From positions 192,651-256,650 of the forward strand of contig JAWKOD010000004.1 in assembly GCA_041391385.1 (NCBI GenBank): a stretch of DNA of 64,000 nucleotides, read 5' to 3'. Position 1 is the first letter of the stretch, and every line of letters begins with the position of its first letter. This stretch comes from Bdellovibrionota bacterium. Lineage in GTDB: Bacteria > Bdellovibrionota > UBA2428. This document shows positions 1 to 64,000 of the stretch, one piece after another. The notes under the pieces were generated by a model. That model was not told where the DNA came from, searched no databases, and saw nothing but the letters and a program-made list of their open reading frames with translations. Position numbers and translations under genes: made by a program.

Positions 1-662
1 TCAGGTTGAAGCTTCATAAGCTTTGATGCTCCTACTACCGAGTCGACAGTGTCATTAAGACGGGTGAGAGAGTCTTGAGATTCTTTATAAAGATGTGACT
101 CTTTTTCGCAGAGATAGAAAACAAGAATAGGAATAATTGGAAAAAGAATGAGCGAAATCAGCGTGAGCTTAACGCTGATATTAAACATGAAAACAATTGA
201 GAGTGTAAATAAAAAGAGAAAGTCTGTGCTTGCTACAAAGAAGAAACCAAAGGTGTTTTGAGCACTCGTGACGTCACTTGTGGAAAGGTTGATAAGTTCC
301 CCCCGCGTAAGTCGTTTATGAAAAAGTGAAAGAGGTAAATACCGCGCAGTGTCCCACACTTTTTGCTTAAGATTGCGCGCAGCCTTAAAGCTTTGCATGG
401 CTAAAAAACGTCTCCACGTTACACGGCAGGCGAATTGTAAGACAAAAGTTGCTACTAAGCCCCAAATTAAATTCGGGTTAAAACTACGGGTTTTGTCGAG
501 GGTATCGATATTCCACTGAATTATTTTTGGAATAAAGACGTCGACAACATTTGTGCCTGCGACTCCTAGTATTCCAATAAGGTAGGGCCAGGGTCTTGAT
601 ACAACATGTTTAAGCCAATGAGAAAGTGTTTCTTTCATAGTGGCTTTTGGTGTTTCTATCAT
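1..662 (-). CDS. ABC exporter-type protein, N-terminal transmembrane domain; the 3' part runs off the window
   Basis: I translated the minus strand from ATG 662 (alternative ATG 638): MIETPKATMKETLSHWLKHVVSRPWPYLIGILGVAGTNVVDVFIPKIIQW...RGELINLSTSDVTSAQN... The frame stays open to position 1. The pattern fits the ABC_membrane domain of MsbA-like exporters. It is absent from the ORF track because no stop falls inside the window. Confidence 0.7.
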   Translation of the reverse strand, partial: MIETPKATMKETLSHWLKHVVSRPWPYLIGILGVAGTNVVDVFIPKIIQWNIDTLDKTRSFNPNLIWGLVATFVLQFACRVTWRRFLAMQSFKAARNLKQKVWDTARYLPLSLFHKRLTRGELINLSTSDVTSAQNTFGFFFVASTDFLFLFTLSIVFMFNISVKLTLISLILFPIIPILVFYLCEKESHLYKESQDSLTRLNDTVDSVVGASKLMKLQP

Positions 663-1033
663 TTTCCCCTGCTCTCAATTGTTTTGGATTCTAAAACTTG
701 TTTAAGTTTTTAGCGCGCTAAAATCTGGGAGCAAAGCTTAGTCAATACAAAGTGAGAGGAAAGGGACAGCGAGTCGAGGTAAGGTATTTTTTTAAGGCTC
801 TGAATTTGCTTAGAATTTGAGAGTTTGTTTTATCAGTGTGTGGGGAAATGAGGAGTTGGCCTGTGTGAGGTGACTTCAAGACGCATGGGGGTGTGTCTGA
901 AGGATGCTTCACTTCAGAAACTGCAGTAGCAGTTCTGAGAACGTTGGGCCACGCAACTCAGGAGGGGTAAAACAAAATCTCTCTTGTATTGCGCGCGACC
1001 TGCGGCCAACTCCAAAATAGGGAGGGGGATTTT

Positions 1034-1537
1034 GTGAAAAAATCACCAAAAAAGGTTGCAGAAAAAAACGATAACGTCCGCTGGCGTCCAGGCGCCGAAA
1101 AAGCTCTTAAGAGAGATGAGGTCATAAAAAGTGGGAGTGGTCTTAACCTGACTCAGCTCAAAATGCTTAAGATGAGGCTTACAGAGCTTCGTGAAGAGAT
1201 TTTGAGGTCAATTGAGACCAAAACTCAACACGTCCTCAGGCACGCAATTGAACTTGAGAACACTTTACAAGGAGATGATGCTGAGGTGGCTGAAAAGCAG
1301 CGACTCAGTAACGCAAATCTTCAAGAAATGGAATTCTTAAAGTCTAGATTGATGCTTGTGGACAGAGCTCTCTTGAAAATGCGAGAGGGAGTTTACGGAA
1401 TTTGTGAAGAAACAGAAGAGCCAATAGGCTTTGAGCGTTTGCACGTTGTTCCTTGGGCTCGTTTTTCCATTAAGGTGCAAGAAAAACGCGAAATTCGTAG
1501 TCGCGAATTTGGTCGCAATCTTAGTAGAGCGGAATAA
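1034..1537 (+). CDS. dksA: DksA/TraR-family protein lacking the C4 zinc-finger cysteines
   Basis: A coiled-coil region is followed by LLKMREGVYGICEETEEPIGFERLHVVPWARFSI, which has the layout of the DksA C-terminus. GTG 1034 lies 6 nt after GGAGGGGG and is a better start than TTG 989. Confidence 0.65.
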   Translation: MKKSPKKVAEKNDNVRWRPGAEKALKRDEVIKSGSGLNLTQLKMLKMRLTELREEILRSIETKTQHVLRHAIELENTLQGDDAEVAEKQRLSNANLQEMEFLKSRLMLVDRALLKMREGVYGICEETEEPIGFERLHVVPWARFSIKVQEKREIRSREFGRNLSRAE

Positions 1538-1560
1538 GCAGCAGAGCTGCATTGTATCGG

Positions 1561-1598
1561 AAAGTGGATTTGGTCTATTGAGACTAAATCCACTTTTA
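1561..1598 (+). terminator. Rho-independent terminator candidate after the dksA-like gene
   Basis: Stem AAAGTGGATTT (1561-1571) pairs with AAATCCACTTT (1586-1596) across a 14-nt loop. A short T run follows. Confidence 0.55.
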
Positions 1599-1677
1599 CT
1601 CGTCGCGCATGACTCTATGCTCTAAAGACGTTACACGAAGACTATCTTATAAATAGATTCAGAGTGAGGTATTTCAA

Positions 1678-2622
1678 ATGTTTAATTTAATTTCGACTAA
1701 AGGTTTTTTACTTTTTTTACTATTTTCTTTTACGGCTGTTGCTGAAACGACAACGCAAAAGCTTATAGAAGATAATGAAGTAAATGCTAAAACTAAATCC
1801 TCTTTGTCTGAACTCATTGATCAACAGCAGATTCAACTTGATACGCTTTGGGCTGATTCTGCTGAGCAAGTTTTAAAGAATCAAACGTTAAGTGCTTCAG
1901 AAATTCTGGAGCTTCGAGGAAACTCCGAGTTGACAATCAATGAAATTGAAAAAGCATTGGCTATTGAATTTCCAAATGAGCTTGGAAACATTAAAGCGAG
2001 GCATGCTCGTCCTTCTGCGCCACGTAACGGTGCGCTTTACCAGGATATCTATCAAGAGTCCCCCGTTCTCATTGATTACACAGGTGAGGGGAACAAAGTT
2101 GTGAAAATGTCCTTTGCTGTCGTTTACAAATATTTAAGAGATGAAGACGGAAAAGTGAATCCTCATTTTGTGCGCGCTCAACTTGTTTCTCCAGGAGCGG
2201 CTGGTCACAGAAGCTCTGTCGGTGAGTTTGATATTGATAGAAGACACCGTTACTACGTTTCGCAAACGTATGGTTCGCGTATGGATTATGCTCAATTCTT
2301 TATTGGAGGTATTGCTATTCACCAAACATTGGTTGAAAGCTATCCCAAGCTCGGCATGCCAGCCTCTCACGGCTGCATAAGACATCATGAGTATGATGCA
2401 GATGCGATGTGGAACCTAATGGGAGAGACCTTAGAAGACGGTGATATGGTGAACATTAAAGTTTATCCCTTTGGTGTGGATGTTGTGTTGGCCGATGGGT
2501 CAAGTGGCACTGAGCAAGAAGGAATGGGGGCTGAACTAAACGAATGGCTCAACAGAAGTATTGAGTGCACGCGAAGAGGTGTTTCAAGTTCTTGCACAAA
2601 ATCATGGGTCGATTGGAACTAA
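1678..2622 (+). CDS. L,D-transpeptidase (YkuD) family protein, secreted
   Basis: N-terminal signal peptide. The YkuD catalytic motif SHGCIRH lies near the C-terminus. Confidence 0.75.
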   Translation: MFNLISTKGFLLFLLFSFTAVAETTTQKLIEDNEVNAKTKSSLSELIDQQQIQLDTLWADSAEQVLKNQTLSASEILELRGNSELTINEIEKALAIEFPNELGNIKARHARPSAPRNGALYQDIYQESPVLIDYTGEGNKVVKMSFAVVYKYLRDEDGKVNPHFVRAQLVSPGAAGHRSSVGEFDIDRRHRYYVSQTYGSRMDYAQFFIGGIAIHQTLVESYPKLGMPASHGCIRHHEYDADAMWNLMGETLEDGDMVNIKVYPFGVDVVLADGSSGTEQEGMGAELNEWLNRSIECTRRGVSSSCTKSWVDWN

Positions 2623-2744
2623 GGCAAGCTCAGTTAAGTTGTTTCGCATTATATTGAAGTCATAATCCTTCATCGTTCATTTGTGAACAAAACATTCAAT
2701 CTTGCCCCAGCGCTGGGGGTATCTCTAAGTATTAAGGTTAAAAA

Positions 2745-3350
2745 TTAAGGGCTATAGAGCTTTTCAATAAAACTAAAAGTTTTCTCGTTTTTTTTAAAAA
2801 GTATTTTATAAACACTTGTGTTTGCGGTTCTGAATTCAGTTTCGCTAAAGTCTCGACACATTTCTAAAATGCGTCGCATGGATCCACCGTGAGAAACGAT
2901 AGCAATCTTTTTATAAGCGGCATGTGCGTCAAGCAATGACAGGAGAGTGTTTTCAAGTCTCTCCCTGTGTTGAAGTTTTGATTCTCCCTCTGGGAAGGCG
3001 AAGTCTTCGTTGGGCTTTCCATTTGAGAGCCACCTTTTATAGGCGTCTGGAAATTGAAGGTGAAGGTCCTCAAAAAAAAGCCCTTCTGCTTTTCCGAGTG
3101 CAGCCTCACGTAATCCCTGATGTTGAATGATTGCAATGTCTTTGTGGGGCTTGGCAAGTTCTGCTGTTTCAATGGCACGACTCAGGTCACTCGTTAAAAA
3201 AACTTCAATGGAGTGAGGGAGAAGAACTTTTTTTAGGGCACTTGCTTGTCTTCGCCCGTTTTCATTAAGTGGAATATCCGTATGGCCTTGAAGTCTACAC
3301 TGTACGTTCCAATCAGTTTGGCCGTGACGAATTAAAAACAGTTCAATCAT
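2745..3350 (-). CDS. Histidine phosphatase (phosphoglycerate mutase family)
   Basis: N-terminal LIRHGQTDWN (RHG catalytic motif) and a later SHGG motif. Confidence 0.8.
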   Translation of the reverse strand: MIELFLIRHGQTDWNVQCRLQGHTDIPLNENGRRQASALKKVLLPHSIEVFLTSDLSRAIETAELAKPHKDIAIIQHQGLREAALGKAEGLFFEDLHLQFPDAYKRWLSNGKPNEDFAFPEGESKLQHRERLENTLLSLLDAHAAYKKIAIVSHGGSMRRILEMCRDFSETEFRTANTSVYKILFKKNEKTFSFIEKLYSP

Positions 3351-3374
3351 TGAAAATATATTTTAATACATTTT

Positions 3375-3851
3375 CTATTCTAAAACTTCTCTAAAAGAGG
3401 CCTCATAACGATTGGCTTCACTGAGAGTAAAGTTTTTGAGTCGTGGATAGAGACTCCACGCTTTTCCAAGCGGAGATTTTTTAAGATCTATGTTTTCTTT
3501 TCTGAATTGATCTGAGATAGGTCTCACCCATCTTTGGCAGCGTTGTTTGACCTCACTCACCCAATTGTCGCTCACAACAGTGGATTCTTTTGCGGCTACG
3601 GAGACCCAAGCAGATGATTGTTTTTGCATGCATTTCATTTTTCCAAGATTTGGAATTAAATATTGTTTTTCTTGAAAACTCTTACAATCTACAGGTGAAG
3701 AGAAAATTTCAAAAACTTCTGAATTGTTAACGGCAAATTGTGCACGGATAGGATCTTCAAATGAAAGCAATGTGAGTGGAGTGTTTGCGGGAAGTCCTAA
3801 GCTTTGTCTCAGGTAGAGAGCGAGTCTTTTGGAGCGTTCATTGAGGGCCAC
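3375..3851 (-). CDS. Hypothetical protein; start uncertain
   Basis: 158-aa ORF with no recognisable motif. The GTG start directly abuts an AAGGAG. An ATG at 3841 sits 9 nt after that SD but is out of frame by one base at a CAAAAG run. Confidence 0.45.
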   Translation of the reverse strand: MALNERSKRLALYLRQSLGLPANTPLTLLSFEDPIRAQFAVNNSEVFEIFSSPVDCKSFQEKQYLIPNLGKMKCMQKQSSAWVSVAAKESTVVSDNWVSEVKQRCQRWVRPISDQFRKENIDLKKSPLGKAWSLYPRLKNFTLSEANRYEASFREVLE

Positions 3852-4094
3852 TCCTTCATTTGCGTTGAGGTTGGGCCGCTTTGAGCAAGAGCTCTATTTT
3901 CGAATGGGGGAGTGATGTGAGCTTTGGGAATGGAAAGTCCCCACTCGGACCAGAGGTCTTCTAAACAGTGTGGGCTTATTTGAGTATTGCTGTGAAAGCG
4001 CGAGAAATTTCCATTTCTAAATCTATAGCTAAGAGCAGAGAAAGTGGGTTGACTTCATTCTTGTTGAGGGGTCTTAGGTCGAGAGGAGTGCGCC

Positions 4095-4361
4095 CTAAAG
4101 TGCCTGTTTTTTTCCAGTGATGTTTAAGCTTGGAAATTCAGATAAGACTCTATTTTGAAATTCTGGGTAACTAAAAACGTATGTAAAATAAGTCCAGCCG
4201 TTCTCTAGCGCTGTTTTTTGAGTTTCTTTGGGGAGTGCTTCAAAATTTTTAATAATATCTGAAATTTCTAAATGAGAGGTTTTAGGGCTCTTTAGGCTTT
4301 GACAGCTAGCCATAAGAATAAGAGCTAAGAATTGGAATTTAAAGGTTTTCAGGAGCATCAA
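4095..4361 (-). CDS. Small lipoprotein, hypothetical
   Basis: 88-aa ORF with a signal peptide ending in the lipobox-like LMASC. Confidence 0.5.
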   Translation of the reverse strand: MMLLKTFKFQFLALILMASCQSLKSPKTSHLEISDIIKNFEALPKETQKTALENGWTYFTYVFSYPEFQNRVLSEFPSLNITGKKQAL

Positions 4362-4497
4362 GCCATCTTACAGTCGATGGGCTTAGGACGAAATGCTCAG
4401 CTCGTTGTAGAAGGTGTTTTCATTATAATTCGGTGTTCCATATTTGTGGAAGGGGCTTGCCACGTGCCCTCAAAACAGGCTTATACTAGCTTCCACT

Positions 4498-4695
4498 ATG
4501 GCTGAAGTATTAGTAGTTGCTAGTAAAGTACGTTCTTACATCAAAGACAAAGGCGAGTGTAACACTGCCTCTGAAACAATCGACGCTCTCTCTGCTGCTG
4601 TTGAGAAGGTCTTGGATAAAGCTATCGAAGCTGCAAAATCCCAAGGTCGTAAAACAGTAATGGCTAGAGACATCGTTGTTCCTTACGGATCTTGA
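4498..4695 (+). CDS. Histone-fold DNA-binding protein (bacterial histone, HBb/Bd0055-like)
   Basis: 65 aa: MAEVLVVASKVRSYIKDKGECNTASETIDALSAAVEKVLDKAIEAAKSQGRKTVMARDIVVPYGS. GRKTVxxxDI is the L2/alpha3 signature of HMf-type histone folds. From memory it is nearly colinear with B. bacteriovorus Bd0055. I prefer ATG 4498 over the track start at 4444. Confidence 0.85.
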   Translation: MAEVLVVASKVRSYIKDKGECNTASETIDALSAAVEKVLDKAIEAAKSQGRKTVMARDIVVPYGS

Positions 4696-5342
4696 AGACG
4701 AGCTTTAAGCAACATTTTTTGAGTTTATCTTTTGCACTGGTCTTCTTACCTCCTCAAAAGGAGATGGAAGATTGGGCGGGGGCTTTTCCTGCTAGGACTC
4801 TTTCTAAAGAGTCTTTTCAGGAGATGCCTTCTACTGCTAACTCGTCAGCTTCTTCGACAAGGTCGGAGCAGTCTACGCGATTTAGTTTTAATGGGATTGA
4901 TAAATTAAGTTTTGCTCTTAGCAGAGGTTCTAAACGTGAGTGGGAGATCACCCTTCCTCCCGTGGAGTATTCTCAAGTCTGGGGAGATGGCGCTTGGTCT
5001 GGCCTTAGCCTAGTGGCTAAGGAAATACATCATTTCTATATACGAAATCACAGACGTGGCCCTGAGCCTAAGTATAGAGTTTATTCTTTAAGTCCCGATT
5101 GGGAGCTCATTGATTTTGAGACATGCTCTAAGTATCAATCCTATCTTTTAGAAAAATCACTTAAGACTAAAAATTTGTATAAGTTAACGGCTGTGAGAAT
5201 GCTTCATTCTCAGGAGTTAAAAAGAGAAGCTGCATGGAGCTTTGAAGTAGAAAATGATCAGGAGTTTTTAAGCTTAAAAAGTAATTCTTGTAAAAGCCTT
5301 CAAATCGATGGCTGGCCGAAATCTTACGCACTGAAACTCTAA
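4692..5342 (+). CDS. Hypothetical protein
   Basis: 216-aa ORF with a TTG start overlapping the histone stop (alternative ATG 4764). No recognisable motif. Confidence 0.45.
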   Translation: MKTSFKQHFLSLSFALVFLPPQKEMEDWAGAFPARTLSKESFQEMPSTANSSASSTRSEQSTRFSFNGIDKLSFALSRGSKREWEITLPPVEYSQVWGDGAWSGLSLVAKEIHHFYIRNHRRGPEPKYRVYSLSPDWELIDFETCSKYQSYLLEKSLKTKNLYKLTAVRMLHSQELKREAAWSFEVENDQEFLSLKSNSCKSLQIDGWPKSYALKL

Positions 5343-5392
5343 TCAAAGTACATTGTTTGAAATGTTGAACTTAAGCACTTAGAACTACATCT

Positions 5393-6691
5393 ATGGTTGA
5401 GATTTTTCGCGATGTGCACATGCTCGGTGATGATGCTTTGTATGATCTTTGGGTTGAGGATGGGATTTTAACAAAGAAAATTCTTTCTCAAGACCAGGGA
5501 GCTTTCTCAAAGGATTTAAGTTCTAGTTCTCAATCTAAATTTCATAAATGCAAAGGGCTATGTGCTATTCCAGCAGGAGTAGATGTTCAGGTTCACTTGC
5601 GAACTCCAGGACAGAATGAAAAAGAAAATCCTGAGACTGGAATTAAAGCTGCACTTCATGGCGGATACGGCGCTGTTTTGGCTATGCCAAACACAAAGCC
5701 GACTACGGATTGTCCAGAGGTACTTAAGCAAGCGCAAGAGGCTCTTCGTCCTGTTGCTCAACGCTATGGAATTACCCCGCTTTTTTGTAGCAGCGTGACT
5801 AAGGGACTCGAGGGTAAGGAACTTGTGCAACTCAATGAAATGGCTAAGGCCGGAGCAGCAGCTTTTACCGATGACGGTAAAGGGATTGAATCAGATGATT
5901 TTATGCGGGCTGCCTATAGAGCGAGTGCAGAAACAGGTATTCCCGTTCTTCAACATGCAGAGTGGTCGGGGCATGGAGGAGTTTTATCAGACTGCGCAGT
6001 GACTCGAAAATTAGGACTTAAAGCCTATGACCGTAAGCAAGAGTGGAGTTTTGTAGAGCGAGACTTAAAACTCTTAAAAGAATTCCCTGGAGCTCGCTAT
6101 CATGTCCTACACGTTACAACGCGAGAAAGCGTTGAGCTTGTTCGTAGGGCAAAAGAAACGGGCTTGAATGTAACGGCCGAAGCGAGCCCGCATCATCTCT
6201 ATTTTTGTGCAGATGATATCGACCCCGAAAATACCGCTTTTAAGATGAATCCACCTCTTCATCAAAATGAAGACCGTGAGGCTATTCGCAAAGGTCTTAA
6301 TGAGGGCGTTTTGGACTTTGTAGCCACGGATCATGCTCCGCATGAAGCATCTGCCAAAGGAGCAGATTTCGCAAAGGCTGCCTTCGGTACCATTGGCATG
6401 GAAAGTTCCTTAAGGGTGCTGCTCACTGGCTTCTATGAGGGTTGGATTAATCCTGATAGAATGTGGGATATTTTCTCGAGGGCGCCAGCTCGTTTTTTGG
6501 GCTTAGAGGCTGAATATGGCCATATAGAGCTTGGGAAGCCCTTTAGGGTGGCATTCTTTGATCCCAACAGCGATGAAGCCTTCGCTCTTTCAGATATTCA
6601 GAGCTTGTCTAAAAATAGCTGTTTTTTAGGGGTAAAACTCAGAGGAAAGCTCGTAGGGCATTTTACGAAATCAGGCTTCTTCACCCTTTGA
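5393..6691 (+). CDS. pyrC: Dihydroorotase
   Basis: Amidohydrolase motifs DVQVHLRTPG and FVATDHAPH. Length is about 430 aa. Confidence 0.85.
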   Translation: MVEIFRDVHMLGDDALYDLWVEDGILTKKILSQDQGAFSKDLSSSSQSKFHKCKGLCAIPAGVDVQVHLRTPGQNEKENPETGIKAALHGGYGAVLAMPNTKPTTDCPEVLKQAQEALRPVAQRYGITPLFCSSVTKGLEGKELVQLNEMAKAGAAAFTDDGKGIESDDFMRAAYRASAETGIPVLQHAEWSGHGGVLSDCAVTRKLGLKAYDRKQEWSFVERDLKLLKEFPGARYHVLHVTTRESVELVRRAKETGLNVTAEASPHHLYFCADDIDPENTAFKMNPPLHQNEDREAIRKGLNEGVLDFVATDHAPHEASAKGADFAKAAFGTIGMESSLRVLLTGFYEGWINPDRMWDIFSRAPARFLGLEAEYGHIELGKPFRVAFFDPNSDEAFALSDIQSLSKNSCFLGVKLRGKLVGHFTKSGFFTL

Positions 6692-6749
6692 CTTAGGTTT
6701 GAATCTCTGGAATAAAGGGTACCTCATAAGGTAATAACAGGAAGAATAG

Positions 6750-7384
6750 ATGTCTAAAAACTTAGTTAGTCGCAGTCCCCGTTTTAAACGCCAACGTCGC
6801 CTCGGAGTTGAACTTCCAGGTTTAGGAAAGCCAGGAGCTTTGGATCGTAAACCGTATCCACCTGGAGAGCATGGAAACCAGAAGAGAAAACTCTCTGAAT
6901 ACGCGCTCAGATTAGAAGAAAAACAAAAGCTTGTGTTTCACTACGGACTCCGCGAAGAACAACTTCGCCGTTTCGTGCGTGACTCAAAAGAGGAAAGGCA
7001 ACTGACTGGGTAGATACCCTTATTGGTCGTCTTGAAAGAAGACTTGATAACGTACTTTTCAGATTAGCTCTTGCTCCAAGCATTAAAGCTGCGAAGCAAA
7101 TGATTAATCATGGAAAAGTTCTTGTGAATGATAAGAAAGTGACTATTGGTTCTGCAGTTCTTAAAGCTGGAGATAAAGTTAAACTTATTCCTTCTGCTTA
7201 TAAGAGCGTAAACTTTTTGCAAGCTCAGAAGACTCAGCGTCTTTCGCTTGCTGACTACCTAGGAACTGAAACAAGTGGCGAAGAAGTGGTAGGTACAATT
7301 AAAGAAATTCCTAACGTTTCTCACATTCCGTTTCCTTTTGAGCCGGGTCTAGTTGCCGAGCACTATGCTGCTCGTAAAGCATAA
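6750..7384 (+). CDS. rpsD: 30S ribosomal protein S4, split by an apparent 1-nt frame break at an A4 run (6986-6989)
   Basis: The N-terminal piece (RKPYPPGEHG...KLSEYALRLEEKQKL) ends at TAG 7011. Frame -1 continues from 6983: LKRGKATDWVDTLIGRLERRLDNVLFRLALAPSIKAAKQMINHGKVLVNDKKV, which is the S4 domain. One extra A would give a continuous ...RDSKRGKATDW... Confidence 0.9.
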
Positions 7385-7410
7385 TTAGTAGATTATTTGT
7401 TATTTGATAA

Positions 7411-7446
7411 GGCGCCCTCTACGGCTTGTAGGGGGCGCTTTTTTTG
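7411..7446 (+). terminator. Rho-independent terminator after rpsD
   Basis: GGCGCCCTCTAC, a 5-nt loop (GGCTT), GTAGGGGGCGC, then TTTTTTT. Confidence 0.8.
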
Positions 7447-7549
7447 CTCAAAATGTCTTATGGTAGCCCCAAGTGCCGATGTGCTCTCTTCGTACGGTAT
7501 AGTTTAAATAAGGTTTGACGCGTCTGGTCGAATTCTTTATAAGCTATCT

Positions 7550-8413
7550 ATGATTAAAAACATAGTTTTACTCGTTATGATTTGTGTCTCTCAGCTTCAA
7601 GCCAGTGATCTCACTAAAGCTTGGAAAAAGGTCGAAAAAGCTGCTCAGAAGACAACTGAAAAGGTTGAATCTTGGGGCGATCACATGAAAGACCGTAACA
7701 AGGAGGAGCTCGAGGAGCTCGACGCTACGTTAAAGAAACTAGAAGAAAAAGCTAAAAAATTATGGGCAGATGTTGAAGATACGGCTCAAAAGGCATGGTC
7801 AGATGTTGAAGCCGAGTCCCAAAAAGTTACACGTGATTTAGAAGATTCATGGAAGAATTATAAAGAGAAAAGAAAACAAGAAAAAGCAGCTGATAAAGTT
7901 CCCGCACTTTCTGAAGCAGATAAAATAGTTGCAGGTAATAGAGTTTACAAAAAACTAGACCTAAAAGCTTATCCTTTTGTAGCAGATCAATATGCTTATG
8001 AGGTTTTAGCAAAATCATATGAATCAGCACTTCAGCAGGAATCCCTCAATGTAGAAGATGGTGCTTATGTTAAAAGTTCTGAAACAGGCGAAACAGTTCT
8101 GCACAGCTTAGTTCAAAAGGCTTATGTGTTAGAGCAAGAGCGCTTTTTAGCTAAACAAATTGCTCAGCTTAAGGATGTAGACTTAAAGTTGGGAGCTTTA
8201 AGCGACAGTGTCGAGTACGAGCAAACACTGTTGGCAATTACTTATTTTGCTGAGACGACTTCAATGGCTTCTGTGCAAGATGCTAAGGGACAATTCCCAA
8301 TTGATATTGTTCTTACAAACGCACCACTTTCTATTAATATAGCTCGTCATCTTGTGTCGCATGATACAAGTGGTTTTTCTCAAGCGAGACTTAACGAGTT
8401 ATTTTCAAAGTAG
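7550..8413 (+). CDS. Secreted coiled-coil protein, hypothetical
   Basis: Signal peptide, then a charged repetitive region (KKLWADVEDTAQKAWSDVEAESQK). The C-terminal half is possibly a helical repeat. Confidence 0.55.
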   Translation: MIKNIVLLVMICVSQLQASDLTKAWKKVEKAAQKTTEKVESWGDHMKDRNKEELEELDATLKKLEEKAKKLWADVEDTAQKAWSDVEAESQKVTRDLEDSWKNYKEKRKQEKAADKVPALSEADKIVAGNRVYKKLDLKAYPFVADQYAYEVLAKSYESALQQESLNVEDGAYVKSSETGETVLHSLVQKAYVLEQERFLAKQIAQLKDVDLKLGALSDSVEYEQTLLAITYFAETTSMASVQDAKGQFPIDIVLTNAPLSINIARHLVSHDTSGFSQARLNELFSK

Positions 8414-8477
8414 TTTTCTAAGCTACTTTTTGGACTTCAGTTCCCAAGAGAGGGGCACTCGCTTAAACTGAGTAGAG

Positions 8478-9590
8478 ATGCCTCAACCGAGAATACTTCT
8501 TTCTAAGAAGTCGCTTATAAAAAACCTGGAGAATTTGACTACTCTTAGTGGTGGCTTGAAGGCATTTCCAGTCTTAAAAGCAAATGCGTATGGCTTAGGG
8601 ATAGAAGAGGTCGCTTCAGTCTTTGAAGCTTATTCTGAAGAGACTCTCCCTTATTACTGTGTGGCACGAACCGTTGAGCTACAGCAACTTAGAGCCTTGG
8701 GGGTAAAGCGAAAATTACTTCTTTTAAGTGAATGGCCAGTTCAGTGGGAAGATCTTCCAGAAAATTCAGAAGTCGTTATTACCTGTCTTGAGGACTTCAG
8801 ACGCCTTGTTGCTCAAAATAAAGCGCTTTCTTATCATTTAAAGATTAATTCAGGCATGAATCGTTTGGGGATTCGTGTTTCCTCACTCGATGAGAAGGAG
8901 CTTGATGAGCTCGTTCAGCTTGTTCAAATTGCAGAGAAAAAGGGACAGTTTTGTAAGGGCGTTTGTACTCACCTTGCAAGCGCAGAAGAAATTCCTGAAA
9001 AATTCTCTTATAAACAACTCAAAATTTTTCAAGATAACTATGAAATGCTTGAAAAAAGACTCTCAAAAAATTTCAAATGGATTCATGGGCTCAATTCACC
9101 TGGAATTTTAAAAAAATTGGCAAAGCAGTGTCCTTTTAATGCTTTTAGGCCTGGTATTCACTTGTGGGGTGTACGGGATCCTGACTCTCCAATTGATATT
9201 GCTCCCGTTCTGCAATTGCGTGCACCCGTAAGACAACTATACTGGATATCAAGGGGTGAAAGTGTGGGGTATGGACGCCGTTATATTGCAGATAAGGATA
9301 CACGCGTGGCTATCCTAAATATTGGCTATGCCGATGGCTTACGACGTGATTCTTGGGCGCGAAATTTGGCCTTTTATTATAAGGGTGAAAGAGCGCCACT
9401 TCTCGGTACAGTTTCAATGGACATGTGTGCAGTAGATTGCACGCAGATTAAAGAAGAGATCTTGCCGAATGCAGAGTTTGAATGGATTGGTCCTCACCAA
9501 AGTGTAGAAACAATTGCGCTCGCTCAAAGCACTATTCCCTACGAGGTCTTTACTTCGTTATCAGTCCGTATTGAGAGGCAGCTCGTATGA
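8478..9590 (+). CDS. alr: Alanine racemase
   Basis: PLP-lysine motif VLKANAYGLG and C-terminal GTVSMDMCAVD. Confidence 0.85.
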   Translation: MPQPRILLSKKSLIKNLENLTTLSGGLKAFPVLKANAYGLGIEEVASVFEAYSEETLPYYCVARTVELQQLRALGVKRKLLLLSEWPVQWEDLPENSEVVITCLEDFRRLVAQNKALSYHLKINSGMNRLGIRVSSLDEKELDELVQLVQIAEKKGQFCKGVCTHLASAEEIPEKFSYKQLKIFQDNYEMLEKRLSKNFKWIHGLNSPGILKKLAKQCPFNAFRPGIHLWGVRDPDSPIDIAPVLQLRAPVRQLYWISRGESVGYGRRYIADKDTRVAILNIGYADGLRRDSWARNLAFYYKGERAPLLGTVSMDMCAVDCTQIKEEILPNAEFEWIGPHQSVETIALAQSTIPYEVFTSLSVRIERQLV

Positions 9591-10363
9591 TGCGCTTACT
9601 CTCCAAAATGGAGTGGCTGAGAAGCTTAGGGGACTATGGAATTTTTACCTTTCAGAGTTTGATTGCGATTCGAAAAAAACCGTATCGTGTTCGAATCCTT
9701 GTAGATGAAATTGAATTTATTGGTGTACAGAGTTTATTTATTATCTTCTTAACCGCACTTTTTACAGGAGCCGTATTTGCTTATCAGTCGTGGTTAGCCC
9801 TTTCGATTGTGGGAACTCAGTCGCTTGTGGGCGTGAGTGTGTCGATGGCGCTTTTAAGAGAGTTGGCGCCCGTGATGACTTCTATTGTTGTTGCAGGTCG
9901 CGCGGGGGCCGCAATGGCTGCAAAAATTGGGATAATGCGAGTGACTTCTCAAATTGATGCTATTGAGCTGATGGCGATTTCACCCAAGCATTACCTGGTA
10001 ACTCCTAAGATATATGCTTCATTACTAAGCTTGCCCTTACTCTGTGCTATCTTTTGTCTTATCGGAAATGTAGGTGGCTACATAGTTGGTGTCGGGCTTT
10101 GTAATATCGATAGTGGAATTTATTTAGAAAAGCTCAAAGCCTATTTGTATCCGATGGATCTATATCACGGGATGATTAAGTCGGTTATCTTTGGACTTCT
10201 TCTTTCGAGTGTGAGCTGTTGGAAGGGGTATCGTGCTTCAAATGGCGCTGAGGGCGTAGGAACAGCTACAAACGAATCAGTTGTTGTGAGTATTGTGGGA
10301 ATACTCGTTCTCGATTACTTTTTAACGATTCTCATTCCTACGGGCGGAAATCTTCAAAAATGA
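9587..10363 (+). CDS. mlaE: MlaE-family ABC transporter permease
   Basis: LLRELAPVMTSIVVAGRAGAAMAAKIGIMRVTSQIDAIELMAISP is the MlaE signature region. The start overlaps the alr stop (ATGA). Confidence 0.85.
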   Translation: MMRLLSKMEWLRSLGDYGIFTFQSLIAIRKKPYRVRILVDEIEFIGVQSLFIIFLTALFTGAVFAYQSWLALSIVGTQSLVGVSVSMALLRELAPVMTSIVVAGRAGAAMAAKIGIMRVTSQIDAIELMAISPKHYLVTPKIYASLLSLPLLCAIFCLIGNVGGYIVGVGLCNIDSGIYLEKLKAYLYPMDLYHGMIKSVIFGLLLSSVSCWKGYRASNGAEGVGTATNESVVVSIVGILVLDYFLTILIPTGGNLQK

Positions 10364-11115
10364 GTACAGAATCTCTGATTTCTATTAAAGATGTTTGGAA
10401 ATCTTTTGGAGAAAAAGAAATTCTAAAGGGACTCTCTTTGGAAATACCTCGTGGAAAAATTATTACAATGTTGGGTTTTTCTGGAACAGGAAAATCTGTC
10501 CTTTTGCGCCATATTCTTGGGCTTATGCAGTCGGATAAGGGCGAGGTAATAGTTAAGGGACAAGATGTTCAAAAAATTGATGAGGATGAATTACAAAAAC
10601 TTCGTCAAAGTTTTGGAATGTTATTTCAAGAAGTCGCACTTTTTGACAGTTTAAATGTGTTCGATAACGTTGCCTTTCCGATAAGAGAACATGAGTCGAA
10701 TATTGAGTTCGATGAGTTGGAGCGAAGGGTGGAAAATCTTTTGAAACTTGTCGAATTAGAGCGAGATGTTTTTTACAAAATGCCCCATGCGCTCTCTGGA
10801 GGAATGAAGAAAAGAGTGGGTTTAGCTCGCGCTATCTCACTAGAGCCAGAGATCTTATTGTGTGATGAACCCACAACGGGTTTAGATCCGATGACTACAG
10901 ACAAAATACATAAATTAATAGTTCGAAGTGTAAAGGAGATTGGCGGAACTGCATTTTTGATCTCGCATGATGTACATGCCGCTCTGCGCATTTCTGATTT
11001 GGTCGCCTTCCTCTGGCAGGGTAAAATTATAGAGGTAGGGTCACCAAAGGAGTTTGTGTCTTCTCGTCATGACATTGTTCAACAGTTTTTGGAATCTGCA
11101 GGTGTAAAAAAATGA
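10360..11115 (+). CDS. mlaF: MlaF-like ABC transporter ATP-binding protein
   Basis: Walker A GFSGTGKS, signature LSGGMKKRV, Walker B ILLCDEPT. Confidence 0.85.
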   Translation: MSTESLISIKDVWKSFGEKEILKGLSLEIPRGKIITMLGFSGTGKSVLLRHILGLMQSDKGEVIVKGQDVQKIDEDELQKLRQSFGMLFQEVALFDSLNVFDNVAFPIREHESNIEFDELERRVENLLKLVELERDVFYKMPHALSGGMKKRVGLARAISLEPEILLCDEPTTGLDPMTTDKIHKLIVRSVKEIGGTAFLISHDVHAALRISDLVAFLWQGKIIEVGSPKEFVSSRHDIVQQFLESAGVKK

Positions 11116-12557
11116 GACCACCGGGTTATGCATACGACCGTGAAATTTTAGCGGGACTTTTTGTAATGCTCGGCATTTTTGTGATCGGCATTTTTTCTTT
11201 AAAGATTACAGACAGCCCCATATTTAGGCCTGGAACGGAATATACCGTTTACATCGTTGATGCTGGGGGGATTTTTAGAAATTCAAAAGTAAAAATTGCC
11301 GGTATTAACGTTGGAGTAGTGAAAGATATTCGACTCCAAGAAGGTCAAGCCAAAGTAACTATACTCCTTGATCGCGGTTATAAAATTGAAAAAGGTGCTT
11401 ACATTCTTCCTCGTTCTCAAGGGATATTAGGGGATCGTTACTTGGAAATAGTATTACCAAAAGATGATCGAGAAGCTCAATCTATTGAACAAGAGGGTGC
11501 ACAAGAAATTAAAAGTTCAAGTTCGGCACCGGCCACAACATCCTTTTTTCAAAAGCTTTTACAACTTATATTACCAGTAGCTCATGCGCAAAACATGTAT
11601 CGAGAAGGTGAGATTATACCTGCTCAGCCAGGAACAGCTTCTGCTGATGATGTTATGCGAAAACTAGGTGATATTGGCGATGATGTAAAAATCTTAGCTA
11701 AAGAGCTGAAGGAAGTTGTTAAGGAGAATCGCACTGACTTTCGAGAGGCTATTCGATCCATTAGGAGTTCAGCTGAAGGTTTGGATTTGATCTTAAAGGA
11801 CCTGAGTGAAAAAAATACTCGGCAAGATTTAAAAGAAGCTATTAAAGGTATTCGCGAATCTGTGGATAATATTCGAGATATTGCTTCTCGAATTAATAGA
11901 GGTGAAGGGTCTATTGGAAAGTTAATTAACGATCCTCAAGCGGCCGATCAACTTGTTCGAGCTCTTAACTCAATTGTGGAATTTTTAGATCGAGCACGTA
12001 GAACTGAAGTGATTGTAGATCTCAATTCAAATTATTTATCCGGTTATAAAAAGACAAAAACTATTTTTAACCTCAGGATTATGCCCCGTAGTTCTTATGG
12101 TTATTTAGTGGGGATTGTGCAAGATCCAGGTGGACGTAAAACTAAAGAAACTACTGTAACTACAGTTGGTGGGATTCCTCAACCTCCCGTCGAAGTTGAG
12201 AGAACGCAGAAATCTGCGTATGAGCTAAACGTACAGTTTATTCGAAAACTTTATCACACAACTTTTAGGTTGGGTTTGTTTGAGAACTCCGGTGGAGTTG
12301 CTATCGATCAAGAAATTTGGCCGGGAGTTTTTTCCATTACAGGAGAGGCCTACGAGTTTGGTCGTGACGATGAGAATGCTCATGTTCGACTCTTTGGAAA
12401 AATAAACATTTTAGACGCTTTTTATATTCAAGGTGGTTACGATGAGTTGGCCTCTAAAACAGCAAGCGGCAGAGATGACTCACTTTTTGTAGGTCTCGGC
12501 TTACAATTTAACGACAATGATTTGAAAAACTTTTTAGTTTTTTTGGGGTTTCCCTAG
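11112..12557 (+). CDS. mlaD: MCE/MlaD-domain protein, long form
   Basis: N-terminal TM helix followed by an MCE domain (YTVYIVDAGGIFRNSKVKIAGINVGVVKDIRL) and a long helical and beta C-terminal extension. Confidence 0.75.
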   Translation: MRPPGYAYDREILAGLFVMLGIFVIGIFSLKITDSPIFRPGTEYTVYIVDAGGIFRNSKVKIAGINVGVVKDIRLQEGQAKVTILLDRGYKIEKGAYILPRSQGILGDRYLEIVLPKDDREAQSIEQEGAQEIKSSSSAPATTSFFQKLLQLILPVAHAQNMYREGEIIPAQPGTASADDVMRKLGDIGDDVKILAKELKEVVKENRTDFREAIRSIRSSAEGLDLILKDLSEKNTRQDLKEAIKGIRESVDNIRDIASRINRGEGSIGKLINDPQAADQLVRALNSIVEFLDRARRTEVIVDLNSNYLSGYKKTKTIFNLRIMPRSSYGYLVGIVQDPGGRKTKETTVTTVGGIPQPPVEVERTQKSAYELNVQFIRKLYHTTFRLGLFENSGGVAIDQEIWPGVFSITGEAYEFGRDDENAHVRLFGKINILDAFYIQGGYDELASKTASGRDDSLFVGLGLQFNDNDLKNFLVFLGFP

Positions 12558-12563
12558 GGGTGG

Positions 12564-14498
12564 ATGATGGCTAAGAAAAAAGAAGGCACAATCACCAAAA
12601 CCAAGGATTTAACTCAGTCGGGATCGCTTACGCGTACAGGTGAGGCCTTGCCCACTATTGAAGAACTCTTGGGGAAGAAGGATTCTCCTTTAATTGATGA
12701 CGATCAATTTCTATTAAAATTACAAAGTGCTCAGCGCTTGGACAAGATACTGGCGCTTTTAAATACGGAAACGGCCATTAGTTCTCAAGATAAACTTTCT
12801 ATCGTTTTAGGTCCTTATTCTCGTAGCCAGATTGTGGCATTGTCTGAAGCTAAGCTGCTTACTCGTAGGGATGAGCTTTTACCACCTCAGGGGAGTTGGA
12901 AAGGCGTATCTGAAACTATAGACGGCATTAAGATTGATCAGCTTGTATCTGAAGATATTACTTCAACAGCTTCAGTCACAGAGTCTATTACAGAGACTGC
13001 CTCTATTCGAGTTGAGACGCCGAGTGAAAAGCGTAAGCCTGCAGATTCTCAAAAGCGTCCCTCTATTCAAGAAGCCCAAAAAATAGAGACTATTGAAAAA
13101 CCAAGACCTAAAATTCCTGTGCCTCAGACTGTGACATTGGCGAATCCTGTTGTTACTACGACTTCGAGCTCTAGGAACTTATGGGCAACCTTGGCAATAA
13201 CAGGCGTTCTTATAGGGGGCGTCGCGCTCTGGAAATTTGGTTCTTTTTCTAAGCTTTATCCTGCTTCTCATAGCGGTGATTCAGCACAGTCAAACTCTAC
13301 TCAGGATTGGCCTGAGGCTATGAGAGAAAAAGATTTCGATGAGATTAAACTCAGCCGTGCTCCTTTGGTGGCTAAACTTGATCCGATTATGGATGCTTAT
13401 GAGCGTGGAGCAAAAGTTGTGTCTGAAACAGACTTGAGGCTATTAAAGGTGCTTGCAGGGCCCGGTTCTGCTTCGCTTGAAGCAAGAGTTATGGCAACGA
13501 ATTTATTGGCAGCGCTTGCATTGTCTCGCTCTCAAACAGAAGAAGCCAAGAAGCTTTTGGATCGATTACTTGAAATCGTGCCGACAGATTCGACGACTTT
13601 GTTGAATAGGTCTTTAACTTATCTTGTAAGTAGAGAGTATAAAGATGCAAGAGAAATAGCATCGACAGCACTTAGGTTATGCAAAGAACAAAGCTGTTGG
13701 ACTTCTCGTGCAATTTTAGGATTTATTGCGGCCGAAGAAGGTCGTTGGGATGAGGCTCAAGAAAATTATGAATCTGCTTTAGATTCCTCGCGTGGGAATA
13801 TGTGGGTGATGGGCTTGTGGCTTCGCTCTCTCAAAAATGCACCAAAAGATGTTGCTCGTAGTAAAGCTACACTTTTGCTTACCGAGAGTTTAGTCCTTGA
13901 TCCTGACCTTATGATTGATTCTCCGTTAAGAGCACCTCTTGCAACTCAGGTGTTTTTAGCTGAAGTGGTGCGTGGTTATAGAAGTGCAATTACCTTGGCC
14001 CCTTCTGCACTTACCGAAGGACAGAAAAAATATTTTGAGTGGCTTCTTTCTCGATTTGAGCTCAACCCTCTTGCGACTTCTGCACAAGAAGCGCTTGATA
14101 TTTTAAGAGGTGAAACAGCAGCTCTTTCTCAGTTGGCAGCTGCTTACTTAGAAAAAGAGGCGGGCCATTTAGACGTGTCTGCTGAAATTCTATCTCGGAC
14201 CTTAACTCGGCTCTCTGGAACTCAAATTAAGAGCTCATGGCCCTGGTCTTTTGCCGGGGATGTTCAACGCAATAGGGGAATGTTAGATCAGGCTGTTATT
14301 TTCTATGAAGGAGCCTTAAATCGTAATCCTCGAGATGTGAATGCAGTATTTGGCTTAGCTCTTATTTTGCGCCAAAAACGCGATTTTAAATCTGCAGGTC
14401 AGAAGATGGAAGAGGCTCTCTCGCTTGACCCCAACTATGTCCCAGCCCGCTTGCGTCGCGATCGTTTTGAGTGGGAACGTTACTGGATCAAACGTTAA
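12564..14498 (+). CDS. TPR-repeat membrane-anchored protein
   Basis: One central TM helix (LWATLAITGVLIGGVALW). The C-terminal half contains TPR-like repeats (AVIFYEGALNRNPRDVNAVFGLALIL...). Confidence 0.65.
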   Translation: MMAKKKEGTITKTKDLTQSGSLTRTGEALPTIEELLGKKDSPLIDDDQFLLKLQSAQRLDKILALLNTETAISSQDKLSIVLGPYSRSQIVALSEAKLLTRRDELLPPQGSWKGVSETIDGIKIDQLVSEDITSTASVTESITETASIRVETPSEKRKPADSQKRPSIQEAQKIETIEKPRPKIPVPQTVTLANPVVTTTSSSRNLWATLAITGVLIGGVALWKFGSFSKLYPASHSGDSAQSNSTQDWPEAMREKDFDEIKLSRAPLVAKLDPIMDAYERGAKVVSETDLRLLKVLAGPGSASLEARVMATNLLAALALSRSQTEEAKKLLDRLLEIVPTDSTTLLNRSLTYLVSREYKDAREIASTALRLCKEQSCWTSRAILGFIAAEEGRWDEAQENYESALDSSRGNMWVMGLWLRSLKNAPKDVARSKATLLLTESLVLDPDLMIDSPLRAPLATQVFLAEVVRGYRSAITLAPSALTEGQKKYFEWLLSRFELNPLATSAQEALDILRGETAALSQLAAAYLEKEAGHLDVSAEILSRTLTRLSGTQIKSSWPWSFAGDVQRNRGMLDQAVIFYEGALNRNPRDVNAVFGLALILRQKRDFKSAGQKMEEALSLDPNYVPARLRRDRFEWERYWIKR

Positions 14499-15466
14499 GT
14501 TTTTTTTAATTCAGATTTAAATTTTTGTATAATGTCAGCAACTCTTTCAATTTTGTGAATTCCTTCAACACTTTTTCCGGCTTGCCAGTAATAGTCTCGT
14601 CCCTTTGCTGATTTAATATTTAGCTTAAGGCCTCTAAGCGAAATGAGGGAGTAGAACATGCGGATCCAGTGTTTTGTCCTATTATTTTTAAGTAAAAACT
14701 TGCTGAGCGTGCTGGCGTGTTGCCCAATTCTTTTGACGTATTCGTTGTTGATGACGGCAATAGGAACACCCGTGAGTTTTTCTGTGTGAACAATATCGCT
14801 TGCGTGTGCATTCACAATGGCATTTTTGTATTCAGGGGCTACTTTACATTCTTCTGTAGCAAGAAAGCGTGTTCCCATTTGCACTGCTTCGTAGCCAATA
14901 TCGAGCATGTATTTGAATTTTTTTTCATCACCTACCCCTCCTGCACAAACAAGAGGGAGTCCAAGGTCTTTGCATTCATTATAAAGTTCCTGCGGTAAAA
15001 GAGTGCCTGAGTGTCCGCCTGCTAGGGAGTTTACGCATATGAGACCGTCGACATCTGCCTTTTGAGCTACAAGAGCCCATTTTCTTTCTGTGACATCGTG
15101 AAAAACAAGGCCACCTTGAGCGTGAATTTTTTCAACAAACCACTTGGGGTTACCAAGTGCGGTTATGAAAAAGCGAACACCTTCTTCACGTGATATTTCC
15201 ATGAAGTTTTTCATTCGTTGTATATAAATCTCTGAGGAATTTTCAATCAGAAGGTTCACTCCAATAGGTTTTTGGGTCAGGGTACGAATATAGCGTAAGC
15301 CCTCGCGGAATTTGTATCCGTGCACATAGGTTAATGAAAGGGGTTGCACGATCCCAATGGCTCCTGCTTCAGAGGCCGCAGCGACTAATTCTGGATTCGA
15401 GCAAGGGTACATGGCTCCACAAAAAATAGGGACTTCTATGTTTAGTTTTTCACATAACTTGTTCAT
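14495..15466 (-). CDS. Nitronate monooxygenase / FabK-like FMN oxidoreductase family
   Basis: N-terminus matches the NMO family (PIFCGAMYPCSNPELVAAASEAGAIGIV); a glycine-rich GGVGD follows later. Confidence 0.75.
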   Translation of the reverse strand: MNKLCEKLNIEVPIFCGAMYPCSNPELVAAASEAGAIGIVQPLSLTYVHGYKFREGLRYIRTLTQKPIGVNLLIENSSEIYIQRMKNFMEISREEGVRFFITALGNPKWFVEKIHAQGGLVFHDVTERKWALVAQKADVDGLICVNSLAGGHSGTLLPQELYNECKDLGLPLVCAGGVGDEKKFKYMLDIGYEAVQMGTRFLATEECKVAPEYKNAIVNAHASDIVHTEKLTGVPIAVINNEYVKRIGQHASTLSKFLLKNNRTKHWIRMFYSLISLRGLKLNIKSAKGRDYYWQAGKSVEGIHKIERVADIIQKFKSELKKT

Positions 15467-15936
15467 TTGTTTTTGCCAATCCGCCAGAGTGCTTGAACGG
15501 TGGCTACTGTTTCGTTTTGAGTATTTAAAATATTTCCGGAAACACTCACATCTTGAGTGCCTTCATCTGATTCTTGATGTGCGTAAGAGGCTTTAGCGAT
15601 AAGGGTGCCTCGAGCTTTTTTGAGGTAATCAATTTGAAAGCTCTTGAGGATAGCTCGGTGGTTGGGCGGAATTCCCGTTGTTACGGCTAATCCTGTTGCA
15701 AATTCTCCCAGATTTGCCAGAGCCATGGCATGAATAGATGAGAGGTGGTTGCGGATTCCTCTACGATCTTTGAGTCGAACTTCACTTTTACCTTTTTCAA
15801 GTTTTAAAACTTTAGAGCCTAGAGCGCCTGTGTAAGGGATGAGTCTTTTTATCATTAAAGAGAAAATCGTTTTACCCGCGGGCATGCGAGAGGCGTTTTT
15901 CCACGCTTCTAGAATAAAGCTTGAATCAACTTTCAC
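15463..15936 (-). CDS. Hotdog-fold thioesterase-like protein (PaaI/DUF4442-like)
   Basis: 157 aa. HLSSIHAMALANLGEFATGLA resembles PaaI-type thioesterases. Its stop overlaps the start of the NMO gene. Confidence 0.5.
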   Translation of the reverse strand: MKVDSSFILEAWKNASRMPAGKTIFSLMIKRLIPYTGALGSKVLKLEKGKSEVRLKDRRGIRNHLSSIHAMALANLGEFATGLAVTTGIPPNHRAILKSFQIDYLKKARGTLIAKASYAHQESDEGTQDVSVSGNILNTQNETVATVQALWRIGKNK

Positions 15937-15945
15937 TTTTGATGC

Positions 15946-16491
15946 CTAAAAATGAATGCCAGCAATAAAGCCTAAAAAGAACGGGCTAGAGCTTGCGATG
16001 TCAGCAGTATTGTATATAAGCCGGAGTCGTAAATCGAGGTTAACATCTGCTTGTCTCAAGAAAAGAGCTCCGATGTCGCCACCGATGTGAAAACCACCTT
16101 TCAGGTCTGTCCCCTGGACTTTTGCAAAACCTAAACCCACATTGGCACCTGCAAATGCAGCCCAGAGTTCATCGTCTAGGAATATAAAATTACCGCCTGC
16201 TGTAAAAGCCGTGTAGTGCTGGGTGGGGGAACCGCTGAATCGATTTAAGTGATCAACTCGTGCTTCGATAAAGGCAGCGTCGACATCCCAAACGTAACCG
16301 AGTCCAAATGAGTAGTGGGCATCTTTTTTGTCGTACGCTCGACTTACTGGGAGTGTGGCACCAAATGAGAATTCAAGTGATTTAAGGGATTCTCGTCTTT
16401 CTGCAAAAGCAGATAGAGAGCTAAAAATAGCAAGAGTTAGTAGAATTTTTCTCATAAATTCGAGTCTACTTTGAGGTGCTTTAAACGACAA
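15946..16491 (-). CDS. Outer-membrane beta-barrel protein
   Basis: Signal peptide, alternating beta-strand pattern, and a C-terminal aromatic residue (…GIHF). Confidence 0.6.
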   Translation of the reverse strand: MSFKAPQSRLEFMRKILLTLAIFSSLSAFAERRESLKSLEFSFGATLPVSRAYDKKDAHYSFGLGYVWDVDAAFIEARVDHLNRFSGSPTQHYTAFTAGGNFIFLDDELWAAFAGANVGLGFAKVQGTDLKGGFHIGGDIGALFLRQADVNLDLRLRLIYNTADIASSSPFFLGFIAGIHF

Positions 16492-16771
16492 TCACACACT
16501 CGGTTGGAAGGTAGTTTTTAGAAAGGCCTAAGTCTATGCAGGCATCACAAAAGGCTGTGAGTATCTTTATTCGCTGGAGCGTCATTTCTTGTCGCCATGT
16601 TGAGTTAGGAACGCGAAGTTGAAGGTATTTGCCTTGAGGGCCCTGTAGGACCCCCTGAAAAAAGACATTCTGCTGAAAGGGGCCCGTGCCACAGGCCTTC
16701 CATGCTTTAATGTAAATCAATACCGGCAAGGCTTTTAGCGAAGATCCTAGCGGGGTACTTTCGTATTTCAC
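16481..16771 (-). CDS. DUF721/DciA-like protein
   Basis: 96 aa. GKYLQLRVPNSTWRQEMTLQRIKILTAF resembles the DUF721 core (…v.v.ssaWaqEL.f.k..il..l). Confidence 0.45.
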   Translation of the reverse strand: MKYESTPLGSSLKALPVLIYIKAWKACGTGPFQQNVFFQGVLQGPQGKYLQLRVPNSTWRQEMTLQRIKILTAFCDACIDLGLSKNYLPTECVIVV

Positions 16772-16795
16772 GCTGATATCCTAACATGGTTCCCA

Positions 16796-17386
16796 ATGCA
16801 GATTCCAACACGGAGTTTTATACGCCCGGTGTTAATCTCTCTTTTTGCTGTGACAGCATGCGGTTATCACGTAGGAGATTTTAGGACCCCCACTCAAGAG
16901 CTTAGAGTTTTTGTTCCTGTTTTTGAAAACAGGAGTGTACGTCCGCTCGATTTAAACGACTTAACTTCTGAGTTTAGAGAAAATTTAGAGTCTATTCGGG
17001 GTGTTTCTTCGGTGAACTCTCGAGATGATGCAGATGTGCTCTTGCTGGGGCAGATTATTCAATACGATAGGAGCTGGGGAACAACAGCTTTTAAGGGAAC
17101 ACGGCAAACAGAGGCTGCGGGTGGGTTGCGCGAAGATGCTCTTAGCGCCTCAACAGCTCGAATTACCCTAGGCATGCGTATAGAAAAAAGAACGCGATTA
17201 GGTGAATTGTTGTCGTCTTCTAATTATGTAGAAACGGACCTCTACGAAATGAGTGATCGTTTGGAATTATCTCAGGGCTCAGCAGCTATTCCACAAATAC
17301 ATGCGTCACGAGAAGCTCTTTTGATTAAAAAGCTTGTTGCGCGTATATTTCAAAGAGCTCGAGCGCAGATTGTGGATGATTTTTAG
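16796..17386 (+). CDS. lptE: LptE-like LPS-assembly lipoprotein
   Basis: Lipobox VTAC followed by GYH, as in LptE. It sits immediately upstream of holA, as in the classical lptE-holA arrangement. Confidence 0.55.
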   Translation: MQIPTRSFIRPVLISLFAVTACGYHVGDFRTPTQELRVFVPVFENRSVRPLDLNDLTSEFRENLESIRGVSSVNSRDDADVLLLGQIIQYDRSWGTTAFKGTRQTEAAGGLREDALSASTARITLGMRIEKRTRLGELLSSSNYVETDLYEMSDRLELSQGSAAIPQIHASREALLIKKLVARIFQRARAQIVDDF

Positions 17387-17388
17387 TT

Positions 17389-18305
17389 GTGGCTGTAAAT
17401 ATGAATAGTCTTAAATTTTTTGAAACTTCGCTTAAGACTGATGCGAAGTGGGTGCTTTTTACAGAAGAGCTTAAGGCTCATGAAACAGAAGTCTTGAGGA
17501 AAATTCTTAAACTACAAAAGCGTGAGTTTTCTTTTTTAGAAATTAAGTCTGATGGGCCTAGTGCGGATCTTGAGGCTGCTTTTACGAGTTTAGATTTCTT
17601 CAGTCCTGCTAAAGTTTTTTATATTCATGTGAGTTCTTTTTCTAAATGGAGTGCTTTGGCCGAAAAGCGTTGGGCGCGAATTAAAGAATTGAGTGATGCC
17701 CAAGGGAATTGGCTTTTTGTAAGCGCAGATAAAGCAAAGTCTTTGTCGGATGCCCCTTTAGTTATTGATAATTCTATTGAATCATCATCAGCCGAATCTT
17801 GGATTTCTTTTTTTAATAAATTCATAGAAGCTGATTTAGATCAGAAACGTTTGGGCTTTATTCTTACGCAAGTACCAGATAGCTACCTTGATTACATGCA
17901 CTGGATTCAGCTGTGGAAATTGGGTGGTGATGACTGGGCGGCTCATGCTTTGGCGTGGGAGAGAAAGCCAGTTCCTCTCGTGTAAGTCATTCTGCAAATC
18001 CTGCCTATGATTGGGTTGATGCAGCTTTAGCGGGAAGAAAAGATCACTTTTTGCGACTGAGCGAAGAGTTGATTCAACAGCGTGGAGAGGATCCGCTTCG
18101 ATTGTGGGGGCTTTTAGGAAAATCGATTAAAATTTCGTCGCAAATCGGGATGGGCGAAAATATTACGGGCGAAGCGCCTTTTTTAATCAGTAAATTGAAA
18201 CGTGTAAAATACAGACCCGAACTTTTAGAGTGGTGGTGCAAGTGTGATCTTGCTATGAAAAGTACCCGCACTGATGTGATGGGTTTATTCGGGCAAATGC
18301 CTTAG
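17389..18305 (+). CDS. holA: DNA polymerase III delta subunit, split by an apparent 1-nt frame break near 17964-17966
   Basis: Two adjacent ORFs (17389-17985 and 17955-18305). The second frame is open only from 17934. One extra A in AGAAAGCC would give a continuous ...ALAWERKASSSRVSHSANPAYDWVDAALAG... Position after lptE and a summed length of about 305 aa both fit HolA. Confidence 0.65.
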
Positions 18306-18311
18306 GGCATT

Positions 18312-19202
18312 TTAGGGGTTTTTGCTGTAATACTCTTCTAGGACTCGAACAGAGCATCCAAGATCCATATTTTCGATGACATCTCTTAGTTGGTAAATTT
18401 CTTTCTCGTCAGTGATATTTGTAAAAATGAAATGACCTTCTCCTAGTTTTTTAATATTAGTGTTTGTTGTTGGAGCAGGTGTAAGTTCTCGTTTTTTTCC
18501 AAAAGCAGGAAATCTAATCAGGTTCCCTTTGTCTAGTTCTTGAAAATACTCAGGGTGAATAGCGTTTTCTTCGATTGTTGCTACAGGTTGAGTGTGAATT
18601 CTTTTAAGCTCCCCATTTTTATCGGGCCAAAGCATCCAGATTTCTACAAATCCACTAGGAATTTTTTTTACTTCATATCCGACCTGAGCTCTTTGTTTGG
18701 GATTTAAATAAAATTCAGACCAGTTTTCTAAGTCTCGAATGGATATTTCTTTATTTTCTATTTTGAGAGCACGAGCCTTCCAGTCTTTGGATAATCTTAT
18801 CCAGTCCGCAGATTCTTTAGCCGTTTCTATTGGGTCGAATTTTCCTTTCTTCAACTGTTCCTTTGTCATTTCAAATGGAGTTGTTGCTGCAGAGACAAGA
18901 TCCTCTGTTTTAAATTTGTTTACGTCATTTAACCTTTGCTCAAGAACGCCTTTAAGGGATGGCGGAAGAGGTTCCTCAAAAGCTATGACTCTTTCTTTCC
19001 AGTCAGATTCTATTGTGTAAATCGTTCTGAATTGATCTACAGGGGAGTTTTCGCTTGGTTCGCAGTGTTGTTTTTTAATAACATCATAGAAACTAGGCGA
19101 TGCTTTAATCTTAGCTGCTGATGTTGCATGTGCTTGATCGGGTATTTTATCTGCAAGAGCAATAAGTGTAGTGAAAAGAAAACATACGAAAAGAATACGC
19201 AT
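18312..19202 (-). CDS. Secreted hypothetical protein
   Basis: 296-aa ORF with a signal peptide and no recognisable motif. Confidence 0.55.
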   Translation of the reverse strand: MRILFVCFLFTTLIALADKIPDQAHATSAAKIKASPSFYDVIKKQHCEPSENSPVDQFRTIYTIESDWKERVIAFEEPLPPSLKGVLEQRLNDVNKFKTEDLVSAATTPFEMTKEQLKKGKFDPIETAKESADWIRLSKDWKARALKIENKEISIRDLENWSEFYLNPKQRAQVGYEVKKIPSGFVEIWMLWPDKNGELKRIHTQPVATIEENAIHPEYFQELDKGNLIRFPAFGKKRELTPAPTTNTNIKKLGEGHFIFTNITDEKEIYQLRDVIENMDLGCSVRVLEEYYSKNP

Positions 19203-19265
19203 ATTTTTAGAGTAAGGTATTTTAGAGAATTTTAGTAAAATAGCTTGACGAAACTGATTTGAAAC

Positions 19266-19308
19266 AAAAAAAGGTGCCGTACTTTTTTAGAAGTACGACA
19301 CCTTTTTT
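19266..19308 (-). terminator. Rho-independent terminator after rpsT
   Basis: On the minus strand: AAGGTGTCGTACTT, loop, AAGTACGGCACCTT, then TTTTTTTT. Confidence 0.8.
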
Positions 19309-19327
19309 AAGCTAATTTTTAAAAAAC

Positions 19328-19576
19328 TTAGTTAATTTTTGAAAGTCTAGAAACATAGCGAGAAGCTGTGTTTTTGTGAATAATGCCCTTAGAAGCAGCC
19401 TTCATAATGCGGGACACTGCCAATTTTATGGCACCAGTAGCTTCAGCAGTATTTGCTTGTTTTGAGGTTTTTGCGTTCTTAATTGCAAGTCTCATAGCAC
19501 TTAAAACGCTTTTATTTCGAGTAGTTTTGCGCACTGTCTGACGTGCACGTTTTTGAGCAGATTTGATATTAGCCAT
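19328..19576 (-). CDS. rpsT: 30S ribosomal protein S20
   Basis: MANIKSAQKRARQTVRKTTRNKS... is the typical S20 N-terminus. Confidence 0.9.
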   Translation of the reverse strand: MANIKSAQKRARQTVRKTTRNKSVLSAMRLAIKNAKTSKQANTAEATGAIKLAVSRIMKAASKGIIHKNTASRYVSRLSKIN

Positions 19577-19683
19577 GGGGAATGTTGTAGGGTTTCTGCC
19601 CCTAAAGTGTCAAGAATATAGGAGTCATTATTAAGCTTTCTTGAAGGGCTTTGGTTCGGGCTTAAATAGCCGAAAAGACAAGG

Positions 19684-22014
19684 GTGAGGGAACTGAGCCA
19701 TTCTAGCACCCTATCGCGGGATTTATCTGCGAAAACCTTGGGACTTTTATTTCTGTTTTCCTTTGGTGTTGTGGCGCTAATTTTATTGATGATGAGGCAG
19801 TCGTTGGACCAGGCGACTTTGCCACCTTTGACAGCCGGAGAGCGTATTTCTTTTACCCTACGTGTACCTAGAAGCGCATCGGTTGTAAATGAAGCGGCTA
19901 CTGAAAAGGCTAAGTCAGGCCTCCTAAAAGACGTTCGGGAAGTCTATGTTTTCGACGATTCCTATATCCAAAACTGGCAGGCTGATTGGCAGAATCTTTT
20001 TAGAAAAATCAATGCCAACCCTACGCAGGCAGTCGTACTTTTTGAAGACTTTTTTAAAGTCCAGCTCAGTGCACGTGATCGAGATGCTTTGCTGCGGATC
20101 GCTAAGGACCGTTCTGTCCCAGACTCCATTTCCAACAGCTTAAGGGTTATTCGCGGAATGAGAATCCTGCCCTCAGGAATCAAAGATGGCGCTAATTTGG
20201 AAATCTTAAACTTTAAAGCTCGAAAAGCTGAGTTAGTAAAAGTTGGAAAAAACTATGCTGACATCGTAAAAGCTGACGAGGCAAAAAGTGCCTTTTTGGC
20301 ATCTAGAGCTTATCGCGATGGCCCCTTTCTTAAATGGGATTTGCGAATGCGAAAAGCCGTATTGAGCTTGCAGTCCTATCTCATTAAGCCCAATGTGCGC
20401 TTAGACGAAAAACAAACCAAAGAGCGTGTTGATCGAGCCCTTGGAAACTTTTCACCTATTGTTGATTATTATCAGCGTGGAGAAGTACTTCTTCGACAAG
20501 GAGAGCGAGTAACTCCTGAGGTCGTGGTACTCGTGGACCGTTTAGCTAAAGCTTACAAAAACGATAAGCCTATTCGCCCACTCTTTTTCGAAATGCTTTT
20601 TGGTTCGTTATGTCTGTTCTTGGTTCTAATTTATATTAACCACCGCTACCCATTAATTTTTAAAAACTTAAAAGATACTGCGGTAACTGGGCTCTTGTTA
20701 TGTTCCTCTCTGGCTTCATTTAAGTTAGGGATGTGGTTTAGTTTTGAAAGTCTGTCTCAATCCTTTCCACGCGTGCCACTAACCGTGTTTTTATTTGCCC
20801 TACCTTTGGCAGCTCCCTCTATGTTGGCTCGGCTTCTCCTCACAGAAGCTTTGAGTTTACTTTTTGCGGGACTACTCAGTGTGGGCTGCGCAATTTTGAT
20901 GGGCAAGATTGGGGCACTCTTTGGGCTTTATGTCTTAGGAATATCTTTGGCTTCCATTGTTCTACTCGATCAGTGTCGTAGTCGTTCTGAGCTTTACCTT
21001 TCAGGATTAAAGATGGCCTTAGTGTGTGCTGTAGGTGCAGCGGCTTTGATTCTTGCTTGGGGTGGTGGTCTACCGCTTAATTCACCTGAATTTCAAGATT
21101 TAGAGGGCGGTGTAGCCACTGGTACGGCTCAGATCTTATATGGCGCTTTGGGTGCAGCATTAGGTGGTTTTTTATCAGCGGTGCTTGCGCTCGCAATCAC
21201 TCCTCTTTTTGAATTGGTTTTTGGATACACCACAGATTTGAAACTCCTAGAGTTAGCGCGAATGGATCATCCTCTTTTAAGAGAACTGGTTATACGAGCT
21301 CCTGGTACCTTCCATCATAGTTTGATGGTGAGTAGCTTGGCAGAAGCCGGAGCCAAAGAAGTGGGGGCAAGAAGTCTTTTGGTGAGAGTGGGGGCTTTGT
21401 TCCACGACATTGGGAAAATGGAAAAACCTGAGTTCTTTATGGAAAATAATCTTGATGGCTCAAAGTCGCATGCGAATTTGAGACCCGAGGAGTCGGCTCG
21501 AATTATTGTTGGACATGTTGTAAATGGAGTTCATTTGGCAAAACAATATGGGCTTAGGCAAGAGATTATAGATTTTATTGAACAGCACCACGGTAGAGCT
21601 CTTGTCGGCTCTTTTTACTACGATGCTGTTAAAAAAGCTGAGGCCGAAGGTTTGACTGCAGATTCTGTTAATCAAGAGCTTTTCCGTTATCCAGGGCCGA
21701 ATCCTCAGAGCAAGGAAGCAGCTATTTTATCATTGGCGGACGCCTGCGAGGCGGCATCAAGAGGGCTACCTTCGCCGACACCGGAACGTCTTGCTCAGCT
21801 TGTTGAGCGCATACGTGGAGAATTTATTAAAAACGGGCTCTTTGACGATGCCCCTATGACCTTTCAAGAAATGAACATTGTGCTTGAGACATTTAAACGT
21901 ATTTTAGTTGCCGTTCACCATCAGCGTGTTCAGTACAGCCGAGACAAGGAAAAGCCCTTAGAAGTCTTGCGTAACCCGGACGTTCCGCCTTATAAAAAAG
22001 CCAGTGGCCAATAA
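19684..22014 (+). CDS. 7TM-HD (HDIG) membrane phosphohydrolase, PgpH/YqfF-like
   Basis: Extracellular N-terminal domain, multi-TM block, then an HD domain (TFHHSLMVSSLAEAGA...LFHDIGK). It lies upstream of ybeY, as in the common phoH-yqfF-ybeY context. The GTG start is uncertain. Confidence 0.8.
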   Translation: MRELSHSSTLSRDLSAKTLGLLFLFSFGVVALILLMMRQSLDQATLPPLTAGERISFTLRVPRSASVVNEAATEKAKSGLLKDVREVYVFDDSYIQNWQADWQNLFRKINANPTQAVVLFEDFFKVQLSARDRDALLRIAKDRSVPDSISNSLRVIRGMRILPSGIKDGANLEILNFKARKAELVKVGKNYADIVKADEAKSAFLASRAYRDGPFLKWDLRMRKAVLSLQSYLIKPNVRLDEKQTKERVDRALGNFSPIVDYYQRGEVLLRQGERVTPEVVVLVDRLAKAYKNDKPIRPLFFEMLFGSLCLFLVLIYINHRYPLIFKNLKDTAVTGLLLCSSLASFKLGMWFSFESLSQSFPRVPLTVFLFALPLAAPSMLARLLLTEALSLLFAGLLSVGCAILMGKIGALFGLYVLGISLASIVLLDQCRSRSELYLSGLKMALVCAVGAAALILAWGGGLPLNSPEFQDLEGGVATGTAQILYGALGAALGGFLSAVLALAITPLFELVFGYTTDLKLLELARMDHPLLRELVIRAPGTFHHSLMVSSLAEAGAKEVGARSLLVRVGALFHDIGKMEKPEFFMENNLDGSKSHANLRPEESARIIVGHVVNGVHLAKQYGLRQEIIDFIEQHHGRALVGSFYYDAVKKAEAEGLTADSVNQELFRYPGPNPQSKEAAILSLADACEAASRGLPSPTPERLAQLVERIRGEFIKNGLFDDAPMTFQEMNIVLETFKRILVAVHHQRVQYSRDKEKPLEVLRNPDVPPYKKASGQ

Positions 22015-22032
22015 ATATTTTGAGGTAGTTTT

Positions 22033-22530
22033 GTGAGCCTTCGGATTACTAGCTCCGAAATCGCTCTTCAGAATCCATTGAGTGATTCTCAAATGAAGCT
22101 GCTCTTTACCTTTACCTTGAAGTCACTAAAGGGAACTTCAGAATACAAAACCTTTTCTAAGAAGCTTGGTGTTCCCAAGAGTGTTGAGCTTCATTTTTGT
22201 GATGATCGTGAAATGCGAAGTTATCAAAAACGTTTTCGCAAACTTGATCGAACGACAGATGTGTTGAGTTTTCCTTCCTTGGAATCTCCTTCAAATAGTG
22301 AAAAAAACTTTTTAGGTTCAATTATTGTTTCGCTTCCAAGCGTTAAGAAGAATGCCAAACGTTACAAGAAGACCTTTCAGGTAGAAATGGCAGCAGTTTG
22401 TGTGCATGGAATTTTGCATCTCTTTGGTTTTGATCACGTTAAAGTTTCGAAACTAAAGAGAGAGCGAATGAGAAAAATACAAAAGGAAATACTTTCAAAT
22501 TTGCTCGATTTAATCAATGAGGCGGCCTAG
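22033..22530 (+). CDS. ybeY: rRNA maturation endoribonuclease YbeY
   Basis: Zinc motif HGILHLFGFDH. Confidence 0.85.
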   Translation: MSLRITSSEIALQNPLSDSQMKLLFTFTLKSLKGTSEYKTFSKKLGVPKSVELHFCDDREMRSYQKRFRKLDRTTDVLSFPSLESPSNSEKNFLGSIIVSLPSVKKNAKRYKKTFQVEMAAVCVHGILHLFGFDHVKVSKLKRERMRKIQKEILSNLLDLINEAA

Positions 22531-22540
22531 AGTCTTAATT

Positions 22541-23696
22541 ATGACTGAAAAGCGAAGCCTGAAGGACTTGGGTCTTACAGTTGAAGAACTTTACAACAGA
22601 GTGATTCAACTGGGGAGGTCACTTTGACACTCCTGGAAAAAGCCGTCGCGTAGAAGAAATTACACATCTAGAAAGTCAGCCTGACTTTTGGAATGACAAT
22701 CAAAAAGCCACAAAAACTCAAAAAGAGAAAAATCAGATTGAAGCAATCTTAACTCCCTATTCGAGGGTCTTAACTTTAGTTGAGGACTTAAAAGCCCTCC
22801 ATCAACTTTGTACTGAATTGGGAGAAGTGGATGTTGCGTCTTATTCAGAATTTGAAAAAGGCTTTGTTGCAGCTGAGGAAGAATTAAGAACATTAGAGCT
22901 AAGTCGTATGCTTTCGGGCGAAAACGATGCGGGGAACTGTTATCTCACGGTGCACGCAGGAGCAGGCGGCACTGAGGCCTGCGATTGGGCCGCTATGCTT
23001 GCGCGTATGTATCAGCGCTATGCTCAAAAGCAGGGCTTTAAAACTGAAGTGATAGATTTTACAGATGGTGACGGGGCTGGGTATCGCTCAATCACATTTG
23101 AAATTTCTGGTCCGAATGCGTATGGCTTTTTAAAGGCTGAAGTTGGGGTTCATCGCCTTGTCCGTATAAGTCCTTTTGACTCAAATGCGAGACGACACAC
23201 AAGTTTTTCGAGCGTATTTGTTTACCCTGTGATTGAAGATGATATTCAAGTTGAGGTTCGAACAGAAGATCTAAGAGTCGACACTTACAGAGCGGGGGGA
23301 GCAGGAGGGCAGCACGTCAACAAAACAGACTCAGCAGTTCGGATGACCCACATTCCTACGGGTGTAGTTGTTCAATGTCAGGCCGAACGCTCTCAAATTC
23401 AAAACCGCGAGCGCGCAATGAAGATGTTAAAAGCTCGTTTGTATGAGCTTGAGCTTCAAAAACGACAAGAAGAAGCTGACAAAACAAATGCGACGAAGAA
23501 GTCGATTTCTTGGGGATCGCAAATTAGAAATTATGTTCTACAACCCTATCAATTAATTAAAGACACACGCACTCAGTATGAGACGAGCAATGTCGATAAA
23601 GTTTTAGATGGCGATATACAGGATTTCATAGAACACTTTTTACTTCACGGCGGTGAAGCGACTGATTCACAAGCAGGAGAGGGTGATGCGATTTGA
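22541..23696 (+). CDS. prfB: Peptide chain release factor 2, requires the programmed +1 frameshift
   Basis: ORF0 is ATG 22541...CTT TGA (22622-22627). The +1 frame continues DTPGKSRRVEEITHLESQPDFWND... into the tracked ORF carrying the SPF and GGQ motifs (RISPFDSNARRHTSF, GAGGQHVNKT). Confidence 0.9.
22612..22628 (+). promoter_or_regulatory. prfB: prfB +1 recoding site (internal SD-like GGGGAGG, then CTT TGA C)
   Basis: GGGGAGG at 22612-22618 lies 3 nt upstream of the slippery CTT followed by TGA C (22622-22628). This is the canonical RF2 autoregulatory site. Confidence 0.9.
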
Positions 23697-23772
23697 GAGT
23701 CACTCTTATAGTAGTGTCGCTTGGACTTTGCGCTTGACGCCGCGCAACGCAAGCCTCTAGTTTCTCTAGGAA

Positions 23773-24312
23773 ATGAGAAGTCACTTAAAAAACTCATGGG
23801 TCTTTTTATTTTTCCTCGTTTCATTCGTTAGTTTTGCAGGCCCTAGCCACATCGCCACGGTCCATAAAGCTCGAGAAAATTGGGCGAGCGTAGAAGAGGG
23901 CATTTTTTATCGCTCACAAAAGCTAACAAGTAATCAACTACTCAGCCGTATTCGACAACATCAGATTAAATCGATTCTCTGTCTTGCGGAGTGCACAGAA
24001 GAAGAGCAAGGCCTAGCTCTTGAGCTCGGAGTTAAATATTATAATCGCAGTATGAACATCCCTGAAATCGAGTTATCTGATCTAAATGGCATAATTCAGA
24101 TTTTAAAAGATGCCCCTAAGCCGTTACTTGTTCATTGTCGCAAAGGCGCAGATCGCACGGGGATGGCAGTTGCACTTTATTTTTATGCTATTAAAGAACA
24201 AGACCTCAAGACTTCTATGAAAAAAGGACTTCGTTTGAGATATGGCCACTTAGGTAAAATGTGGACCCCTCGCATTTATGAAGTTCTTCAAGAATTTGAA
24301 AGTCAAAATTAA
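23773..24312 (+). CDS. Secreted protein-tyrosine / dual-specificity phosphatase family protein
   Basis: Signal peptide and the CX5R P-loop VHCRKGADRTG. Confidence 0.7.
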   Translation: MRSHLKNSWVFLFFLVSFVSFAGPSHIATVHKARENWASVEEGIFYRSQKLTSNQLLSRIRQHQIKSILCLAECTEEEQGLALELGVKYYNRSMNIPEIELSDLNGIIQILKDAPKPLLVHCRKGADRTGMAVALYFYAIKEQDLKTSMKKGLRLRYGHLGKMWTPRIYEVLQEFESQN

Positions 24313-24359
24313 AAGTAAAATATGAAGTAGCTCATCGGAGAGCAAATAGTGCTCATTGC

Positions 24360-24854
24360 TTATTTTAAGCAAAGAACATTTCTATCCTTGTAACTTCCGT
24401 ATGCACCAGCGTAACTCAGTTCGCCTTCGCTGTTTTCGGTCATGATGGAAGTAACAACGAGATCGAAGTAAATCGAAGAAGGATCTATTTTAGCGTAATA
24501 GTAAGTGGCGTGTGCAATGCTGCTTTCTGAAAGGCCAAGAAGTCCGAGCGGATAGTAATCAATGTTTTCTAAATTCAGTTGGTTTTTATAATAGCTCTGA
24601 TAAGGGCCATTAAGTTTGAGGGGAAGGTCAGCGTTGTTTTCTGTGAGCTTAACTTCGATGCTTCCATCACTGTCGTTGTTCTCTTCGCCTTCCGCTGCGG
24701 GAGTTGCTTTTATTTTGAGTTGAAGAGGGGTTTGGGTGTTTCCCTCCAGGATTGAGCATTCAAGGGTACTTTCTGTGGCATGAGAGGTATTTAGGACTGC
24801 TATAAAGGCTATAAATGAAGATAATTTGAGTCTCGTGCACCAAGTTTGTCTCAT
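24360..24854 (-). CDS. Secreted hypothetical protein
   Basis: 164-aa ORF with a signal peptide. Confidence 0.5.
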   Translation of the reverse strand: MRQTWCTRLKLSSFIAFIAVLNTSHATESTLECSILEGNTQTPLQLKIKATPAAEGEENNDSDGSIEVKLTENNADLPLKLNGPYQSYYKNQLNLENIDYYPLGLLGLSESSIAHATYYYAKIDPSSIYFDLVVTSIMTENSEGELSYAGAYGSYKDRNVLCLK

Positions 24855-24971
24855 AGAGGATTCATAGCAATTACAAAGTCTTGGGTATGCTTAAAAGGTA
24901 TTACTTAGAGCCTGTTTAGCCACGAAACTTTGTTTGACCTGGCCTTGGGAGTGGGAAAAGAGGTAAAGCAA

Positions 24972-26441
24972 ATGGCAGCAAAGTTATGGTCTTTATTAGA
25001 TAAAATCTGGCTCAGCCTTGGTTCCGTTAAGGTCACTTTTGTTATTTTTATTGCACTTTTGTTGCTTTCTATTCCTGGCACTCTTTTTATGCAGGAGAAT
25101 ATTTCAAATATTGATCCTGGCTTGCAGTATGACTTTGCTTTTTGGCAATTTGGACAATGGATTCAACTTTTTAGAGCCTATCATTCGTTTTGGTATGTAG
25201 GACTTATTGTTTTGTTGGCCGTAAATTTAATTATTTGCTCTTACGAGAGATGGCCTTCGATGTGGAAGCTTGCGTTCGCTAAGCCTGTGGCTTTGAGTCC
25301 ACAAGCGATTGAGCGCAAGGAAAAATCGCAGGTTTATGAATGGGAGCTAGTTCAGGAACCTAAGTCTTTACGTAATGATTTCGAAAAATGGGCTTCAAAA
25401 CATTGGATAAAATATAAAGTCCTTAAGGATTCCCCTGATGAGTGGCAAGTGGGATGGCATAAGCACCGCTTGGCGCGTATCGCGAACTACGCAGTTCATA
25501 CAAGTCTACTGATGATTTTTGCGGGAGCGATATGGTCGGGACTTTATGGGTTTGAAGGACTTTTAAATATTCCGGAAGGTTCAGCAGTTGATACTTTTTT
25601 AATGTTTAAAGAAGGCGGTTCTGCTGGATTAGAACGACCTCCGGGAGGGAGGGGAACTCCAAATGAACGAATGATGGATTTTCGTTTGGAGGCTGCACAT
25701 TTTAATGTGGAGTTTTATAAAGATTTTCCAGGAAGACCCAAAGAATTTGCCACTCGCTTAAATGCTATCGATCGTGGAACAGGTGAGATTATTGCTTCAC
25801 AGGTGATTCGCGTAAATCAACCCCTGGCTGTTGGGAAATATACCTTTTATCAAGCAAGCTATGGTGAGTTGGGAGACTACAAACTTGATTTTAGAATTAT
25901 TCGTAAGTCTTCACTTAAAGGTGAGGGCAAGGGTGCTTTTTTTGAAGATCAAAACTTTTTTTCTGCAAAGCTTGGGCAAGTACAAAATTTTCCAAAGTAT
26001 GGAGCTTCCTTTGTCCCTGTGAAGTTTGCTCAAGATTTACAAGGACATGGTCCAGCTATACAGGTTCAAACTCTAAAAAATGATCAACTTGTCGGTGAGC
26101 CGTATTGGGTTCTTAAAAACGATCCCGTTTATGATTTTGGTAGGGATTCGGAATGGGCTTTGGTTTTGGATGAATATAAGCCGCTTTATTTTACGGGCCT
26201 GCAGGTAGCGTATGACCCCGGAGCACCCATCTATTGGTTAGGGTGCATCGGTATGCTTTTGGGCACATTCTATGCTTTGTTCTTCCAACATAAGAAGTTT
26301 CATTTTATTGTTCGCAAGGGGAAAGTGATTTTAACAGGATCAACTCACCGCTTACCTTACAGTTTTGAAAGTGAATTAAAAAAACTTTCTCAATCAATTG
26401 AAGAAGATGTCCTAGGAAAAGGAGCGATTCATGTTACATGA
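24972..26441 (+). CDS. resB: Cytochrome c biogenesis protein ResB/Ccs1 (System II)
   Basis: N-terminal TM helix (VKVTFVIFIALLLLSIPGT), a large periplasmic domain and a C-terminal TM helix. It precedes ccsA. I prefer ATG 24972, which follows GAAAAGAGG. Confidence 0.75.
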   Translation: MAAKLWSLLDKIWLSLGSVKVTFVIFIALLLLSIPGTLFMQENISNIDPGLQYDFAFWQFGQWIQLFRAYHSFWYVGLIVLLAVNLIICSYERWPSMWKLAFAKPVALSPQAIERKEKSQVYEWELVQEPKSLRNDFEKWASKHWIKYKVLKDSPDEWQVGWHKHRLARIANYAVHTSLLMIFAGAIWSGLYGFEGLLNIPEGSAVDTFLMFKEGGSAGLERPPGGRGTPNERMMDFRLEAAHFNVEFYKDFPGRPKEFATRLNAIDRGTGEIIASQVIRVNQPLAVGKYTFYQASYGELGDYKLDFRIIRKSSLKGEGKGAFFEDQNFFSAKLGQVQNFPKYGASFVPVKFAQDLQGHGPAIQVQTLKNDQLVGEPYWVLKNDPVYDFGRDSEWALVLDEYKPLYFTGLQVAYDPGAPIYWLGCIGMLLGTFYALFFQHKKFHFIVRKGKVILTGSTHRLPYSFESELKKLSQSIEEDVLGKGAIHVT

Positions 26442-27726
26442 GTGGTCAGTTAACTCTTTAAATGCCTCAGCCTTTATTTATTTAGCCTCAATGTTTGTAC
26501 TTTTTATTGGAGCTATTCGAAACATTCAAACAAGTAAGTGGGTTTGCGTGGGTAAGGCTCTAGCGGCCTTAGCCTTTAGTGCTCATACTTTTGGACTGCT
26601 CTCGAGATGGTATATCGGCGGCATTGAGAGGCCGCCTTGGACGAATTTGTATGAAAGCTTGATATTTTTTGCTTGGGGTGCGGCTGTTTTCTTGATGCTT
26701 GCTCTCTTTAAATGGAGGGTGACCTTAGTTGGCGTCTTTTTAACTCCTTTTATTTTTCTCTTGATGGGGATGAGTGTAATGACCCCCAACAAGCTTGTTG
26801 AGCCTCTAATTCCCGCTTTGCAAAGTTATTGGAACCGTATCCATGTTGTGTTTGGAATGCTCTCTTATGGGGCGATTATGTCGGGTGCGAGTTTGGCTTT
26901 TCTGCAGCTCATAAAAAACAAATACTCGATTAAAAAAATTGGTGCCATGCTTTCGCTCTTGTCTGTGATGATGGTGCTCATGATTGCTGGAAAGGAATTC
27001 TATAAGAGTGGCCGCTTTGAGATGGCGCGCACCGTAGAGCAGGTCTTGCCAGACGGGTCTACTGTTCACACGAAAGACATTTATCGTGACTACGAGGGAG
27101 GTCCTGTTATCACACGAACAGAAGAGGTTCCCGCTGGAAGTATTCCTGTTTTCTTTTCACTCGCTTGTTTTTTAAGTGCAGCTCTTGTTTATTTGAGTAA
27201 AAGAAAAGAAAAAGATGGACACAAGCTTTTTGGTCTAGGGATTTTTTCGCTTTTTGTTCTCGTAGCTTGGATCTTTTGGGCCATTCGGCACAATGAGCAT
27301 CTCACGCTTCAATCGAACCCCTATCTTTTGATGGCGATCATTACGACATTCTTTTTTGATTTGTTTTTAGTCCTAGCTGTTTGGAAGAAAACATCCTTCA
27401 TGGATTCCCTTCCAAGTGCGGAACGCTTAGATGAGCTTAGTTACAAAAACTTACTTTTTGCTTTTCCCGCGCAAATGCTTCTTCTGATTACAGGTGCTAT
27501 TTGGGCTTATTATTCATGGGGAAGAAGTTGGGGATGGGACCCTAAGGAGACGTGGGCTTTTATCACTTGGGTGGGAATGCTGATTTATCTCCATGGAAAA
27601 CTTCTTATGAAGTGGAAAGCAAATCTGCTTTCAGTTGTTTTTATTGGAATCTTGGCGCTTATGATTTTTGCTTTTTTAGGCGTGAATCTTTTATTGAGTG
27701 GACTTCACTCTTACGGATCGGCTTAA
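26431..27726 (+). CDS. ccsA: Cytochrome c-type biogenesis protein CcsA/ResC
   Basis: Polytopic protein with the W-rich heme-handling motif WGRSWGWDPKETWAFITW. Confidence 0.85.
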   Translation: MLHEWSVNSLNASAFIYLASMFVLFIGAIRNIQTSKWVCVGKALAALAFSAHTFGLLSRWYIGGIERPPWTNLYESLIFFAWGAAVFLMLALFKWRVTLVGVFLTPFIFLLMGMSVMTPNKLVEPLIPALQSYWNRIHVVFGMLSYGAIMSGASLAFLQLIKNKYSIKKIGAMLSLLSVMMVLMIAGKEFYKSGRFEMARTVEQVLPDGSTVHTKDIYRDYEGGPVITRTEEVPAGSIPVFFSLACFLSAALVYLSKRKEKDGHKLFGLGIFSLFVLVAWIFWAIRHNEHLTLQSNPYLLMAIITTFFFDLFLVLAVWKKTSFMDSLPSAERLDELSYKNLLFAFPAQMLLLITGAIWAYYSWGRSWGWDPKETWAFITWVGMLIYLHGKLLMKWKANLLSVVFIGILALMIFAFLGVNLLLSGLHSYGSA

Positions 27727-27735
27727 GGATTTAAG

Positions 27736-28344
27736 ATGGGTTTAGGAAAAGCTTCACTGAGAATGACCAAATTGGTCGACCAAGAGTGGGAGCTCCCGGA
27801 GTTACCCACTTGGATTGTTATGGGTCGTTCTAATGTTGGCAAAAGCTCACTTTTGAATGCCTTGATTCATCCACAGGAAATTTTTCGCTCAGGCTCTACG
27901 CCTGGGGTGACTCGTGGACTTGTGGGTGCAACAGTTGCAATGGGGAGAAAAGAGTTTTTCTTATTAGACTTACCGGGTTGGGGCTATGCTGTGAGATCGG
28001 CCATAGAACAAGAATCTTGGGAACTCTTAGGGGATAAGCTTGAGTCTTCGATTATGCATGAGCGAACGCAGATCATTTGGCTTGCAGATCCTCGTCGTAG
28101 TTTTGATGAGAATGAAATGAAAATTTTAAAATGGCTCGGACCTAAGAATTGGTTTTTGGTTTTTACTAAAGCTGACCAGGTGAAACGCTCTGAAAGACAA
28201 AAAACAGAGCGTTCTTGGGCTAAAGCAATTGAAGGGTCTGTTGAGCGCGCCATTTGGGTAAGTGCTAAAACGGGAGATGGTATGGACGAGCTTATGAAGC
28301 GCGCACGTACGTTTGTTCGAAAAGTTATTGAGGACGATGCGTGA
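27736..28344 (+). CDS. engB: Ribosome biogenesis GTPase YihA/EngB
   Basis: G1 motif GRSNVGKSSLLNAL, G3 motif DLPGWGYA, G4 motif TKAD. Confidence 0.8.
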   Translation: MGLGKASLRMTKLVDQEWELPELPTWIVMGRSNVGKSSLLNALIHPQEIFRSGSTPGVTRGLVGATVAMGRKEFFLLDLPGWGYAVRSAIEQESWELLGDKLESSIMHERTQIIWLADPRRSFDENEMKILKWLGPKNWFLVFTKADQVKRSERQKTERSWAKAIEGSVERAIWVSAKTGDGMDELMKRARTFVRKVIEDDA

Positions 28345-28967
28345 TCGGCCCGAAGGCAAAACGTGCCGAATTTGTCCTTAAGACGTTAACGAAGCTTTAC
28401 CCTGCACCACCTATTCCCCTTGCACATACCGATGCTTATACACTTTTGGTCTCGGTTCTTTTGTCTGCACAATGCACAGATAAGCGTGTCAATGAAGTGA
28501 CGCCTCACTTGTGGAACTTGGCAAAAGATCCCTTTGCAATGGCGAAGCTTCCAGTAGCCAAAGTAGAGGCAGTTGTGAGGCCTTGTGGATTAGGTCCACA
28601 GAAGTCCAAAGCTATAGTGGGTTTAAGTAAAATATTGATTGATAAACATAACGGCGAAGTTCCACAAAGTTTTGAAGAGCTAGAAGAGTTACCTGGTGTA
28701 GGACACAAAACTGCTAGTGTGGTGATGGCGCAAGCCTTTGGTGTTCCTGCTTTTCCCGTAGATACTCACATTCATCGCTTGGCGAAGCGTTGGAAGCTCA
28801 GCAGCGGCAAAAGTGTAGTGCAAACAGAGCGCGATTTGAAAAAACTCTTTCCCAATGAAACTTGGAACGCTTTGCATTTGCAAATTATCTACTATGGTCG
28901 CGAGCACTGCACAGCACGCGGCTGCGACGGGAAAAGCTGTCTTATTTGTAAAAAGCTAAACGTATAA
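28341..28967 (+). CDS. nth: Endonuclease III
   Basis: HhH-GPD motif (LPGVGHKTASVVM...DTH) and a C-terminal Cys cluster (C-x6-C-x5-C-x2-C). Confidence 0.85.
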   Translation: MIGPKAKRAEFVLKTLTKLYPAPPIPLAHTDAYTLLVSVLLSAQCTDKRVNEVTPHLWNLAKDPFAMAKLPVAKVEAVVRPCGLGPQKSKAIVGLSKILIDKHNGEVPQSFEELEELPGVGHKTASVVMAQAFGVPAFPVDTHIHRLAKRWKLSSGKSVVQTERDLKKLFPNETWNALHLQIIYYGREHCTARGCDGKSCLICKKLNV

Positions 28968-28989
28968 TTTTATTTTTATTGGACGTCTA

Positions 28990-30312
28990 GGTTAAGTCTT
29001 TCTTGGGAACCTTGAGAAGACTTTATTCTAGCCTCAACATCGTCAACGTAGTGGTAGGCTCTGCCGATGATTGAGAGGGCTAAGAATTGATCTTGGATGA
29101 GAAGCAGGCCAAAGCTCTTACGTAGATCATGAATGTTTTCTTTAAATCGTCTTTATATTTTTGAAAGGCGGCTTCTTTTGCGGCTCTTTAAAGCTTCCCC
29201 ATTTTCTTCTGTGCTCATAAGAATTTGCTCGTCAGCATTTCATAAGAGCTGAGGCACATTTATGTTGAAGAGGGCTTTCCTCAGTCGGATCGTAGTTGAT
29301 GGGAGTTGCTTTGAGTGTAAAAGAGCTGTATCTGGCCATTGAAGTTGTTTCGGGAATAGAGAGAAATAGTGTCGTGACTTTTAATGTTTGCGAGACCAGA
29401 GGGAGTTATATTGAGTGAAAGCTTGTTCAGTAAAAGTGTTCGCTGAGAACTGGAGAATCATCTACTTTGGATTTTTTACAAAGTTGTTGGGGTCTGCTGC
29501 AAAGTTGAGGTCGCTTGAAACAAAACTAAGTTCGAGTGTACAGCTCATGGAAGAATTAAAGCTTTGCTCAACGGAATCTCTATGAGATCGCGGATGTCTT
29601 GGGACTTAGGCGCATATCGAAGCTCTTCTCCGTCACAGCTTGTGACTCTTGCTAAATAACGAGTGGGAATTGCAAATGCATTTGGGTCTGAGAGGGCACC
29701 TATCAGGAGATGGCTAGTCGTTTTTATATCGATCCAGAACTTTGAGAGATTGTACTGAGTCCGACTATCTTCAACTCCACATCAGCTGTGGCATCTTTCG
29801 GACTAATGGGTCACAGAAGCTAGCATAGCCGAGTGCAACGTTGGCAATAATAATTGTTTGAGTATTATAGAATCACTGTATGAATAGCGGGGTTACTGTT
29901 TTATGACATCTAGGGGGGACTTTGGCTTTATAGGAGTTCTTGGATTTGATCTGAGACATTTGAGTGCTGGGCATGGTGATTGAGAGTATTCATCCGCACG
30001 ACTGCTTATTTGCAAGAGTGAGTGACAGAGCACTGTGAAGAAACGAATTTTCGTATTGTAGAGTGTATTTTTCATAATATATACTTTCTAAAGGCACCTT
30101 TCTAAAGAAATGGTTTTGAGATTTTATTTCAAAATAGTATTTTCCATCGTCTGATTTTCTGAGATGAAGCACTTGGCTCTGTCGTAGATGAGGCTATCGA
30201 GCCGTACTTTTTTTTCAGCAAGAATTTCTCGGCAATAGAGCAGAGCATCTTTTTAAGAAGAAAAACTTAGGGAATCGGTGAGTCTTGTAGTGAAGGCTGC
30301 TTTCGATGAGTT
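28990..30312 (-). pseudogene. Unresolved decayed coding remnants; no ORF above 60 aa
   Basis: Minus-strand translation yields protein-like stretches in shifting frames interrupted by stops. Examples: ...WIDIKTTSHLLIGALSDPNAFAIPTRYLARVTSCDGEELRY..., ...RFKENIHDLRKSFGLLLIQDQFLALSIIGRAYHYVDDVEA..., DGKYYFEIKSQNHFF... Boundaries are approximate. Confidence 0.4.
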
Positions 30313-30761
30313 TCAGGGACTTTCGCTGAGTTTGGCTACACCCCAAATACTTAACGTATGGACTTCGATTTGTAGAATGTCTTGAGTTTCCCATTTTTTA
30401 GTGGGAACTTTTTTGATAAATTGGGGTTTCAGTAAATCGATAATAACCCCAGTAGTCTCCCTCTTCTTCTCGGCTGAGACCCTTGAATATCCATTTCTCG
30501 CCACGAGTGTAACCTAAAACTTTTTCTTCAATCTCTTTGTGTCCAATTTTGCAGTAAGACATAAAAGTATTTGCGTCTGTTGAGTTCCTTGTATTGAACG
30601 CAAATCCTAAGGCTTCCTCTACACTAAAGCTTTTGTCCGTTTTTGGTAACTGAGTATCAATTGTGGGGATATTCTTGGAAGTGGTGGCTCGTTAGAGGAA
30701 TTTTTGAGCTGCAAGGACGTAGTTACTTAAGAGGAGTGAGGTGAGTAGTTTTTTTTCTCAT
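30313..30761 (-). pseudogene. Decayed small secreted-protein gene (copy C of the tandem set)
   Basis: ATG 30761 is followed by AG + A8. The signal peptide (LLTSLLLSNYVLAAQ) lies in another frame. There is an in-frame TAA after AAQKFL and a further shift at an A6 run. The remaining sequence reads ...GYTRGEKWIFKGLSREEEGDYWGYYRFTE... Confidence 0.5.
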
Positions 30762-31276
30762 TACCAGTACCCCGTCATCTTTCGAATTGCTTTGAGATTC
30801 TCCATTGGGTGCATATCCCTGATTCTGGAGAGCAAACCCCTTGCTTTTTTGAGACGTTCAAGTACAATATTTACTACTTGTACGGTGTCTCTTTCTGTTC
30901 GTCCGTAACTTCGATAGCTATTATTAAAATGATCAGAGAGCTTAATGTCTCCATATATTTGTCAGATCCTCGAATGGAGTAAGCCCTATTGGAGGCATGA
31001 ATATAGCATTTGAGTTTCCGAAGGTTGTATTGATTGAGGCTAAATTCATATCAAGAGAGCCTTCGAACCGTAGGTGAGGCATCAATTCGCACTCCGTTAA
31101 TGGTTAAATTGCTTGTGTTGTTTTGGTATTCGTCATGCCTTGGTGGATAATCCTCCAAGTAAAGCACTCTTCTGGGAGGAGGAGGTGGTGGGGGTGCTTG
31201 ACGTTGCATTCCGTAGCTTGCAGTTAAGGAAAAGTTGCTCAGTAAAACAATAAGATTAAGAGAGTATTTTTTTCAT
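30761..31276 (-). pseudogene. Decayed small secreted-protein gene (copy A, paralog of copy B)
   Basis: ATG 31276 is followed by an A7 run where A6 would keep MKKYSLNLIVLLSNFSLTASYG in frame. There is an in-frame TGA (…PTVRRLS*YEF…) and another shift. It ends …KMTGYW* at TAA 30761-30763. It aligns with copy B through NGV(R/E)IDA…KLKCYI…YS(I/L)RG.DKYMETL…R(T)(E/N)RDTV.V.N…. Confidence 0.6.
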
Positions 31277-31783
31277 TACCAGTACTCGTCATCTTTTGTA
31301 GGCTTTTCTTGGGCTTTTCAACTTCTACATGGTTATTTTCTACATGGTTATTGGGGATGTAGCCTTTTGAGCTTTCAGAGCAAACACCTGCTTTTATAAG
31401 GCGACCGAGCAATAGGTTTGCAACATAGACGGTGTCTCTGTTTGTTCGAGAGCTGGAATACCTTGAGAAATCTGTAATAATATTTCGTTTTAAGGAGGCA
31501 AGTGAGTTCAACGTCTCCATATTTGTCTTTGCCGCGAAGGGAGTATGAATTTCCGTAATCATTAATGTAGCATTTGAGTTTCCATAGGTTTTGCTGGTGA
31601 AGTCTAAGATAGTCGTAAATCCCTGACTGCACGGGCCATGCATCAATTTCTACGCCATTGAGAACGAAAGCATTTCTTTGGGATAGCTTGATTTTTAACT
31701 TTTTTATTAGCTGCAAAGCTTATTGATATAAAAGCACTTAGCAGAATAAAAGCATGGGAGTGTTTTGATACTTTAGTTTTCAT
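31276..31783 (-). pseudogene. Decayed small secreted-protein gene (copy B)
   Basis: ATG 31783 opens the signal peptide MKTKVSKHSHAFILLSAFISISFAA. The frame shifts in an A-rich stretch. Relative to copy A there is a 2-nt (AT) deletion in AAATAT(AT)GGAGAC and a 1-nt loss just before the YW* end. Track ORFs 31375-31716 and 31239-31646 are its two main frames. Confidence 0.6.
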
Positions 31784-31887
31784 TTGCACCTGGAAGTGAG
31801 GCTTTAGCAAAGGGGGCTTTAAGGAGTCTCGGAGAAGTCTGACATTCTGACATTTTTCTTGATGCGCAGCGTAATTTGCTGTAGCTT

Positions 31888-33205
31888 GTGCATGTGAAAA
31901 TACTTCTCAAACTGCTCTCTGTGCTTGTTGTATGTTTTTCGCAAGCATCTGATTTTACAGCCGTTTATTTAACTTTACCACACTCTTCCGATGAGCCTCA
32001 CCCTCTCAATGAAGCACCAGCAAAGCATGTTTCGTGTACGAGTCAGCTCATTAAGGTGGGCGGTAGGTGCTATTTAATAAGTACGGATCATTGTCAGGCC
32101 TCGGGGCATACAAAAGTAGCCTTTACTACGCTAAAGAAAAACAAAATTTAAGTTTAAAAAATCTTCGAAAAGCTCGGCTCTTGATTTGAGAGAGTACGAA
32201 GTCCCTGCTGAGTTGAAGGAAGATTGTGAGGACTTATTACTCAGATAAGCGCATTGTAAGCACAGCGGAAGTTCTTGAACGCAAAGAGCTTTATTCCTTT
32301 AAGTTAAAAGGTTTTGTTAACCATCAGTACAGAGAAGAATTTTCTCGGGAGAAGATTGGGCAAGGTGGTTATGCCTACGCTTACATAGATCTTTTGCCTA
32401 TGGGCGCAGTGGATTGGTTTGAACTTGATAAAGTACAAATGTTTCCCGGAATGAGGCTGCGGAATCCATTCAGGACTCCTTTGTTGGAATATCTTATATC
32501 TACATGCAAGATGTGAGTATCGTTGTGCCCTATGCAAGTATTGTTAGATTTCTTCAAACAAGCGAGCTCACTTCCCTTCGAAGCTCCGGTGGAGCATTCA
32601 TAGTCAAAAAGTTCCGTTCAACCTGCAGCAGATAATCTTAAAGGGTGGTGGCGGGAATGAGCACGCAAGGGTGCGGGCAATGAACATTCCAAGGGCATGA
32701 CTGGTATATAGCTCAGAGGCAGGAGCCGTTACATGTATTAGAGATGACTCAGGAGCCGGATGAAGGGGTCGTTTCTCCTGCAAATTCAAAGCTTAGAATT
32801 TTAGGCATCGATGGAGAGCAGGTAGATGGTTGGGACGACTATAGTCTTTCACGCTCAAGCGACATGTCCAAAGTGCAAGTGATAACACGTGAAAATTCTA
32901 AGGGTTCATACCCAGACCTAAAAATCAGAAAGAAACTACTCGATCGCTTTGATGGTTATTACAGCTCGATTTTAACAATGGAAAGCCAAAAGCATTTGAT
33001 TTTTGTTCCAGATATTCAAAACCCTTTGGGCTGGCGGATTGGTTATAGTGCAATGCCTCTTGTGGATATCAATATTGAAGGTGACACGATAAGCATTAGC
33101 ACAGGCATCCACGGATTTACTCAGAGAGGGCGTGCCGTTCAGGGCTTTTCAAATTCAGATCCCATTCCTAAAATGCAAATGAAGGAAGACATTTTCTTAA
33201 GGTGA
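31888..33205 (+). pseudogene. Decayed secreted trypsin-like serine protease, paralog of 41371-42591
   Basis: Signal peptide VKILLKLLSVLVVCFSQA. The His region reads GGRCYLISTDHC. The remainder is scattered over three frames with stops: ...ALDLREYEVP..., ...YASIVRFLQTSELTSLRSSGGAFIV... (Ser motif). The last 153 codons (32744-33205) are intact. It parallels LTSAHV / ADVDLLEV / YESLIRFNLLSGMSGAPV in the intact paralog. Confidence 0.6.
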
Positions 33206-33564
33206 ACTTTGATCCTGAGTATAAAGCAATGCAGATTTCTGGCAGGCAGTATAATTTAAACTCATTGGGAGATCCTCGAGAGTTTGCACTCTCATGGACC
33301 TGTAAAAATCAACAATACTTAAAGATCATTTGTGAGTCTCGCGGCAATGGCCAACGTTATTCAAATTTAAGTCTTTCAAAGAGTAGTGAAGGAGATCATT
33401 CGGTATTGAGGTTTCGGCTCACTTATTTTGAAACGATTAATCAAGTACCTGTTTATCATTATTACTACGGTATAGCCGTGAAGAGCGTTTCGACTCGTCA
33501 AATGCGAAAGGCTCATTGGAGTACTTTTCCCTATGACAAAAAAGGGAGAACGTTTAAGAAATGA
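33202..33564 (+). CDS. Hypothetical protein, translationally coupled on both sides
   Basis: 120-aa ORF. Its GTG overlaps the upstream stop (GTGA) and its stop overlaps the next ATG (ATGA). No signal peptide and no recognisable motif. Confidence 0.5.
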   Translation: MNFDPEYKAMQISGRQYNLNSLGDPREFALSWTCKNQQYLKIICESRGNGQRYSNLSLSKSSEGDHSVLRFRLTYFETINQVPVYHYYYGIAVKSVSTRQMRKAHWSTFPYDKKGRTFKK

Positions 33565-34745
33565 GAAAAATTTATTCTGAGGCTTACCTTATGGGGATTC
33601 AGGCCTTCATCGATTCAGATTTAGCATCACTTAATAAGTACATTCAAAAAACTGAACACTCCTATGAAAGAAAACTTTTAAAAGTTCGCCAGTACATGGC
33701 AGTCTCAGAAAACTCAAAAGCCTTAGAATTGTGTTTAAGTGTTGCAAGCTTTCCTTTAGCAGCTTTTGCTGAGAAAAACTTCTTGTTGGCAACCTTATAT
33801 TTTTCTAAAAGGTTTTATGAAAAAGCTGCCTATCATGGGTCACTCGCGCTAGAGACTTTTCAGAAATTATCATTACCCGAGCGTATTTTTAAGTCTTACT
33901 ATAATTTGTCAGTCACTTATTCTGAGTTGCGTTGGAATGATATGAGTAAATTGTATTTGGATAGAGCCATTGAGAGTGCTACGAGTACTGAGGATAAATT
34001 AGATGTCATGCGCGCCAAAGCTTGCCATCATTCTGTGAACAACGAGTATCCCAAAGCTAAAGAAGTCTTAAGCGAAATGCAGGAGTTGATTTTAGATCTT
34101 GAAAGCTATGATGTGGAAATGTTCTGGCTCATTGCTTCCGATATTCATATTTGGGCTAAGGAGTATCCTGAGGCTTCGCGCTGTTTATCAAGGATAAAAA
34201 AACGTGTGAACTTTGCTTATAGGGAGCGACTCTTTACTCAGAGAACTTTGCTGGATTTTATTCTTATTCCTTCACAGCCTTTGACACTCCCTAAGCTTCC
34301 TAAGATTTTCACAACAGATTCGGAGTTTTTTCTTCAATTGAGTTTTTTAAGGGCACTGCAAGACGGAGATTTAAGGTCTTCTCAGGCCTTTTGGAATTCC
34401 TTGTGTCAATTGCGTCCACAAGTATATGGGGCTTCTTACGTGTGCCTATCGCATGTTGACAAGCGAAATGCTTTTTTTCAATGCCTTGATAAGTTGAGGA
34501 CTCCATTCATTAAGGCAGGCGAGGTACCCGTTCTTAGTGGAAAGCTTAAAGTTGCTTATGAGTCGCTTTCGTTAAGTCGGGTTCCACTTAGAAAAGAAGA
34601 GTGGATTGAGAAGATATGGGGAGTGCCTTATTCCACCGAGTTTGATTCTCGCTTTTATAAGTTAGTTGAACGCTTAAAGACAAAAATCCCACAGAGTCTT
34701 TTGCAAAAAAACAGGGCTTATATCTTGGGCTCAAAGTATAATTAG
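33561..34745 (+). CDS. Transcriptional regulator: N-terminal TPR-like helical repeat domain plus C-terminal OmpR/PhoB-type winged helix
   Basis: 394 aa. The C-terminus LSGKLKVAYESLSLSRVPLRKEEWIEKIWGVPYSTEFDSRFYKLVERLKTKIP...NRAYIL follows the trans_reg_C pattern (L..E..LL..L......s.e.L...vWg......r.l.v.i.rLRkKi....GY.L). Upstream are about 320 aa of TPR-like helices (YYNLSVTYSELRWNDMSKLYLDRAIE...). There is no receiver domain. Confidence 0.7.
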   Translation: MRKIYSEAYLMGIQAFIDSDLASLNKYIQKTEHSYERKLLKVRQYMAVSENSKALELCLSVASFPLAAFAEKNFLLATLYFSKRFYEKAAYHGSLALETFQKLSLPERIFKSYYNLSVTYSELRWNDMSKLYLDRAIESATSTEDKLDVMRAKACHHSVNNEYPKAKEVLSEMQELILDLESYDVEMFWLIASDIHIWAKEYPEASRCLSRIKKRVNFAYRERLFTQRTLLDFILIPSQPLTLPKLPKIFTTDSEFFLQLSFLRALQDGDLRSSQAFWNSLCQLRPQVYGASYVCLSHVDKRNAFFQCLDKLRTPFIKAGEVPVLSGKLKVAYESLSLSRVPLRKEEWIEKIWGVPYSTEFDSRFYKLVERLKTKIPQSLLQKNRAYILGSKYN

Positions 34746-34753
34746 CTATCGTT

Positions 34754-36010
34754 TTAGTAGAGCAATCCAGCGACAGCCGCCGACATGAGCGTTGCAAGGG
34801 TTCCTCCAAGAACAGCTAAGAAGCCGAGCTTAGCGAGAGTGGGTCGTTGGCTAGGAGCTATAGAGCCCAGGCCCCCTAATTGAATTCCTATGGAAGAAAA
34901 GTTAGCAAAACCACAGAGTGCGTATGATGAAATTATTACACTTCTATCTGAGATCAAGGCACCGTCTTTGGCTAAGTGAACGTAGGCTACAAATTCGTTG
35001 ATCATAACTTTTTCGCCTATGAGCTTTCCGACAAATGTCGCTTCAGACCAGGGTACGCCTAACAACCAAGCAAATGGGCGACACAGGTATCCAAGAATAA
35101 TTGAGAAGCTTAAATTCTCACTGATCCCAAACCAAATACCCAGTTTTGCAATACCCGCATCAACAAGTGCGAGCATTGCGATAAATGCAATCAACATTGC
35201 CGCAACATTAATGGCTAGCTGCACGCCTTCTGAGGCGCCACGCGAGAGAGCTTCAATAGCGTTCGAGTCAGCTTTGACTTCTGGAACTTTAACAAAGTTG
35301 GCAGTTACGGGTTTCCCAGTTTCAGGGATGATGATTTTTGAAACAACTAAGCCTGTAACGGCAGACATACAACTTGCCGTTAAAAGATGCCCCGCAATTT
35401 CTGGAATCCTGCTATGGAGCATACTCACATAAGCAGCTTCTACACCTGCCGCAATGGTGGCCATGCCACCTACCATGATGCAATAAATTTCACTTTTGGT
35501 CATACTGGCTACATAGGGTTTAATAATTAGCGGGGCTTCTGTTTGCCCGACAAAAATATTGGCAGCGCCAGAGAGCGTTTCTGCGCCCGAAGTCTTCATG
35601 GTTTTTTGCATAACCCAGGCAACACCCTTTACGACTTTCTGTAATATTCCAAGATGAAAGAGGACTGCCATTAATCCCGAAAAGAAAATGATTGAAGGAA
35701 GGGCTCTAAATGCAAAGATAAAACCCCAAGGATCTTTTGCTTCTGCGAGTGAGCCAAATAAGAATTGTGAGCCAGCTGAGGTAAATCCAATCACACCCGA
35801 AACAAGTTCGTTTAAAAATTCAAAAACAAATCGAAAAACTCCCGGAATTCCAAATGCTGGGATGCCGAGGAGACAGACTGCAAAAGTTACTTGCAAGAGC
35901 ATTCCCATGGCGACAGTCTTCCAGCGAATAGCTTTTCTATTTTGAGAAAAGGCATAAGCAACGGCTAAAAAGACAAAAATACCCAACACTCCAATTAGTC
36001 GACTTGGCAT
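34754..36010 (-). CDS. nupC: NupC/CNT-family concentrative nucleoside transporter
   Basis: Polytopic, 418 aa. The N-terminus (…LAVAYAFSQNRKAIRWKTV…) and the central region (GQTEAPLIIKPY…) match the CNT family. Confidence 0.8.
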   Translation of the reverse strand: MPSRLIGVLGIFVFLAVAYAFSQNRKAIRWKTVAMGMLLQVTFAVCLLGIPAFGIPGVFRFVFEFLNELVSGVIGFTSAGSQFLFGSLAEAKDPWGFIFAFRALPSIIFFSGLMAVLFHLGILQKVVKGVAWVMQKTMKTSGAETLSGAANIFVGQTEAPLIIKPYVASMTKSEIYCIMVGGMATIAAGVEAAYVSMLHSRIPEIAGHLLTASCMSAVTGLVVSKIIIPETGKPVTANFVKVPEVKADSNAIEALSRGASEGVQLAINVAAMLIAFIAMLALVDAGIAKLGIWFGISENLSFSIILGYLCRPFAWLLGVPWSEATFVGKLIGEKVMINEFVAYVHLAKDGALISDRSVIISSYALCGFANFSSIGIQLGGLGSIAPSQRPTLAKLGFLAVLGGTLATLMSAAVAGLLY

Positions 36011-36149
36011 GAGTCTTGTTTAACTCTAGTTTTGGGAGAAGAACAACTGAGCAATTTTAATCTCAAATTAATTGGATAAAAGCTTCCGTTGCTCAGGGGG
36101 GGGATAAGGGCTAAGTTTTAACTCAGCTGCTCTGAGGCAGACTTGTATA

Positions 36150-37136
36150 ATGTGGAATAATTTTAAGTCTTTTCTTTTTAATTTCGATGCCGAGAAGGTA
36201 CATGATCTGAGCGTAGAAACTATTCTTCGCCTAGGGAATTTGAGCCCTTTGCTCTTAGAGACTGCGTCGGGTCATCGGAGTGACTTGAGTTATCCCGTTA
36301 AGTTTCTTGGGAAAACACTACACTCTCCTTTGGGGCTGGCAGCGGGTTTTGATAAAAATGCGCTCTTGGTGCCTTATCTCCCGGCTCTTGGCTTTTCTTT
36401 TGCAGAAATTGGAAGTGTCACTCTTCGTGCTCAATCTGGGAATACTAAGCCGCGTCTTTTTCGAGGAGATGACGTGCTTTTTAATCGCATGGGATTCAAT
36501 AACGATGGGGCTGAGTGCGTGGCACGTCGCTTAGAGTCATACTCAAATTCTCCTCATTTTTTATTGGGTGTGAATATCGGACTGAATAAAGAGACTCCTC
36601 ATGAAAAAGCTCCCGAAGAGTATGCCGAAACTTTTAAGATACTTTCTTCTTATGGAGATTATTTTGTCATAAATGTGAGTTCGCCAAACACTCCTGGATT
36701 GAGAGATTTGCAAGAAGTCTCGGAAATTGAAAAAATATTTTCAAAACTAAAAGCTCATCGTTCAGACAAACCGCTCTATTTAAAATTAGCCTCAGAAGTT
36801 TCTATAGAAACTCGTGAGGAGTTTTATAGGCGAGCTTCCGAGATGGGCATCGATGGATTTGTACTTACAAACACTCTTAAGGGTGAGAGGGAAGGCCTTG
36901 TTGGAGGCTGGAGTGGAGAGTGCCTTCGCTTACCTGCAAGAGAAGCTTTGCTTCATGCGCGACAACATACAAAATTACCCCTTATTTCGGTGGGGGGAAT
37001 TATGGATGTTGATGAAGCTATTGAAAGGTTGCGTTTGGGTGCAAGTTTAATTCAAATTTATACGGGGTGGATTTTTAGAGGACCACGATTTCCTTCACAA
37101 ATAAATGAGCGTTATGCGCGGGAGTTTTCAAGGTGA
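36150..37136 (+). CDS. pyrD: Dihydroorotate dehydrogenase (quinone), class 2
   Basis: GLAAGFDKN, NRMGFNNDG, NVSSPNTPGLR, and GGI near the C-terminus. Confidence 0.85.
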   Translation: MWNNFKSFLFNFDAEKVHDLSVETILRLGNLSPLLLETASGHRSDLSYPVKFLGKTLHSPLGLAAGFDKNALLVPYLPALGFSFAEIGSVTLRAQSGNTKPRLFRGDDVLFNRMGFNNDGAECVARRLESYSNSPHFLLGVNIGLNKETPHEKAPEEYAETFKILSSYGDYFVINVSSPNTPGLRDLQEVSEIEKIFSKLKAHRSDKPLYLKLASEVSIETREEFYRRASEMGIDGFVLTNTLKGEREGLVGGWSGECLRLPAREALLHARQHTKLPLISVGGIMDVDEAIERLRLGASLIQIYTGWIFRGPRFPSQINERYAREFSR

Positions 37137-37609
37137 AGTTTCACGACAAATCAGTGAAGGATTTTACTCAGGAGCTTTTGGCCGAAGGTCTTGATTCTCA
37201 CAAAATAGCGGAGCTTTTTCATGCAATTGAAGCTCATGAAAATCCGCGTGAGATTTATTGGGAGCGCTCGACATATGAACAGCACTTAAAAAGCGAAGAT
37301 CGCGTTTTCTATACGGAAGAAAAAGGGGAGCTGACTTCATTCATTTTTTATCAGGAAGTTAAGCCTGAGATTGAAGTTACTCACTGGGCCGTAAAACATA
37401 AAGGCTGTGGTGAAGGAGGGGCCGTATTTGGGCTTTTCCTCTCTCAAATAGCCTCTCGTGCCTATAAAATCATATTAGAGTGTGGCGAATGGAATAAGCG
37501 CGCTCTTTATCTTTACGCAGCTTTTCAATTCAATAAAGTAGCCTTTCGCCCTAAGTATTACCGTACAGGTGAGGGTGCTTGGATTCTTGAACGCAGTCAC
37601 AATAGCTAG
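37133..37609 (+). CDS. GNAT-family N-acetyltransferase (probable)
   Basis: 158 aa. The C-terminal half resembles the GNAT motif A/B region (…HKGCGEGGAVFGLFLSQI…NKRALYLYAAFQFNKV). Confidence 0.5.
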   Translation: MKFHDKSVKDFTQELLAEGLDSHKIAELFHAIEAHENPREIYWERSTYEQHLKSEDRVFYTEEKGELTSFIFYQEVKPEIEVTHWAVKHKGCGEGGAVFGLFLSQIASRAYKIILECGEWNKRALYLYAAFQFNKVAFRPKYYRTGEGAWILERSHNS

Positions 37610-37623
37610 TAAGTTTCCTAGCT

Positions 37624-38847
37624 ATGGTAATAGCTAAAAGAGGGTCACTGCCAACAACTCCCCATACTGAGTTTTATTTTATACCGGGAGTTTTGGCGCT
37701 TGAGGAAATTCATGGTTCGTATGGATTTGGGGGGCCCTGGGCTCGTAAAATGCACGTTCGCAAGTATCCGACTGAAGTTAAAAATGAACCTAAAATAGCG
37801 GAATTTAATTTTATTCCAAAAGAGCGCGAGGAAAAAAGTTTACAGCCTTATTTGATACACTCGGCAGATATTCCCTATGAAGGAGATGCGTTGATTTCTA
37901 GGAAGTGTTTGCTTTGGGGGACAAACACAAAGATCTCTATGCTTAAAACAGAAAAGAGTTTTCCTAAGGATAAGTATTTTAGAAATGGCGATGGGCATGA
38001 GATATTTTTTGTTCAAGATGGAGAAGCTCTAGTCTCTACGGAATATGGAGAGCTACACGTTCGCAAGAATCATTATGTTGTTATACCTAAGGGAACAACT
38101 TACAGAATAGACTTAAAAAGTGAAAAGCTTTGGCTTCTTGTTGTTGAATCGAAATTTCTTATCGAGTGGCCTCCTCATTATATGAATCATAGCGGTCAAG
38201 CTCACATGATGGCCCCTATTGTTGAAACTGAAATTAATCTTCCCGAGCTTGGCGCTCCTAAGGATGAACAAGGCGAATTTACTGTTTATGTTCAGCATGG
38301 AGGCGGCCAAGTTACAGAACTTGCTATGTCGCACCATCCTTTTGATGTGTGTGGCTGGGAGGGGGCGCTCTATCCTTATTCTTTTGATATTGCGAACCAC
38401 CACGGCATTGCTCGTGCCATTCACTCGGCACCTCCGCAGCATCAAACTTTTCAGTCAGGTCAGGCGCCTTATTTTGGTTTTGCGATTTGCTCTTTTGTGG
38501 CGCAACCCGAAGGCTGGCATCCAAGAGATGTCGCAGCTCCTTATGCTCACTTTAATGTGGATAGTGATGAGATGATGTTTTTCTCGAATGTTAATTACGG
38601 CGCTCGAAAAAGTGTACTTAAAGAAGGCACAATGACTTTTCATCCTGGAGCTTGCCCGCACTCTCCTCACGGAAATGCGGCTGAAAAAAGTCTCGATGAA
38701 AAGGGCAAGATGAGCTCTCGACTTGCTGTGATGTTGGATACTTTTTTTGAGCCACTTAATGTTTCTCAATATGCCGTTCAGTATTCAGATAAGGAGTATT
38801 CTACAAGTTGGTATAAGGCACGCGAAGCTAAAACGTTGAGTGCTTAA
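37624..38847 (+). CDS. Homogentisate 1,2-dioxygenase-like cupin protein
   Basis: 407 aa. The overall HgmA-like layout includes GHEIFFVQDGEALVSTEYGEL (cupin) and the C-terminal MTFHPGACPHSPHG. The assignment is from pattern memory only. Confidence 0.55.
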   Translation: MVIAKRGSLPTTPHTEFYFIPGVLALEEIHGSYGFGGPWARKMHVRKYPTEVKNEPKIAEFNFIPKEREEKSLQPYLIHSADIPYEGDALISRKCLLWGTNTKISMLKTEKSFPKDKYFRNGDGHEIFFVQDGEALVSTEYGELHVRKNHYVVIPKGTTYRIDLKSEKLWLLVVESKFLIEWPPHYMNHSGQAHMMAPIVETEINLPELGAPKDEQGEFTVYVQHGGGQVTELAMSHHPFDVCGWEGALYPYSFDIANHHGIARAIHSAPPQHQTFQSGQAPYFGFAICSFVAQPEGWHPRDVAAPYAHFNVDSDEMMFFSNVNYGARKSVLKEGTMTFHPGACPHSPHGNAAEKSLDEKGKMSSRLAVMLDTFFEPLNVSQYAVQYSDKEYSTSWYKAREAKTLSA

Positions 38848-38870
38848 ATGATACTTACTTGAGAGAAATC

Positions 38871-39272
38871 ATGACTAAGCATTCTGGATCCTGTTTATGT
38901 AAAAAAGTCAGCTTTGAGTTTTCGGGTGACTTTAAAAAGTTCTTTTTCTGTCATTGTTCTCGTTGTCGCAAGGATTCGGGTTCTGCTTATGCGTCTAATC
39001 TTTTTATAAAAAGCTCAGATTTCAAATGGGTGGATGGGAAAGAATATTTAAAGTCATATAAGGTGCCCGATACTCGCTTTGAAAGCTCTTTTTGTACGGA
39101 ATGTGGATCAAAACTTCCCACCCTCAAGGATGATCATCTTGTAAAGGTGCCCGCAGGATGTCTTGATACAGAAGTTGATTTGACTCCTAACGGGCATATC
39201 TTTATGGCAAGTAAAGCCCAGTGGGAAGATACACTTTGCCGGGCCCAATGCTTTGAAGACTTTCCATCATAA
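38871..39272 (+). CDS. GFA (glutathione-dependent formaldehyde-activating / CENP-V) family protein
   Basis: Cys pattern GSCLCKKV…CHCSRCRK…FCTECGS. ATG 38871 follows GAGAGAAATC. Confidence 0.75.
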   Translation: MTKHSGSCLCKKVSFEFSGDFKKFFFCHCSRCRKDSGSAYASNLFIKSSDFKWVDGKEYLKSYKVPDTRFESSFCTECGSKLPTLKDDHLVKVPAGCLDTEVDLTPNGHIFMASKAQWEDTLCRAQCFEDFPS

Positions 39273-39304
39273 AAGTATTCGGACTTACTTCCTAGTTTCT
39301 GTAC

Positions 39305-39703
39305 TTAGTTTCTGTATCTGGAAACTTTTGAGATGTGTGATTTTTGTGCGTCACAGAGACCAGAACCTATTAATACACTGAGTAAAGTATTGAGGGCAAG
39401 GTTTGCATCTCTTTTGCTTTGACAATAAGCAAGTCGAGCATATCCATATTCTGTCCCATAGCTATCGCTTACATCTATCCAGCCAGAATAAGCATGAAAT
39501 CGTGCTCCTGCCCAGATGGAATTAGGATCACTTGGTTCTTCTAGGTAAGCGACACAAGTTGCCTGAGAAAATGTTTGTTGCTTGAGTCTAGTGCCTTCGT
39601 AACAAGAATAGTCTTCGTAAATGACATTTGCTTTTTTACTTGTTGCAAACAAGTTCGCTGAGATTAAACAGTTAAGGGCTAGGGTAATGGTTAAATTTTT
39701 CAT
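39305..39703 (-). CDS. Small secreted cysteine-containing protein, hypothetical
   Basis: MKNLTITLALNCLISANLFA signal peptide with 4 Cys in the mature part. ATG 39703 overlaps the upstream stop (ATGA). Confidence 0.55.
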   Translation of the reverse strand: MKNLTITLALNCLISANLFATSKKANVIYEDYSCYEGTRLKQQTFSQATCVAYLEEPSDPNSIWAGARFHAYSGWIDVSDSYGTEYGYARLAYCQSKRDANLALNTLLSVLIGSGLCDAQKSHISKVSRYRN

Positions 39704-40080
39704 TCTTCTCCTTTGTCGCAAACGATTTTTCCGTAATCACATTTTAAGACAGGTCCATCGAGCAGGTATGCACCTAGTGCGCCTTGCATACGCGCTGAAC
39801 ACCACGTTTTACATTTATTGAGAGTGTTGTATCGAGCTTCATACTCACTTCGGCCGCCCGAAAGAATTTGCGTAGACGCGTTTCTATTTTGTAAATAAAT
39901 CGCTCCTGCAGATGCGGAGCCACCCGGAATTGTGGAACAGTTCATTAAACAGTAATAAGGGCCTCGAATATGCTGCTCTTGAATTTCACGAGCAACTTTG
40001 CGGCTTCTAGCTTCGGAATGTTGGCTAGCAATGATCCCTGTAAGGACCACTAGAATATAGAATAGTTTTGAGTTTTTCAT
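39700..40080 (-). CDS. Small secreted cysteine-rich protein, hypothetical
   Basis: MKNSKLFYILVVLTGIIASQHSEA signal peptide with 6 Cys in about 100 mature residues. Confidence 0.55.
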   Translation of the reverse strand: MKNSKLFYILVVLTGIIASQHSEARSRKVAREIQEQHIRGPYYCLMNCSTIPGGSASAGAIYLQNRNASTQILSGGRSEYEARYNTLNKCKTWCSARMQGALGAYLLDGPVLKCDYGKIVCDKGEE

Positions 40081-40224
40081 GTCATTTACCTTTCTCTGAG
40101 CGGTATAGGTTGGACATGCCTTAGGGGCGAGTTACATGAGGTTACAAGTGCGGATTCGAGGGGGATTCTCCTTGACCAGTAACGCATTGCGTAATAGCGT
40201 ATTTCCCCAAGGGCTACCTCATTT

Positions 40225-41370
40225 ATGCAAACGACGAATTTTCAAAAAACTCAATGGATTCAGGTGCTTGAGGCCTCTGTCTGTGAGTTGCATAAGTTTA
40301 GCCTTCAGGGCACTCAGAGTAGGGACTTGAGCTCTTATATCCAGGTCTTAATCGCCTATCATGAGTCTAATCTGGAGCGCTTGAGGCTTTATTCGTCTCA
40401 TCAATGGGAGTGTCAGTTTCTTAAGGTCATTTGCGAGTTGCGTTTGGGGATAAGAGAGAAAAGTCTTTCCCCTGAAAAGCTTTTGGCTTTAGCAGATTTC
40501 GTTCAATCTCAGCCTGCTATGAGCGTGCTTGATGAAGTCTTAAAGGGCGAAGCTATTTTGTATGGGTTTTGCGTCTGAAAGTGTTGCGGATTTAACAAGA
40601 GCAATCCATTTACGATGAGGCTGCTAAAATATTCACGCGCAGCATTCTTCAGAAAAGAAAGCTCTGAAAGCTCTGTTTAATTCCCTCGCTTGTAAAAGTC
40701 GAAGTACAGCAGCGGGACGCTATTTAAGTGATTGTTACTTTGTAATTCGAGAGGCGTCACGTTTGGGTGAGTCTTCAGTTGAAAGCATGGCACGGCACAA
40801 TTTGTCGTATGAGTTATTGAAGCTCGGACAACGGAAGAAGCCACTTCACGAAGCTCTACTTGCACTGGAGTTGTGTCGAGATCATTTTGCTAACTTTAAT
40901 GAAGTTCAGATCCGTCTACACCTTGCAGCCTCTTCAAATTGGAGATTACAGCGAAGCCAAGCGCCATATGAGTTTTGCTAAAATTACGGAGTTTCCTGAA
41001 GCATGGAGGCATTGAAGTATTTAGAGAATACTTATCTAGGCGTAACATGTTATTGATTCTTCCAAAATGACCTTTAATTGGCAAAAAGGCTTTTAAGAAA
41101 AAAGCGTCTTTAAGTTTCAAAAAGAGAAACCCTCTTGGAAGAACTGAAGCTTTCAACTCTTGAAAGTCGTTGTCTAAAACAGTTGGCCGAAGGTCCCATG
41201 AAGATAAGTTTATCGATTGCTGGAGTAAATATATGGAAGCAAAGGAAGCTATTTTTCTCTCGAAAACAGGCTTAAAAGTCCTTCTGAATAGATTGCGAAA
41301 AAAGATCCCCAATGAAATTCATTTTTTTAAAGGTCAGTATTTTCTTAAAGATAAAAGTCTTCGCAGTATA
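40225..41370 (+). pseudogene. Decayed TPR + winged-helix regulator, paralog of 33561-34745
   Basis: The span (about 1.15 kb) equals the length of the intact paralog. A 117-aa N-terminal ORF is followed by TPR-like pieces in shifting frames with stops (…GDYSEAKRHMSFAKITEFPEA…). The wHTH is split between frames: …LSTLESRCLKQLAEGP | RSHEDKFIDCWSKYMEAKEAIFLSKTGLKVLLNRLRKKIPNEIHFFKGQYFL. Confidence 0.6.
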
Positions 41371-42591
41371 TTGATCATAGTTTCTCTTCTTGCTGCAAAT
41401 CTCCTGAAAGCTGCTAATGCCTTTCCTGTTATTGATTCTTCACTTCTAAGAGTTTGCTCGCAGTATTCCAATGCTCCTGCTCCAATTTGTGGAGTAGGCA
41501 CTTATGTGCAAAAAGGATCAAAGTATTTTGTTCTAACGAGTGCTCATGTGTCGCATGGAGATTTGGGTCTTTCTGTGGCTTTAATAGGTAATTCCAAAGA
41601 GAGTTTAAGAGTTATTTCTAGAGCATCGAATACATTGGCAGATGTGGACTTGCTTGAAGTTCAAGCGCATCCTTTGCTTAAGGCTCTTTTTGTTTGGGAT
41701 TCATACTATGATGCTTTTGTTGTTCCAGATCTTGAAAAATGGAATTGGCACTTTCTCATTGGGCGATCCAAGATGGAAGATGCACCGAGCCCAATGTGGT
41801 TACATAATCTAGGATGGACTTCTGCTCTCATATTACCAAGCCAGGATCAACGTGTGAGTCCACTAAAGGGTGAAGAGTTTTATGAGCAGTTTTATCCAGC
41901 GCAGGCTGGATTTGAAAACAGAAGAAGTTTTTCTAAAAGCTTAGATCCTTATGAAAGCCTCATTCGCTTTAACCTTTTATCGGGAATGAGTGGTGCACCT
42001 GTCATAACAAGCGTTGCTCAGCCCTTTCACGTAAGACTCTCTTCAATTGCTACACGGGCGCACCGATATTCTCCCTTGAGCTATTTTGCGCTTTTGGATG
42101 ACGTTCTTCCCTCTTTGCTAAAAGGTAAGAGTTTGAGTAAACAACCTCGTTGGAATTTTAGTGAGGGGCTTTTGTGTCGCTCGACTGAGGATGGAACAAG
42201 GGAGGCGGCGCTCGTTGTTAAAGAACGAGGAGATTGGGGGTCTGCTGATGGTGGGGATTGGGGATCTGCCGACGGAGGCGAGGGGAGTGGGCAATCTAAA
42301 CAATCGCTTAAGTTTATGTATAGGGGAGAATCTATCTTGGGGTGGAAGGTTGCAGTATCGAGGAAGCAATCTGTTTTCTTTCATGGAAGTTTTTCTAATT
42401 ATAGAAGTCTCGAGCGTGAAAATCTTTTGAAGAAAGCCGTACCCATCTCTCTTGGATCTAAGCTAGTTTTTGACCCTTATTGGAGAACTGAGCTGTCACT
42501 TGTCAATGAAAGTGACGATAGTCTTAGCTTTAAAGACAATAAAGTAACAGTTAAACTTGCACGTGAAAAAATATCTTTCTACTTTAAATGA
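41371..42591 (+). CDS. Secreted trypsin-like (S1-type) serine protease with a C-terminal extension; start uncertain
   Basis: Signal-like LIIVSLLAANLLKAANA. Triad candidates are LTSAHV (His), ADVDLLEV (Asp) and LLSGMSGAPV (Ser). The ORF is open from 41170 because it runs in frame with the remnant of the upstream regulator. There is no ATG, and in-frame TTG 41371 is the best start I could find. Confidence 0.65.
   Translation: MIIVSLLAANLLKAANAFPVIDSSLLRVCSQYSNAPAPICGVGTYVQKGSKYFVLTSAHVSHGDLGLSVALIGNSKESLRVISRASNTLADVDLLEVQAHPLLKALFVWDSYYDAFVVPDLEKWNWHFLIGRSKMEDAPSPMWLHNLGWTSALILPSQDQRVSPLKGEEFYEQFYPAQAGFENRRSFSKSLDPYESLIRFNLLSGMSGAPVITSVAQPFHVRLSSIATRAHRYSPLSYFALLDDVLPSLLKGKSLSKQPRWNFSEGLLCRSTEDGTREAALVVKERGDWGSADGGDWGSADGGEGSGQSKQSLKFMYRGESILGWKVAVSRKQSVFFHGSFSNYRSLERENLLKKAVPISLGSKLVFDPYWRTELSLVNESDDSLSFKDNKVTVKLAREKISFYFK
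42229..42276 (+). repeat. 2 x 24-nt imperfect tandem repeat inside the protease gene (GDWGSADG x2)
   Basis: GGAGATTGGGGGTCTGCTGATGGT / GGGGATTGGGGATCTGCCGACGGA. Confidence 0.85.
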
Positions 42592-42802
42592 GCAAGGAGC
42601 TTTAAGTGGTTCTGTTTTTAATCCCATCATTCGTGTCGGTGGACGAGTGATTGATATTACAGAGCTATACTTCTTAGAAGCGTCATTTAGAAGGCTTCTT
42701 AGTGGTGAGGAGCTGAAGGCTTCCTTCACCACTAATGCTCTTAGGTTTTCTGTGCAAAAACGAGTTTTGATTGGCAATCGAATTGTAAGTTGGCAGCTCG
42801 CT

Positions 42803-43381
42803 TTATGACGTCCAGTAGAGATCATTTGTATTCTCAAAGGCCCAATCCATCATACTAATTCCTATGGGCATCAAGACGATAGTCACGCAAAATAAAACTC
42901 CAAACATGGCCATGAACATGTAAATTGGATTTCTCATTTCAGCTTCTTTGTTTGAAGAAGCTAGCTTGTCTTCGAGGTAGCGGATTTCTTTTTCTTCGTT
43001 TTTAAGGATATCAGCTCGTGATTTTCGATAAATACTTCTACGTTCGTCTTGAATTTTACCTAGAAGTTTTTTGAGACGAGGAAGCTTTTTGTCATCTTCA
43101 CCCGTAAGGTTAATTTTTTGAGCGAGTTCTGTAGTGGCATCATAGAGCTTCCAATCATAGGTATATTGCAATTGTTCTTGGCTCAATCTTTTGTGTTTTT
43201 CGTGCATCTCTTTGATGTCGCTTACGGTATCTCGTAATTGCTGTATCTTTTCGAGTTGAGCAGTGCTTGGGAAACTCGCTCTTAAATTTGACTTTGCATG
43301 AAGTGGGAGACACATGCTTTGTAGGACTATGCTGCTCAGTAGGACATTGGCAGTTAACTTGTATAGAATACCTTTTTTCAT
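42803..43381 (-). CDS. Hypothetical protein with a signal peptide, coiled coil and C-terminal TM helix
   Basis: 192-aa ORF. N-terminal signal peptide, charged helical middle, and a hydrophobic MFMAMFGVLFCVTIVLMPIGI near the C-terminus. Confidence 0.55.
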   Translation of the reverse strand: MKKGILYKLTANVLLSSIVLQSMCLPLHAKSNLRASFPSTAQLEKIQQLRDTVSDIKEMHEKHKRLSQEQLQYTYDWKLYDATTELAQKINLTGEDDKKLPRLKKLLGKIQDERRSIYRKSRADILKNEEKEIRYLEDKLASSNKEAEMRNPIYMFMAMFGVLFCVTIVLMPIGISMMDWAFENTNDLYWTS

Positions 43382-43493
43382 TTTATTGCACCTCTATGTG
43401 GGAAGCTAATCGCGCTTAGAGGAAAATTCGAGTTACATTAGGTTAGAATATTTTTCTGGACTAGCAGCGAGTGATTTTTTGATACAGACGTAA

Positions 43494-44867
43494 TTAATTT
43501 ATCAGCTTGCAACCGTATTGCTCACTTATAAAGCGTGCCGTGTGAGAGTTAACACCGACTTCTTTTTGTTTTTCGTTATGTCTGAGTGGAGCTAGAAACC
43601 CAGGTACGGCTTTGTTTTTTACAAACTCTTTGCAGTATTCTGCTGTTTGCTTCATGACATAAAAACAAGAGCAGTATTCTTTAGCTTTGTAAGCGCCAAA
43701 GAGTTTAATTTCTGCAAGTTTTTTAGGCCATCCTCCATAGCTAAGTCCGGGATCATAATGTTCAGTGACAAGATGAGCGTTTGCTTCGCTGGTGTCGATG
43801 TCTGGAAGTGTCCTGTTCTGCGCAAGTTGTCTTGCAAGTCTAAGGAGTGTGTTCGTTTTAAATGTGCCTTCTTCTTTATCTTCTCCGTAACGAACGATGA
43901 TCATGTCTTCAGAGGGAATCACAATAAGTCTTTGTCCCCAGTGACCGCTTGCTGCATAGGTATCTTCGGGGGCGTTGCCCCAGGCCTTGTCTGCATTCAG
44001 GCTAGGAACGCTGCGGTTGATCCACCACTGACGGCTCATGCGATCTTCGGGACTTGTGATCATGCGTCCCTTTAGGTAAGCGGGCGTGATTTCTGTGGAG
44101 TGGGACATCCACCATTTAGGAAGTATTTGAGAATTTCCTATAGCACCGTTGTTCAGGAGAAATTGACCCCATTTTAAAGTGTCTTGGGCTGTTAGGTATG
44201 CGGACGAGGATCCCACAAAATTTCCGCTGCGGTCTTGTTCAAAGACAAGAGAGCTTATGCCAATCTTTTTGGCCCACTTTTTCCAAGGGAGTGTGGCGTA
44301 TTCGGTTGTTGAATAAGTTCTTTGTAATATCTTTGAGAGAATAACCGAGTCGCCAGAAGAGTACATGGCTTGAGAGCCAGGTGTTTGAGCTACAGTGTGA
44401 GGCTCGGCAAGAATAAAGGCTGCCATGCCGTTCGGGTTTTTACCGTAAAGCATGGAGATAGGCGATGATTCCGTGATGGACTCTTCGTAGGCCTCGTTCC
44501 ATTTGAGACCCGAGGCAAAACTTAAAAGATTATCGATTGTAATCTTGCAATACGGGCTTTCTTTAAGTTCTGGTAACTTTACGCAAATACTTTCTTCAAG
44601 GGTGAGGCGTCCTTCGTACACGGCAATGCCAATGAGTTGATTGATGATGGACTTGCTCATAGACCAAAGCAAGTGAGGCTTGTCGGCGGTCCATTGATCA
44701 GAATATTTTTGGAAAATAATCTTGCCTTTGTATTGAATAATCAAAGAGTTAGTTTTTGTTTGTTTGAAAGCGTAGTTTTCAAGATCGCTTAAATAACTAG
44801 TTTCTGTGCGGGCTTGAGCGATGAACAAGAAGAGTGCACTGATAATGAGACTTCTTAGAAACTTCAT
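43494..44867 (-). CDS. Serine hydrolase, beta-lactamase/transpeptidase-like (class C type) family
   Basis: Signal peptide and the S-x-x-K motif in LLWSMSKSIINQLIG. Length is about 457 aa. Confidence 0.75.
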   Translation of the reverse strand: MKFLRSLIISALFLFIAQARTETSYLSDLENYAFKQTKTNSLIIQYKGKIIFQKYSDQWTADKPHLLWSMSKSIINQLIGIAVYEGRLTLEESICVKLPELKESPYCKITIDNLLSFASGLKWNEAYEESITESSPISMLYGKNPNGMAAFILAEPHTVAQTPGSQAMYSSGDSVILSKILQRTYSTTEYATLPWKKWAKKIGISSLVFEQDRSGNFVGSSSAYLTAQDTLKWGQFLLNNGAIGNSQILPKWWMSHSTEITPAYLKGRMITSPEDRMSRQWWINRSVPSLNADKAWGNAPEDTYAASGHWGQRLIVIPSEDMIIVRYGEDKEEGTFKTNTLLRLARQLAQNRTLPDIDTSEANAHLVTEHYDPGLSYGGWPKKLAEIKLFGAYKAKEYCSCFYVMKQTAEYCKEFVKNKAVPGFLAPLRHNEKQKEVGVNSHTARFISEQYGCKLIN

Positions 44868-44970
44868 ATTTAGTTTTGCAGGCTAGCATTTTTGCGAAGG
44901 CGTAACAAGCATAAGTGCCCGTTGCGCCTTCGTGTAAGTTCAATGATTTCAGTAGCTTACGCTAACAACT

Positions 44971-45417
44971 TCAGGCTGCTGTGCTGTCTTCGTCGCAAGT
45001 GAATAGAAGTAGCTTCATCTCGGGAGGATCTTCTTCTCCCTCATCGCCTGCTACAAAATCAACTGGGATTTTTACGCTTAAGCCATTCCAAGCGCTGGTA
45101 CTAGTGTAGATTTCTTTGCCCCCAAAAACATCATTTTCTCGAATTGAAACTGAGTAATGATCCTTTCCATTTTTAAGAAAAGATTCCATGCTTACTGTAT
45201 GACCTTTGTAAACCGTGCTTTTTATGATGGCAAAATTTCTTGTGCCTAGTAAGTGGAGTCCCTGTTCGCCTGTTGCGTTCCAGGGGTTCAACTTATTTTT
45301 TCTTTGATATTCTAGTTTGCAATTTAAAACTGAAGATTGATAGGTAGGACTTGCCGATAGGCTTCCAGCGAAGAGCCCAATACCCATTAGGATTAAAAGC
45401 TTATTTGTTTTTTTCAT
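44971..45417 (-). CDS. Secreted hypothetical protein
   Basis: I prefer the internal ATG 45417 (MKKTNKLLILMGIGLFAGSLSA signal peptide) over the longer track ORF. Confidence 0.5.
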   Translation of the reverse strand: MKKTNKLLILMGIGLFAGSLSASPTYQSSVLNCKLEYQRKNKLNPWNATGEQGLHLLGTRNFAIIKSTVYKGHTVSMESFLKNGKDHYSVSIRENDVFGGKEIYTSTSAWNGLSVKIPVDFVAGDEGEEDPPEMKLLLFTCDEDSTAA

Positions 45418-45561
45418 ATGCACCTCTAGTGATTTCTTATAGAGGAATTTAGATTTTACTCGAGAAAATAAGTCTTTGCGTATTATGAAAAATAGGCGGA
45501 ACATGTGGGGCAATATCAAAGTGAGGAAAGAGATAATGCCCCTTTCCCCACTTAAAAGAGC

Positions 45562-46302
45562 TTAGTACTTAGCAATAAGGGCGAGGGTGTAGGTGTAATC
45601 GAATTTCTTTTTACCGGCTGTGGGAGTTGAGTCGTAGTTGCCCAAGTAGCCTGTTTTAACAGAGAAGATTTGAGAGAGAGTGAACTGAAGAGAGGGTTCA
45701 AAATTTACGAGAAATTGTTCTGTGTCTTCGAGATTTGGAAGAAATTCAACCCAAACTTTTGCGAGAACTGTATCGCTGATTCCTTTGGAAGCTTCCAGGT
45801 AAGCGCGAGCAAAGTGAGTGTCATCATCAGTTCCTACTGTGTAGTCATAAAAAGAATATCTATAGCCAAGTTCTCCTAGTGCGTAATCTTTAACTTAATC
45901 TTTCCAAAAGGTGTACTTAAGGCCAAGGTCTGAATCGTATCTTGCATCTATATTTTTAAAGCGATCACCCGAAACAGTTTCTCCGGCAAAGATTCCTATT
46001 TCCTCTGAAAAAGCAAAGTCATAGCGCAGTCCGATGCTCCAATTCTCGGCATTTGTTGTGTCAGAGGTTTTTCCCATGAGGTAATGCCCGTTGAGGGTAG
46101 CTTTGTGGGCGCCTGTTTCGTAACTTGTTTTCTGTTTAACTGAGTAAGTTTCGGTTTTTGAGTTACCACCCACAAGCACAATTGAGGCTTCACTTTCGTG
46201 AGCCCAAGGCTTGGGATCTGCGTCTTGAGCTTGGCTCAAAAGGGGGGATGCGAGGAGGGCTAGGCTTAATAATTTAAATTTCATGTTCCATGTAAGTTTC
46301 AC
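45562..46302 (-). pseudogene. DUF481 (YdiY-like) outer-membrane protein interrupted by an in-frame TAA at 45895-45897
   Basis: The N-terminal part has a signal peptide and …SIVLVGGNSKTETYSVKQKTSYE… It ends …KYTFWKD*. The same frame continues VKDYALGELGYRYSFYDYTVG…TYTLALIAKY* (111 more codons) to TAA 45562-45564, with a C-terminal aromatic residue. Confidence 0.65.
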
Positions 46303-46384
46303 GCTGCAACAGCTGAGTCAAAAATAATTTATGAGCGCATAAATTAAAAAAAGCTCTTTCAATCTTGCATCGACACTCGATTCG

Positions 46385-48025
46385 ATGCGGCGCATTGTGG
46401 CTTCTTTGGCGCTTTCTTCAGTTTGGGGTGGGGGTTCCGAAAAGTCTCTTGTTGTGGATAAGAGAGTAAGACACTTAATTTTATTTATTTTTTTGCTCTC
46501 AAATTTGGGCTTTGCCAAGGAGTATTTAATAAAGTGGAAGTCATTAAACACTTTTAAAAATATTCAAGTGGGAGATCGAAGTATTCGTGGGCTAGATATT
46601 TTAGAGAAATTGAGTCCTCATTCGCGCCTCACAAAAGTTGAGATTAATGATTCAGAAAAACAACTTGTCTTAAGCAAAATTAAAATGAATCCAGACGTTG
46701 AGTACGTTGTTCCCAATAAAAAGTTTTTTGCTCTTGGAATGCAATCTTCTGCACATTCTCCAAAACTACAACAACAATGGGCTTTGCAAAAGGTAAATGC
46801 CCCCGCTGCTTGGTCGATGGCAGGGTCTAAGGGATCGCGCGCAATCGTAGTAGCTGTTTTAGATACCGGTATCGATCTTGAGCATGAATCCTTAAAGGCG
46901 AATATTATTTCGGGCTTTGACTTTAAAGATAACGATAGTGATCCAACAGATGTAACGAGTATTTTAAATCCAGGTCATGGAACTCATTGCTCGGGTATTG
47001 CAGCTGCAACGGGCCTTGTCGAAAATGCTGTGAGTGGAATAAGTCCTGAGTTATCAATTATGCCTGTTCGAATATTGGGAAAAGATGGATCAGGCGATAT
47101 GGACGATGCCGTTCAAGGTGTGGATTATGCCGTTGAACATGGGGCTCACATTATCTCTGCAAGTTGGAGTGGTGAAATGTTTCCCTCAGAAGCAGCGCCA
47201 CTTGTTGAAGCTGTGCAAAGAGCTCGAGATGCAGGCGTTTTGTTTGTTACTTCATCGGGTAATGGAGATGAAAACGGAATTAGTTACAACATCGACTACT
47301 TGGATATATACCCTGCTGGAATTCAATTGAGTAATGTTATTACAGTCGCGGCAACAGATGAAAGCGACATGCCCGCAATTTTTAGCAATGTTGGAATGAG
47401 AAAAGTTCACATTGCAGCTCCAGGCGTAAAAATTATAAGTACCCTCCCTAAGAGTAGATACGATGTGTTGTCGGGAACTTCTATGTCCGCTCCATTGGTA
47501 GCGGGGCTGGCCGCGTATTTGAAATCCTTAAATCCAAAGTTAAGTCCTGAAGACTTAAAAGCAATCCTTCTCTCAACGGGGACTTCTTTAAACATTAAAA
47601 CAGCTTGTAATTGTAGGGTGGATGCATGGTCGGCGACTGACGTCGTACTACACAAAAAACCTTATTTACTTCCCAACGCAGCAACATTGGCTCTTGGGGA
47701 TACTTTGCACTTTGAGTTAAAAAATTCAAACGCAGTTAACTTTGTGAGTTCTGATTCTTCTATTGCACACGTAAGTGCAAGTGGGGTTCTTGAGTCGCTT
47801 GCCTCTGGTAGGGTAAAAGTGACTGCTACCGACGTTAAGGGAAATACTCTTAGTTCCAATTGGATTCGCATTAAAGCTCCAGGAGACGATGAAGAAGATG
47901 ACGATGGATCCTCAAGTAGCCAATCCTCAGATCCATATGCATGTCCCTTAGAAACGCCGCAAGAATGCGAAGACGCATGTAAGGAGCACGAAGGACTACC
48001 CTGGTGCGAGATTAGTCGGATCTAG
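46385..48025 (+). CDS. Secreted subtilisin-like (S8) serine protease with a C-terminal Ig-like domain and an acidic/Cys tail
   Basis: Catalytic motifs VAVLDTGID (Asp), HGTHCSGIAA (His) and GTSMSAPLVAG (Ser). A BIG2-like stretch (…VSASGVLESLASGRVKVTATD…) is followed by DDEEDDDGSSS and a 4-Cys tail. The exact start is uncertain. Confidence 0.85.
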   Translation: MRRIVASLALSSVWGGGSEKSLVVDKRVRHLILFIFLLSNLGFAKEYLIKWKSLNTFKNIQVGDRSIRGLDILEKLSPHSRLTKVEINDSEKQLVLSKIKMNPDVEYVVPNKKFFALGMQSSAHSPKLQQQWALQKVNAPAAWSMAGSKGSRAIVVAVLDTGIDLEHESLKANIISGFDFKDNDSDPTDVTSILNPGHGTHCSGIAAATGLVENAVSGISPELSIMPVRILGKDGSGDMDDAVQGVDYAVEHGAHIISASWSGEMFPSEAAPLVEAVQRARDAGVLFVTSSGNGDENGISYNIDYLDIYPAGIQLSNVITVAATDESDMPAIFSNVGMRKVHIAAPGVKIISTLPKSRYDVLSGTSMSAPLVAGLAAYLKSLNPKLSPEDLKAILLSTGTSLNIKTACNCRVDAWSATDVVLHKKPYLLPNAATLALGDTLHFELKNSNAVNFVSSDSSIAHVSASGVLESLASGRVKVTATDVKGNTLSSNWIRIKAPGDDEEDDDGSSSSQSSDPYACPLETPQECEDACKEHEGLPWCEISRI

Positions 48026-49074
48026 AGTTTGAGTATCCAGTCTTTTTCAGGAGCTTGAGTGCTTCCGTAGTAGATTCCAGATAGAACTTTAAACAACTCG
48101 CTCGATACGGGTCCCGCTTGGCCGTCTCCCAGTGTGTGGGTTTCGTTCTTCCATCCGAGTTGGCCTATAGCTGATATAGTTGCGGCTGTTCCACAAGCAA
48201 AGGCTTCGGTAATGGTGCCTGACTTAATTTTGTCGATAGTTTCTTGGATGTTGAGATTCTCTTCGCACGATTTGATATCGAGGGCTTTGGCAAGTCTTAG
48301 AATGCTATCTCTTGTGACTCCAGCAAGAATCGTGTCTCCGAGAGGAGGTGTTTTAAGAACTCCATCGTCAACGACAAAAAAGTTCATTCCACCAAGTTCT
48401 TCAATATAGCTGCGTTCTTTTGCATCAAGAAAAAGAACATTGGCAAAGCCTTCACTTTTGGCTTCTTGAATAGCTCTTAAGCTCGCAGCATAATTACCGC
48501 CAGTCTTTGCCTTGCCAGTACCACCCATGGCTGCACGCGAGTATTTATCTGTAACTTTAATTTTTACTGAGACAGGTTTCTCGGAGGAGACTTCTTTAAA
48601 ATATCCACCCACGGGGGAAGCTATAATAAAAAATTCATATTCATCCGAAGGCGCTACGCCTAAAGAGTCAGAAGTGCCAATGGTTGTTGGTCTTAGGTAA
48701 AGGGCTCCGGGTCTATCGGGAACCAGATGTTTAAGACGGAGTGTTACTTCTTTGAGTGCATTAAGATATTCATCTTCAGGAAAAGCGGCCATTGCCATAA
48801 TCTTTGCAGACTCTGTCATGCGATGGATGTTGGCTTGCGGTCTAAAAAGTGCCACTCCACCATCTGCTTGTTTGTAGGCTTTAAGGCCTTCAAAAATTTC
48901 TTGGGCATAATGTAAAACTTTGGCACTGGCTCCAATTTGAAAATTAAGATCGGTGGAATACTCGGTTGTGGACCAAGTGTTCTTTGAGTAATGAGCATGA
49001 GCTCTGAGTGGAGCAAAGTACTGACCAAAGCCAAGGCTGTCGACTGGCAAGAGTTCAGTTATGATTTTCATCAT
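48022..49074 (-). CDS. ilvE: Branched-chain amino acid aminotransferase
   Basis: Class IV aminotransferase pattern (…LHYAQEIFEGLKAYK…, …GGTGKAKTGGNYAASL…). Confidence 0.85.
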   Translation of the reverse strand: MMKIITELLPVDSLGFGQYFAPLRAHAHYSKNTWSTTEYSTDLNFQIGASAKVLHYAQEIFEGLKAYKQADGGVALFRPQANIHRMTESAKIMAMAAFPEDEYLNALKEVTLRLKHLVPDRPGALYLRPTTIGTSDSLGVAPSDEYEFFIIASPVGGYFKEVSSEKPVSVKIKVTDKYSRAAMGGTGKAKTGGNYAASLRAIQEAKSEGFANVLFLDAKERSYIEELGGMNFFVVDDGVLKTPPLGDTILAGVTRDSILRLAKALDIKSCEENLNIQETIDKIKSGTITEAFACGTAATISAIGQLGWKNETHTLGDGQAGPVSSELFKVLSGIYYGSTQAPEKDWILKL

Positions 49075-49146
49075 TTAAAGGAATAGACCAGATGCAGAAG
49101 GGGATCAAATTTTGAGTGATGTTCTGGCGCTGCGTCAGACGAGAGC

Positions 49147-50815
49147 TTATTTTTTTCGTAGGAGTGTGATGAGGAGTGAGGCTGCAGAGGTAGCTGCGAA
49201 AATTTCACTCAGGTGCAGCATGAATAAGTTGGAGTTAGGGTTTTGCAATAGGAAACCTAGCAAAATAACTGAGCCTAAAAAAAGCACTGAAAAGGTAAGG
49301 ACTTTTTGTCGAAAGGCTTCGAGTGCGAGCATTTTTTCCCACTCGGAAGATTTGAGTTTTACTTCGAACTGACCTGCTTCAATTTGGCGCATAATTTCTA
49401 GCCCTAAGCGTGGTCCTTTTTGTACAAAACGTTGAATATCTCTTGAGCTTCTAAGCGCTGCTTTCAAAAGACCAGCAGGTCTTACTTTTTGTTGAATAAC
49501 TTTTTTAGAAAAGCGAGCAGCAGAATCTAGGAGGTCAAAGTCAGGATCGACCATTCGTCCAATCCCCTCGAGTATCATGTTGCTTTTAAAAACAGCAATA
49601 AGATCTTGGGGGAGCTGAATTTGATATTTAAAGGCAAGGCCTGAGACTTCGAGCATGATTTCTGCGGCCGGAATTTCGCTTAGGCTTACTCCGTGATAGG
49701 GCGCCATGATTAAAGAAAGCTTCTCGTGCGAGTTGATCGCGTGTTTGAGTGCTGTGGCTTTTTCCGCTGCGTGGACTTAACTCTAAATACTCTTCAACAA
49801 GGGCGTCGTAGTCCTGAGAGATGAGAGAAAGAAAAAGATTTACGAGAGAGTTTCTGCTTTTGGGTGAGAGCCATCCTACAGATCCAAAATCTAAAAGTGC
49901 CAAGCGAGAATCGGGGAGAACTAACATGTTGCCGGGGTGCGGGTCAGCGTGAAAGAGTCCATGCACCATTAAACTTTCCATATGGTGATCTAAGCCTTTT
50001 TTAAGTAAGGCTTTGGCATCAACATTATATTTTAGAGGAGAGTCAGTATCTGTAATGCGGAAGCCCTGAATACGCTCCATGGTTAAAATCTTTTTGTAGA
50101 GAACTCCTTGTAGACTTTCGGAATTACTAAAAACTCTGAGTGAGAAAAGTTTTTTTGGTAACGTTCAATGGTGCGAGCTTCTCTTTCGAAATCAATTTCC
50201 TGAAGAAGGAGTCGCTTAAATTCTTTAACTATCAGTAGGGGGTTAAAGTTAGTTGTTTCCGGAATGGTGGCTTCTGCAAGCTCTGCCATGAGTTCAAGAA
50301 TTTCAAAGTCCTTATGGAGGATTCTGTCGACGTCTGGCTTTTGTATTTTTAATACAACATCTTCACCTGTGAGAGTTCGAGCGGCATGAACTTGTGCAAT
50401 GCTCGCGGAGGCGAGCGGAAGAGTATCAAAGCTTGAGAAAAGGTTTTCAATCTTTCTACCAAGTCCATTTTCAACAAGATTTTTAATCGTGGAATAAGGA
50501 ATTGTTTCAACTTTGTCCTGTAATTTCTGAAGTTCACGAATATATTCAGTGGGGACTAGGTCTGGTCGGCCTGCTGCAAGCTGGCCAATTTTAATAAAGG
50601 TGGGGCCTAGGGTTTCAAAAAGAAGACGAAGTCGTTCAGGAGCAGACTCGATATTTTACTTGTCCATCTTCTTGAATCTCTTTGGGCGCACCTATTCCAA
50701 TGCGAACAAGTATTTCACCAAAGCCGAAACGTGTGACGGCCGTTGAGATTTCTCGCATTCTTCCAATGTTTGCGAGACCTTTTCGAATTTGAAGAGCTCT
50801 ACTGAGAACGGTCAC
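49147..50815 (-). pseudogene. ubiB: UbiB/ABC1-family kinase-like gene broken by three homopolymer-associated frame breaks
   Basis: Pieces in three frames. (1) GTG 50815 VTVLSRALQIRKGLANIGRMREISTAVTRFGFGEIL… (2) SAPERLRLLFETLGPTFIKIGQLAAGRPDLVPTEYIRELQKLQDKV…ASIAQVHAA…EFSTKRF* (3) MERIQGFRITD…HGLFHADPHPGNMLV…LALLDFG… (4) MAPYHGVSLSEIPAAEIM…LEGIGRMVDPDFDL… plus C-terminal TM helices. The breaks lie near 50654-50657, 50091-50095 and 49712-49718. Confidence 0.7.
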
Positions 50816-53031
50816 TCCTCGTCACCTCCCCAGCCAAAATTGATGCGTCCTTGTAGAACGTCCACTTTTGCAAGGCGCAAAATGAGCTCAGCTCCATAGG
50901 TGATTTCTTTATGATGAGGCCCACGATAGGCAAGGGAGCCATCAAAGTAATAGGCTTTTCGAGCGAGACTTTCTGATTCGAGGAGGCCATCAACAAAGTG
51001 TTCTTGTATTTGGCAAAAAAGTCCCTTTTCAGTGATGCCAGTTACAAAGCATTTAAAGTCCTCGCCTATGGATTTTTCAACATAACGACATTTTTTAATG
51101 TCGATTACTTTGCGTTCCATGTCGATGGCTTGTCGTTCGCAGTCCGAGGTGTGTCTTCCGATTGCTGCTAAATCTTCGCTGGAGAGGAGCGCTTTTTTGT
51201 TGTTTTCCAAGTGTGCACGAATGAGTCGATGCACGACGAGATCAGGGTAACGTCTGATAGGTGATGTGAAGTGAGTATAGTCGATTTCATTTAAAGCAAA
51301 GTGACCAAGGGGTTCTGCTGTATAGCGTGCTTGGGCCATGCTCCTGAGTATTTGTGAGTTAACGGCTTTGCGTTTGGCGTCGTCTATATCGTCATTGTTC
51401 TTAAGTAATTCAAGAAGCTCGGCAAAGTCTTCTGTTTTTTCGAGTTCTTGAGGGGGAGTTATCCCAAGCAAGCTTAGAAAAGCAAAGAGATCTTCGACTT
51501 TTCGAGGGTTTGGTTTTTCGTGTACACGAAAAAGGCTAGGGCCTTTGATGTGAAGAAAATTTGCCGCCGAGCGGTTGGCCGCAAGCATACATTCTTCGAT
51601 AAGGCGATGGGCAAAAAGACGTTGTCTCACTTGAATGTCGCGAACACTCCCGTCTTTGTTGAGAAAAACACGCGCCTCGGGAATATCGAGGTCTAGGCCT
51701 CCTCGTTTTTTACGACGCTTAAGCAAGATATGAGTTAGAGCGAGAAGGTTTTCAAAGCTGTCGTTAAGCTCCTTGGGATAGTCCCCGATGCTTTTCTTCT
51801 CAATCCAATCTTCCATTTCTTCATAGGTCATTCTTTTTTTGCTAATAATTTTAGCTTCGAAGAATTCGTATTTTACAGTTTCACCATTTTCGTCAATTTC
51901 AATTTTACAACCAAGTGAAGGTCTGGGTTCAAGTGGATTGATGGAACAGGTGCCATTGGAGAGAACTTCCGGAAGCATGGGCACAACGTGATCTGGAAAG
52001 TAGACACTGGTTGATTTTGAATAGGCCTCATCGTTTAGTCTTGATCCGGGTATTACAAAACGAGATACGTCAGCAATGGCAACCCAGAGTTCATAATTGC
52101 GACCTTTTTTGGAAGCATAAACAGCATCATCAAAATCTCGGGCATCTGCTCCGTCTATCGTTACGAAGGGAACATCTGTTAAGTCTTGAAGTTGCGAGCC
52201 AAAGCGCTTTTCCCAATTATTCGAAGCTTCTTTGGCTTCTTGAACAGCAACTTCAGAGAATTCTCGCGGCCAAGCGGCTTGAACAAGAACCCTAAGTGTA
52301 TCGTGGCTTGCTTTTTCAACATCATCTACCGCTTGGAGTATTTCTACTTTTCCGCGGCTTTTTGTAGGGTATTCGATAACTTTACAGAGAACCGTTTGGT
52401 TGTTTTTAAGTTCAAATGGGTCTGGAAGTTTTTCAATTTCAAAAGTTAAGTGCCGGTCCCGGGCGTCAAATGGAATAACCCAGCGTCCGCCAGCAAAGAG
52501 TCTTACACTTCCAATGAAGTCGGTCTGTTGGTGCTTCACAAGAGCTTGAAGAATTCCTGAGACTTTTCCATCATCAAAAGCACGAGTGATTTTAGCCTGA
52601 ACCTTGTCTCGGTTCATATACTCTCTAAAGTCACCTTGTGGGATGTAAACATGGGGGTACTCAGGATTATCTGGAATAACGAAAGCAAAGCCATTTGGAT
52701 TAATATCTAGGCGTCCTTCAATAATGGGAGGATACTTAGATGTTTTGCGAGAGGGTTGTGGCCCTTTGAAGGATTTCTCCCCGGCTTTTGGATTTCTTCC
52801 CTTTTGTTGGTTTTTCTTTTGTCCTTGGTGTTGAGCATGGGGTGCGCTTTTAGAGTGCGGGTTGGCTCTCTGACCCTGAGTACGAGAAGTACTACTGGTC
52901 GTTGTTGATGAGCTTGACTTCAGTGAGCTTTTTTTACGCTTCTGATTACTCGATTGAAGCTTTTCGATTTCTCGAACAGCTTGAGATCGGCGTTTCGCAC
53001 CTCTTGCGCCTTTTTTGTTTTTACGAGGCAT
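50812..53031 (-). CDS. rnr: Ribonuclease R
   Basis: RNB domain (…TIDGADARDFDDAVYA…), cold-shock-like N-terminal domains and a C-terminal S1 domain (…FKCFVTGITEKGLFCQI…). It also carries an unusual basic, low-complexity N-terminal region of about 100 aa. Confidence 0.85.
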   Translation of the reverse strand: MPRKNKKGARGAKRRSQAVREIEKLQSSNQKRKKSSLKSSSSTTTSSTSRTQGQRANPHSKSAPHAQHQGQKKNQQKGRNPKAGEKSFKGPQPSRKTSKYPPIIEGRLDINPNGFAFVIPDNPEYPHVYIPQGDFREYMNRDKVQAKITRAFDDGKVSGILQALVKHQQTDFIGSVRLFAGGRWVIPFDARDRHLTFEIEKLPDPFELKNNQTVLCKVIEYPTKSRGKVEILQAVDDVEKASHDTLRVLVQAAWPREFSEVAVQEAKEASNNWEKRFGSQLQDLTDVPFVTIDGADARDFDDAVYASKKGRNYELWVAIADVSRFVIPGSRLNDEAYSKSTSVYFPDHVVPMLPEVLSNGTCSINPLEPRPSLGCKIEIDENGETVKYEFFEAKIISKKRMTYEEMEDWIEKKSIGDYPKELNDSFENLLALTHILLKRRKKRGGLDLDIPEARVFLNKDGSVRDIQVRQRLFAHRLIEECMLAANRSAANFLHIKGPSLFRVHEKPNPRKVEDLFAFLSLLGITPPQELEKTEDFAELLELLKNNDDIDDAKRKAVNSQILRSMAQARYTAEPLGHFALNEIDYTHFTSPIRRYPDLVVHRLIRAHLENNKKALLSSEDLAAIGRHTSDCERQAIDMERKVIDIKKCRYVEKSIGEDFKCFVTGITEKGLFCQIQEHFVDGLLESESLARKAYYFDGSLAYRGPHHKEITYGAELILRLAKVDVLQGRINFGWGGDEE

Positions 53032-53110
53032 TAGGGTCTATCTTAGCAGGTCAATTCAAAACTGCCATCCGGGGCTTGGTAAATCTAAAGAGCGGAAGTA
53101 GACTTGAGGG

Positions 53111-53947
53111 GTGAAGAAAACAACGGCGTCAAAAACATCAAAAAAGCTGCATTTCTTACTCTCCAATGATGATGGAGTAGAGAGCCAAGGATTACTGGCT
53201 TTAGCGGATGAGCTTAAAAAAACTGCACACGTGACTGTGGTAGCTCCTGAGAGAGAGCAGTCTACGATGGGTCATGCCTTGACTTTGCACAAGCCCGTAA
53301 GGCTTTATCACATACGTTCTGAGAAAAACCTTGATGTTTATGCCTTGAGCGGTACCCCTGCAGATTGTGTTTGCATGGGACTTCGAAAAGTCTTGAAGAA
53401 ACGTCCCGATGCTATCATTTCTGGAATTAATAGGGGCCTGAATCTAGGCAACGACGTTTTTTATTCAGGGACAGTTGCCGCCGCACGTGAAGGGGCCTTG
53501 CTTAAAATCCCAGCTATTGCAGCTTCAATGGATTTTCATTTTGAGCCAGGTACAGACAAAAAAGCTTATTTCGATGAGGCAGCTACATTCTTAAGAGAAC
53601 TCGCTCTAAAAACTGTGAAAGAGGGAATCCCTGAACGTTCTTTGCTAAATGTGAATTTTCCCAATTTGCCGTTATCTAAAGTGAAGGGTGTAAAAATAGC
53701 AAGACAAGGCTTTAGGATTTATTCTGAAGGAATTTTAGAAAGAACAGATCAACGTAAGAAAAACTATTATTGGTTAGGCGGTGAGTATGAAGGCTTTGAG
53801 CCCATAAAAGGTCTGGACTGCGTTGCTGTAGACCAAGGGTATATCTCTGTAACTCCACTTAGAATCGACATTACTCAGTACGATTTTATGGAAAGTCTTG
53901 AAAAGTGGCATTTGCCTGAACTGATAAAAAATAAATCAAGAAAGTAG
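53111..53947 (+). CDS. surE: 5'/3'-nucleotidase SurE
   Basis: LLSNDDGVESQGL at the N-terminus and …SGINRGLNLGNDVFYSGTVAAAREG…. Confidence 0.85.
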   Translation: MKKTTASKTSKKLHFLLSNDDGVESQGLLALADELKKTAHVTVVAPEREQSTMGHALTLHKPVRLYHIRSEKNLDVYALSGTPADCVCMGLRKVLKKRPDAIISGINRGLNLGNDVFYSGTVAAAREGALLKIPAIAASMDFHFEPGTDKKAYFDEAATFLRELALKTVKEGIPERSLLNVNFPNLPLSKVKGVKIARQGFRIYSEGILERTDQRKKNYYWLGGEYEGFEPIKGLDCVAVDQGYISVTPLRIDITQYDFMESLEKWHLPELIKNKSRK

Positions 53948-53958
53948 TTCTTTCAAAG

Positions 53959-54570
53959 ATGAGCTTAATGAGGAGACTAAGACTTTTTACATTTTTTTCA
54001 TTGAGTATAGCGTTTTTTTATTCATGTAGTTCAAGTCGAAAGCCGGAGCCTTCTCCTGGTAGTGCTGCTTTGTTTTCGCCCAACCAAGCAGCTTCTAGGG
54101 CTTCAGGAGTTCCGACGACGACGCTTTCTTTTTTGTGGCCGATTGCTGGAAAACCTCGAATTGTAAGTTTTTTTGGATGGCGAAAAAAAAGCGGACGCAA
54201 AAAAGGCGAGCGAATGCATGAAGGTTTAGATATGAGCGGGGCTCGTGGGCAAAAAATATTTGCGTCGGCTGCCGGACGTGTCGTTGATGTCGCTTATGTC
54301 CGTGGTTACGGAAGAACAGTGATTATTTATCATGGGGGTGGCTGGTCTACTCTTTATGCTCACTTACTTAAATACAAAGTAAAAAAGAGTCAGGATGTGA
54401 ATGCGGGTGACCTTATTGGACTTATGGGTAGAACGGGGCGTGCTCAGGGTGTTCATCTCCATTTTGAAGTTCGTAAAGGAGCTGATCCCTTAGATCCGTT
54501 ATTGTTTTTGCCAAGTCGAGAATTGGAAAAATATGTTCCTAAGAATTTTCATTGGGAGGAAAACGAATGA
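53959..54570 (+). CDS. M23-family metallopeptidase (NlpD-like lipoprotein)
   Basis: Lipobox-like FFYSC. HEGLDM (HxxxD) and GVHLHFEV (HxH) motifs. It follows surE. Confidence 0.8.
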   Translation: MSLMRRLRLFTFFSLSIAFFYSCSSSRKPEPSPGSAALFSPNQAASRASGVPTTTLSFLWPIAGKPRIVSFFGWRKKSGRKKGERMHEGLDMSGARGQKIFASAAGRVVDVAYVRGYGRTVIIYHGGGWSTLYAHLLKYKVKKSQDVNAGDLIGLMGRTGRAQGVHLHFEVRKGADPLDPLLFLPSRELEKYVPKNFHWEENE

Positions 54571-56180
54571 AAAAGGGTGGGCTTGTTAAAAATGCAGGTA
54601 CTATGAGTATTGCTGTTTTGCTGAGCCGTTTTTTAGGTCTCATCAGGGAACAAGTTTTTGCTTATCTTTTTGGAGCTGGTTTTTACAGTGATGCCTCGCT
54701 AGTAGCTTTTAGGATCCCAAATTTACTGCGCGATTTACTGGCAGAAGGGGCGCTGAGTTCTTCCTTTGTCAGTGTGTTTTCTAAAGAGAAAACACTTGAG
54801 TCCAGACAGGAGCTTTATAAAAAAGTAAGCCATCTTCTAGTTTGGGTTTTGATTTTTTTTACAGCACTTATTTTCTTCTTTTCTGAAAATATTGTTGAGC
54901 TTATGGCAGGAGCCTTTAAAGAGATTCCTGGAAAATTTGAGCTAACGGTTACTCTTACCAAAATTCTATCTCCTTTTTTGTTTTTTACTTCTTTGGCCGC
55001 TCTTTCTATGGGGCTTTTAAACTCATTGGGCCTCTACTTTTTGCCTGCCTTAGGAGCGGCTGCCTTTAATATTTCGAATATTTTCGTTGGTGGCTTAGGT
55101 GCCTTTATCATTCTTAAGCAGGGCGGGGATCTTAGAAGTGCTGCTATGATCTTTGCGTGTGGTACTCTTTTGGGAGGATTTCTGAGTTGGGCGATTCAAT
55201 GGCGTTCACAAAGTAAGCTTCTCTTTTCTCCATTTCTTTGGGTAAGGGGATTTTTTAGTTACAAGGAATTGAAGCACTCTTTTCAAGATAAACGAATTCG
55301 GCGCATACTTTCTATGATTGCACCGGCTGTACTTACGGTAGGCGTGTTACAAGTGAACGTGTTTGTGAATACTGGGATTGCTGCTGATTTAGTACAGGGT
55401 AGCGTGACATGGCTGAACTACGCTTATCGATTGCTTCACTTTCCTCTTGGAGTTTTTGGGGTTTCTTTGTTTATGGCTGCTTTGCCTAAGTTGTCCGAGT
55501 TAGCTTCAGACCGACCTGCTTTTGAAGGAACGCTGAAGGAAGCTTCTGGCTTGTCTCTCTATGTGAGTATCGGCGCAGCTGCGGGACTTTTTGTTTTTGC
55601 AGAGCCCTTGGTGGCTATATTGTTTGAACATGGGCGATTTGTAGCAATTGATGTGCAGCAATCAGCGAGAGCACTTCAGGCCTATTCTCTTGGGTTAATT
55701 GCATTTAACCTCAATAAGATATTAACGTCTGCTTTTTTTGCACTTGAAAGTATGTGGACACCGGCCTTGCTCTCTTCGTTATCAATCGTAGCTAATTACT
55801 TTTTCTCTTCTTATCTTTCTAAAATTTTTGGTCATGCAGGGATTGCTTTGAGTGTAAGTTTAACAGCGCTCTTAACTACTATTACACTTTTTTTCTTTTT
55901 AAGAAGAAAAGGGGTTATTGTGCCGCTTTCTTGGTTGTTGCGAGTGTTGAGTATTTCGCTCCTTTGTACTTCACCTATGTTTTTATTTTATCTAGCTTCA
56001 GGCCCTCGTTATATCTGGATGCTAAAAAGAATCAATTTGCCTTTGGGAATTTTAGGGCTTTTGTTCTTAATGGCATTAGTCGGTTCGGCGTTTCTGATTT
56101 TAAGTATTCTCTTCTTAAAAGAGGGGCGTGTCTTTTATGAACAGATACTCAAGCCCAAGCTTTCTAAGTATATTAAGTAG
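54567..56180 (+). CDS. murJ: Lipid II flippase MurJ
   Basis: MKKGGLVKNAGTMSIAVLLSRFLGLIREQVFAYLFGAG…AFRIPNLLRDLLAEGALSSSFV is the MurJ/MviN N-terminus. Polytopic. ATG 54567 overlaps the M23 stop. Confidence 0.85.
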   Translation: MKKGGLVKNAGTMSIAVLLSRFLGLIREQVFAYLFGAGFYSDASLVAFRIPNLLRDLLAEGALSSSFVSVFSKEKTLESRQELYKKVSHLLVWVLIFFTALIFFFSENIVELMAGAFKEIPGKFELTVTLTKILSPFLFFTSLAALSMGLLNSLGLYFLPALGAAAFNISNIFVGGLGAFIILKQGGDLRSAAMIFACGTLLGGFLSWAIQWRSQSKLLFSPFLWVRGFFSYKELKHSFQDKRIRRILSMIAPAVLTVGVLQVNVFVNTGIAADLVQGSVTWLNYAYRLLHFPLGVFGVSLFMAALPKLSELASDRPAFEGTLKEASGLSLYVSIGAAAGLFVFAEPLVAILFEHGRFVAIDVQQSARALQAYSLGLIAFNLNKILTSAFFALESMWTPALLSSLSIVANYFFSSYLSKIFGHAGIALSVSLTALLTTITLFFFLRRKGVIVPLSWLLRVLSISLLCTSPMFLFYLASGPRYIWMLKRINLPLGILGLLFLMALVGSAFLILSILFLKEGRVFYEQILKPKLSKYIK

Positions 56181-56310
56181 CTGTTAACTGTTTCTTAATA
56201 AAGCGTCAAAATAATCACACAAGATTAATCCTACTTCTATATTTTAGTGGCAGATTGAGGGCATGGTTCATCTTAAGAAGTAACAGCTGCGAGATTAGGG
56301 GGTTCTTCTT

Positions 56311-57420
56311 ATGTTCATTCTTTTTCTTATCTTGTTTCTGGGAGCTTGTGGAAAATTACCAAATTATGAAGTGAATAGTGCCGTATTTGGTTTTTCGGTT
56401 TCAGGTGAAATTAATCCTAAAGTAGATATTCTGTTTGTCGTTGATAACAGTGGGTCGATGTCTGGAAATCAAAGTGTTCTTTCAGCTAGTATGGCAGATT
56501 TTATTGATAATTTTTCCACCAAGAATTTAGAGTTCCACATAGGGGTTATTTCTACAGATCAGTACTGCAATCCTAGCGTTCACTCTCCTGTTCCCAACAA
56601 TTCAACATGCGCCAGTTACTGGAGTACGGGAGCCTATAGTGGATTATATAATAATAGATATGGGTCTTTGTTGAGCAAAACGAGCGGTGAAAAATTTCTA
56701 ACCTGGCTAAGTTCAAACTATATTGGAAAATTTGAGGATAACGTTCTTCTGGGAACTTCGGGGAGTGGCTCGGAAATGCCTATTTTATCTGCGACAACAG
56801 CGCTTGAAGATCCTCTGCTTACAGGGTGGAATAATGGTTTTTTTCGTTCAGAGTCTTTTTTATCAATCATTATGGTTACAGATGAGGACGAAAGCAGTAC
56901 GGAGGGACCTCAAACAAAATTATATAGCGGCTCAAATTTAACACCTATGAATAATCGAATTGATGCCTTTGTGGATGCTGTAAAAAGTATCAAAGGCGCT
57001 TCGCTCCCCTTGTTTAGTGTTGATGTTATTGCAAGATCACCCTCAACTTCTACGTGTGCTGGTAATGCAGATAAGGCTTATGGATTGGACTACATGGTTC
57101 AACGGATAAATGCTCAATACCCAGCTGCAATTGGAGAGCTCGACAAAGCGCGTTTTTCGAGTATTTGTACAAATTTTTCATCCGCACTCCAAGATATAGG
57201 AGCTTCTATTGTTCTTTCGAATGCTCGATTAAGTCTGACCCAAGCACCAGCAAACCCTGCTGAGATTTACGTCACGAATAACGGGATTTCAGTCCCTAAT
57301 GATACGGTGAATGGGTGGGCGTATTTTGCGTCGGAAAACTATATTCAATTCTATGGTTCTGAGATCCCTTCTGTAGGTGATCAGATTGTTGTTCAATATA
57401 CTCCTGGAGAGCCGATATAA
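56311..57420 (+). CDS. VWA-domain lipoprotein (paralog 1)
   Basis: Lipobox LFLGAC. MIDAS-type DILFVVDNSGSMSG…GVISTD…IIMVTDEDES. Several paired Cys. The C-terminal …NGWAYF…IQFYGSEIPSVGDQIVVQYTPGEPI is shared with the next gene. Confidence 0.75.
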   Translation: MFILFLILFLGACGKLPNYEVNSAVFGFSVSGEINPKVDILFVVDNSGSMSGNQSVLSASMADFIDNFSTKNLEFHIGVISTDQYCNPSVHSPVPNNSTCASYWSTGAYSGLYNNRYGSLLSKTSGEKFLTWLSSNYIGKFEDNVLLGTSGSGSEMPILSATTALEDPLLTGWNNGFFRSESFLSIIMVTDEDESSTEGPQTKLYSGSNLTPMNNRIDAFVDAVKSIKGASLPLFSVDVIARSPSTSTCAGNADKAYGLDYMVQRINAQYPAAIGELDKARFSSICTNFSSALQDIGASIVLSNARLSLTQAPANPAEIYVTNNGISVPNDTVNGWAYFASENYIQFYGSEIPSVGDQIVVQYTPGEPI

Positions 57421-57559
57421 AGGACTTTCCAGTGGAGCTTTATAAAACTTTAATGCAAATTACATAGAAGATTTATTCACAGCCGCTTATTTTCTGGAAC
57501 AGTCATAGCATAGGTTTTTACGATTCTACTCTTAAGTGAGTAATCGAGAAGGAGCAAAT

Positions 57560-58894
57560 ATGTTGTACGTTGGAGGAAGAGCTAACCAAGTAGGTTTCCT
57601 TTTCCAATTTTCAATTATCATTGGGATTGGACTCACTTCCTGTGGAAAATTGCCTGATTATCAGGTCTTGGGAACTCAGGATGCATTTGTAGCATCTGCA
57701 GAAGTGAACCCAAATATAGATCTTTTATTCGTTATTGATAATAGTGGTTCTATGGCAAGGGATCAGCAGGTATTAGCTGATAGCTTCAGCGATTTTATTA
57801 GTAACTTTACAGATAAAAATCTGCAATACAATATCGGGATTATCTCAACAGACTCATGTCCGAACGATTCTACTTGTACATCAAATCACTGGAATCCACG
57901 AGCATCCTCTGGTACTCGTTACCCCGGGATATTGAACAGTGGCAGAGGAAGTCTTCTCACTCGTTACGATATAAATGGAACTTTCTTTCCAAATGCAGCT
58001 TCAGTTCCCGTGTCTTATAATCCGTTGAAGTTTTTAGCTTGGGACGTGGATTCAAACCCTGCTACCGCCAAAGCTTTGACAATTGCGCGCTTTACGAACA
58101 ACTCTGAATTAGGTGTTACGGCTTCTGGCTCAGAGGCACCTTTGAGTACAATTACATCTGCTATAGCGCAGAAGGACGTCTATAATGATGGTTTCTTTAG
58201 AGCGAGCGCCTTTACAGCAATTATTATTGTTACAGATGAGGATGAATCTTATGGCTGGGCTGGAACGCCTTCAGCGGGTGGACACTCGACGCAAGACTAT
58301 CTTTCCGGACGTGTGGCAGAGAGTTGCAATGGTTTAACGACGCTTCAGTGTGAAGCCTTAGGCGAAGACTCTGGTGGAACTCTTAATAGTTCTGATCAGA
58401 ATGCTCGAGTAGGTGCATTCTTTACAGCTTTAGAATCTTTAAAGGGAACAGGGCTAGATAATTTTAGTCTAAACGTGGTTGCGGTACCTCACGATAGTAC
58501 CAGTTGTGTTATTGATTCAGTTCCTGAGACTGCAGACAACTTTGAGCCTGCCCTAACGCTCTATCGTGTAGTGGAAGATGTTAAGTCTACATACGGCACA
58601 CTAGGTTCTGGCAAGGAAAAGGCAACTTTTACAGATATCTGTACAAATTTCGCTCCAGCTTTGGATCAAATTGCGTCGGATATTGTTGAGGCAAATGCTC
58701 GCTATCAACTTGATCAACCTCCTGCAAATCCTGCAGAAGTCTACGTTTATGTGAATGGACTTCAAGTTACGAGATCGATTGTGAATGGATGGGACTACGA
58801 CGAAGTAGATAATGCCATCCAGTTTTATGGAACAGCAGTTCCAAGTGTAGGCGATACTGTTTCGATCGATTATGTTCCAGGTGCACCTATTTAA
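57560..58894 (+). CDS. VWA-domain lipoprotein (paralog 2)
   Basis: ATG 57560 follows GAAGGAG. Lipobox GLTSC. DLLFVIDNSGSMARD…GIISTD…IIIVTDEDES. The C-terminus reads …NGWDYD…IQFYGTAVPSVGDTVSIDYVPGAPI. Confidence 0.75.
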   Translation: MLYVGGRANQVGFLFQFSIIIGIGLTSCGKLPDYQVLGTQDAFVASAEVNPNIDLLFVIDNSGSMARDQQVLADSFSDFISNFTDKNLQYNIGIISTDSCPNDSTCTSNHWNPRASSGTRYPGILNSGRGSLLTRYDINGTFFPNAASVPVSYNPLKFLAWDVDSNPATAKALTIARFTNNSELGVTASGSEAPLSTITSAIAQKDVYNDGFFRASAFTAIIIVTDEDESYGWAGTPSAGGHSTQDYLSGRVAESCNGLTTLQCEALGEDSGGTLNSSDQNARVGAFFTALESLKGTGLDNFSLNVVAVPHDSTSCVIDSVPETADNFEPALTLYRVVEDVKSTYGTLGSGKEKATFTDICTNFAPALDQIASDIVEANARYQLDQPPANPAEVYVYVNGLQVTRSIVNGWDYDEVDNAIQFYGTAVPSVGDTVSIDYVPGAPI

Positions 58895-58908
58895 GTGCTA
58901 CTGATATT

Positions 58909-60753
58909 TTAGTCTTGAAGATTCGCAGGCTCCTTGATTGATAGTTTCCACAAGCGAGCCTGCTTTTTAAATCCGACACTTTGGGTTTCGATTAGCTTAG
59001 CAATAAAGGGTGTGTTCTCGGGGAGTGGCGAGCCCGCACTCATCACCTCGGCTACTGGTGCGGTATCTATGTACAAGAGGTTCACGTTCGAAGAAATCCT
59101 AAGTACCTCCTGAAGCTCCTTTTGATTATTCAAGAGCATTTGTGCGGGTAGTGTGCTCATGCCTAGGGCAATAAAAGGTGCCGTCATAGTGCTAATTAAG
59201 ATGTCGTTTTCATTGAAATTTCTTTTTTTGTAGCTTTGAGAGACAAAGCGTTCGACCCGATTAAAGAGACCGATGTAGGTGTAGTTATTTCGCTGAGTTT
59301 CATGAATTGAAAATAAAAATATAAGGAGTGATGCTACGAATAGATTCCTTGTAGAAATAAGTTTCTCAGCAACTACAAAAACTAAGAGAGAGAATAGCAC
59401 AAAGACATCAAGAAAGAGTCTTGAGTAAACAGCATAAGCGGCTTCACCCGCAACATAAAAGATAAGAAGTACTAAGTGTGAGGCTACGGCTAAACAAGAA
59501 ACTATCATAAGAGAGTTGAGCTTTGGTGTTTTTTTAAATTTAAAACAAAAAATAGCAAAGCCTATAAAAAAGGCTGGAATAATCCAAGGTGAGAAAAATT
59601 GTAAGTTTTTATCAATCGCGCAACAAGCATGGCTAAAAGAAATTAAGTTGGGCAACAGATAACTGAGGTTAAAAGCACCATCGATGCTTTGTTTTATGCC
59701 CCCAGGGTAGGAGTTGAAAAAATTGCTGAGTTCTCCATGAGCAATGATTCTCTGCCAAAAGAAGGGGAGTGAGCAAAGAAGACTTAGCGGTATGAAAATT
59801 TTGTGTTTGGAATAAATAGAGCGGATCTCTTTTTTAACTGTCCATAAAAAGAATAGAGCAATACAGAAAAGCGGAAGTATTGCTTCATAACGAGTATGTA
59901 AGCAAGTAACGAAGGTTAAAAGGTAAAACAAGAAGTGCTCGATTTTGCGTTTCTCTAGGTAGAGATTCATGAAGTAAATATTTGCGATGAGAAGTGTGAG
60001 GAAAAGCGATTCAAGGCCAGCAGAACGAAAACTCATGAGAAGAACGGGATGCGCACAAACGAGAAGGAGTGCCGAAATTTTTGCCAATAGGGGTTTTTTA
60101 TGTAGAAGCTGCATTAGAAAATAAACAAAGAAGAAGAATGCTATGAGGTTGACGATAAAGAGGTTCTCTAGGGAATATCCCTTAAGTGAATGAAGGATGG
60201 ATGCTAGAAAAGCGAGCAGTTGGGGCCTGAGGGGCATTGCTTTTCCATAAATTGTTGCAATTCCATTTTCATAGCTAATTCCATTTGTAACTGTTGCTTC
60301 TTTAAGTTGAAAAAAGGAAAGAGAATTAGAAGCGATAAGAGACTCGTCTGCTTGAACTCGCACATTGGCTTTAATGGCTGTAGCAATAAGAACGGTGCTT
60401 AAAAGAGCTATTAAAAGGGGTGAGCGGGAGTCATGTAGAAACTTTTTGAAGTTACTCCAATTAGGAAACTCTAAGAGGAGCGTACTCATCCATAAGGCAC
60501 CCAAGGTTAAGAGTACATAGTAGGTAGCATTGTAAAATAAAAACTCAGTGTATTGAATCTTGCTAACGCTGAGAATAGCGAGCACACATACGACTAGAAG
60601 AGGTACAAGGGTGCTGAATTTACTTTGAGCTTCTGTTTTCACTTCCTTATTAAAAAACCAAGCGTATGAAAACTCAAGGAAGGAGTGTCGACTCAAGCTT
60701 ACAAAAAAGCACTGTGTCTTTCTCGAAGGCTTGCTTGAGTCGACCAACTTCAT
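58909..60753 (-). CDS. Large polytopic membrane protein, possibly a GT-C-fold (ArnT/PMT-like) glycosyltransferase
   Basis: 614 aa with 12 or more predicted hydrophobic helices, an early loop containing ADES, and a soluble C-terminal domain of about 120 aa. The family assignment rests on architecture only. Confidence 0.4.
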   Translation of the reverse strand: MKLVDSSKPSRKTQCFFVSLSRHSFLEFSYAWFFNKEVKTEAQSKFSTLVPLLVVCVLAILSVSKIQYTEFLFYNATYYVLLTLGALWMSTLLLEFPNWSNFKKFLHDSRSPLLIALLSTVLIATAIKANVRVQADESLIASNSLSFFQLKEATVTNGISYENGIATIYGKAMPLRPQLLAFLASILHSLKGYSLENLFIVNLIAFFFFVYFLMQLLHKKPLLAKISALLLVCAHPVLLMSFRSAGLESLFLTLLIANIYFMNLYLEKRKIEHFLFYLLTFVTCLHTRYEAILPLFCIALFFLWTVKKEIRSIYSKHKIFIPLSLLCSLPFFWQRIIAHGELSNFFNSYPGGIKQSIDGAFNLSYLLPNLISFSHACCAIDKNLQFFSPWIIPAFFIGFAIFCFKFKKTPKLNSLMIVSCLAVASHLVLLIFYVAGEAAYAVYSRLFLDVFVLFSLLVFVVAEKLISTRNLFVASLLIFLFSIHETQRNNYTYIGLFNRVERFVSQSYKKRNFNENDILISTMTAPFIALGMSTLPAQMLLNNQKELQEVLRISSNVNLLYIDTAPVAEVMSAGSPLPENTPFIAKLIETQSVGFKKQARLWKLSIKEPANLQD

Positions 60754-61395
60754 TTATTTCAGGCGGATGGTTTTGTAGCCTTTGTTTTTGAGATAGGTGT
60801 AACTTTTTCGTGCATAACCTATTCCGTATTTTTTTCCTCTAGCTTCTACTGTAACGACACCACTGTTGTCCGTTTTTGAGACTAGAAATATATGCCCACC
60901 TTTTGAAGTCCGGTAAACCATGGCGTCTCCTGGAAGAGCTTGGTCGTAGGGGGTTTTGTCGAGTCGAGTCCAGGGATAGCCTGCATCCTGTGCCTTGATG
61001 AACTCAGATGTGGTTAATCTTTTGTTAGAAGGTAAGGATACGTTCGTTTCTATAACTTTTGGGTAGCCCCATGATTTTTGTGCAAAACCTGAGCAGTCGG
61101 CACCTAGTATTTTTCTGTTAACTGGGGACCAACGCGAGCCTCCCCATACGTAGGGCGAGCCTACGCCAGAATCTGCATATTTAAGAATGTCATTTGCACT
61201 TCTGTTTTTGGAAGTTTCTTGGGCACTTCCTCTGAGTAGGGCTGAGGCGCGTCTGCCCGAGCTTTCACTCCTGCGTGAGTTTAGAGCAACCCGAGAGTTC
61301 TCTGGGCTTTTTGCCGTGCTGCGTGTTGTTCTGTGGCCTAAGGCGTTTGCCTCAAGTGACAGAATAAGAACTATGGGAACGACTAGCTTTTTCAT
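60754..61395 (-). CDS. NlpC/P60 (C40) family peptidoglycan peptidase
   Basis: Signal peptide, catalytic Cys context GADCSGFAQKSWG, and a downstream GGHIFLV (His). Confidence 0.75.
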   Translation of the reverse strand: MKKLVVPIVLILSLEANALGHRTTRSTAKSPENSRVALNSRRSESSGRRASALLRGSAQETSKNRSANDILKYADSGVGSPYVWGGSRWSPVNRKILGADCSGFAQKSWGYPKVIETNVSLPSNKRLTTSEFIKAQDAGYPWTRLDKTPYDQALPGDAMVYRTSKGGHIFLVSKTDNSGVVTVEARGKKYGIGYARKSYTYLKNKGYKTIRLK

Positions 61396-61410
61396 ATTTC
61401 CTCCTTGGAA

Positions 61411-62553
61411 TTATTGCTCTCCTAAGTCAGTTTGGAGAACGTCAAAACTTGCTTTCCCTCCTTGTTGTGTCGTTGCTGTTTCGGCAAGTTGAAAAACTTT
61501 TGACTGATGAAAGAACAGATCTTGCTCTACGATGACGTTTTCTTTTCTACGCATATTAGTTCGCGCTTTTACAGAAGCATCTTTTGGGTCGATTAAAACT
61601 ACTTGGCGTGGGAGCTTAAGTTCTAGGTCTGCTTCAAGGTCAAGAGCGACAAGTCCATTATTAAGAACACGGTAACCCGTAAGTCGTGTAATATCTTCTT
61701 GAGTTTGAAGGGTATTGACGACACCCATTGAGTTAATCTCCTCTAACTGAATATTTTTAACGTCTGAACTTTCATCCGAAACAGATGTGCGCAGATAGTT
61801 TCCATTTTTTAAAGGAAAACCAGGAAGCTTTAAAGTTTGCTGAGCCCCTTCCTTTAGAAAGTGAAACTCATTTTCGCTTAAGCCTTTGAAAAGGAGTCCA
61901 TCACCAAAACTTTGCATGACGAGGGATTGAGCTGCCCCGTGAGTTGCTCTATCAGAGAAACTAAAGGTGCCTTTTTGTGTCCATGGGTTTTGCATTTGGT
62001 TTTCGCTTAACTTCCAAATTTCGTAATAGGGGTAAGTGGATCCAGACTCTGGATTATATTGACGAGATAAGAGTGTAACTTGCCCTTCAGAATCGAGGCT
62101 GAGCCCTAGCGCTTGGCGGTTTTTAGGGTACTTGCGGCTATAGGATTGCTCTTTTGGATCTATAGGATAAAAGTTAATTCGGTTATTTTCATTGTCCAAA
62201 ACTGCAATTTCGTTGCGATTTTGAAGATAAACAAAAGCAGCAGGTCCAAGTTTGGGCATATCTTTTTCTTTGGAGATACCAAGCTGTGTAGGTCCAGAGC
62301 CTGAGGATATACCCGAGATAAGCTTTTTCTTTGTTTTGATTCCAAACTCACTCGTAAGTGATTGAGTCTTCTTAAAAACTCCTAAGTTTGGAATATATCG
62401 ATTAAACAAAGACTTCTTTGATGAAGAATTGCTGGTGCCCAAGGGGCTCCTTGAGCTTTCTTCTGGCTTAGTGGCACCAGACTCATCTTTCAGGGTCATG
62501 GCAAAAGCCATAAATAATAGAAATAAAAAAACCGTCCATTGTGCTTTTTTCAT
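61411..62553 (-). CDS. Secreted hypothetical protein
   Basis: 380-aa ORF with a signal peptide and a beta-rich sequence. No recognisable motif. Confidence 0.55.
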   Translation of the reverse strand: MKKAQWTVFLFLLFMAFAMTLKDESGATKPEESSRSPLGTSNSSSKKSLFNRYIPNLGVFKKTQSLTSEFGIKTKKKLISGISSGSGPTQLGISKEKDMPKLGPAAFVYLQNRNEIAVLDNENNRINFYPIDPKEQSYSRKYPKNRQALGLSLDSEGQVTLLSRQYNPESGSTYPYYEIWKLSENQMQNPWTQKGTFSFSDRATHGAAQSLVMQSFGDGLLFKGLSENEFHFLKEGAQQTLKLPGFPLKNGNYLRTSVSDESSDVKNIQLEEINSMGVVNTLQTQEDITRLTGYRVLNNGLVALDLEADLELKLPRQVVLIDPKDASVKARTNMRRKENVIVEQDLFFHQSKVFQLAETATTQQGGKASFDVLQTDLGEQ

Positions 62554-62688
62554 CTTACGTACCTCAAATCAAAGCAGTTTAATTAAAATGTGGCCCTTAG
62601 GGTGCATAAGTTGTGCCAGGCTCTATGGGGTAAATTTTGGGAGTTCATGAAAAAGAATGGACGCTCAGATTTTGGGAGCGCAAAAATG

Positions 62689-63087
62689 TTAAACAGCGAT
62701 AAGGACTAAAACAAGCATAAGTATATTTAAGGCTACCGCAAGAGGATGGAGCCATTTCATGTCTAGACTTTGGTTTAGGTAGGCTTCACGTATTTGTGGA
62801 CTTAGGTAAAAGAATCCAATGAGTGCAATGAGTGTTGCAAAGAGTAAAATCAAAAGTTTTTTACGCTTTGATAGAAAGTCTAAAGTTAAAAGAGCAAAGC
62901 CGCAAAATATGCCTACTGCATAGTAAATCGGGAAGAGTTGGTTTTGGAGACCAGCTGCGTCTGCTTTGGGAAGGTGACGAAAAATTTGAGGAGCAATTAC
63001 GCCTGAAAAAAAGAGAATACTTCCTAACCATAAACCAGAAAATATTCTGTAAAGCTTAGCAAGAATTTTAGACATTACATTTTCCAT
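62689..63087 (-). CDS. Small 4-TM membrane protein (DUF4149/TMEM205-like)
   Basis: 132 aa with four hydrophobic helices. The N-terminus …LWLGSILFFSGVIAPQIFRHLP… resembles DUF4149. Confidence 0.5.
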   Translation of the reverse strand: MENVMSKILAKLYRIFSGLWLGSILFFSGVIAPQIFRHLPKADAAGLQNQLFPIYYAVGIFCGFALLTLDFLSKRKKLLILLFATLIALIGFFYLSPQIREAYLNQSLDMKWLHPLAVALNILMLVLVLIAV

Positions 63088-64000
63088 CTAAGTGCTTTAA
63101 AGAATTTAGGCTCGGCTGTTTTTCCGCTCGCCAACTGAGCCGTTAAGGAGTCAATGAAGTCCTTTGTCCTACGTTCAAAAAGTGAACGAGCAGGTGCGGG
63201 AATTTTTTCAGAGACAAGCTTAATAATCTTCATTGCGCTTTCCTCATTCCACTGTCCTTTAATCTCTTCGTATTCTTCGAGAGATATTTTTGCTGCAGAA
63301 AACTCTCGTCCACTCGATTGTCTGAAGAGAGCTGTGTTGAGACGAATCCATGCTGATTCATTTTTTTCATAAGCTTCAGTAGGAGAGAGGAGAGATGCTC
63401 CTATGCTTTCTTGAAAGAAGTGAGCAAGAATGCCCATAGCGCCAAGTTGATCAGCTGTACGATGAAGTGTTTCAAGCGTGAAGTGTGTAAATCTCTCTAA
63501 GCCAAGGTCGTTGAGAACTTCTTGTTGGTCCAATGTAGGGTGTCGTCCTTTAAGTGAATTGAGGAGTTCTCTTTCTGAAGTGTCGAAGAGGTATTCGGGA
63601 AATTTATTTTTAATTTCACTCGCTGCACGACAAAGGTCTTGGACAAGTGTCCAGCCAAGGCGGGTAATTTCAAAAATAGGTTGAACTTTAAGGTCTTCTG
63701 CAGCTTTTTTTTCATCAGCGCTCGACAGATAAAGGAGGCCAAGGTCGAGGTAAGCTCGCGTTCTAGCGGCAGAATCTTTGAGTGGGTCAAGACCCTCATT
63801 GAGCATATCTTCGGCTGTAAAAACAGCGTTTACAGTTCGAACGACTTCCATGCGTATGAGTTCAAGCATGTGTGGGTTTTCTACATTAAAAAGTGCTTTT
63901 TTGAAAAAACCCTCATCCGTTACAGCTTTTGCTATAGGCTGTGGGAGAAAGTCTTCATTTCCTAATGTCTCTATGAGTGGGCTATCTTCTTTAACGTGCT
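63075..64000 (-). CDS. Hypothetical protein; the 5' end lies outside the window
   Basis: The frame stays open upstream of the track Met (63869) to the window edge (…HVKEDSPLIETLGNEDFLPQPIAKAVTDEGFFKKALFNVENPHMLELIRMEVV…). The stop overlaps the next gene's start. Confidence 0.6.
   Translation of the reverse strand, partial: HVKEDSPLIETLGNEDFLPQPIAKAVTDEGFFKKALFNVENPHMLELIRMEVVRTVNAVFTAEDMLNEGLDPLKDSAARTRAYLDLGLLYLSSADEKKAAEDLKVQPIFEITRLGWTLVQDLCRAASEIKNKFPEYLFDTSERELLNSLKGRHPTLDQQEVLNDLGLERFTHFTLETLHRTADQLGAMGILAHFFQESIGASLLSPTEAYEKNESAWIRLNTALFRQSSGREFSAAKISLEEYEEIKGQWNEESAMKIIKLVSEKIPAPARSLFERRTKDFIDSLTAQLASGKTAEPKFFKALRWKM

Follow-up and report, generated by a model that had tools for sequence, protein, structure and literature searches.

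Among the closest described counterparts of the protease-regulator module analysed here are the ToxR-like membrane-bound one-component regulators ToxR, CadC and VtrA (PMC9214523, PMC5430869). Two module members (locus 1 and locus 2) lie in a 64,000-nucleotide stretch (the window) of a metagenome-assembled genome (MAG) from a Bdellovibrionota bacterium. Two intact fusions from relatives (P0036 and P0014) and the inferred form of locus 2 resemble the ToxR-like proteins in joining an OmpR/PhoB-type winged helix, one membrane helix and an extracytoplasmic domain in a single polypeptide. However, the module has a TPR-like domain of ~330 aa before the winged helix, with which ToxR and CadC begin, and in place of a ligand-binding sensor it carries a trypsin-fold protease with an intact triad as its outside domain. 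Most of the family is encoded by two separate genes, and no ToxS- or VtrC-like partner was seen with the module.

RRNPP regulators (Rap, NprR, PlcR, PrgX) of Firmicutes and their phages likewise join a TPR-type helical superhelix to a DNA-binding domain. Rap (8rte) and NprR (4gpk) are among the best structural matches of the locus 1 regulator model, these being weak and generic to TPR arrays (TM ~0.5, E 7e-4). RRNPP signalling needs extracellular proteolytic processing of peptides, and the module has a secreted protease as a fixed genomic partner. The module differs from RRNPP systems in its reversed domain order (repeats first, DNA-binding domain last) and in having a winged helix instead of an XRE-type HTH, and no small peptide gene was identified for it. 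The module protease shares its predicted fold and His-Asp-Ser order with HtrA/DegS/DegQ and MarP (Rv3671c), which are the type of its best Foldseek matches and weak PDB sequence matches; MarP is also membrane-anchored. Unlike these proteases, the module protease is without PDZ domains, its sequence similarity is below every curated cut-off, and the Gly-rich period-8 repeats, family-specific C-terminal domain and obligate pairing with a regulator are its own. SARP/BTAD-TPR regulators (AfsR-type, actinomycetes) resemble the module regulator in having both an OmpR-type winged helix and helical-repeat or TPR modules; they activate specific pathways and bind direct repeats. SARPs carry their winged helix at the N-terminus, the module regulator at the C-terminus; no BTAD domain was detected in the latter, and the taxon and partner genes differ.

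The genome of this predatory bacterium contains two distantly related copies of an undescribed pair, a protease and a DNA-binding regulator, both largely broken. They are likely to be two decaying members of one unnamed module family, ancient relatives of each other and subject to an autoregulation inferred from conserved repeats. The family was found in Bdellovibrionota and Bacteriovoracaceae metagenomes. An earlier note on this DNA, made from the sequence alone, knew of no described system with this pairing, and no annotation of the family was found in the sources searched. Pfam matches of the window proteins to Trypsin_2, Trans_reg_C and TPR all fell short of the cut-offs. The protease part is predicted to be a trypsin-fold serine protease that is exported and bears a signal peptide or membrane anchor and a His-Asp-Ser triad; the triad domain is followed by a period-8 Gly-rich repeat linker and then a C-terminal domain. 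The regulator part is predicted to be cytoplasmic, with an OmpR/PhoB-like winged helix C-terminal to a TPR-like helical-repeat domain. In type A (locus 1) the protease gene precedes the regulator gene with overlapping stop and start codons, and type B is found in both gene orders and also fused into one polypeptide (repeats, winged helix, membrane helix, protease). Protease and regulator were adjacent or fused in 4/4 A-type contexts (window locus 1, L001, L002/L003, L004) and in 6/6 verifiable B-type relatives (among them L006, L007, L008, L009/L010, L011/L012), with P0013 probably a further B-type case, and non-fused pairs in relatives are adjacent with overlapping stop and start codons. The two proteins, proposed in the earlier note as partners, are thus a genuine pair.

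Locus 1 and its surroundings contain the following features:

28979-29781, minus strand: broken homolog of a secreted protein, 405/409 aa long in relatives, where its gene lies next to the A-type cassette (L001/L002 profile)
30127-30691, minus strand: broken homolog of a 223-aa secreted protein of the same operon (profile, tblastn)
30700-31810, minus strand: further broken ORF pieces, which include a signal peptide (at 31810) and contain an internal repeat (three-frame translation)
31888-33564, plus strand: A-type trypsin-like protease pseudogene (collinear match to intact relatives of 583, 585 and 609 aa)
33561-34745, plus strand: A-type regulator (reg394), intact, helical-repeat (TPR-like) with a C-terminal winged helix (full-length alignment)

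The locus 1 protease had been described as a trypsin-like protease broken over several frames, and the profile of intact relatives (583-609 aa) agrees, matching 31888-33564 collinearly along the frame path 1, 2, 3, 2, 3, 2, 1. There are at least six frame changes, including those near 32122, 32219, 32461, 32621-32707 (Gly repeats) and 33195, and at least one stop codon, at 32134. The change near 32461 falls between FPGM and SGG and disrupts the catalytic-serine motif, with FPGM followed by R replacing FPGMSGG. A 120-aa ORF listed between protease and regulator corresponds to residues 460-564 of the 583-aa relative and is the protease C-terminus, which rules out a separate gene. The 394-aa regulator is intact as claimed, aligning end to end with P0002 and P0003 at 40% identity; its start forms an ATGA overlap with the preceding ORF and has GGGAG 12 nt upstream. 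The AF2 model, of moderate confidence (pTM 0.50), has helices at 7-311 followed by a segment of three helices plus a beta hairpin (328-389), and Foldseek matched it to TPR proteins. Locus 1 is part of a five-gene cluster, of which the regulator is the sole survivor in the window. The L001/L002 profile matched 28979-29152 (E 4e-12), 29465-29605 and 29548-29781 in two frames, and the 223-aa homolog gave profile matches in three frames (E 1e-4 to 8e-4) and a tblastn match (E 2e-7). The ORF pieces at 30700-31810 are possibly the first gene of this operon; the 201-aa profile did not match them. No ORF of 110 aa or more was found between 28967 and 31239.

Locus 2 contains the following features:

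40225-41352, plus strand: broken regulator half of a gene best read as a B-type fusion (B-regulator profile, collinear in frames 1, 2, 3, 1)
41353-41421, plus strand: hydrophobic helix KSLRSILIIVSLLAANLLKAAN, a membrane helix or signal anchor that shares the frame of the preceding winged helix and the following protease
41422-42591, plus strand: B-type protease domain, Gly-rich repeats and first part of the C-terminal domain, in an open frame (profile)
42548-42808, plus strand: out-of-frame protease continuation with the conserved C-terminal motif LNEQGALSG..FNPIIRV..VIDITELYFLE (profile)
42566-42571, plus strand: A6 run at or beside the frameshift that truncates the protease ORF (frame switch of homolog matches)

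The earlier note had described a broken regulator followed by an intact protease; locus 2 (40225-42808, ~861 codons) is best read instead as a single fused gene in which helical repeats and a winged helix lead through a membrane helix into the protease, with the C-terminal motif out of frame. The same fused architecture is intact in P0036 (874 aa, on 6 contigs); another intact fusion is P0014. The broken state of the regulator is confirmed by collinear B-type profile matches over 40225-41340, with hits at 40198-40575 (frame 1, E 5e-10), 40628-40978 (frame 2, E 1e-10) and, for the winged helix, about 41250-41360 (E 6e-5), and this half carries at least five frame changes and several in-frame stops. 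Frameshift-aware alignment to L008_378 gave 29% identity over 393 columns, and the repaired winged helix matched Pfam Trans_reg_C at E 0.0039, short of the cut-off. The regulator reading proposed earlier stands for LKVLLNRLRKKIP...KGQYFL; its SHEDKFIDCWS lies in a non-ancestral frame, in place of the ancestral reading '..LLE*IYGSKGSYFSLENRLK' in another frame.

The ORF at 41170-42591 encodes a trypsin-like domain that retains the family-invariant H105, D137 and S253, followed by the period-8 Gly-rich repeats (about 42214-42285). A B-type protease profile with the window sequence left out matched at E 1.7e-57 (profile positions 5-373), and all best Foldseek matches of the AF2 model (pLDDT 72.8) are trypsin-fold proteases. 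Homologs extend 100-150 aa past the end of this ORF, and the homolog match runs in frame 1 up to about 42551 and in frame 2 from about 42569, where the adjacent, collinear C-terminal motif matched profile positions 423-475 (E 0.0092 among 2527 six-frame fragments). The protease domain is open with its triad kept, but the protein is not full length, its C-terminal motif being in another frame.

Sequence comparison identifies the two loci as deeply diverged subfamilies, ancient relatives with no recent duplication. None of BLAST, HMM and frameshift-aware alignment with shuffles found direct similarity between them beyond chance, and A-B homology is visible only via profiles of relatives, where it is restricted to the protease domain (hhalign probability 76%, E 2e-5, 216 columns) and the winged helix (75%, E 3e-5); BLAST of L009_386 against reg394 gave 4e-5. 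The A-type and B-type C-terminal domains are unrelated. Paralogy had been thought directly visible in the window, which it is not, and the protease alignment offered for it was mis-registered, with YASIVRF after GMSGG in the A family and YESLIRF before GMSGA in locus 2. Of the housekeeping block between the loci, nupC, pyrD, HGO and GFA were recovered by Pfam, and the GNAT gene had no Pfam match at E <= 0.001. An old segmental duplication around this block is not supported, given the divergence of the subfamilies, their opposite gene order, the fusion at one locus and the unrelated C-terminal domains, and also given synteny, as the A-type cassette in relatives adjoins a different operon, that of the secreted proteins, a broken copy of which also lies beside locus 1.

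Operator-like repeats are present upstream of both loci:

31841-31853, plus strand: A-type tandem direct repeat GACATTCTGACAT, within the 78 bp that separate the protease gene from the divergent broken operon
40130-40147, plus strand: B-type repeat AGTTACATGAGGTTACAA, about 80 nt upstream of locus 2
43431-43448, plus strand: second B-type copy with 1 mismatch, 50 nt upstream of a 192-aa gene

The A-type repeat precedes every A-type cassette (window, L001, L002, L003, L004) without variation, although the proteins share 31-40% identity. It occurs once in the window, at locus 1, and is absent near locus 2; L001 and L002 have a second copy upstream of the 201-223-409 operon. The B-type repeat, clearly common only to the window and L008, has a near-identical 23-mer upstream of the L008 regulator and two matches in the window versus 0.29 expected. 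The half-sites of the two types are similar (TGACAT, TTACAT), and their spacing differs (8 vs 10 nt). The 192-aa gene beside the second B-type copy is on the minus strand (42803-43381).

Decay of the two loci is uneven: locus 1 has a dead protease beside a clean regulator, and locus 2 a dead regulator half joined to a clean protease domain. By our estimate, which assumes uniform neutral decay from a single starting time, at least 7 lesions in 1.68 kb of protease versus 0 in 1.18 kb of regulator at locus 1 has a Poisson P of ~0.007, and at least 8 in 1.1 kb of the regulator half versus 1 in 1.47 kb of the protease part at locus 2 has a P of ~3e-4. The statement that exactly one working copy of each partner remains was too strong, given that the locus 2 protease is frameshifted before its most conserved C-terminal motif and that the view spans only 64 kb of the genome.

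These lesions are probably real, because the majority lie outside homopolymers and a number of them are stop codons. It is very unlikely that they are sequencing or assembly errors and that all four parts are intact: more than 15 lesions fall in three stretches while ~60 other ORFs in the window, including those between the loci, are intact, and the locus 1 catalytic-serine motif is itself disrupted. The source is nevertheless a MAG, so the A6 frameshift at the C-terminal end of locus 2 could be such an error, and in a relative the Logan assembly and the MAG differ by one G in a G5 run, splitting the protease. Slippage at the A6 run and at G runs in the Gly-repeat coding region could also act as a phase-variable switch, turning the protease on and off, with the locus 2 protease still produced in part of the population. 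Open frames of 1.2 kb and 0.26 kb flank the A6 run, and the Gly-repeat region of the L002/L003 protease has a G5/G6 length variant, which, judging from accession names, may come from one study; however, A6 is short for efficient switching, each tract is a single example and assembly error accounts equally well for both, making this improbable. A somewhat stronger case, though still an unlikely one, can be made that locus 2 was originally two genes, as in L008, and that a stand-alone protease outlived its upstream regulator. In L008, and probably in P0013, the regulator is a gene of its own that precedes the protease gene as in locus 2 and overlaps its start, so the ancestor could have been two genes with a lost stop codon; a GGAG lies 7 nt upstream of ATG 41233, where the NCBI annotation begins a 452-aa protein. 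That ATG is inside the winged helix, however, and the hydrophobic helix (helix 41-62 in the AF2 model of P0004) has no start codon directly in front of it. A stop-free frame runs from the winged helix through this helix into the protease, an arrangement also found in P0036 and P0014, whose junctions are similar in length and charge, which favours the fused gene.

The earlier note had joined these observations in one model, in which paralogs from a segmental duplication decayed reciprocally and the surviving regulator and protease cooperate in trans. Complementary, uneven decay fits this model, as do the homologous winged helices, the remotely homologous protease families and the similar half-sites. 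We consider it improbable nonetheless: the loci show no above-chance direct similarity, have opposite gene order with one fused and end in unrelated domains; in relatives the A cassette adjoins a different operon and not these housekeeping genes; the locus 2 protease is itself frameshifted, and two modules that each lose one part have a 1 in 2 (50%) prior chance of a complementary outcome. Complementation in trans is unsupported and somewhat disfavoured because the operator-like repeats differ by type and the A-type repeat, unique to locus 1 in the window, is missing near locus 2.

In the preferred reading of two anciently related, decaying modules, the regulator would bind the tandem direct repeat in its own promoter, as suggested by the conserved repeats. 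The putative type A target, GACAWTCTGACAT, is also upstream of the adjacent secreted-protein operon, and the regulator may control the protease together with co-regulated secreted proteins. The helical-repeat domain may be a sensor, possibly for peptides, and in the fused form, by analogy with ToxR/CadC, the winged helix would be membrane-tethered and the protease domain would lie outside the cell membrane. The clean locus 1 regulator and the clean locus 2 protease domain would have been kept by selection after the death of their partners, so that each would be useful alone.

The 394-aa A-type regulator encoded at 33561-34745 (reg394), which is identical to R3A80_08150, has only two close relatives among the 5.8 billion proteins searched (P0002 and P0003, 40% identity over the full length), and a third relative, which is incomplete, is located on the 3.1-kb contig L004. 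Directly upstream of the regulator in L001, L002/L005 (an uncultured Bacteriovoracaceae MAG) and L004 there is one intact protein of 583, 585 or 609 aa, the stop codon of which overlaps the regulator start. These A-type relatives keep the motifs GALHC, LDL and FPGMSGG with an invariant His-Asp-Ser triad (H68, D99, S190), followed by period-8 GENEHGKG repeats. Window positions 31885-33561 are collinear with this protein across frames 1, 2, 3, 2, 3, 2, 1, and frameshift-aware alignment to a relative gave 203 identities in 568 columns, a stop at 32134, and frame changes near 32122, 32219, 32461, 32621-32707 and 33195. At 32461 the frame change separates FPGM from SGG in the catalytic motif and so destroys the Ser motif, and the changes at 32621-32707 are in the Gly-repeat region. 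The "120-aa ORF" (33202-33564) that had been listed in the earlier note as a separate gene aligns to residues 460-564 of the relative, and is therefore the C-terminus of the protease gene and no gene of its own. The locus-1 protease thus has the lesions relative to intact orthologs, and the collinear residual similarity, that define a unitary pseudogene.

After the regulator, L001 and L002 carry on the minus strand an operon for three signal-peptide proteins of 201/205, 223 and 405/409 aa. Broken homologs of two of these lie divergent from the protease gene in the window.

Broken homologs of the A-type neighbour operon in the window
30127-30691, minus strand: homolog of the 223-aa protein, in several frames
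28979-29781, minus strand: homolog of the 409-aa protein, in several frames

Both combine lesions with collinear residual similarity, as unitary pseudogenes do, and the regulator is the only intact gene of the five-gene cluster in the window; a profile of the 201-aa gene had no match anywhere in the window. The ~2.8 kb at 28979-31810 (minus strand) contain no ORF of at least 110 aa before 31239, and further broken pieces at 30700-31810 include an internal repeat, LNGVxIDA ... KLKCYI ... RGxDKY, and a signal peptide that starts at 31810.

At locus 2, the ORF at 41170-42591 contains R3A80_08195. A word-indexed protein search found no relatives of the encoded protease (the same search gave only 2-3 for the A-type proteins), and an exhaustive search found 31 remote homologs of 464-874 aa with 24-38% identity. 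These B-type homologs have in common a signal peptide, the motifs SHVSQG, DxExIEV, GMSGAP and RW..G.TYR, Gly-rich repeats of period 8 and, in a C-terminal domain, a VDL..LFF motif; H105, D137 and S253 are invariant in the 32 B-type sequences, the window protein included. A profile of the B-type regulators had four collinear matches among six-frame fragments of the window.

Matches of the B-type regulator profile at locus 2
40198-40575, frame 1: profile positions 2-105, E 5e-10
40628-40978, frame 2: profile positions 150-227, E 1e-10
41229-41288, frame 3: profile positions 340-356, E 0.006
Start of ORF 41170-42591, frame 1: profile positions 345-382, E 6e-5

At least five frame changes and several stops are needed to align this regulator half with the 378-aa regulator of L008, so that lesions and collinear residual similarity again identify a unitary pseudogene. 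From the winged helix, a single frame that is free of stops continues through a hydrophobic helix into the protease. Because the regulator matches are collinear, and the winged helix is in frame with the helix and the protease, locus 2 is read as a single fused gene of ~861 codons (40225-42808); that regulator and protease were ancestrally two separate genes here is improbable in our judgement. The close homologs all run 100-150 residues past the stop of the window ORF, and the missing C-terminal motif (LNEQGALSG..FNPIIRV..VIDITELYFLE) was found in frame 2 at 42548-42805, adjacent and collinear, with a profile from which the window's own sequence had been left out (profile positions 423-475, E 0.009 among 2527 fragments). 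The frameshift maps within ~10 nt of an A6 run (42566-42571), and could have arisen by recent mutation, by slippage or through faulty assembly. The NCBI 452-aa "hypothetical protein" R3A80_08195 is, on the fused-gene reading, a piece of a larger broken gene. A GGAG is located 7 nt upstream of its annotated start, ATG 41233 (41222-41235), so that a membrane-anchored protease might still be made from this internal site although the fused gene is broken. Two overlapping minus-strand ORFs, 39305-39721 (138 aa) and 39700-40080 (126 aa), with signal-peptide-like N-termini and without a Pfam match, separate the GFA gene from locus 2.

Intact fusions exist among the B-type relatives. In P0036 (874 aa, on six contigs), helical repeats of ~330 aa precede the winged helix, after which come a hydrophobic helix and the protease, and P0014 is a 711-aa fusion with a shorter N-terminal part that includes the winged helix. 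Other contexts have a separate regulator, in varying order with the protease.

Gene order in B-type relatives (the contig of L013 is too short to show it)
L008: 378-aa regulator first, protease second
L007: protease first, followed by a 537-aa regulator with two winged helices
L011/L012: protease first, followed by a 383-aa regulator
L009/L010: P0014 (fusion) first, 386-aa regulator second
P0013: regulator probably first, protease second, judged without DNA context

The B-type regulators are homologous to one another (E 1e-25 to 1e-51). The winged helices of the L007 regulator (L007:3017-4630) are at residues ~302-367 and 465-529, and its relatives are 378-386 aa long. At L009:5001-8298 and in L010, the N-terminal ~175 aa of P0014 include the winged helix and are followed by a membrane helix and the protease; as P0014 precedes a separate, full-length 386-aa regulator, there are two copies of the winged helix in one locus. 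A scan of genome contigs for related loci returned only the L002 genome.

The two loci had been attributed to a segmental duplication around the housekeeping block that separates them. Direct comparison of locus 1 with locus 2 by tblastn, blastp and small-family HMMs gave nothing beyond chance, hhalign of A1 against the locus-2 protein gave 0.9% probability, and frameshift-aware alignment of the loci, with 60 shuffles each, was at chance level, a negative control scoring equally well. Family profiles, by contrast with these direct comparisons, related the A and B protease domains (hhalign, 216 columns, 76% probability, E 2e-5) and the A and B winged helices (53 columns, 75% probability, E 3e-5), and BLAST of the 386-aa regulator of L009 against reg394 gave E 4e-5. 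The C-terminal domains of the A and B proteases have no detectable relation; the period-8 Gly-rich linker and the protease-regulator pairing are common to both families. Since homology is visible only through family profiles, the two loci are, on this sequence evidence, ancient relatives from two subfamilies, and did not arise when a segment around the housekeeping block was duplicated. Within that block, the assignments of nupC, pyrD, HGO and GFA were upheld by Pfam, and the proposed GNAT gene was without Pfam support.

An AF2 model of the locus-2 protease (pLDDT 72.8, core blocks 80-97) matched trypsin-fold domains, nearly all of proteases, among the best 50 PDB matches listed by Foldseek (probability 1.00, E ~1e-5), including HtrA, DegS, DegQ, MarP and factor XI. 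The model points to the double beta-barrel of a trypsin-fold serine protease (clan PA), and the His, Asp, Ser order of such proteases is conserved across the family. Matches of the window proteins to the Pfam and NCBIfam libraries were sub-threshold only: Trypsin_2 scored 14.3 bits for the window protease against a cut-off of 27.6 (P0007, 13.1 bits; P0005, no match), and Trans_reg_C scored 17.7 bits (E 0.0039; cut-off, 26.2) for the repaired locus-2 winged helix, with no match for the C-terminus of reg394. In both protease subfamilies, Gly-rich repeats of period 8 directly follow the protease domain (42214-42285; 32640-32700), with units such as GDWGSADG, GNGTSGDA, GGSGASVD and GENEHGKG, and their number differs between relatives (P0008-P0035, P0005, P0007).

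The AF2 model of reg394 (pLDDT 70, pTM 0.50) has an all-helical hairpin array at residues 7-311 followed by a winged helix of pLDDT 82-91 (H328-338, H345-353, H359-375, E380-383, E386-389), and the same beta-hairpin wing is seen at residues 29-38 in the model of P0004, the locus-2 protease ORF protein. The three helices and C-terminal beta-hairpin wing of an OmpR/PhoB-type winged helix are thus predicted in reg394. Its TPR_8 score was 19.8 bits against a cut-off of 25.7, and TPR_1 matched four of four B regulators at E <= 0.1 (best E, 1.8e-4), with one listed score of 15.7 bits, below the cut-off of 27.8. Foldseek matched reg394 to TPR proteins at TM ~0.5, and its top PDB matches were TPR superhelices, among them Rap (8rte_B, E 7e-4, TM 0.50/0.55) and NprR, which are peptide receptors, and MalT domain III. 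These matches are generic TPR similarity, and a peptide-sensing role for reg394 is purely hypothetical.

Alignment of the upstream regions of four A-type cassettes revealed an invariant tandem direct repeat, GACAWTCTGACAT, although the proteins are only 31-40% identical. The window has a single copy (31841-31853), located 35 nt ahead of the GTG at 31888 and in the 78-bp gap between the divergent broken operons; there is one copy 5' of every A-type protease gene in L001 to L005, and none in the B-type loci, including the surroundings of locus 2 when the whole window was searched. A second copy with one mismatch is located exactly upstream of the 201-223-409 operon in L001 and L002. This pattern is that expected of a site through which an OmpR/PhoB-type regulator would govern both operons, from which we infer binding. 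Locus 2 has a different repeat, AGTTACATGAGGTTACAA (40130-40147), which is near-identical to one 5' of the L008 regulator and has two matches in the window against 0.29 expected. The second copy of the B-type repeat AGTTACATNNNGTWACAA (43431-43448, one mismatch) is 50 nt upstream of a 192-aa gene (42803-43381, minus strand), which may belong to the same regulon. There was no clear common motif for a B-type operator in L006, L007, L009 or L011, and scans of promoters and terminators were uninformative, with site numbers below those of shuffled sequence.

Coding density is high across the window and ORFs are intact, except at 28967-33564 and 40225-42808, and ~7 kb around loci 1 and 2 are pseudogene sequence. 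Genuine pseudogenes are much likelier than sequencing or assembly errors, because most frameshift sites are outside homopolymers, several lesions are stop codons, and the genes between the loci are intact. An alternative genetic code or programmed frameshifting was rejected as a general explanation because neighbouring genes are read normally and the lesions include many stops. A single-base case exists among the relatives: L003:620-2378, on a Logan contig, equals L002:8244-10001 of the MAG but for a single additional G, in a G5 run of the region coding for the Gly repeats. The additional G splits the protease into 270 + 325 aa; either it comes from faulty assembly, or the tract is prone to slippage and turns the protease off. 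Lesions are unevenly distributed (P ~0.007 for locus 1 and P ~3e-4 for locus 2, our own Poisson estimates), and these densities argue that the clean locus-1 regulator and the clean locus-2 protease domain were kept by selection after the death of their partners. This supports the earlier note in that decay is non-random, but not in that the two survivors act together. As reciprocal decay, the case is weaker than first proposed; overall, the observation in the note was confirmed in part and its interpretation supported in part.

The window contains two decaying members of an unnamed family of protease-regulator modules. Literature searches found no description of this pairing. The ToxR-like layout, with a winged helix, a single membrane helix and an extracytoplasmic domain in one polypeptide, is present in the intact ORFs P0036 and P0014, and in frame at locus 2, where the N-terminal half is broken. 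The fused form shares its topology with ToxR/CadC-type membrane-bound activators, but these have an N-terminal winged helix and a non-enzymatic periplasmic sensor, whereas in the module ~330 aa of repeats come first and the outside domain is a predicted protease with an intact triad. The split form recalls pathway-specific activators whose genes lie next to their targets. RRNPP receptors have an N-terminal XRE-type HTH (or a phosphatase 3-helix bundle), a C-terminal TPR and an adjacent pro-peptide gene; reg394 has the reverse order and a predicted winged helix for DNA binding, and a general look at the inspected contexts found no conserved small ORF beside the cassettes. Membership of RRNPP or SARP is ruled out, as domain order and DNA-binding type do not fit.

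We tentatively suggest, with considerable doubt, that the two broken loci are remnants of a so far undescribed signalling device in predatory Bdellovibrionota. In it, a TPR-winged-helix transcription factor would have an exported trypsin-fold protease as its obligate partner, and the protease, by its activity or by engaging a substrate outside the cell, would in turn influence how a regulon of secreted proteins is transcribed. In the fused form this would amount to a ToxR-like regulator with an active protease as sensor. The coupling could be translational or by fusion across the membrane, and peptide products of the protease, for instance, could be sensed by the repeat domain. The conserved candidate operator makes this idea directly testable. 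It is the family, with its fusions and candidate operator, that is of interest more than "reciprocal decay". The natural fusions are a Rosetta stone, with a DNA-binding domain and a protease predicted on either side of one membrane helix. A functional pairing would be a new wiring of an extracellular protease to a dedicated transcription factor, found in predatory bacteria, in which secreted hydrolases are central to the attack on prey.

Follow-up and report, generated by a model that had tools for sequence, protein, structure and literature searches.

OmpR/PhoB response regulators carry a C-terminal winged helix (Trans_reg_C, PF00486) behind a receiver domain with its phospho-acceptor, and their sites are tandem direct repeats with a typical spacing of 10-11 bp. 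SARP/AfsR and HilA-type proteins are one-component regulators that likewise combine an OmpR-type winged helix with TPRs, but have the winged helix at the N terminus, together with BTAD and NOD/ATPase domains. MalT and the LAL regulators place sensor helical repeats first and the DNA-binding domain last, and are much larger proteins that contain a STAND ATPase and a LuxR-type helix-turn-helix (HTH). The RRNPP receptors (Rap, NprR, PlcR, PrgX) are cytoplasmic TPR proteins with an N-terminal XRE-type HTH or none, and each receptor gene is coupled to one that encodes a secreted product, a short propeptide; such systems have been reported from Firmicutes and from mobile elements of these bacteria (PMC10075063). 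A family of 635-aa proteins of Bdellovibrionota joins TPRs (TPR_12, E 1e-20) to a Trans_reg_C domain (E 1.6e-10), both significant in Pfam; public databases list it under the generic name "winged helix-turn-helix domain-containing protein". To our knowledge, little is understood of regulation in Bdellovibrio-like predators, and for most of the hydrolases that they secrete no regulator is known.

The DNA analysed here (the window) is a 64-kb stretch from a Bdellovibrionota genome of 2.8 Mb. Its plus strand contains at 33561..34745 an ATG-initiated ORF of 1185 nt without stop or frame change, which encodes an intact 394-aa protein. The profile of its family covers the protein over its full length (E 5e-112), and the invariant or near-invariant family residues Y387, F110, N115, W278, L281, P286, F305, L336, K345, W353 and L368 are all kept. 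The AlphaFold2 (AF2) model (pLDDT 94.6, pTM 0.90), fold and profile searches and Pfam matches across the family showed a cytoplasmic protein that begins with a TPR superhelix of ~310 aa and ends in a truncated winged helix of the OmpR/PhoB type, with no receiver. This is the architecture read from the DNA by the initial annotation, including the reversal of domain order relative to response regulators and SARPs, and the regulator modeled alone does have a winged helix at its C terminus. Confirmation by profiles was obtained at the level of the family and by hhalign, whereas the window protein itself stayed below the Pfam thresholds, with only sub-threshold TPR matches and no Trans_reg_C match at E ≤ 1. 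The domain assignments are thus based on the alignment of the family, together with the model and the fold search. No Response_reg match, the mark of a receiver (REC) domain with a phospho-acceptor Asp, was found in the window protein or in its family, and residues 1-312 are all-helical. NCBIfam gave no match for any of five ORFs, and the window yielded no matches when scanned for Rfam families and tRNAs. A Shine-Dalgarno-like GGGAG (33544..33548, plus strand), read directly from the DNA, lies 12 nt 5' of the regulator ATG and suggests that translation of the regulator need not depend on the broken reading frame that precedes it.

The TPR-like part (residues 1 to ~312; 33561..34496, plus strand) is modeled as a superhelix of ~16 helices in tandem helix-turn-helix arrangement, and the TPR motifs expected of such a protein were matched within the family (TPR_12 or TPR_2 in 46-47 of 111 members, TPR_MalT in 8 of 111). 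The best TPR score of the window protein was sub-threshold (TPR_8, 19.8 bits versus a cut-off of 25.7). The top Foldseek match was a consensus (designed) TPR superhelix, with NprR and Rap (TM 0.45-0.55), MalT domain III and PCI lid subunits also among the matches. With the whole model, TM scores were highest for MalT domain III (0.58/0.62), and TPR_MalT was matched by the 635-aa relative as well as by the 8 family members. Apart from the shared domain order, only the TPR part resembles MalT: neither an ATPase nor a GerE match was found, the winged helix is of the OmpR rather than the LuxR type and the protein is much smaller. The N-terminal XRE-type HTH of the DNA-binding RRNPP members is absent from the regulator. 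Residue N115, within the sequence YNLS, was considered as a peptide-clamp residue and rejected as a TPR consensus residue.

The C-terminal domain (residues ~325-390; 34533..34730, plus strand) is predicted to form three helices and a beta-hairpin (H327-338, H345-353, H359-375, E380-383 and E386-389 in the AF2 model), the three-helix bundle with recognition helix and wing that defines the OmpR/PhoB fold. When the model of the isolated domain was searched with Foldseek, almost all of the top ~40 matches were OmpR/PhoB effector domains (rmsd 2.5-3 Å over 72-79 columns, probability ~1), among them PhoP, RegX3, VicR, RstA, OmpR, PhoB, KdpE and AfsR, the last represented by its SARP domain (PMC10936776). 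The full-length family profile gave only noise against PDB sequences (e.g., the IL-21 receptor) and a C-terminal sub-profile was required, for which 14 of 14 top matches were OmpR/PhoB DNA-binding domains. As the E-values are individually weak (0.04-0.3 with Foldseek, 0.06-0.3 for the PDB profile search), the case for a winged helix rests on the consistency of many matches. Trans_reg_C was matched in 18 of 111 family members at E ≤ 0.01 (best E 5.9e-6), hhalign aligned the regulator C terminus with a Pfam-significant Trans_reg_C at E 9.4e-5, and the recognition-helix pattern R-x-Y-K-L-I-E-R-L-K agrees with that of OmpR/PhoB DNA-binding domains. The PF00486 gathering score was not reached: the closest relative scored 13.9 bits against a cut-off of 26.2, and the C-terminal 80 aa of the window protein had no match at E ≤ 10. 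Of the canonical effector domain, the regulator lacks the four-stranded N-terminal beta-sheet, the model having helices and a loop at ~299-326. The regulator also differs from SARPs, which have an N-terminal OmpR-type winged helix plus BTAD: its winged helix is C-terminal, no BTAD was matched and NOD/ATPase is lacking.

The regulator family comprises 239 cluster representatives at 50% identity, nearly all of 390-400 aa, and has members in 32 of 401 sampled Bdellovibrionota genomes (~8%); a search with a three-sequence alignment recovered only two genome loci. Named relatives come from Bacteriovoracaceae and Oligoflexia metagenome-assembled genomes (MAGs). Literature searches found no description of this uncharacterised Bdellovibrionota family. 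The unusual domain order is, however, not unique, because the 635-aa proteins of the same phylum share it and are homologous in both halves (hhalign of the two TPR parts, E 1.8e-15). They are ~240 aa longer, a secreted-protein gene follows or precedes theirs, and no link to the protease or to the CTGAC repeat described below was seen; one member is encoded in the same genome as the window (contig C2, L030 3340-5247).

In the closest subfamily a protease gene always adjoins the regulator gene, in 14 loci plus the window, and stop and start codons overlap or abut in L001, L024, L037 and L040. The functional link between regulator and protease gene proposed earlier is therefore upheld by conserved pairing and tight coupling in 15 loci. 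In intact partner proteins a signal peptide precedes the protease domain, and a Gly-rich region of octapeptide repeats leads to a conserved C-terminal domain; in one subfamily 1-8 tandem octapeptides GGxNxHx[D/N/K], such as GGENEHGK and GGKNTHSD, separate the C-terminal domain from the protease domain. Residues H68, D99 and S190 are invariant in the intact relatives, one of which scored 30.6 bits with Trypsin_2 (cut-off 27.6), and the best PDB profile matches of these proteins were Deg/HtrA. In a sister subfamily the partner is a secreted protein of 150-200 aa with the motif Q-[IV]-x-[TS]-G-G-G-(G)-P-D at its mature N terminus. Thus, every locus examined has a TPR-winged helix gene tightly coupled to a secreted-protein gene with a conserved Gly-rich peptide. 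The sister subfamily lies behind sigma-28-like promoters, a type linked to the attack phase in Bdellovibrio.

The window copy of the partner gene (31888..33564, plus strand) is, judged from its alignments, a pseudogene of this family of secreted, chymotrypsin-fold serine proteases (Trypsin_2, HtrA-like), ~560 aa when intact. We mapped its segments with a profile of 8 intact partner proteins, and tblastn with the relative P0004 agreed. The signal peptide and the ...HC His motif are in frame f1 (31900-32130), the DL.E Asp motif is in f2 (32141-32338), an f3 segment (32265-32453) reaches FPGM, a second f2 segment (32477-33151) contains three stops and the remainder is again in f1 (33196-33510). 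There are at least four, probably six, frame changes in addition to the in-frame stops. The break between f3 and f2 removed the GxSGG Ser motif, and the surviving His and Asp motifs do not share a frame, so that the catalytic residues no longer occur in order.

By comparison with same-genus genomes, the cassette sits in a decaying accessory insertion of ~7 kb between nth and pyrD (28968..36010, no strand assigned), made up of an ORF-poor segment of ~2.9 kb (28968-31888, no ORF >136 aa), the cassette and a nupC-like gene. In five same-genus genomes pyrD directly follows nth, and in a sixth nupC lies ~870 nt after nth. The window also contains a second, distant cassette, in which the regulator has decayed; its protease (41371-42591) is intact.

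Pattern searches found a tandem 8-bp direct repeat, CTGACAT-T-CTGACAT, upstream of the cassette (31839..31853, plus strand), ending 34 nt before the GTG at 31888. Allowing ≤1 mismatch, 11 of 15 cassette loci have its consensus CTGACWTYCTGACWT in the sense orientation no more than 300 nt upstream of the gene that opens the cassette, and the 861 kb of all loci give only 15 matches in total, both strands counted; the computed background is ≤1.7e-5 per position, or ~0.005 for each upstream region of 300 nt. In the window the repeat is a perfect consensus. The 13-nt core CTGACNTNCTGAC has a single match in the window at ≤1 mismatch and two exact matches in the genome, the window copy included. The other exact copy is on contig C3, and the proteins beside it (L031) had no homologues near other cassettes. 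From this distribution the repeat is likely to be the operator of the cassette, for which it is our candidate. Inversely oriented copies also occur beside neighbouring genes, which fits an operator better than a promoter hexamer. A scan for sigma-70 promoters gave no match downstream of the repeat. The half-site CTGACAT differs by one base from CTGTCAT, the half-site of the E. coli pho box. Counting against an OmpR/PhoB site is the spacing of 8 bp. Moreover, CTGACA is one mismatch from the -35 consensus TTGACA, so that promoter function could account for part of the conservation. The sister subfamily has no CTGAC repeat and a nearly identical recognition helix, which would be odd if that helix alone specified the site. 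The repeat is absent upstream of the second cassette (40080-40225); hence nothing points to control of the intact protease there by the intact regulator.

We consider it probable that the locus consists of an intact TPR-winged helix regulator beside a dead partner protease, preceded by an operator-like repeat and carried on the nth-pyrD insertion. The regulator would be a one-component transcription factor, the winged helix of which would bind the tandem repeat as a head-to-tail dimer, as OmpR/PhoB-type domains do, and would thereby control its own cassette and the few neighbouring genes having extra repeat copies. The TPR superhelix would be the input domain, acting through ligand binding or oligomerisation; the ligand could, speculatively, be a peptide or a small molecule. 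The protein shares with OmpR/PhoB response regulators the fold of the winged helix, with recognisable sequence similarity, and a tandem direct repeat as likely target, and differs from them in its TPR input, in having neither receiver nor phospho-acceptor, in the missing beta-sheet and in the repeat spacing.

This work defines a phylum-restricted one-component regulator family of unusual domain order and the secreted, octapeptide-repeat protease that is its conserved partner, along with a sharply bounded candidate operator and a sister subfamily behind sigma-28-like promoters, and the control of predator proteases becomes directly testable.

The strongest alternative, although we think it unlikely, is that the whole cassette is dead and that the regulator is an unexpressed or functionless relic in which disabling mutations are still to come. 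In its favor, the protease gene beside the regulator is destroyed, the 7-kb insertion around both is in decay and the second cassette of the window has a decayed regulator. Elsewhere, a family member in another genome (G034) has three in-frame stops, and five of six same-genus genomes lack the family. However, the regulator runs unbroken for 1185 nt beside 1.7 kb with ~6 frame changes plus stops, it keeps all family-invariant residues and its own Shine-Dalgarno-like sequence, the upstream repeat is a perfect consensus copy and the second exact core copy in the genome could be a remaining target. Speculatively, the intact regulator may still be used here, possibly at the repeat copy on contig C3. 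Given the dead partner and the decaying island, it may instead be a relic that has not yet decayed.

A more far-reaching reading, which we think improbable, is that the family provides the receptor half of peptide-type signalling in Gram-negative predators, through a system that is RRNPP-like but built from different parts. A Gly-rich peptide would be released, possibly excised by the protease itself, and after re-import the TPR domain would bind it, switching binding to the CTGACWT repeats; the window copy would then be a decayed, signal-blind system. Common to RRNPP systems are the cytoplasmic TPR domain and the coupling to a secreted-protein gene. In contrast, the regulator here has its winged helix at the C terminus, its partner is a protease of 560 aa or, in the sister subfamily, a secreted protein of 150-200 aa, and the hosts are Gram-negative predators. 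Peptide sensing by the TPR part is speculative. The modeled fold resembles the RRNPP proteins NprR and Rap but MalT domain III at least as well. If Gly-rich peptides were indeed the signals, TPR-based peptide sensing would extend beyond Firmicutes. The suggestion that a product of the protease is the signal fails for this genome, since the dead protease cannot supply it.

We also doubt strongly that the frame breaks at 31888-33564 are sequencing or assembly errors of the MAG and that the protease is intact in vivo. The break at 33196 does adjoin a run of four T residues, but ~6 frame changes and three in-frame stops fall within 1.7 kb, whereas the ORFs beside it (the regulator, nupC, pyrD and an hmgA-like one) have no breaks. 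Moreover, the region of the Ser motif reads NEAAE or RLRNP in the frames f2 and f3 homologous to the flanking segments, and a single octapeptide repeat unit remains. Still less probable is a protein that is no transcription factor and serves as a PCI-like or TPR scaffold, with the winged helix making protein-protein contacts. Whole-model Foldseek matches do include PCI proteins (proteasome lid, CSN), which have helical repeats and a C-terminal winged helix, but their TM scores are low (0.3-0.4), the isolated C-terminal domain specifically matches OmpR/PhoB DNA-binding domains down to the recognition-helix pattern and a conserved DNA repeat accompanies the gene.

The initial annotation had read a separate small gene of 120 aa (33202..33564, plus strand) between protease and regulator, and the alignments to P0004 and to the partner profile showed this ORF to be the C-terminal fragment of the protease pseudogene rather than an independent gene. 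The ORF matches residues 460-564 of P0004 with 35% identity and positions 456-541 of the profile, among them the conserved C.N..YLK.IC motif, and the homology begins at 33196, upstream of its GTG start and in the same frame. In relatives the upstream partner is a single protein of 583-585 aa. Both ORFs with their GTGA and ATGA overlaps exist as described, but the GTGA is where a one-base frame change lies within a formerly continuous protease gene, so that the three supposedly co-translated genes are one broken protease gene plus the regulator. A pseudogene fragment cannot be a ligand or partner of the regulator. The proposal that three co-translated genes supply the TPR ligand here, as the 120-aa protein or a protease product, is thus scarcely credible despite the overlaps and a TPR fold like that of peptide-binding RRNPP receptors, given an ORF collinear with residues 460-564 of one 583-aa protein, homology that extends upstream of its start, no separate small gene at this position in any relative's locus and a protease with at least four frame changes, in-frame stops and no Ser motif. 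For this genome the lesson is more modest than for the family: a decaying accessory cassette, in which the "small ORF" is an annotation trap made by a frameshift.

The regulator gene (33561–34745, + strand, ATG start) encodes 394 residues and lies in a window of about 42% G+C in which RNA gene scans found no RNA genes. Taken singly, the protein gave no Pfam match to Trans_reg_C, only sub-threshold TPR matches (TPR_8, 19.8 bits; cut-off 25.7) and no NCBIfam match. The AlphaFold2 model, built from a 111-sequence family alignment (A2), had a pLDDT of 94.6 and a pTM of 0.90. It places about 16 helices across residues 7–312, followed by helices 327–338, 345–353 and 359–375 and then a β-hairpin (strands 380–383 and 386–389). 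As a whole, the model resembles TPR superhelices, with matches that include NprR and Rap (RRNPP receptors) and PCI proteins, and with the top TM scores (0.58/0.62) given by MalT domain III. When the last 95 residues were modelled on their own (pLDDT 83), almost all of the roughly 40 best Foldseek matches were OmpR/PhoB-type effector domains (PhoP, RegX3, VicR, RstA, CssR, CovR, OmpR, PhoB, KdpE and AfsR), with rmsd values of 2.5–3 Å over 72–79 columns. A sequence profile of the C-terminal domain gave OmpR/PhoB DNA-binding domains as 14/14 of its best PDB matches. Pfam detected Trans_reg_C individually in 18 of the 111 family members (best E 5.9e-6), and hhalign put the domain in register with a Pfam-significant Trans_reg_C from a related family (E 9.4e-5). 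For so short a domain the individual E-values are modest, and the assignment to the OmpR/PhoB family rests on the agreement of these four independent lines rather than on any single E-value. The canonical N-terminal β-sheet of the effector domain is absent, as is a receiver domain. Thus, the domain order described in the initial annotation (TPR first, OmpR-type winged helix last and no receiver) is correct, being borne out by model, fold, profile and Pfam family data, and the C-terminus of the regulator modelled alone does form a winged helix.

The protein is a predicted one-component OmpR-type regulator of reversed domain order that belongs to a phylum-restricted, uncharacterized family. Although the reversed order is real, it is not peculiar to this family. 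A 635-aa protein encoded on another contig of the same genome (C2; locus L030, 3340–5247) has TPR_12 (1e-20), TPR_MalT and a C-terminal Trans_reg_C (1.6e-10), and both halves of its family are homologous to the 394-aa family. The 635-aa family had 56 matches, with PF00486 plus TPR domains in all matches listed, and carries generic labels: ‘winged helix-turn-helix domain-containing protein [Bdellovibrionales/Bdellovibrionota]’ at NCBI and ‘TPR repeat protein’ at JGI. As the two families share both order and homology, the TPR-first, winged helix-last arrangement is a recurrent theme of the phylum that is functionally unstudied; literature searches returned no paper on either family. The 3′ end of the 635-aa gene overlaps a 195-aa ORF (L030, 5222–5809) having a signal-peptide-like N-terminus, so coupling of a regulator to a secreted protein recurs there. 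RRNPP systems are described as restricted to Firmicutes and to the mobile elements of these bacteria (PMC10075063).

A word-indexed search found two relatives of the window regulator, each of 401 aa and 40% identity, whereas exhaustive HMMER searching gave 239 cluster representatives (E ≤ 1e-3), nearly all of 390–400 aa and matched end to end. The named relatives are Bacteriovoracaceae and Oligoflexia MAGs, and public labels for family members read only ‘hypothetical’ or ‘TPR repeat protein’. The family was present in 32 of 401 sampled genomes of the phylum (17 of 204 genera) at one to four copies per genome, and was missing from five of six other congeneric genomes. The 34 loci examined include two subfamilies. 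In subfamily A (14 loci and the window itself, with the proteins nearest to the window regulator), a protease gene adjoins the regulator gene in every locus, the regulator being mostly downstream with overlapping or abutting codons, but upstream in four loci. In subfamily B (13 loci, within L025–L028 and L041–L051), a secreted protein of 149–198 aa is encoded directly before the regulator (e.g., L042, 5531–5986; L026, 5532–6002). The signal peptide of this protein ends in AQ, the Gln being invariant, and directly after it comes [IV]x[TS]GGG(G)P[D]; the protein has three or four conserved Cys residues and matched no Pfam family. Just upstream of its start codon, eight loci (L025, L042, L043, L045 and L047–L050) have T[AC]AAGTTT-N11-12-(A/G)CCGATAA, which resembles the sigma-28/FliA promoter consensus and thus suggests flagellar or attack-phase regulation of subfamily B cassettes.

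The subfamily A partner, newly defined for this family together with a candidate operator, is a secreted trypsin-like protease. In an alignment of seven intact partners, H68 (motif NAHC), D99 (DLAE) and S190 (PGxSGG) were invariant. One partner reached the Trypsin_2 gathering score and others fell slightly under it; the best PDB matches of the partner profile were Deg/HtrA proteases. The protease domain is followed by one to eight tandem octapeptides and then by a conserved C-terminal domain, about 250 aa long, that matched no known family. The octapeptide units include GGENEHGK, GGENDHGN, GGKNTHSD, GGANSHSD, GGDNVHMN, GGGNGGTD and GGNGPTNT. Tandem GGxNxHx[D/N/K] units occur in the partners of L001, L002, L021–L024, L034, L036, L037 and L040; their sequence varies by locus, with Asn4 and His6 recurrent. 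The octapeptides could be linkers, metal-binding elements or released peptides. The initial annotation had proposed, as the ligand, either a product of the protease or a coupled 120-aa protein, of which the pairing with a secreted protease stands and the independent 120-aa gene does not. A peptide cue is suggested, speculatively, by the conserved Gly-rich peptides present in the two kinds of secreted partner; linkers or metal-binding repeats would account for these peptides equally well, and the TPR fold is as similar to MalT domain III, a sugar sensor, as to the peptide receptors.

The window cassette is preceded by a perfect tandem repeat, CTGACATTCTGACAT (31839–31853). Its 13-nt core, CTGACNTNCTGAC, had this single match in the window at ≤1 mismatch, and the exact core occurs twice in the 2.8-Mb genome (reversed control pattern, none). 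The 15-nt CTGACWTYCTGACWT (≤1 mismatch) stands in sense orientation 21–179 nt ahead of the first cassette gene in 11/15 subfamily A loci, and L001 and L002 have a variant with three mismatches. Over all fetched loci (861 kb, both strands) there were 15 matches, almost all at cassettes. Against a background of ≤0.005 per upstream region, 11/15 cannot be chance; moreover, neutral intergenic conservation is not expected, as the partner proteins are only 25–40% identical. Subfamily B loci lack the repeat. Extra copies in inverse orientation are found beside neighbouring genes (L001/L002 at 11802, L007, L040, L022 and C3 328971), and the repeat thus fits a candidate operator better than a −35 element. 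Tandem direct repeats are characteristic targets of OmpR/PhoB domains, and the half-site is one base off the pho-box half-site, CTGTCAT, although the 8-bp spacing is unusual for OmpR/PhoB sites. On balance, we lean slightly toward a scheme in which the cassette’s own regulator would bind the tandem CTGACWT repeat upstream of the cassette and, once bound, would control both the cassette and a few nearby genes; the TPR domain would serve as the input domain.

The cassette is accessory, and in this genome it is decaying. In five same-genus genomes pyrD comes directly after nth, and in the sixth nupC comes about 870 nt after nth; hence 28968–36010 is an insertion at a variable spot, made up of a 2.9-kb ORF-poor stretch (28968–31888, with no ORF above 136 aa), the cassette and nupC. 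The relatives’ cassettes adjoin zapA, rny and tyrS, a neighbourhood unlike that of the window. Here the regulator may have been kept as an orphan for some other target, or it may be a relic; the latter seems rather doubtful. One candidate for such a target is the second core copy (contig C3 of this genome, 328971–328983; L031, 3472–3484), the sole further exact CTGACNTNCTGAC that the genome contains. It lies 13 nt from the start of a minus-strand gene whose 232-aa product is secreted; about 440 nt downstream of the copy come an FmdB-like gene and groES-groEL. The 232-aa ORF and a 299-aa ORF (L031, 1919–3459, minus strand) overlap by 58 nt in different frames and may together represent a single frameshifted gene for a protein of about 500 aa.

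In the two closest relatives, a single gene encoding a 583–585-aa protein with a signal peptide precedes the regulator with overlapping stop and start codons. In the window, this region (31888–33564) holds plus-strand ORFs of 87 aa (31888–32151), 96 aa (32226–32516), 153 aa (32744–33205) and 120 aa (33202–33564, GTG start). By tblastn and a profile of eight partner proteins, the partner matched it in separate pieces: frame 1, 31900–32130 (signal peptide and the ...HC His motif); frame 2, 32141–32338 (DL.E Asp motif); frame 3, 32265–32453 (up to FPGM); frame 2, 32477–33151 (three in-frame stops); and frame 1, 33196–33510 (C-terminal part). The GxSGG serine motif coincides with a frame break and could not be recovered in frames 2 and 3, those homologous to its flanks. 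The sole surviving repeat unit, GGGGNEH, is in a short frame-1 island (32548–32700). The GTGA and ATGA overlaps noted in the initial annotation are present, but the small coupled gene it described, in contrast to its domain order, did not survive: the 120-aa ORF corresponds to residues 460–564 of the intact partner. Homology begins at 33196, upstream of the ORF’s own GTG, so the GTGA ‘overlap’ marks a one-base change of frame within what was once a single continuous gene. With about six frame changes and three stops concentrated in 1.7 kb and the flanking ORFs (regulator, nupC, pyrD and others) unbroken, we read the region as a true protease pseudogene. Assembly error could also yield such breaks but is improbable given this clustering, and under either explanation the 120-aa ORF does not stand as a gene of its own. 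The window copy is degenerate; the family-level findings merit pursuit in an organism whose cassette is intact.

A second, very distant cassette (40225–42591) shows the reverse state: a decayed regulator, its C-terminus still reading ...LKVLLNRLRKKIP...YFL, is followed by an apparently intact Trypsin_2-like protease (41371–42591) with two GDWGSADG repeats at about 42300. No CTGAC repeat was found upstream of this cassette, and cross-regulation between the two is thus unsupported. A further family member, in genome G034 (L029/L019; contig C3, 340253–341427), is also a pseudogene, split into two ORFs with two TGA and one TAA stops, and cassette decay is therefore recurrent.
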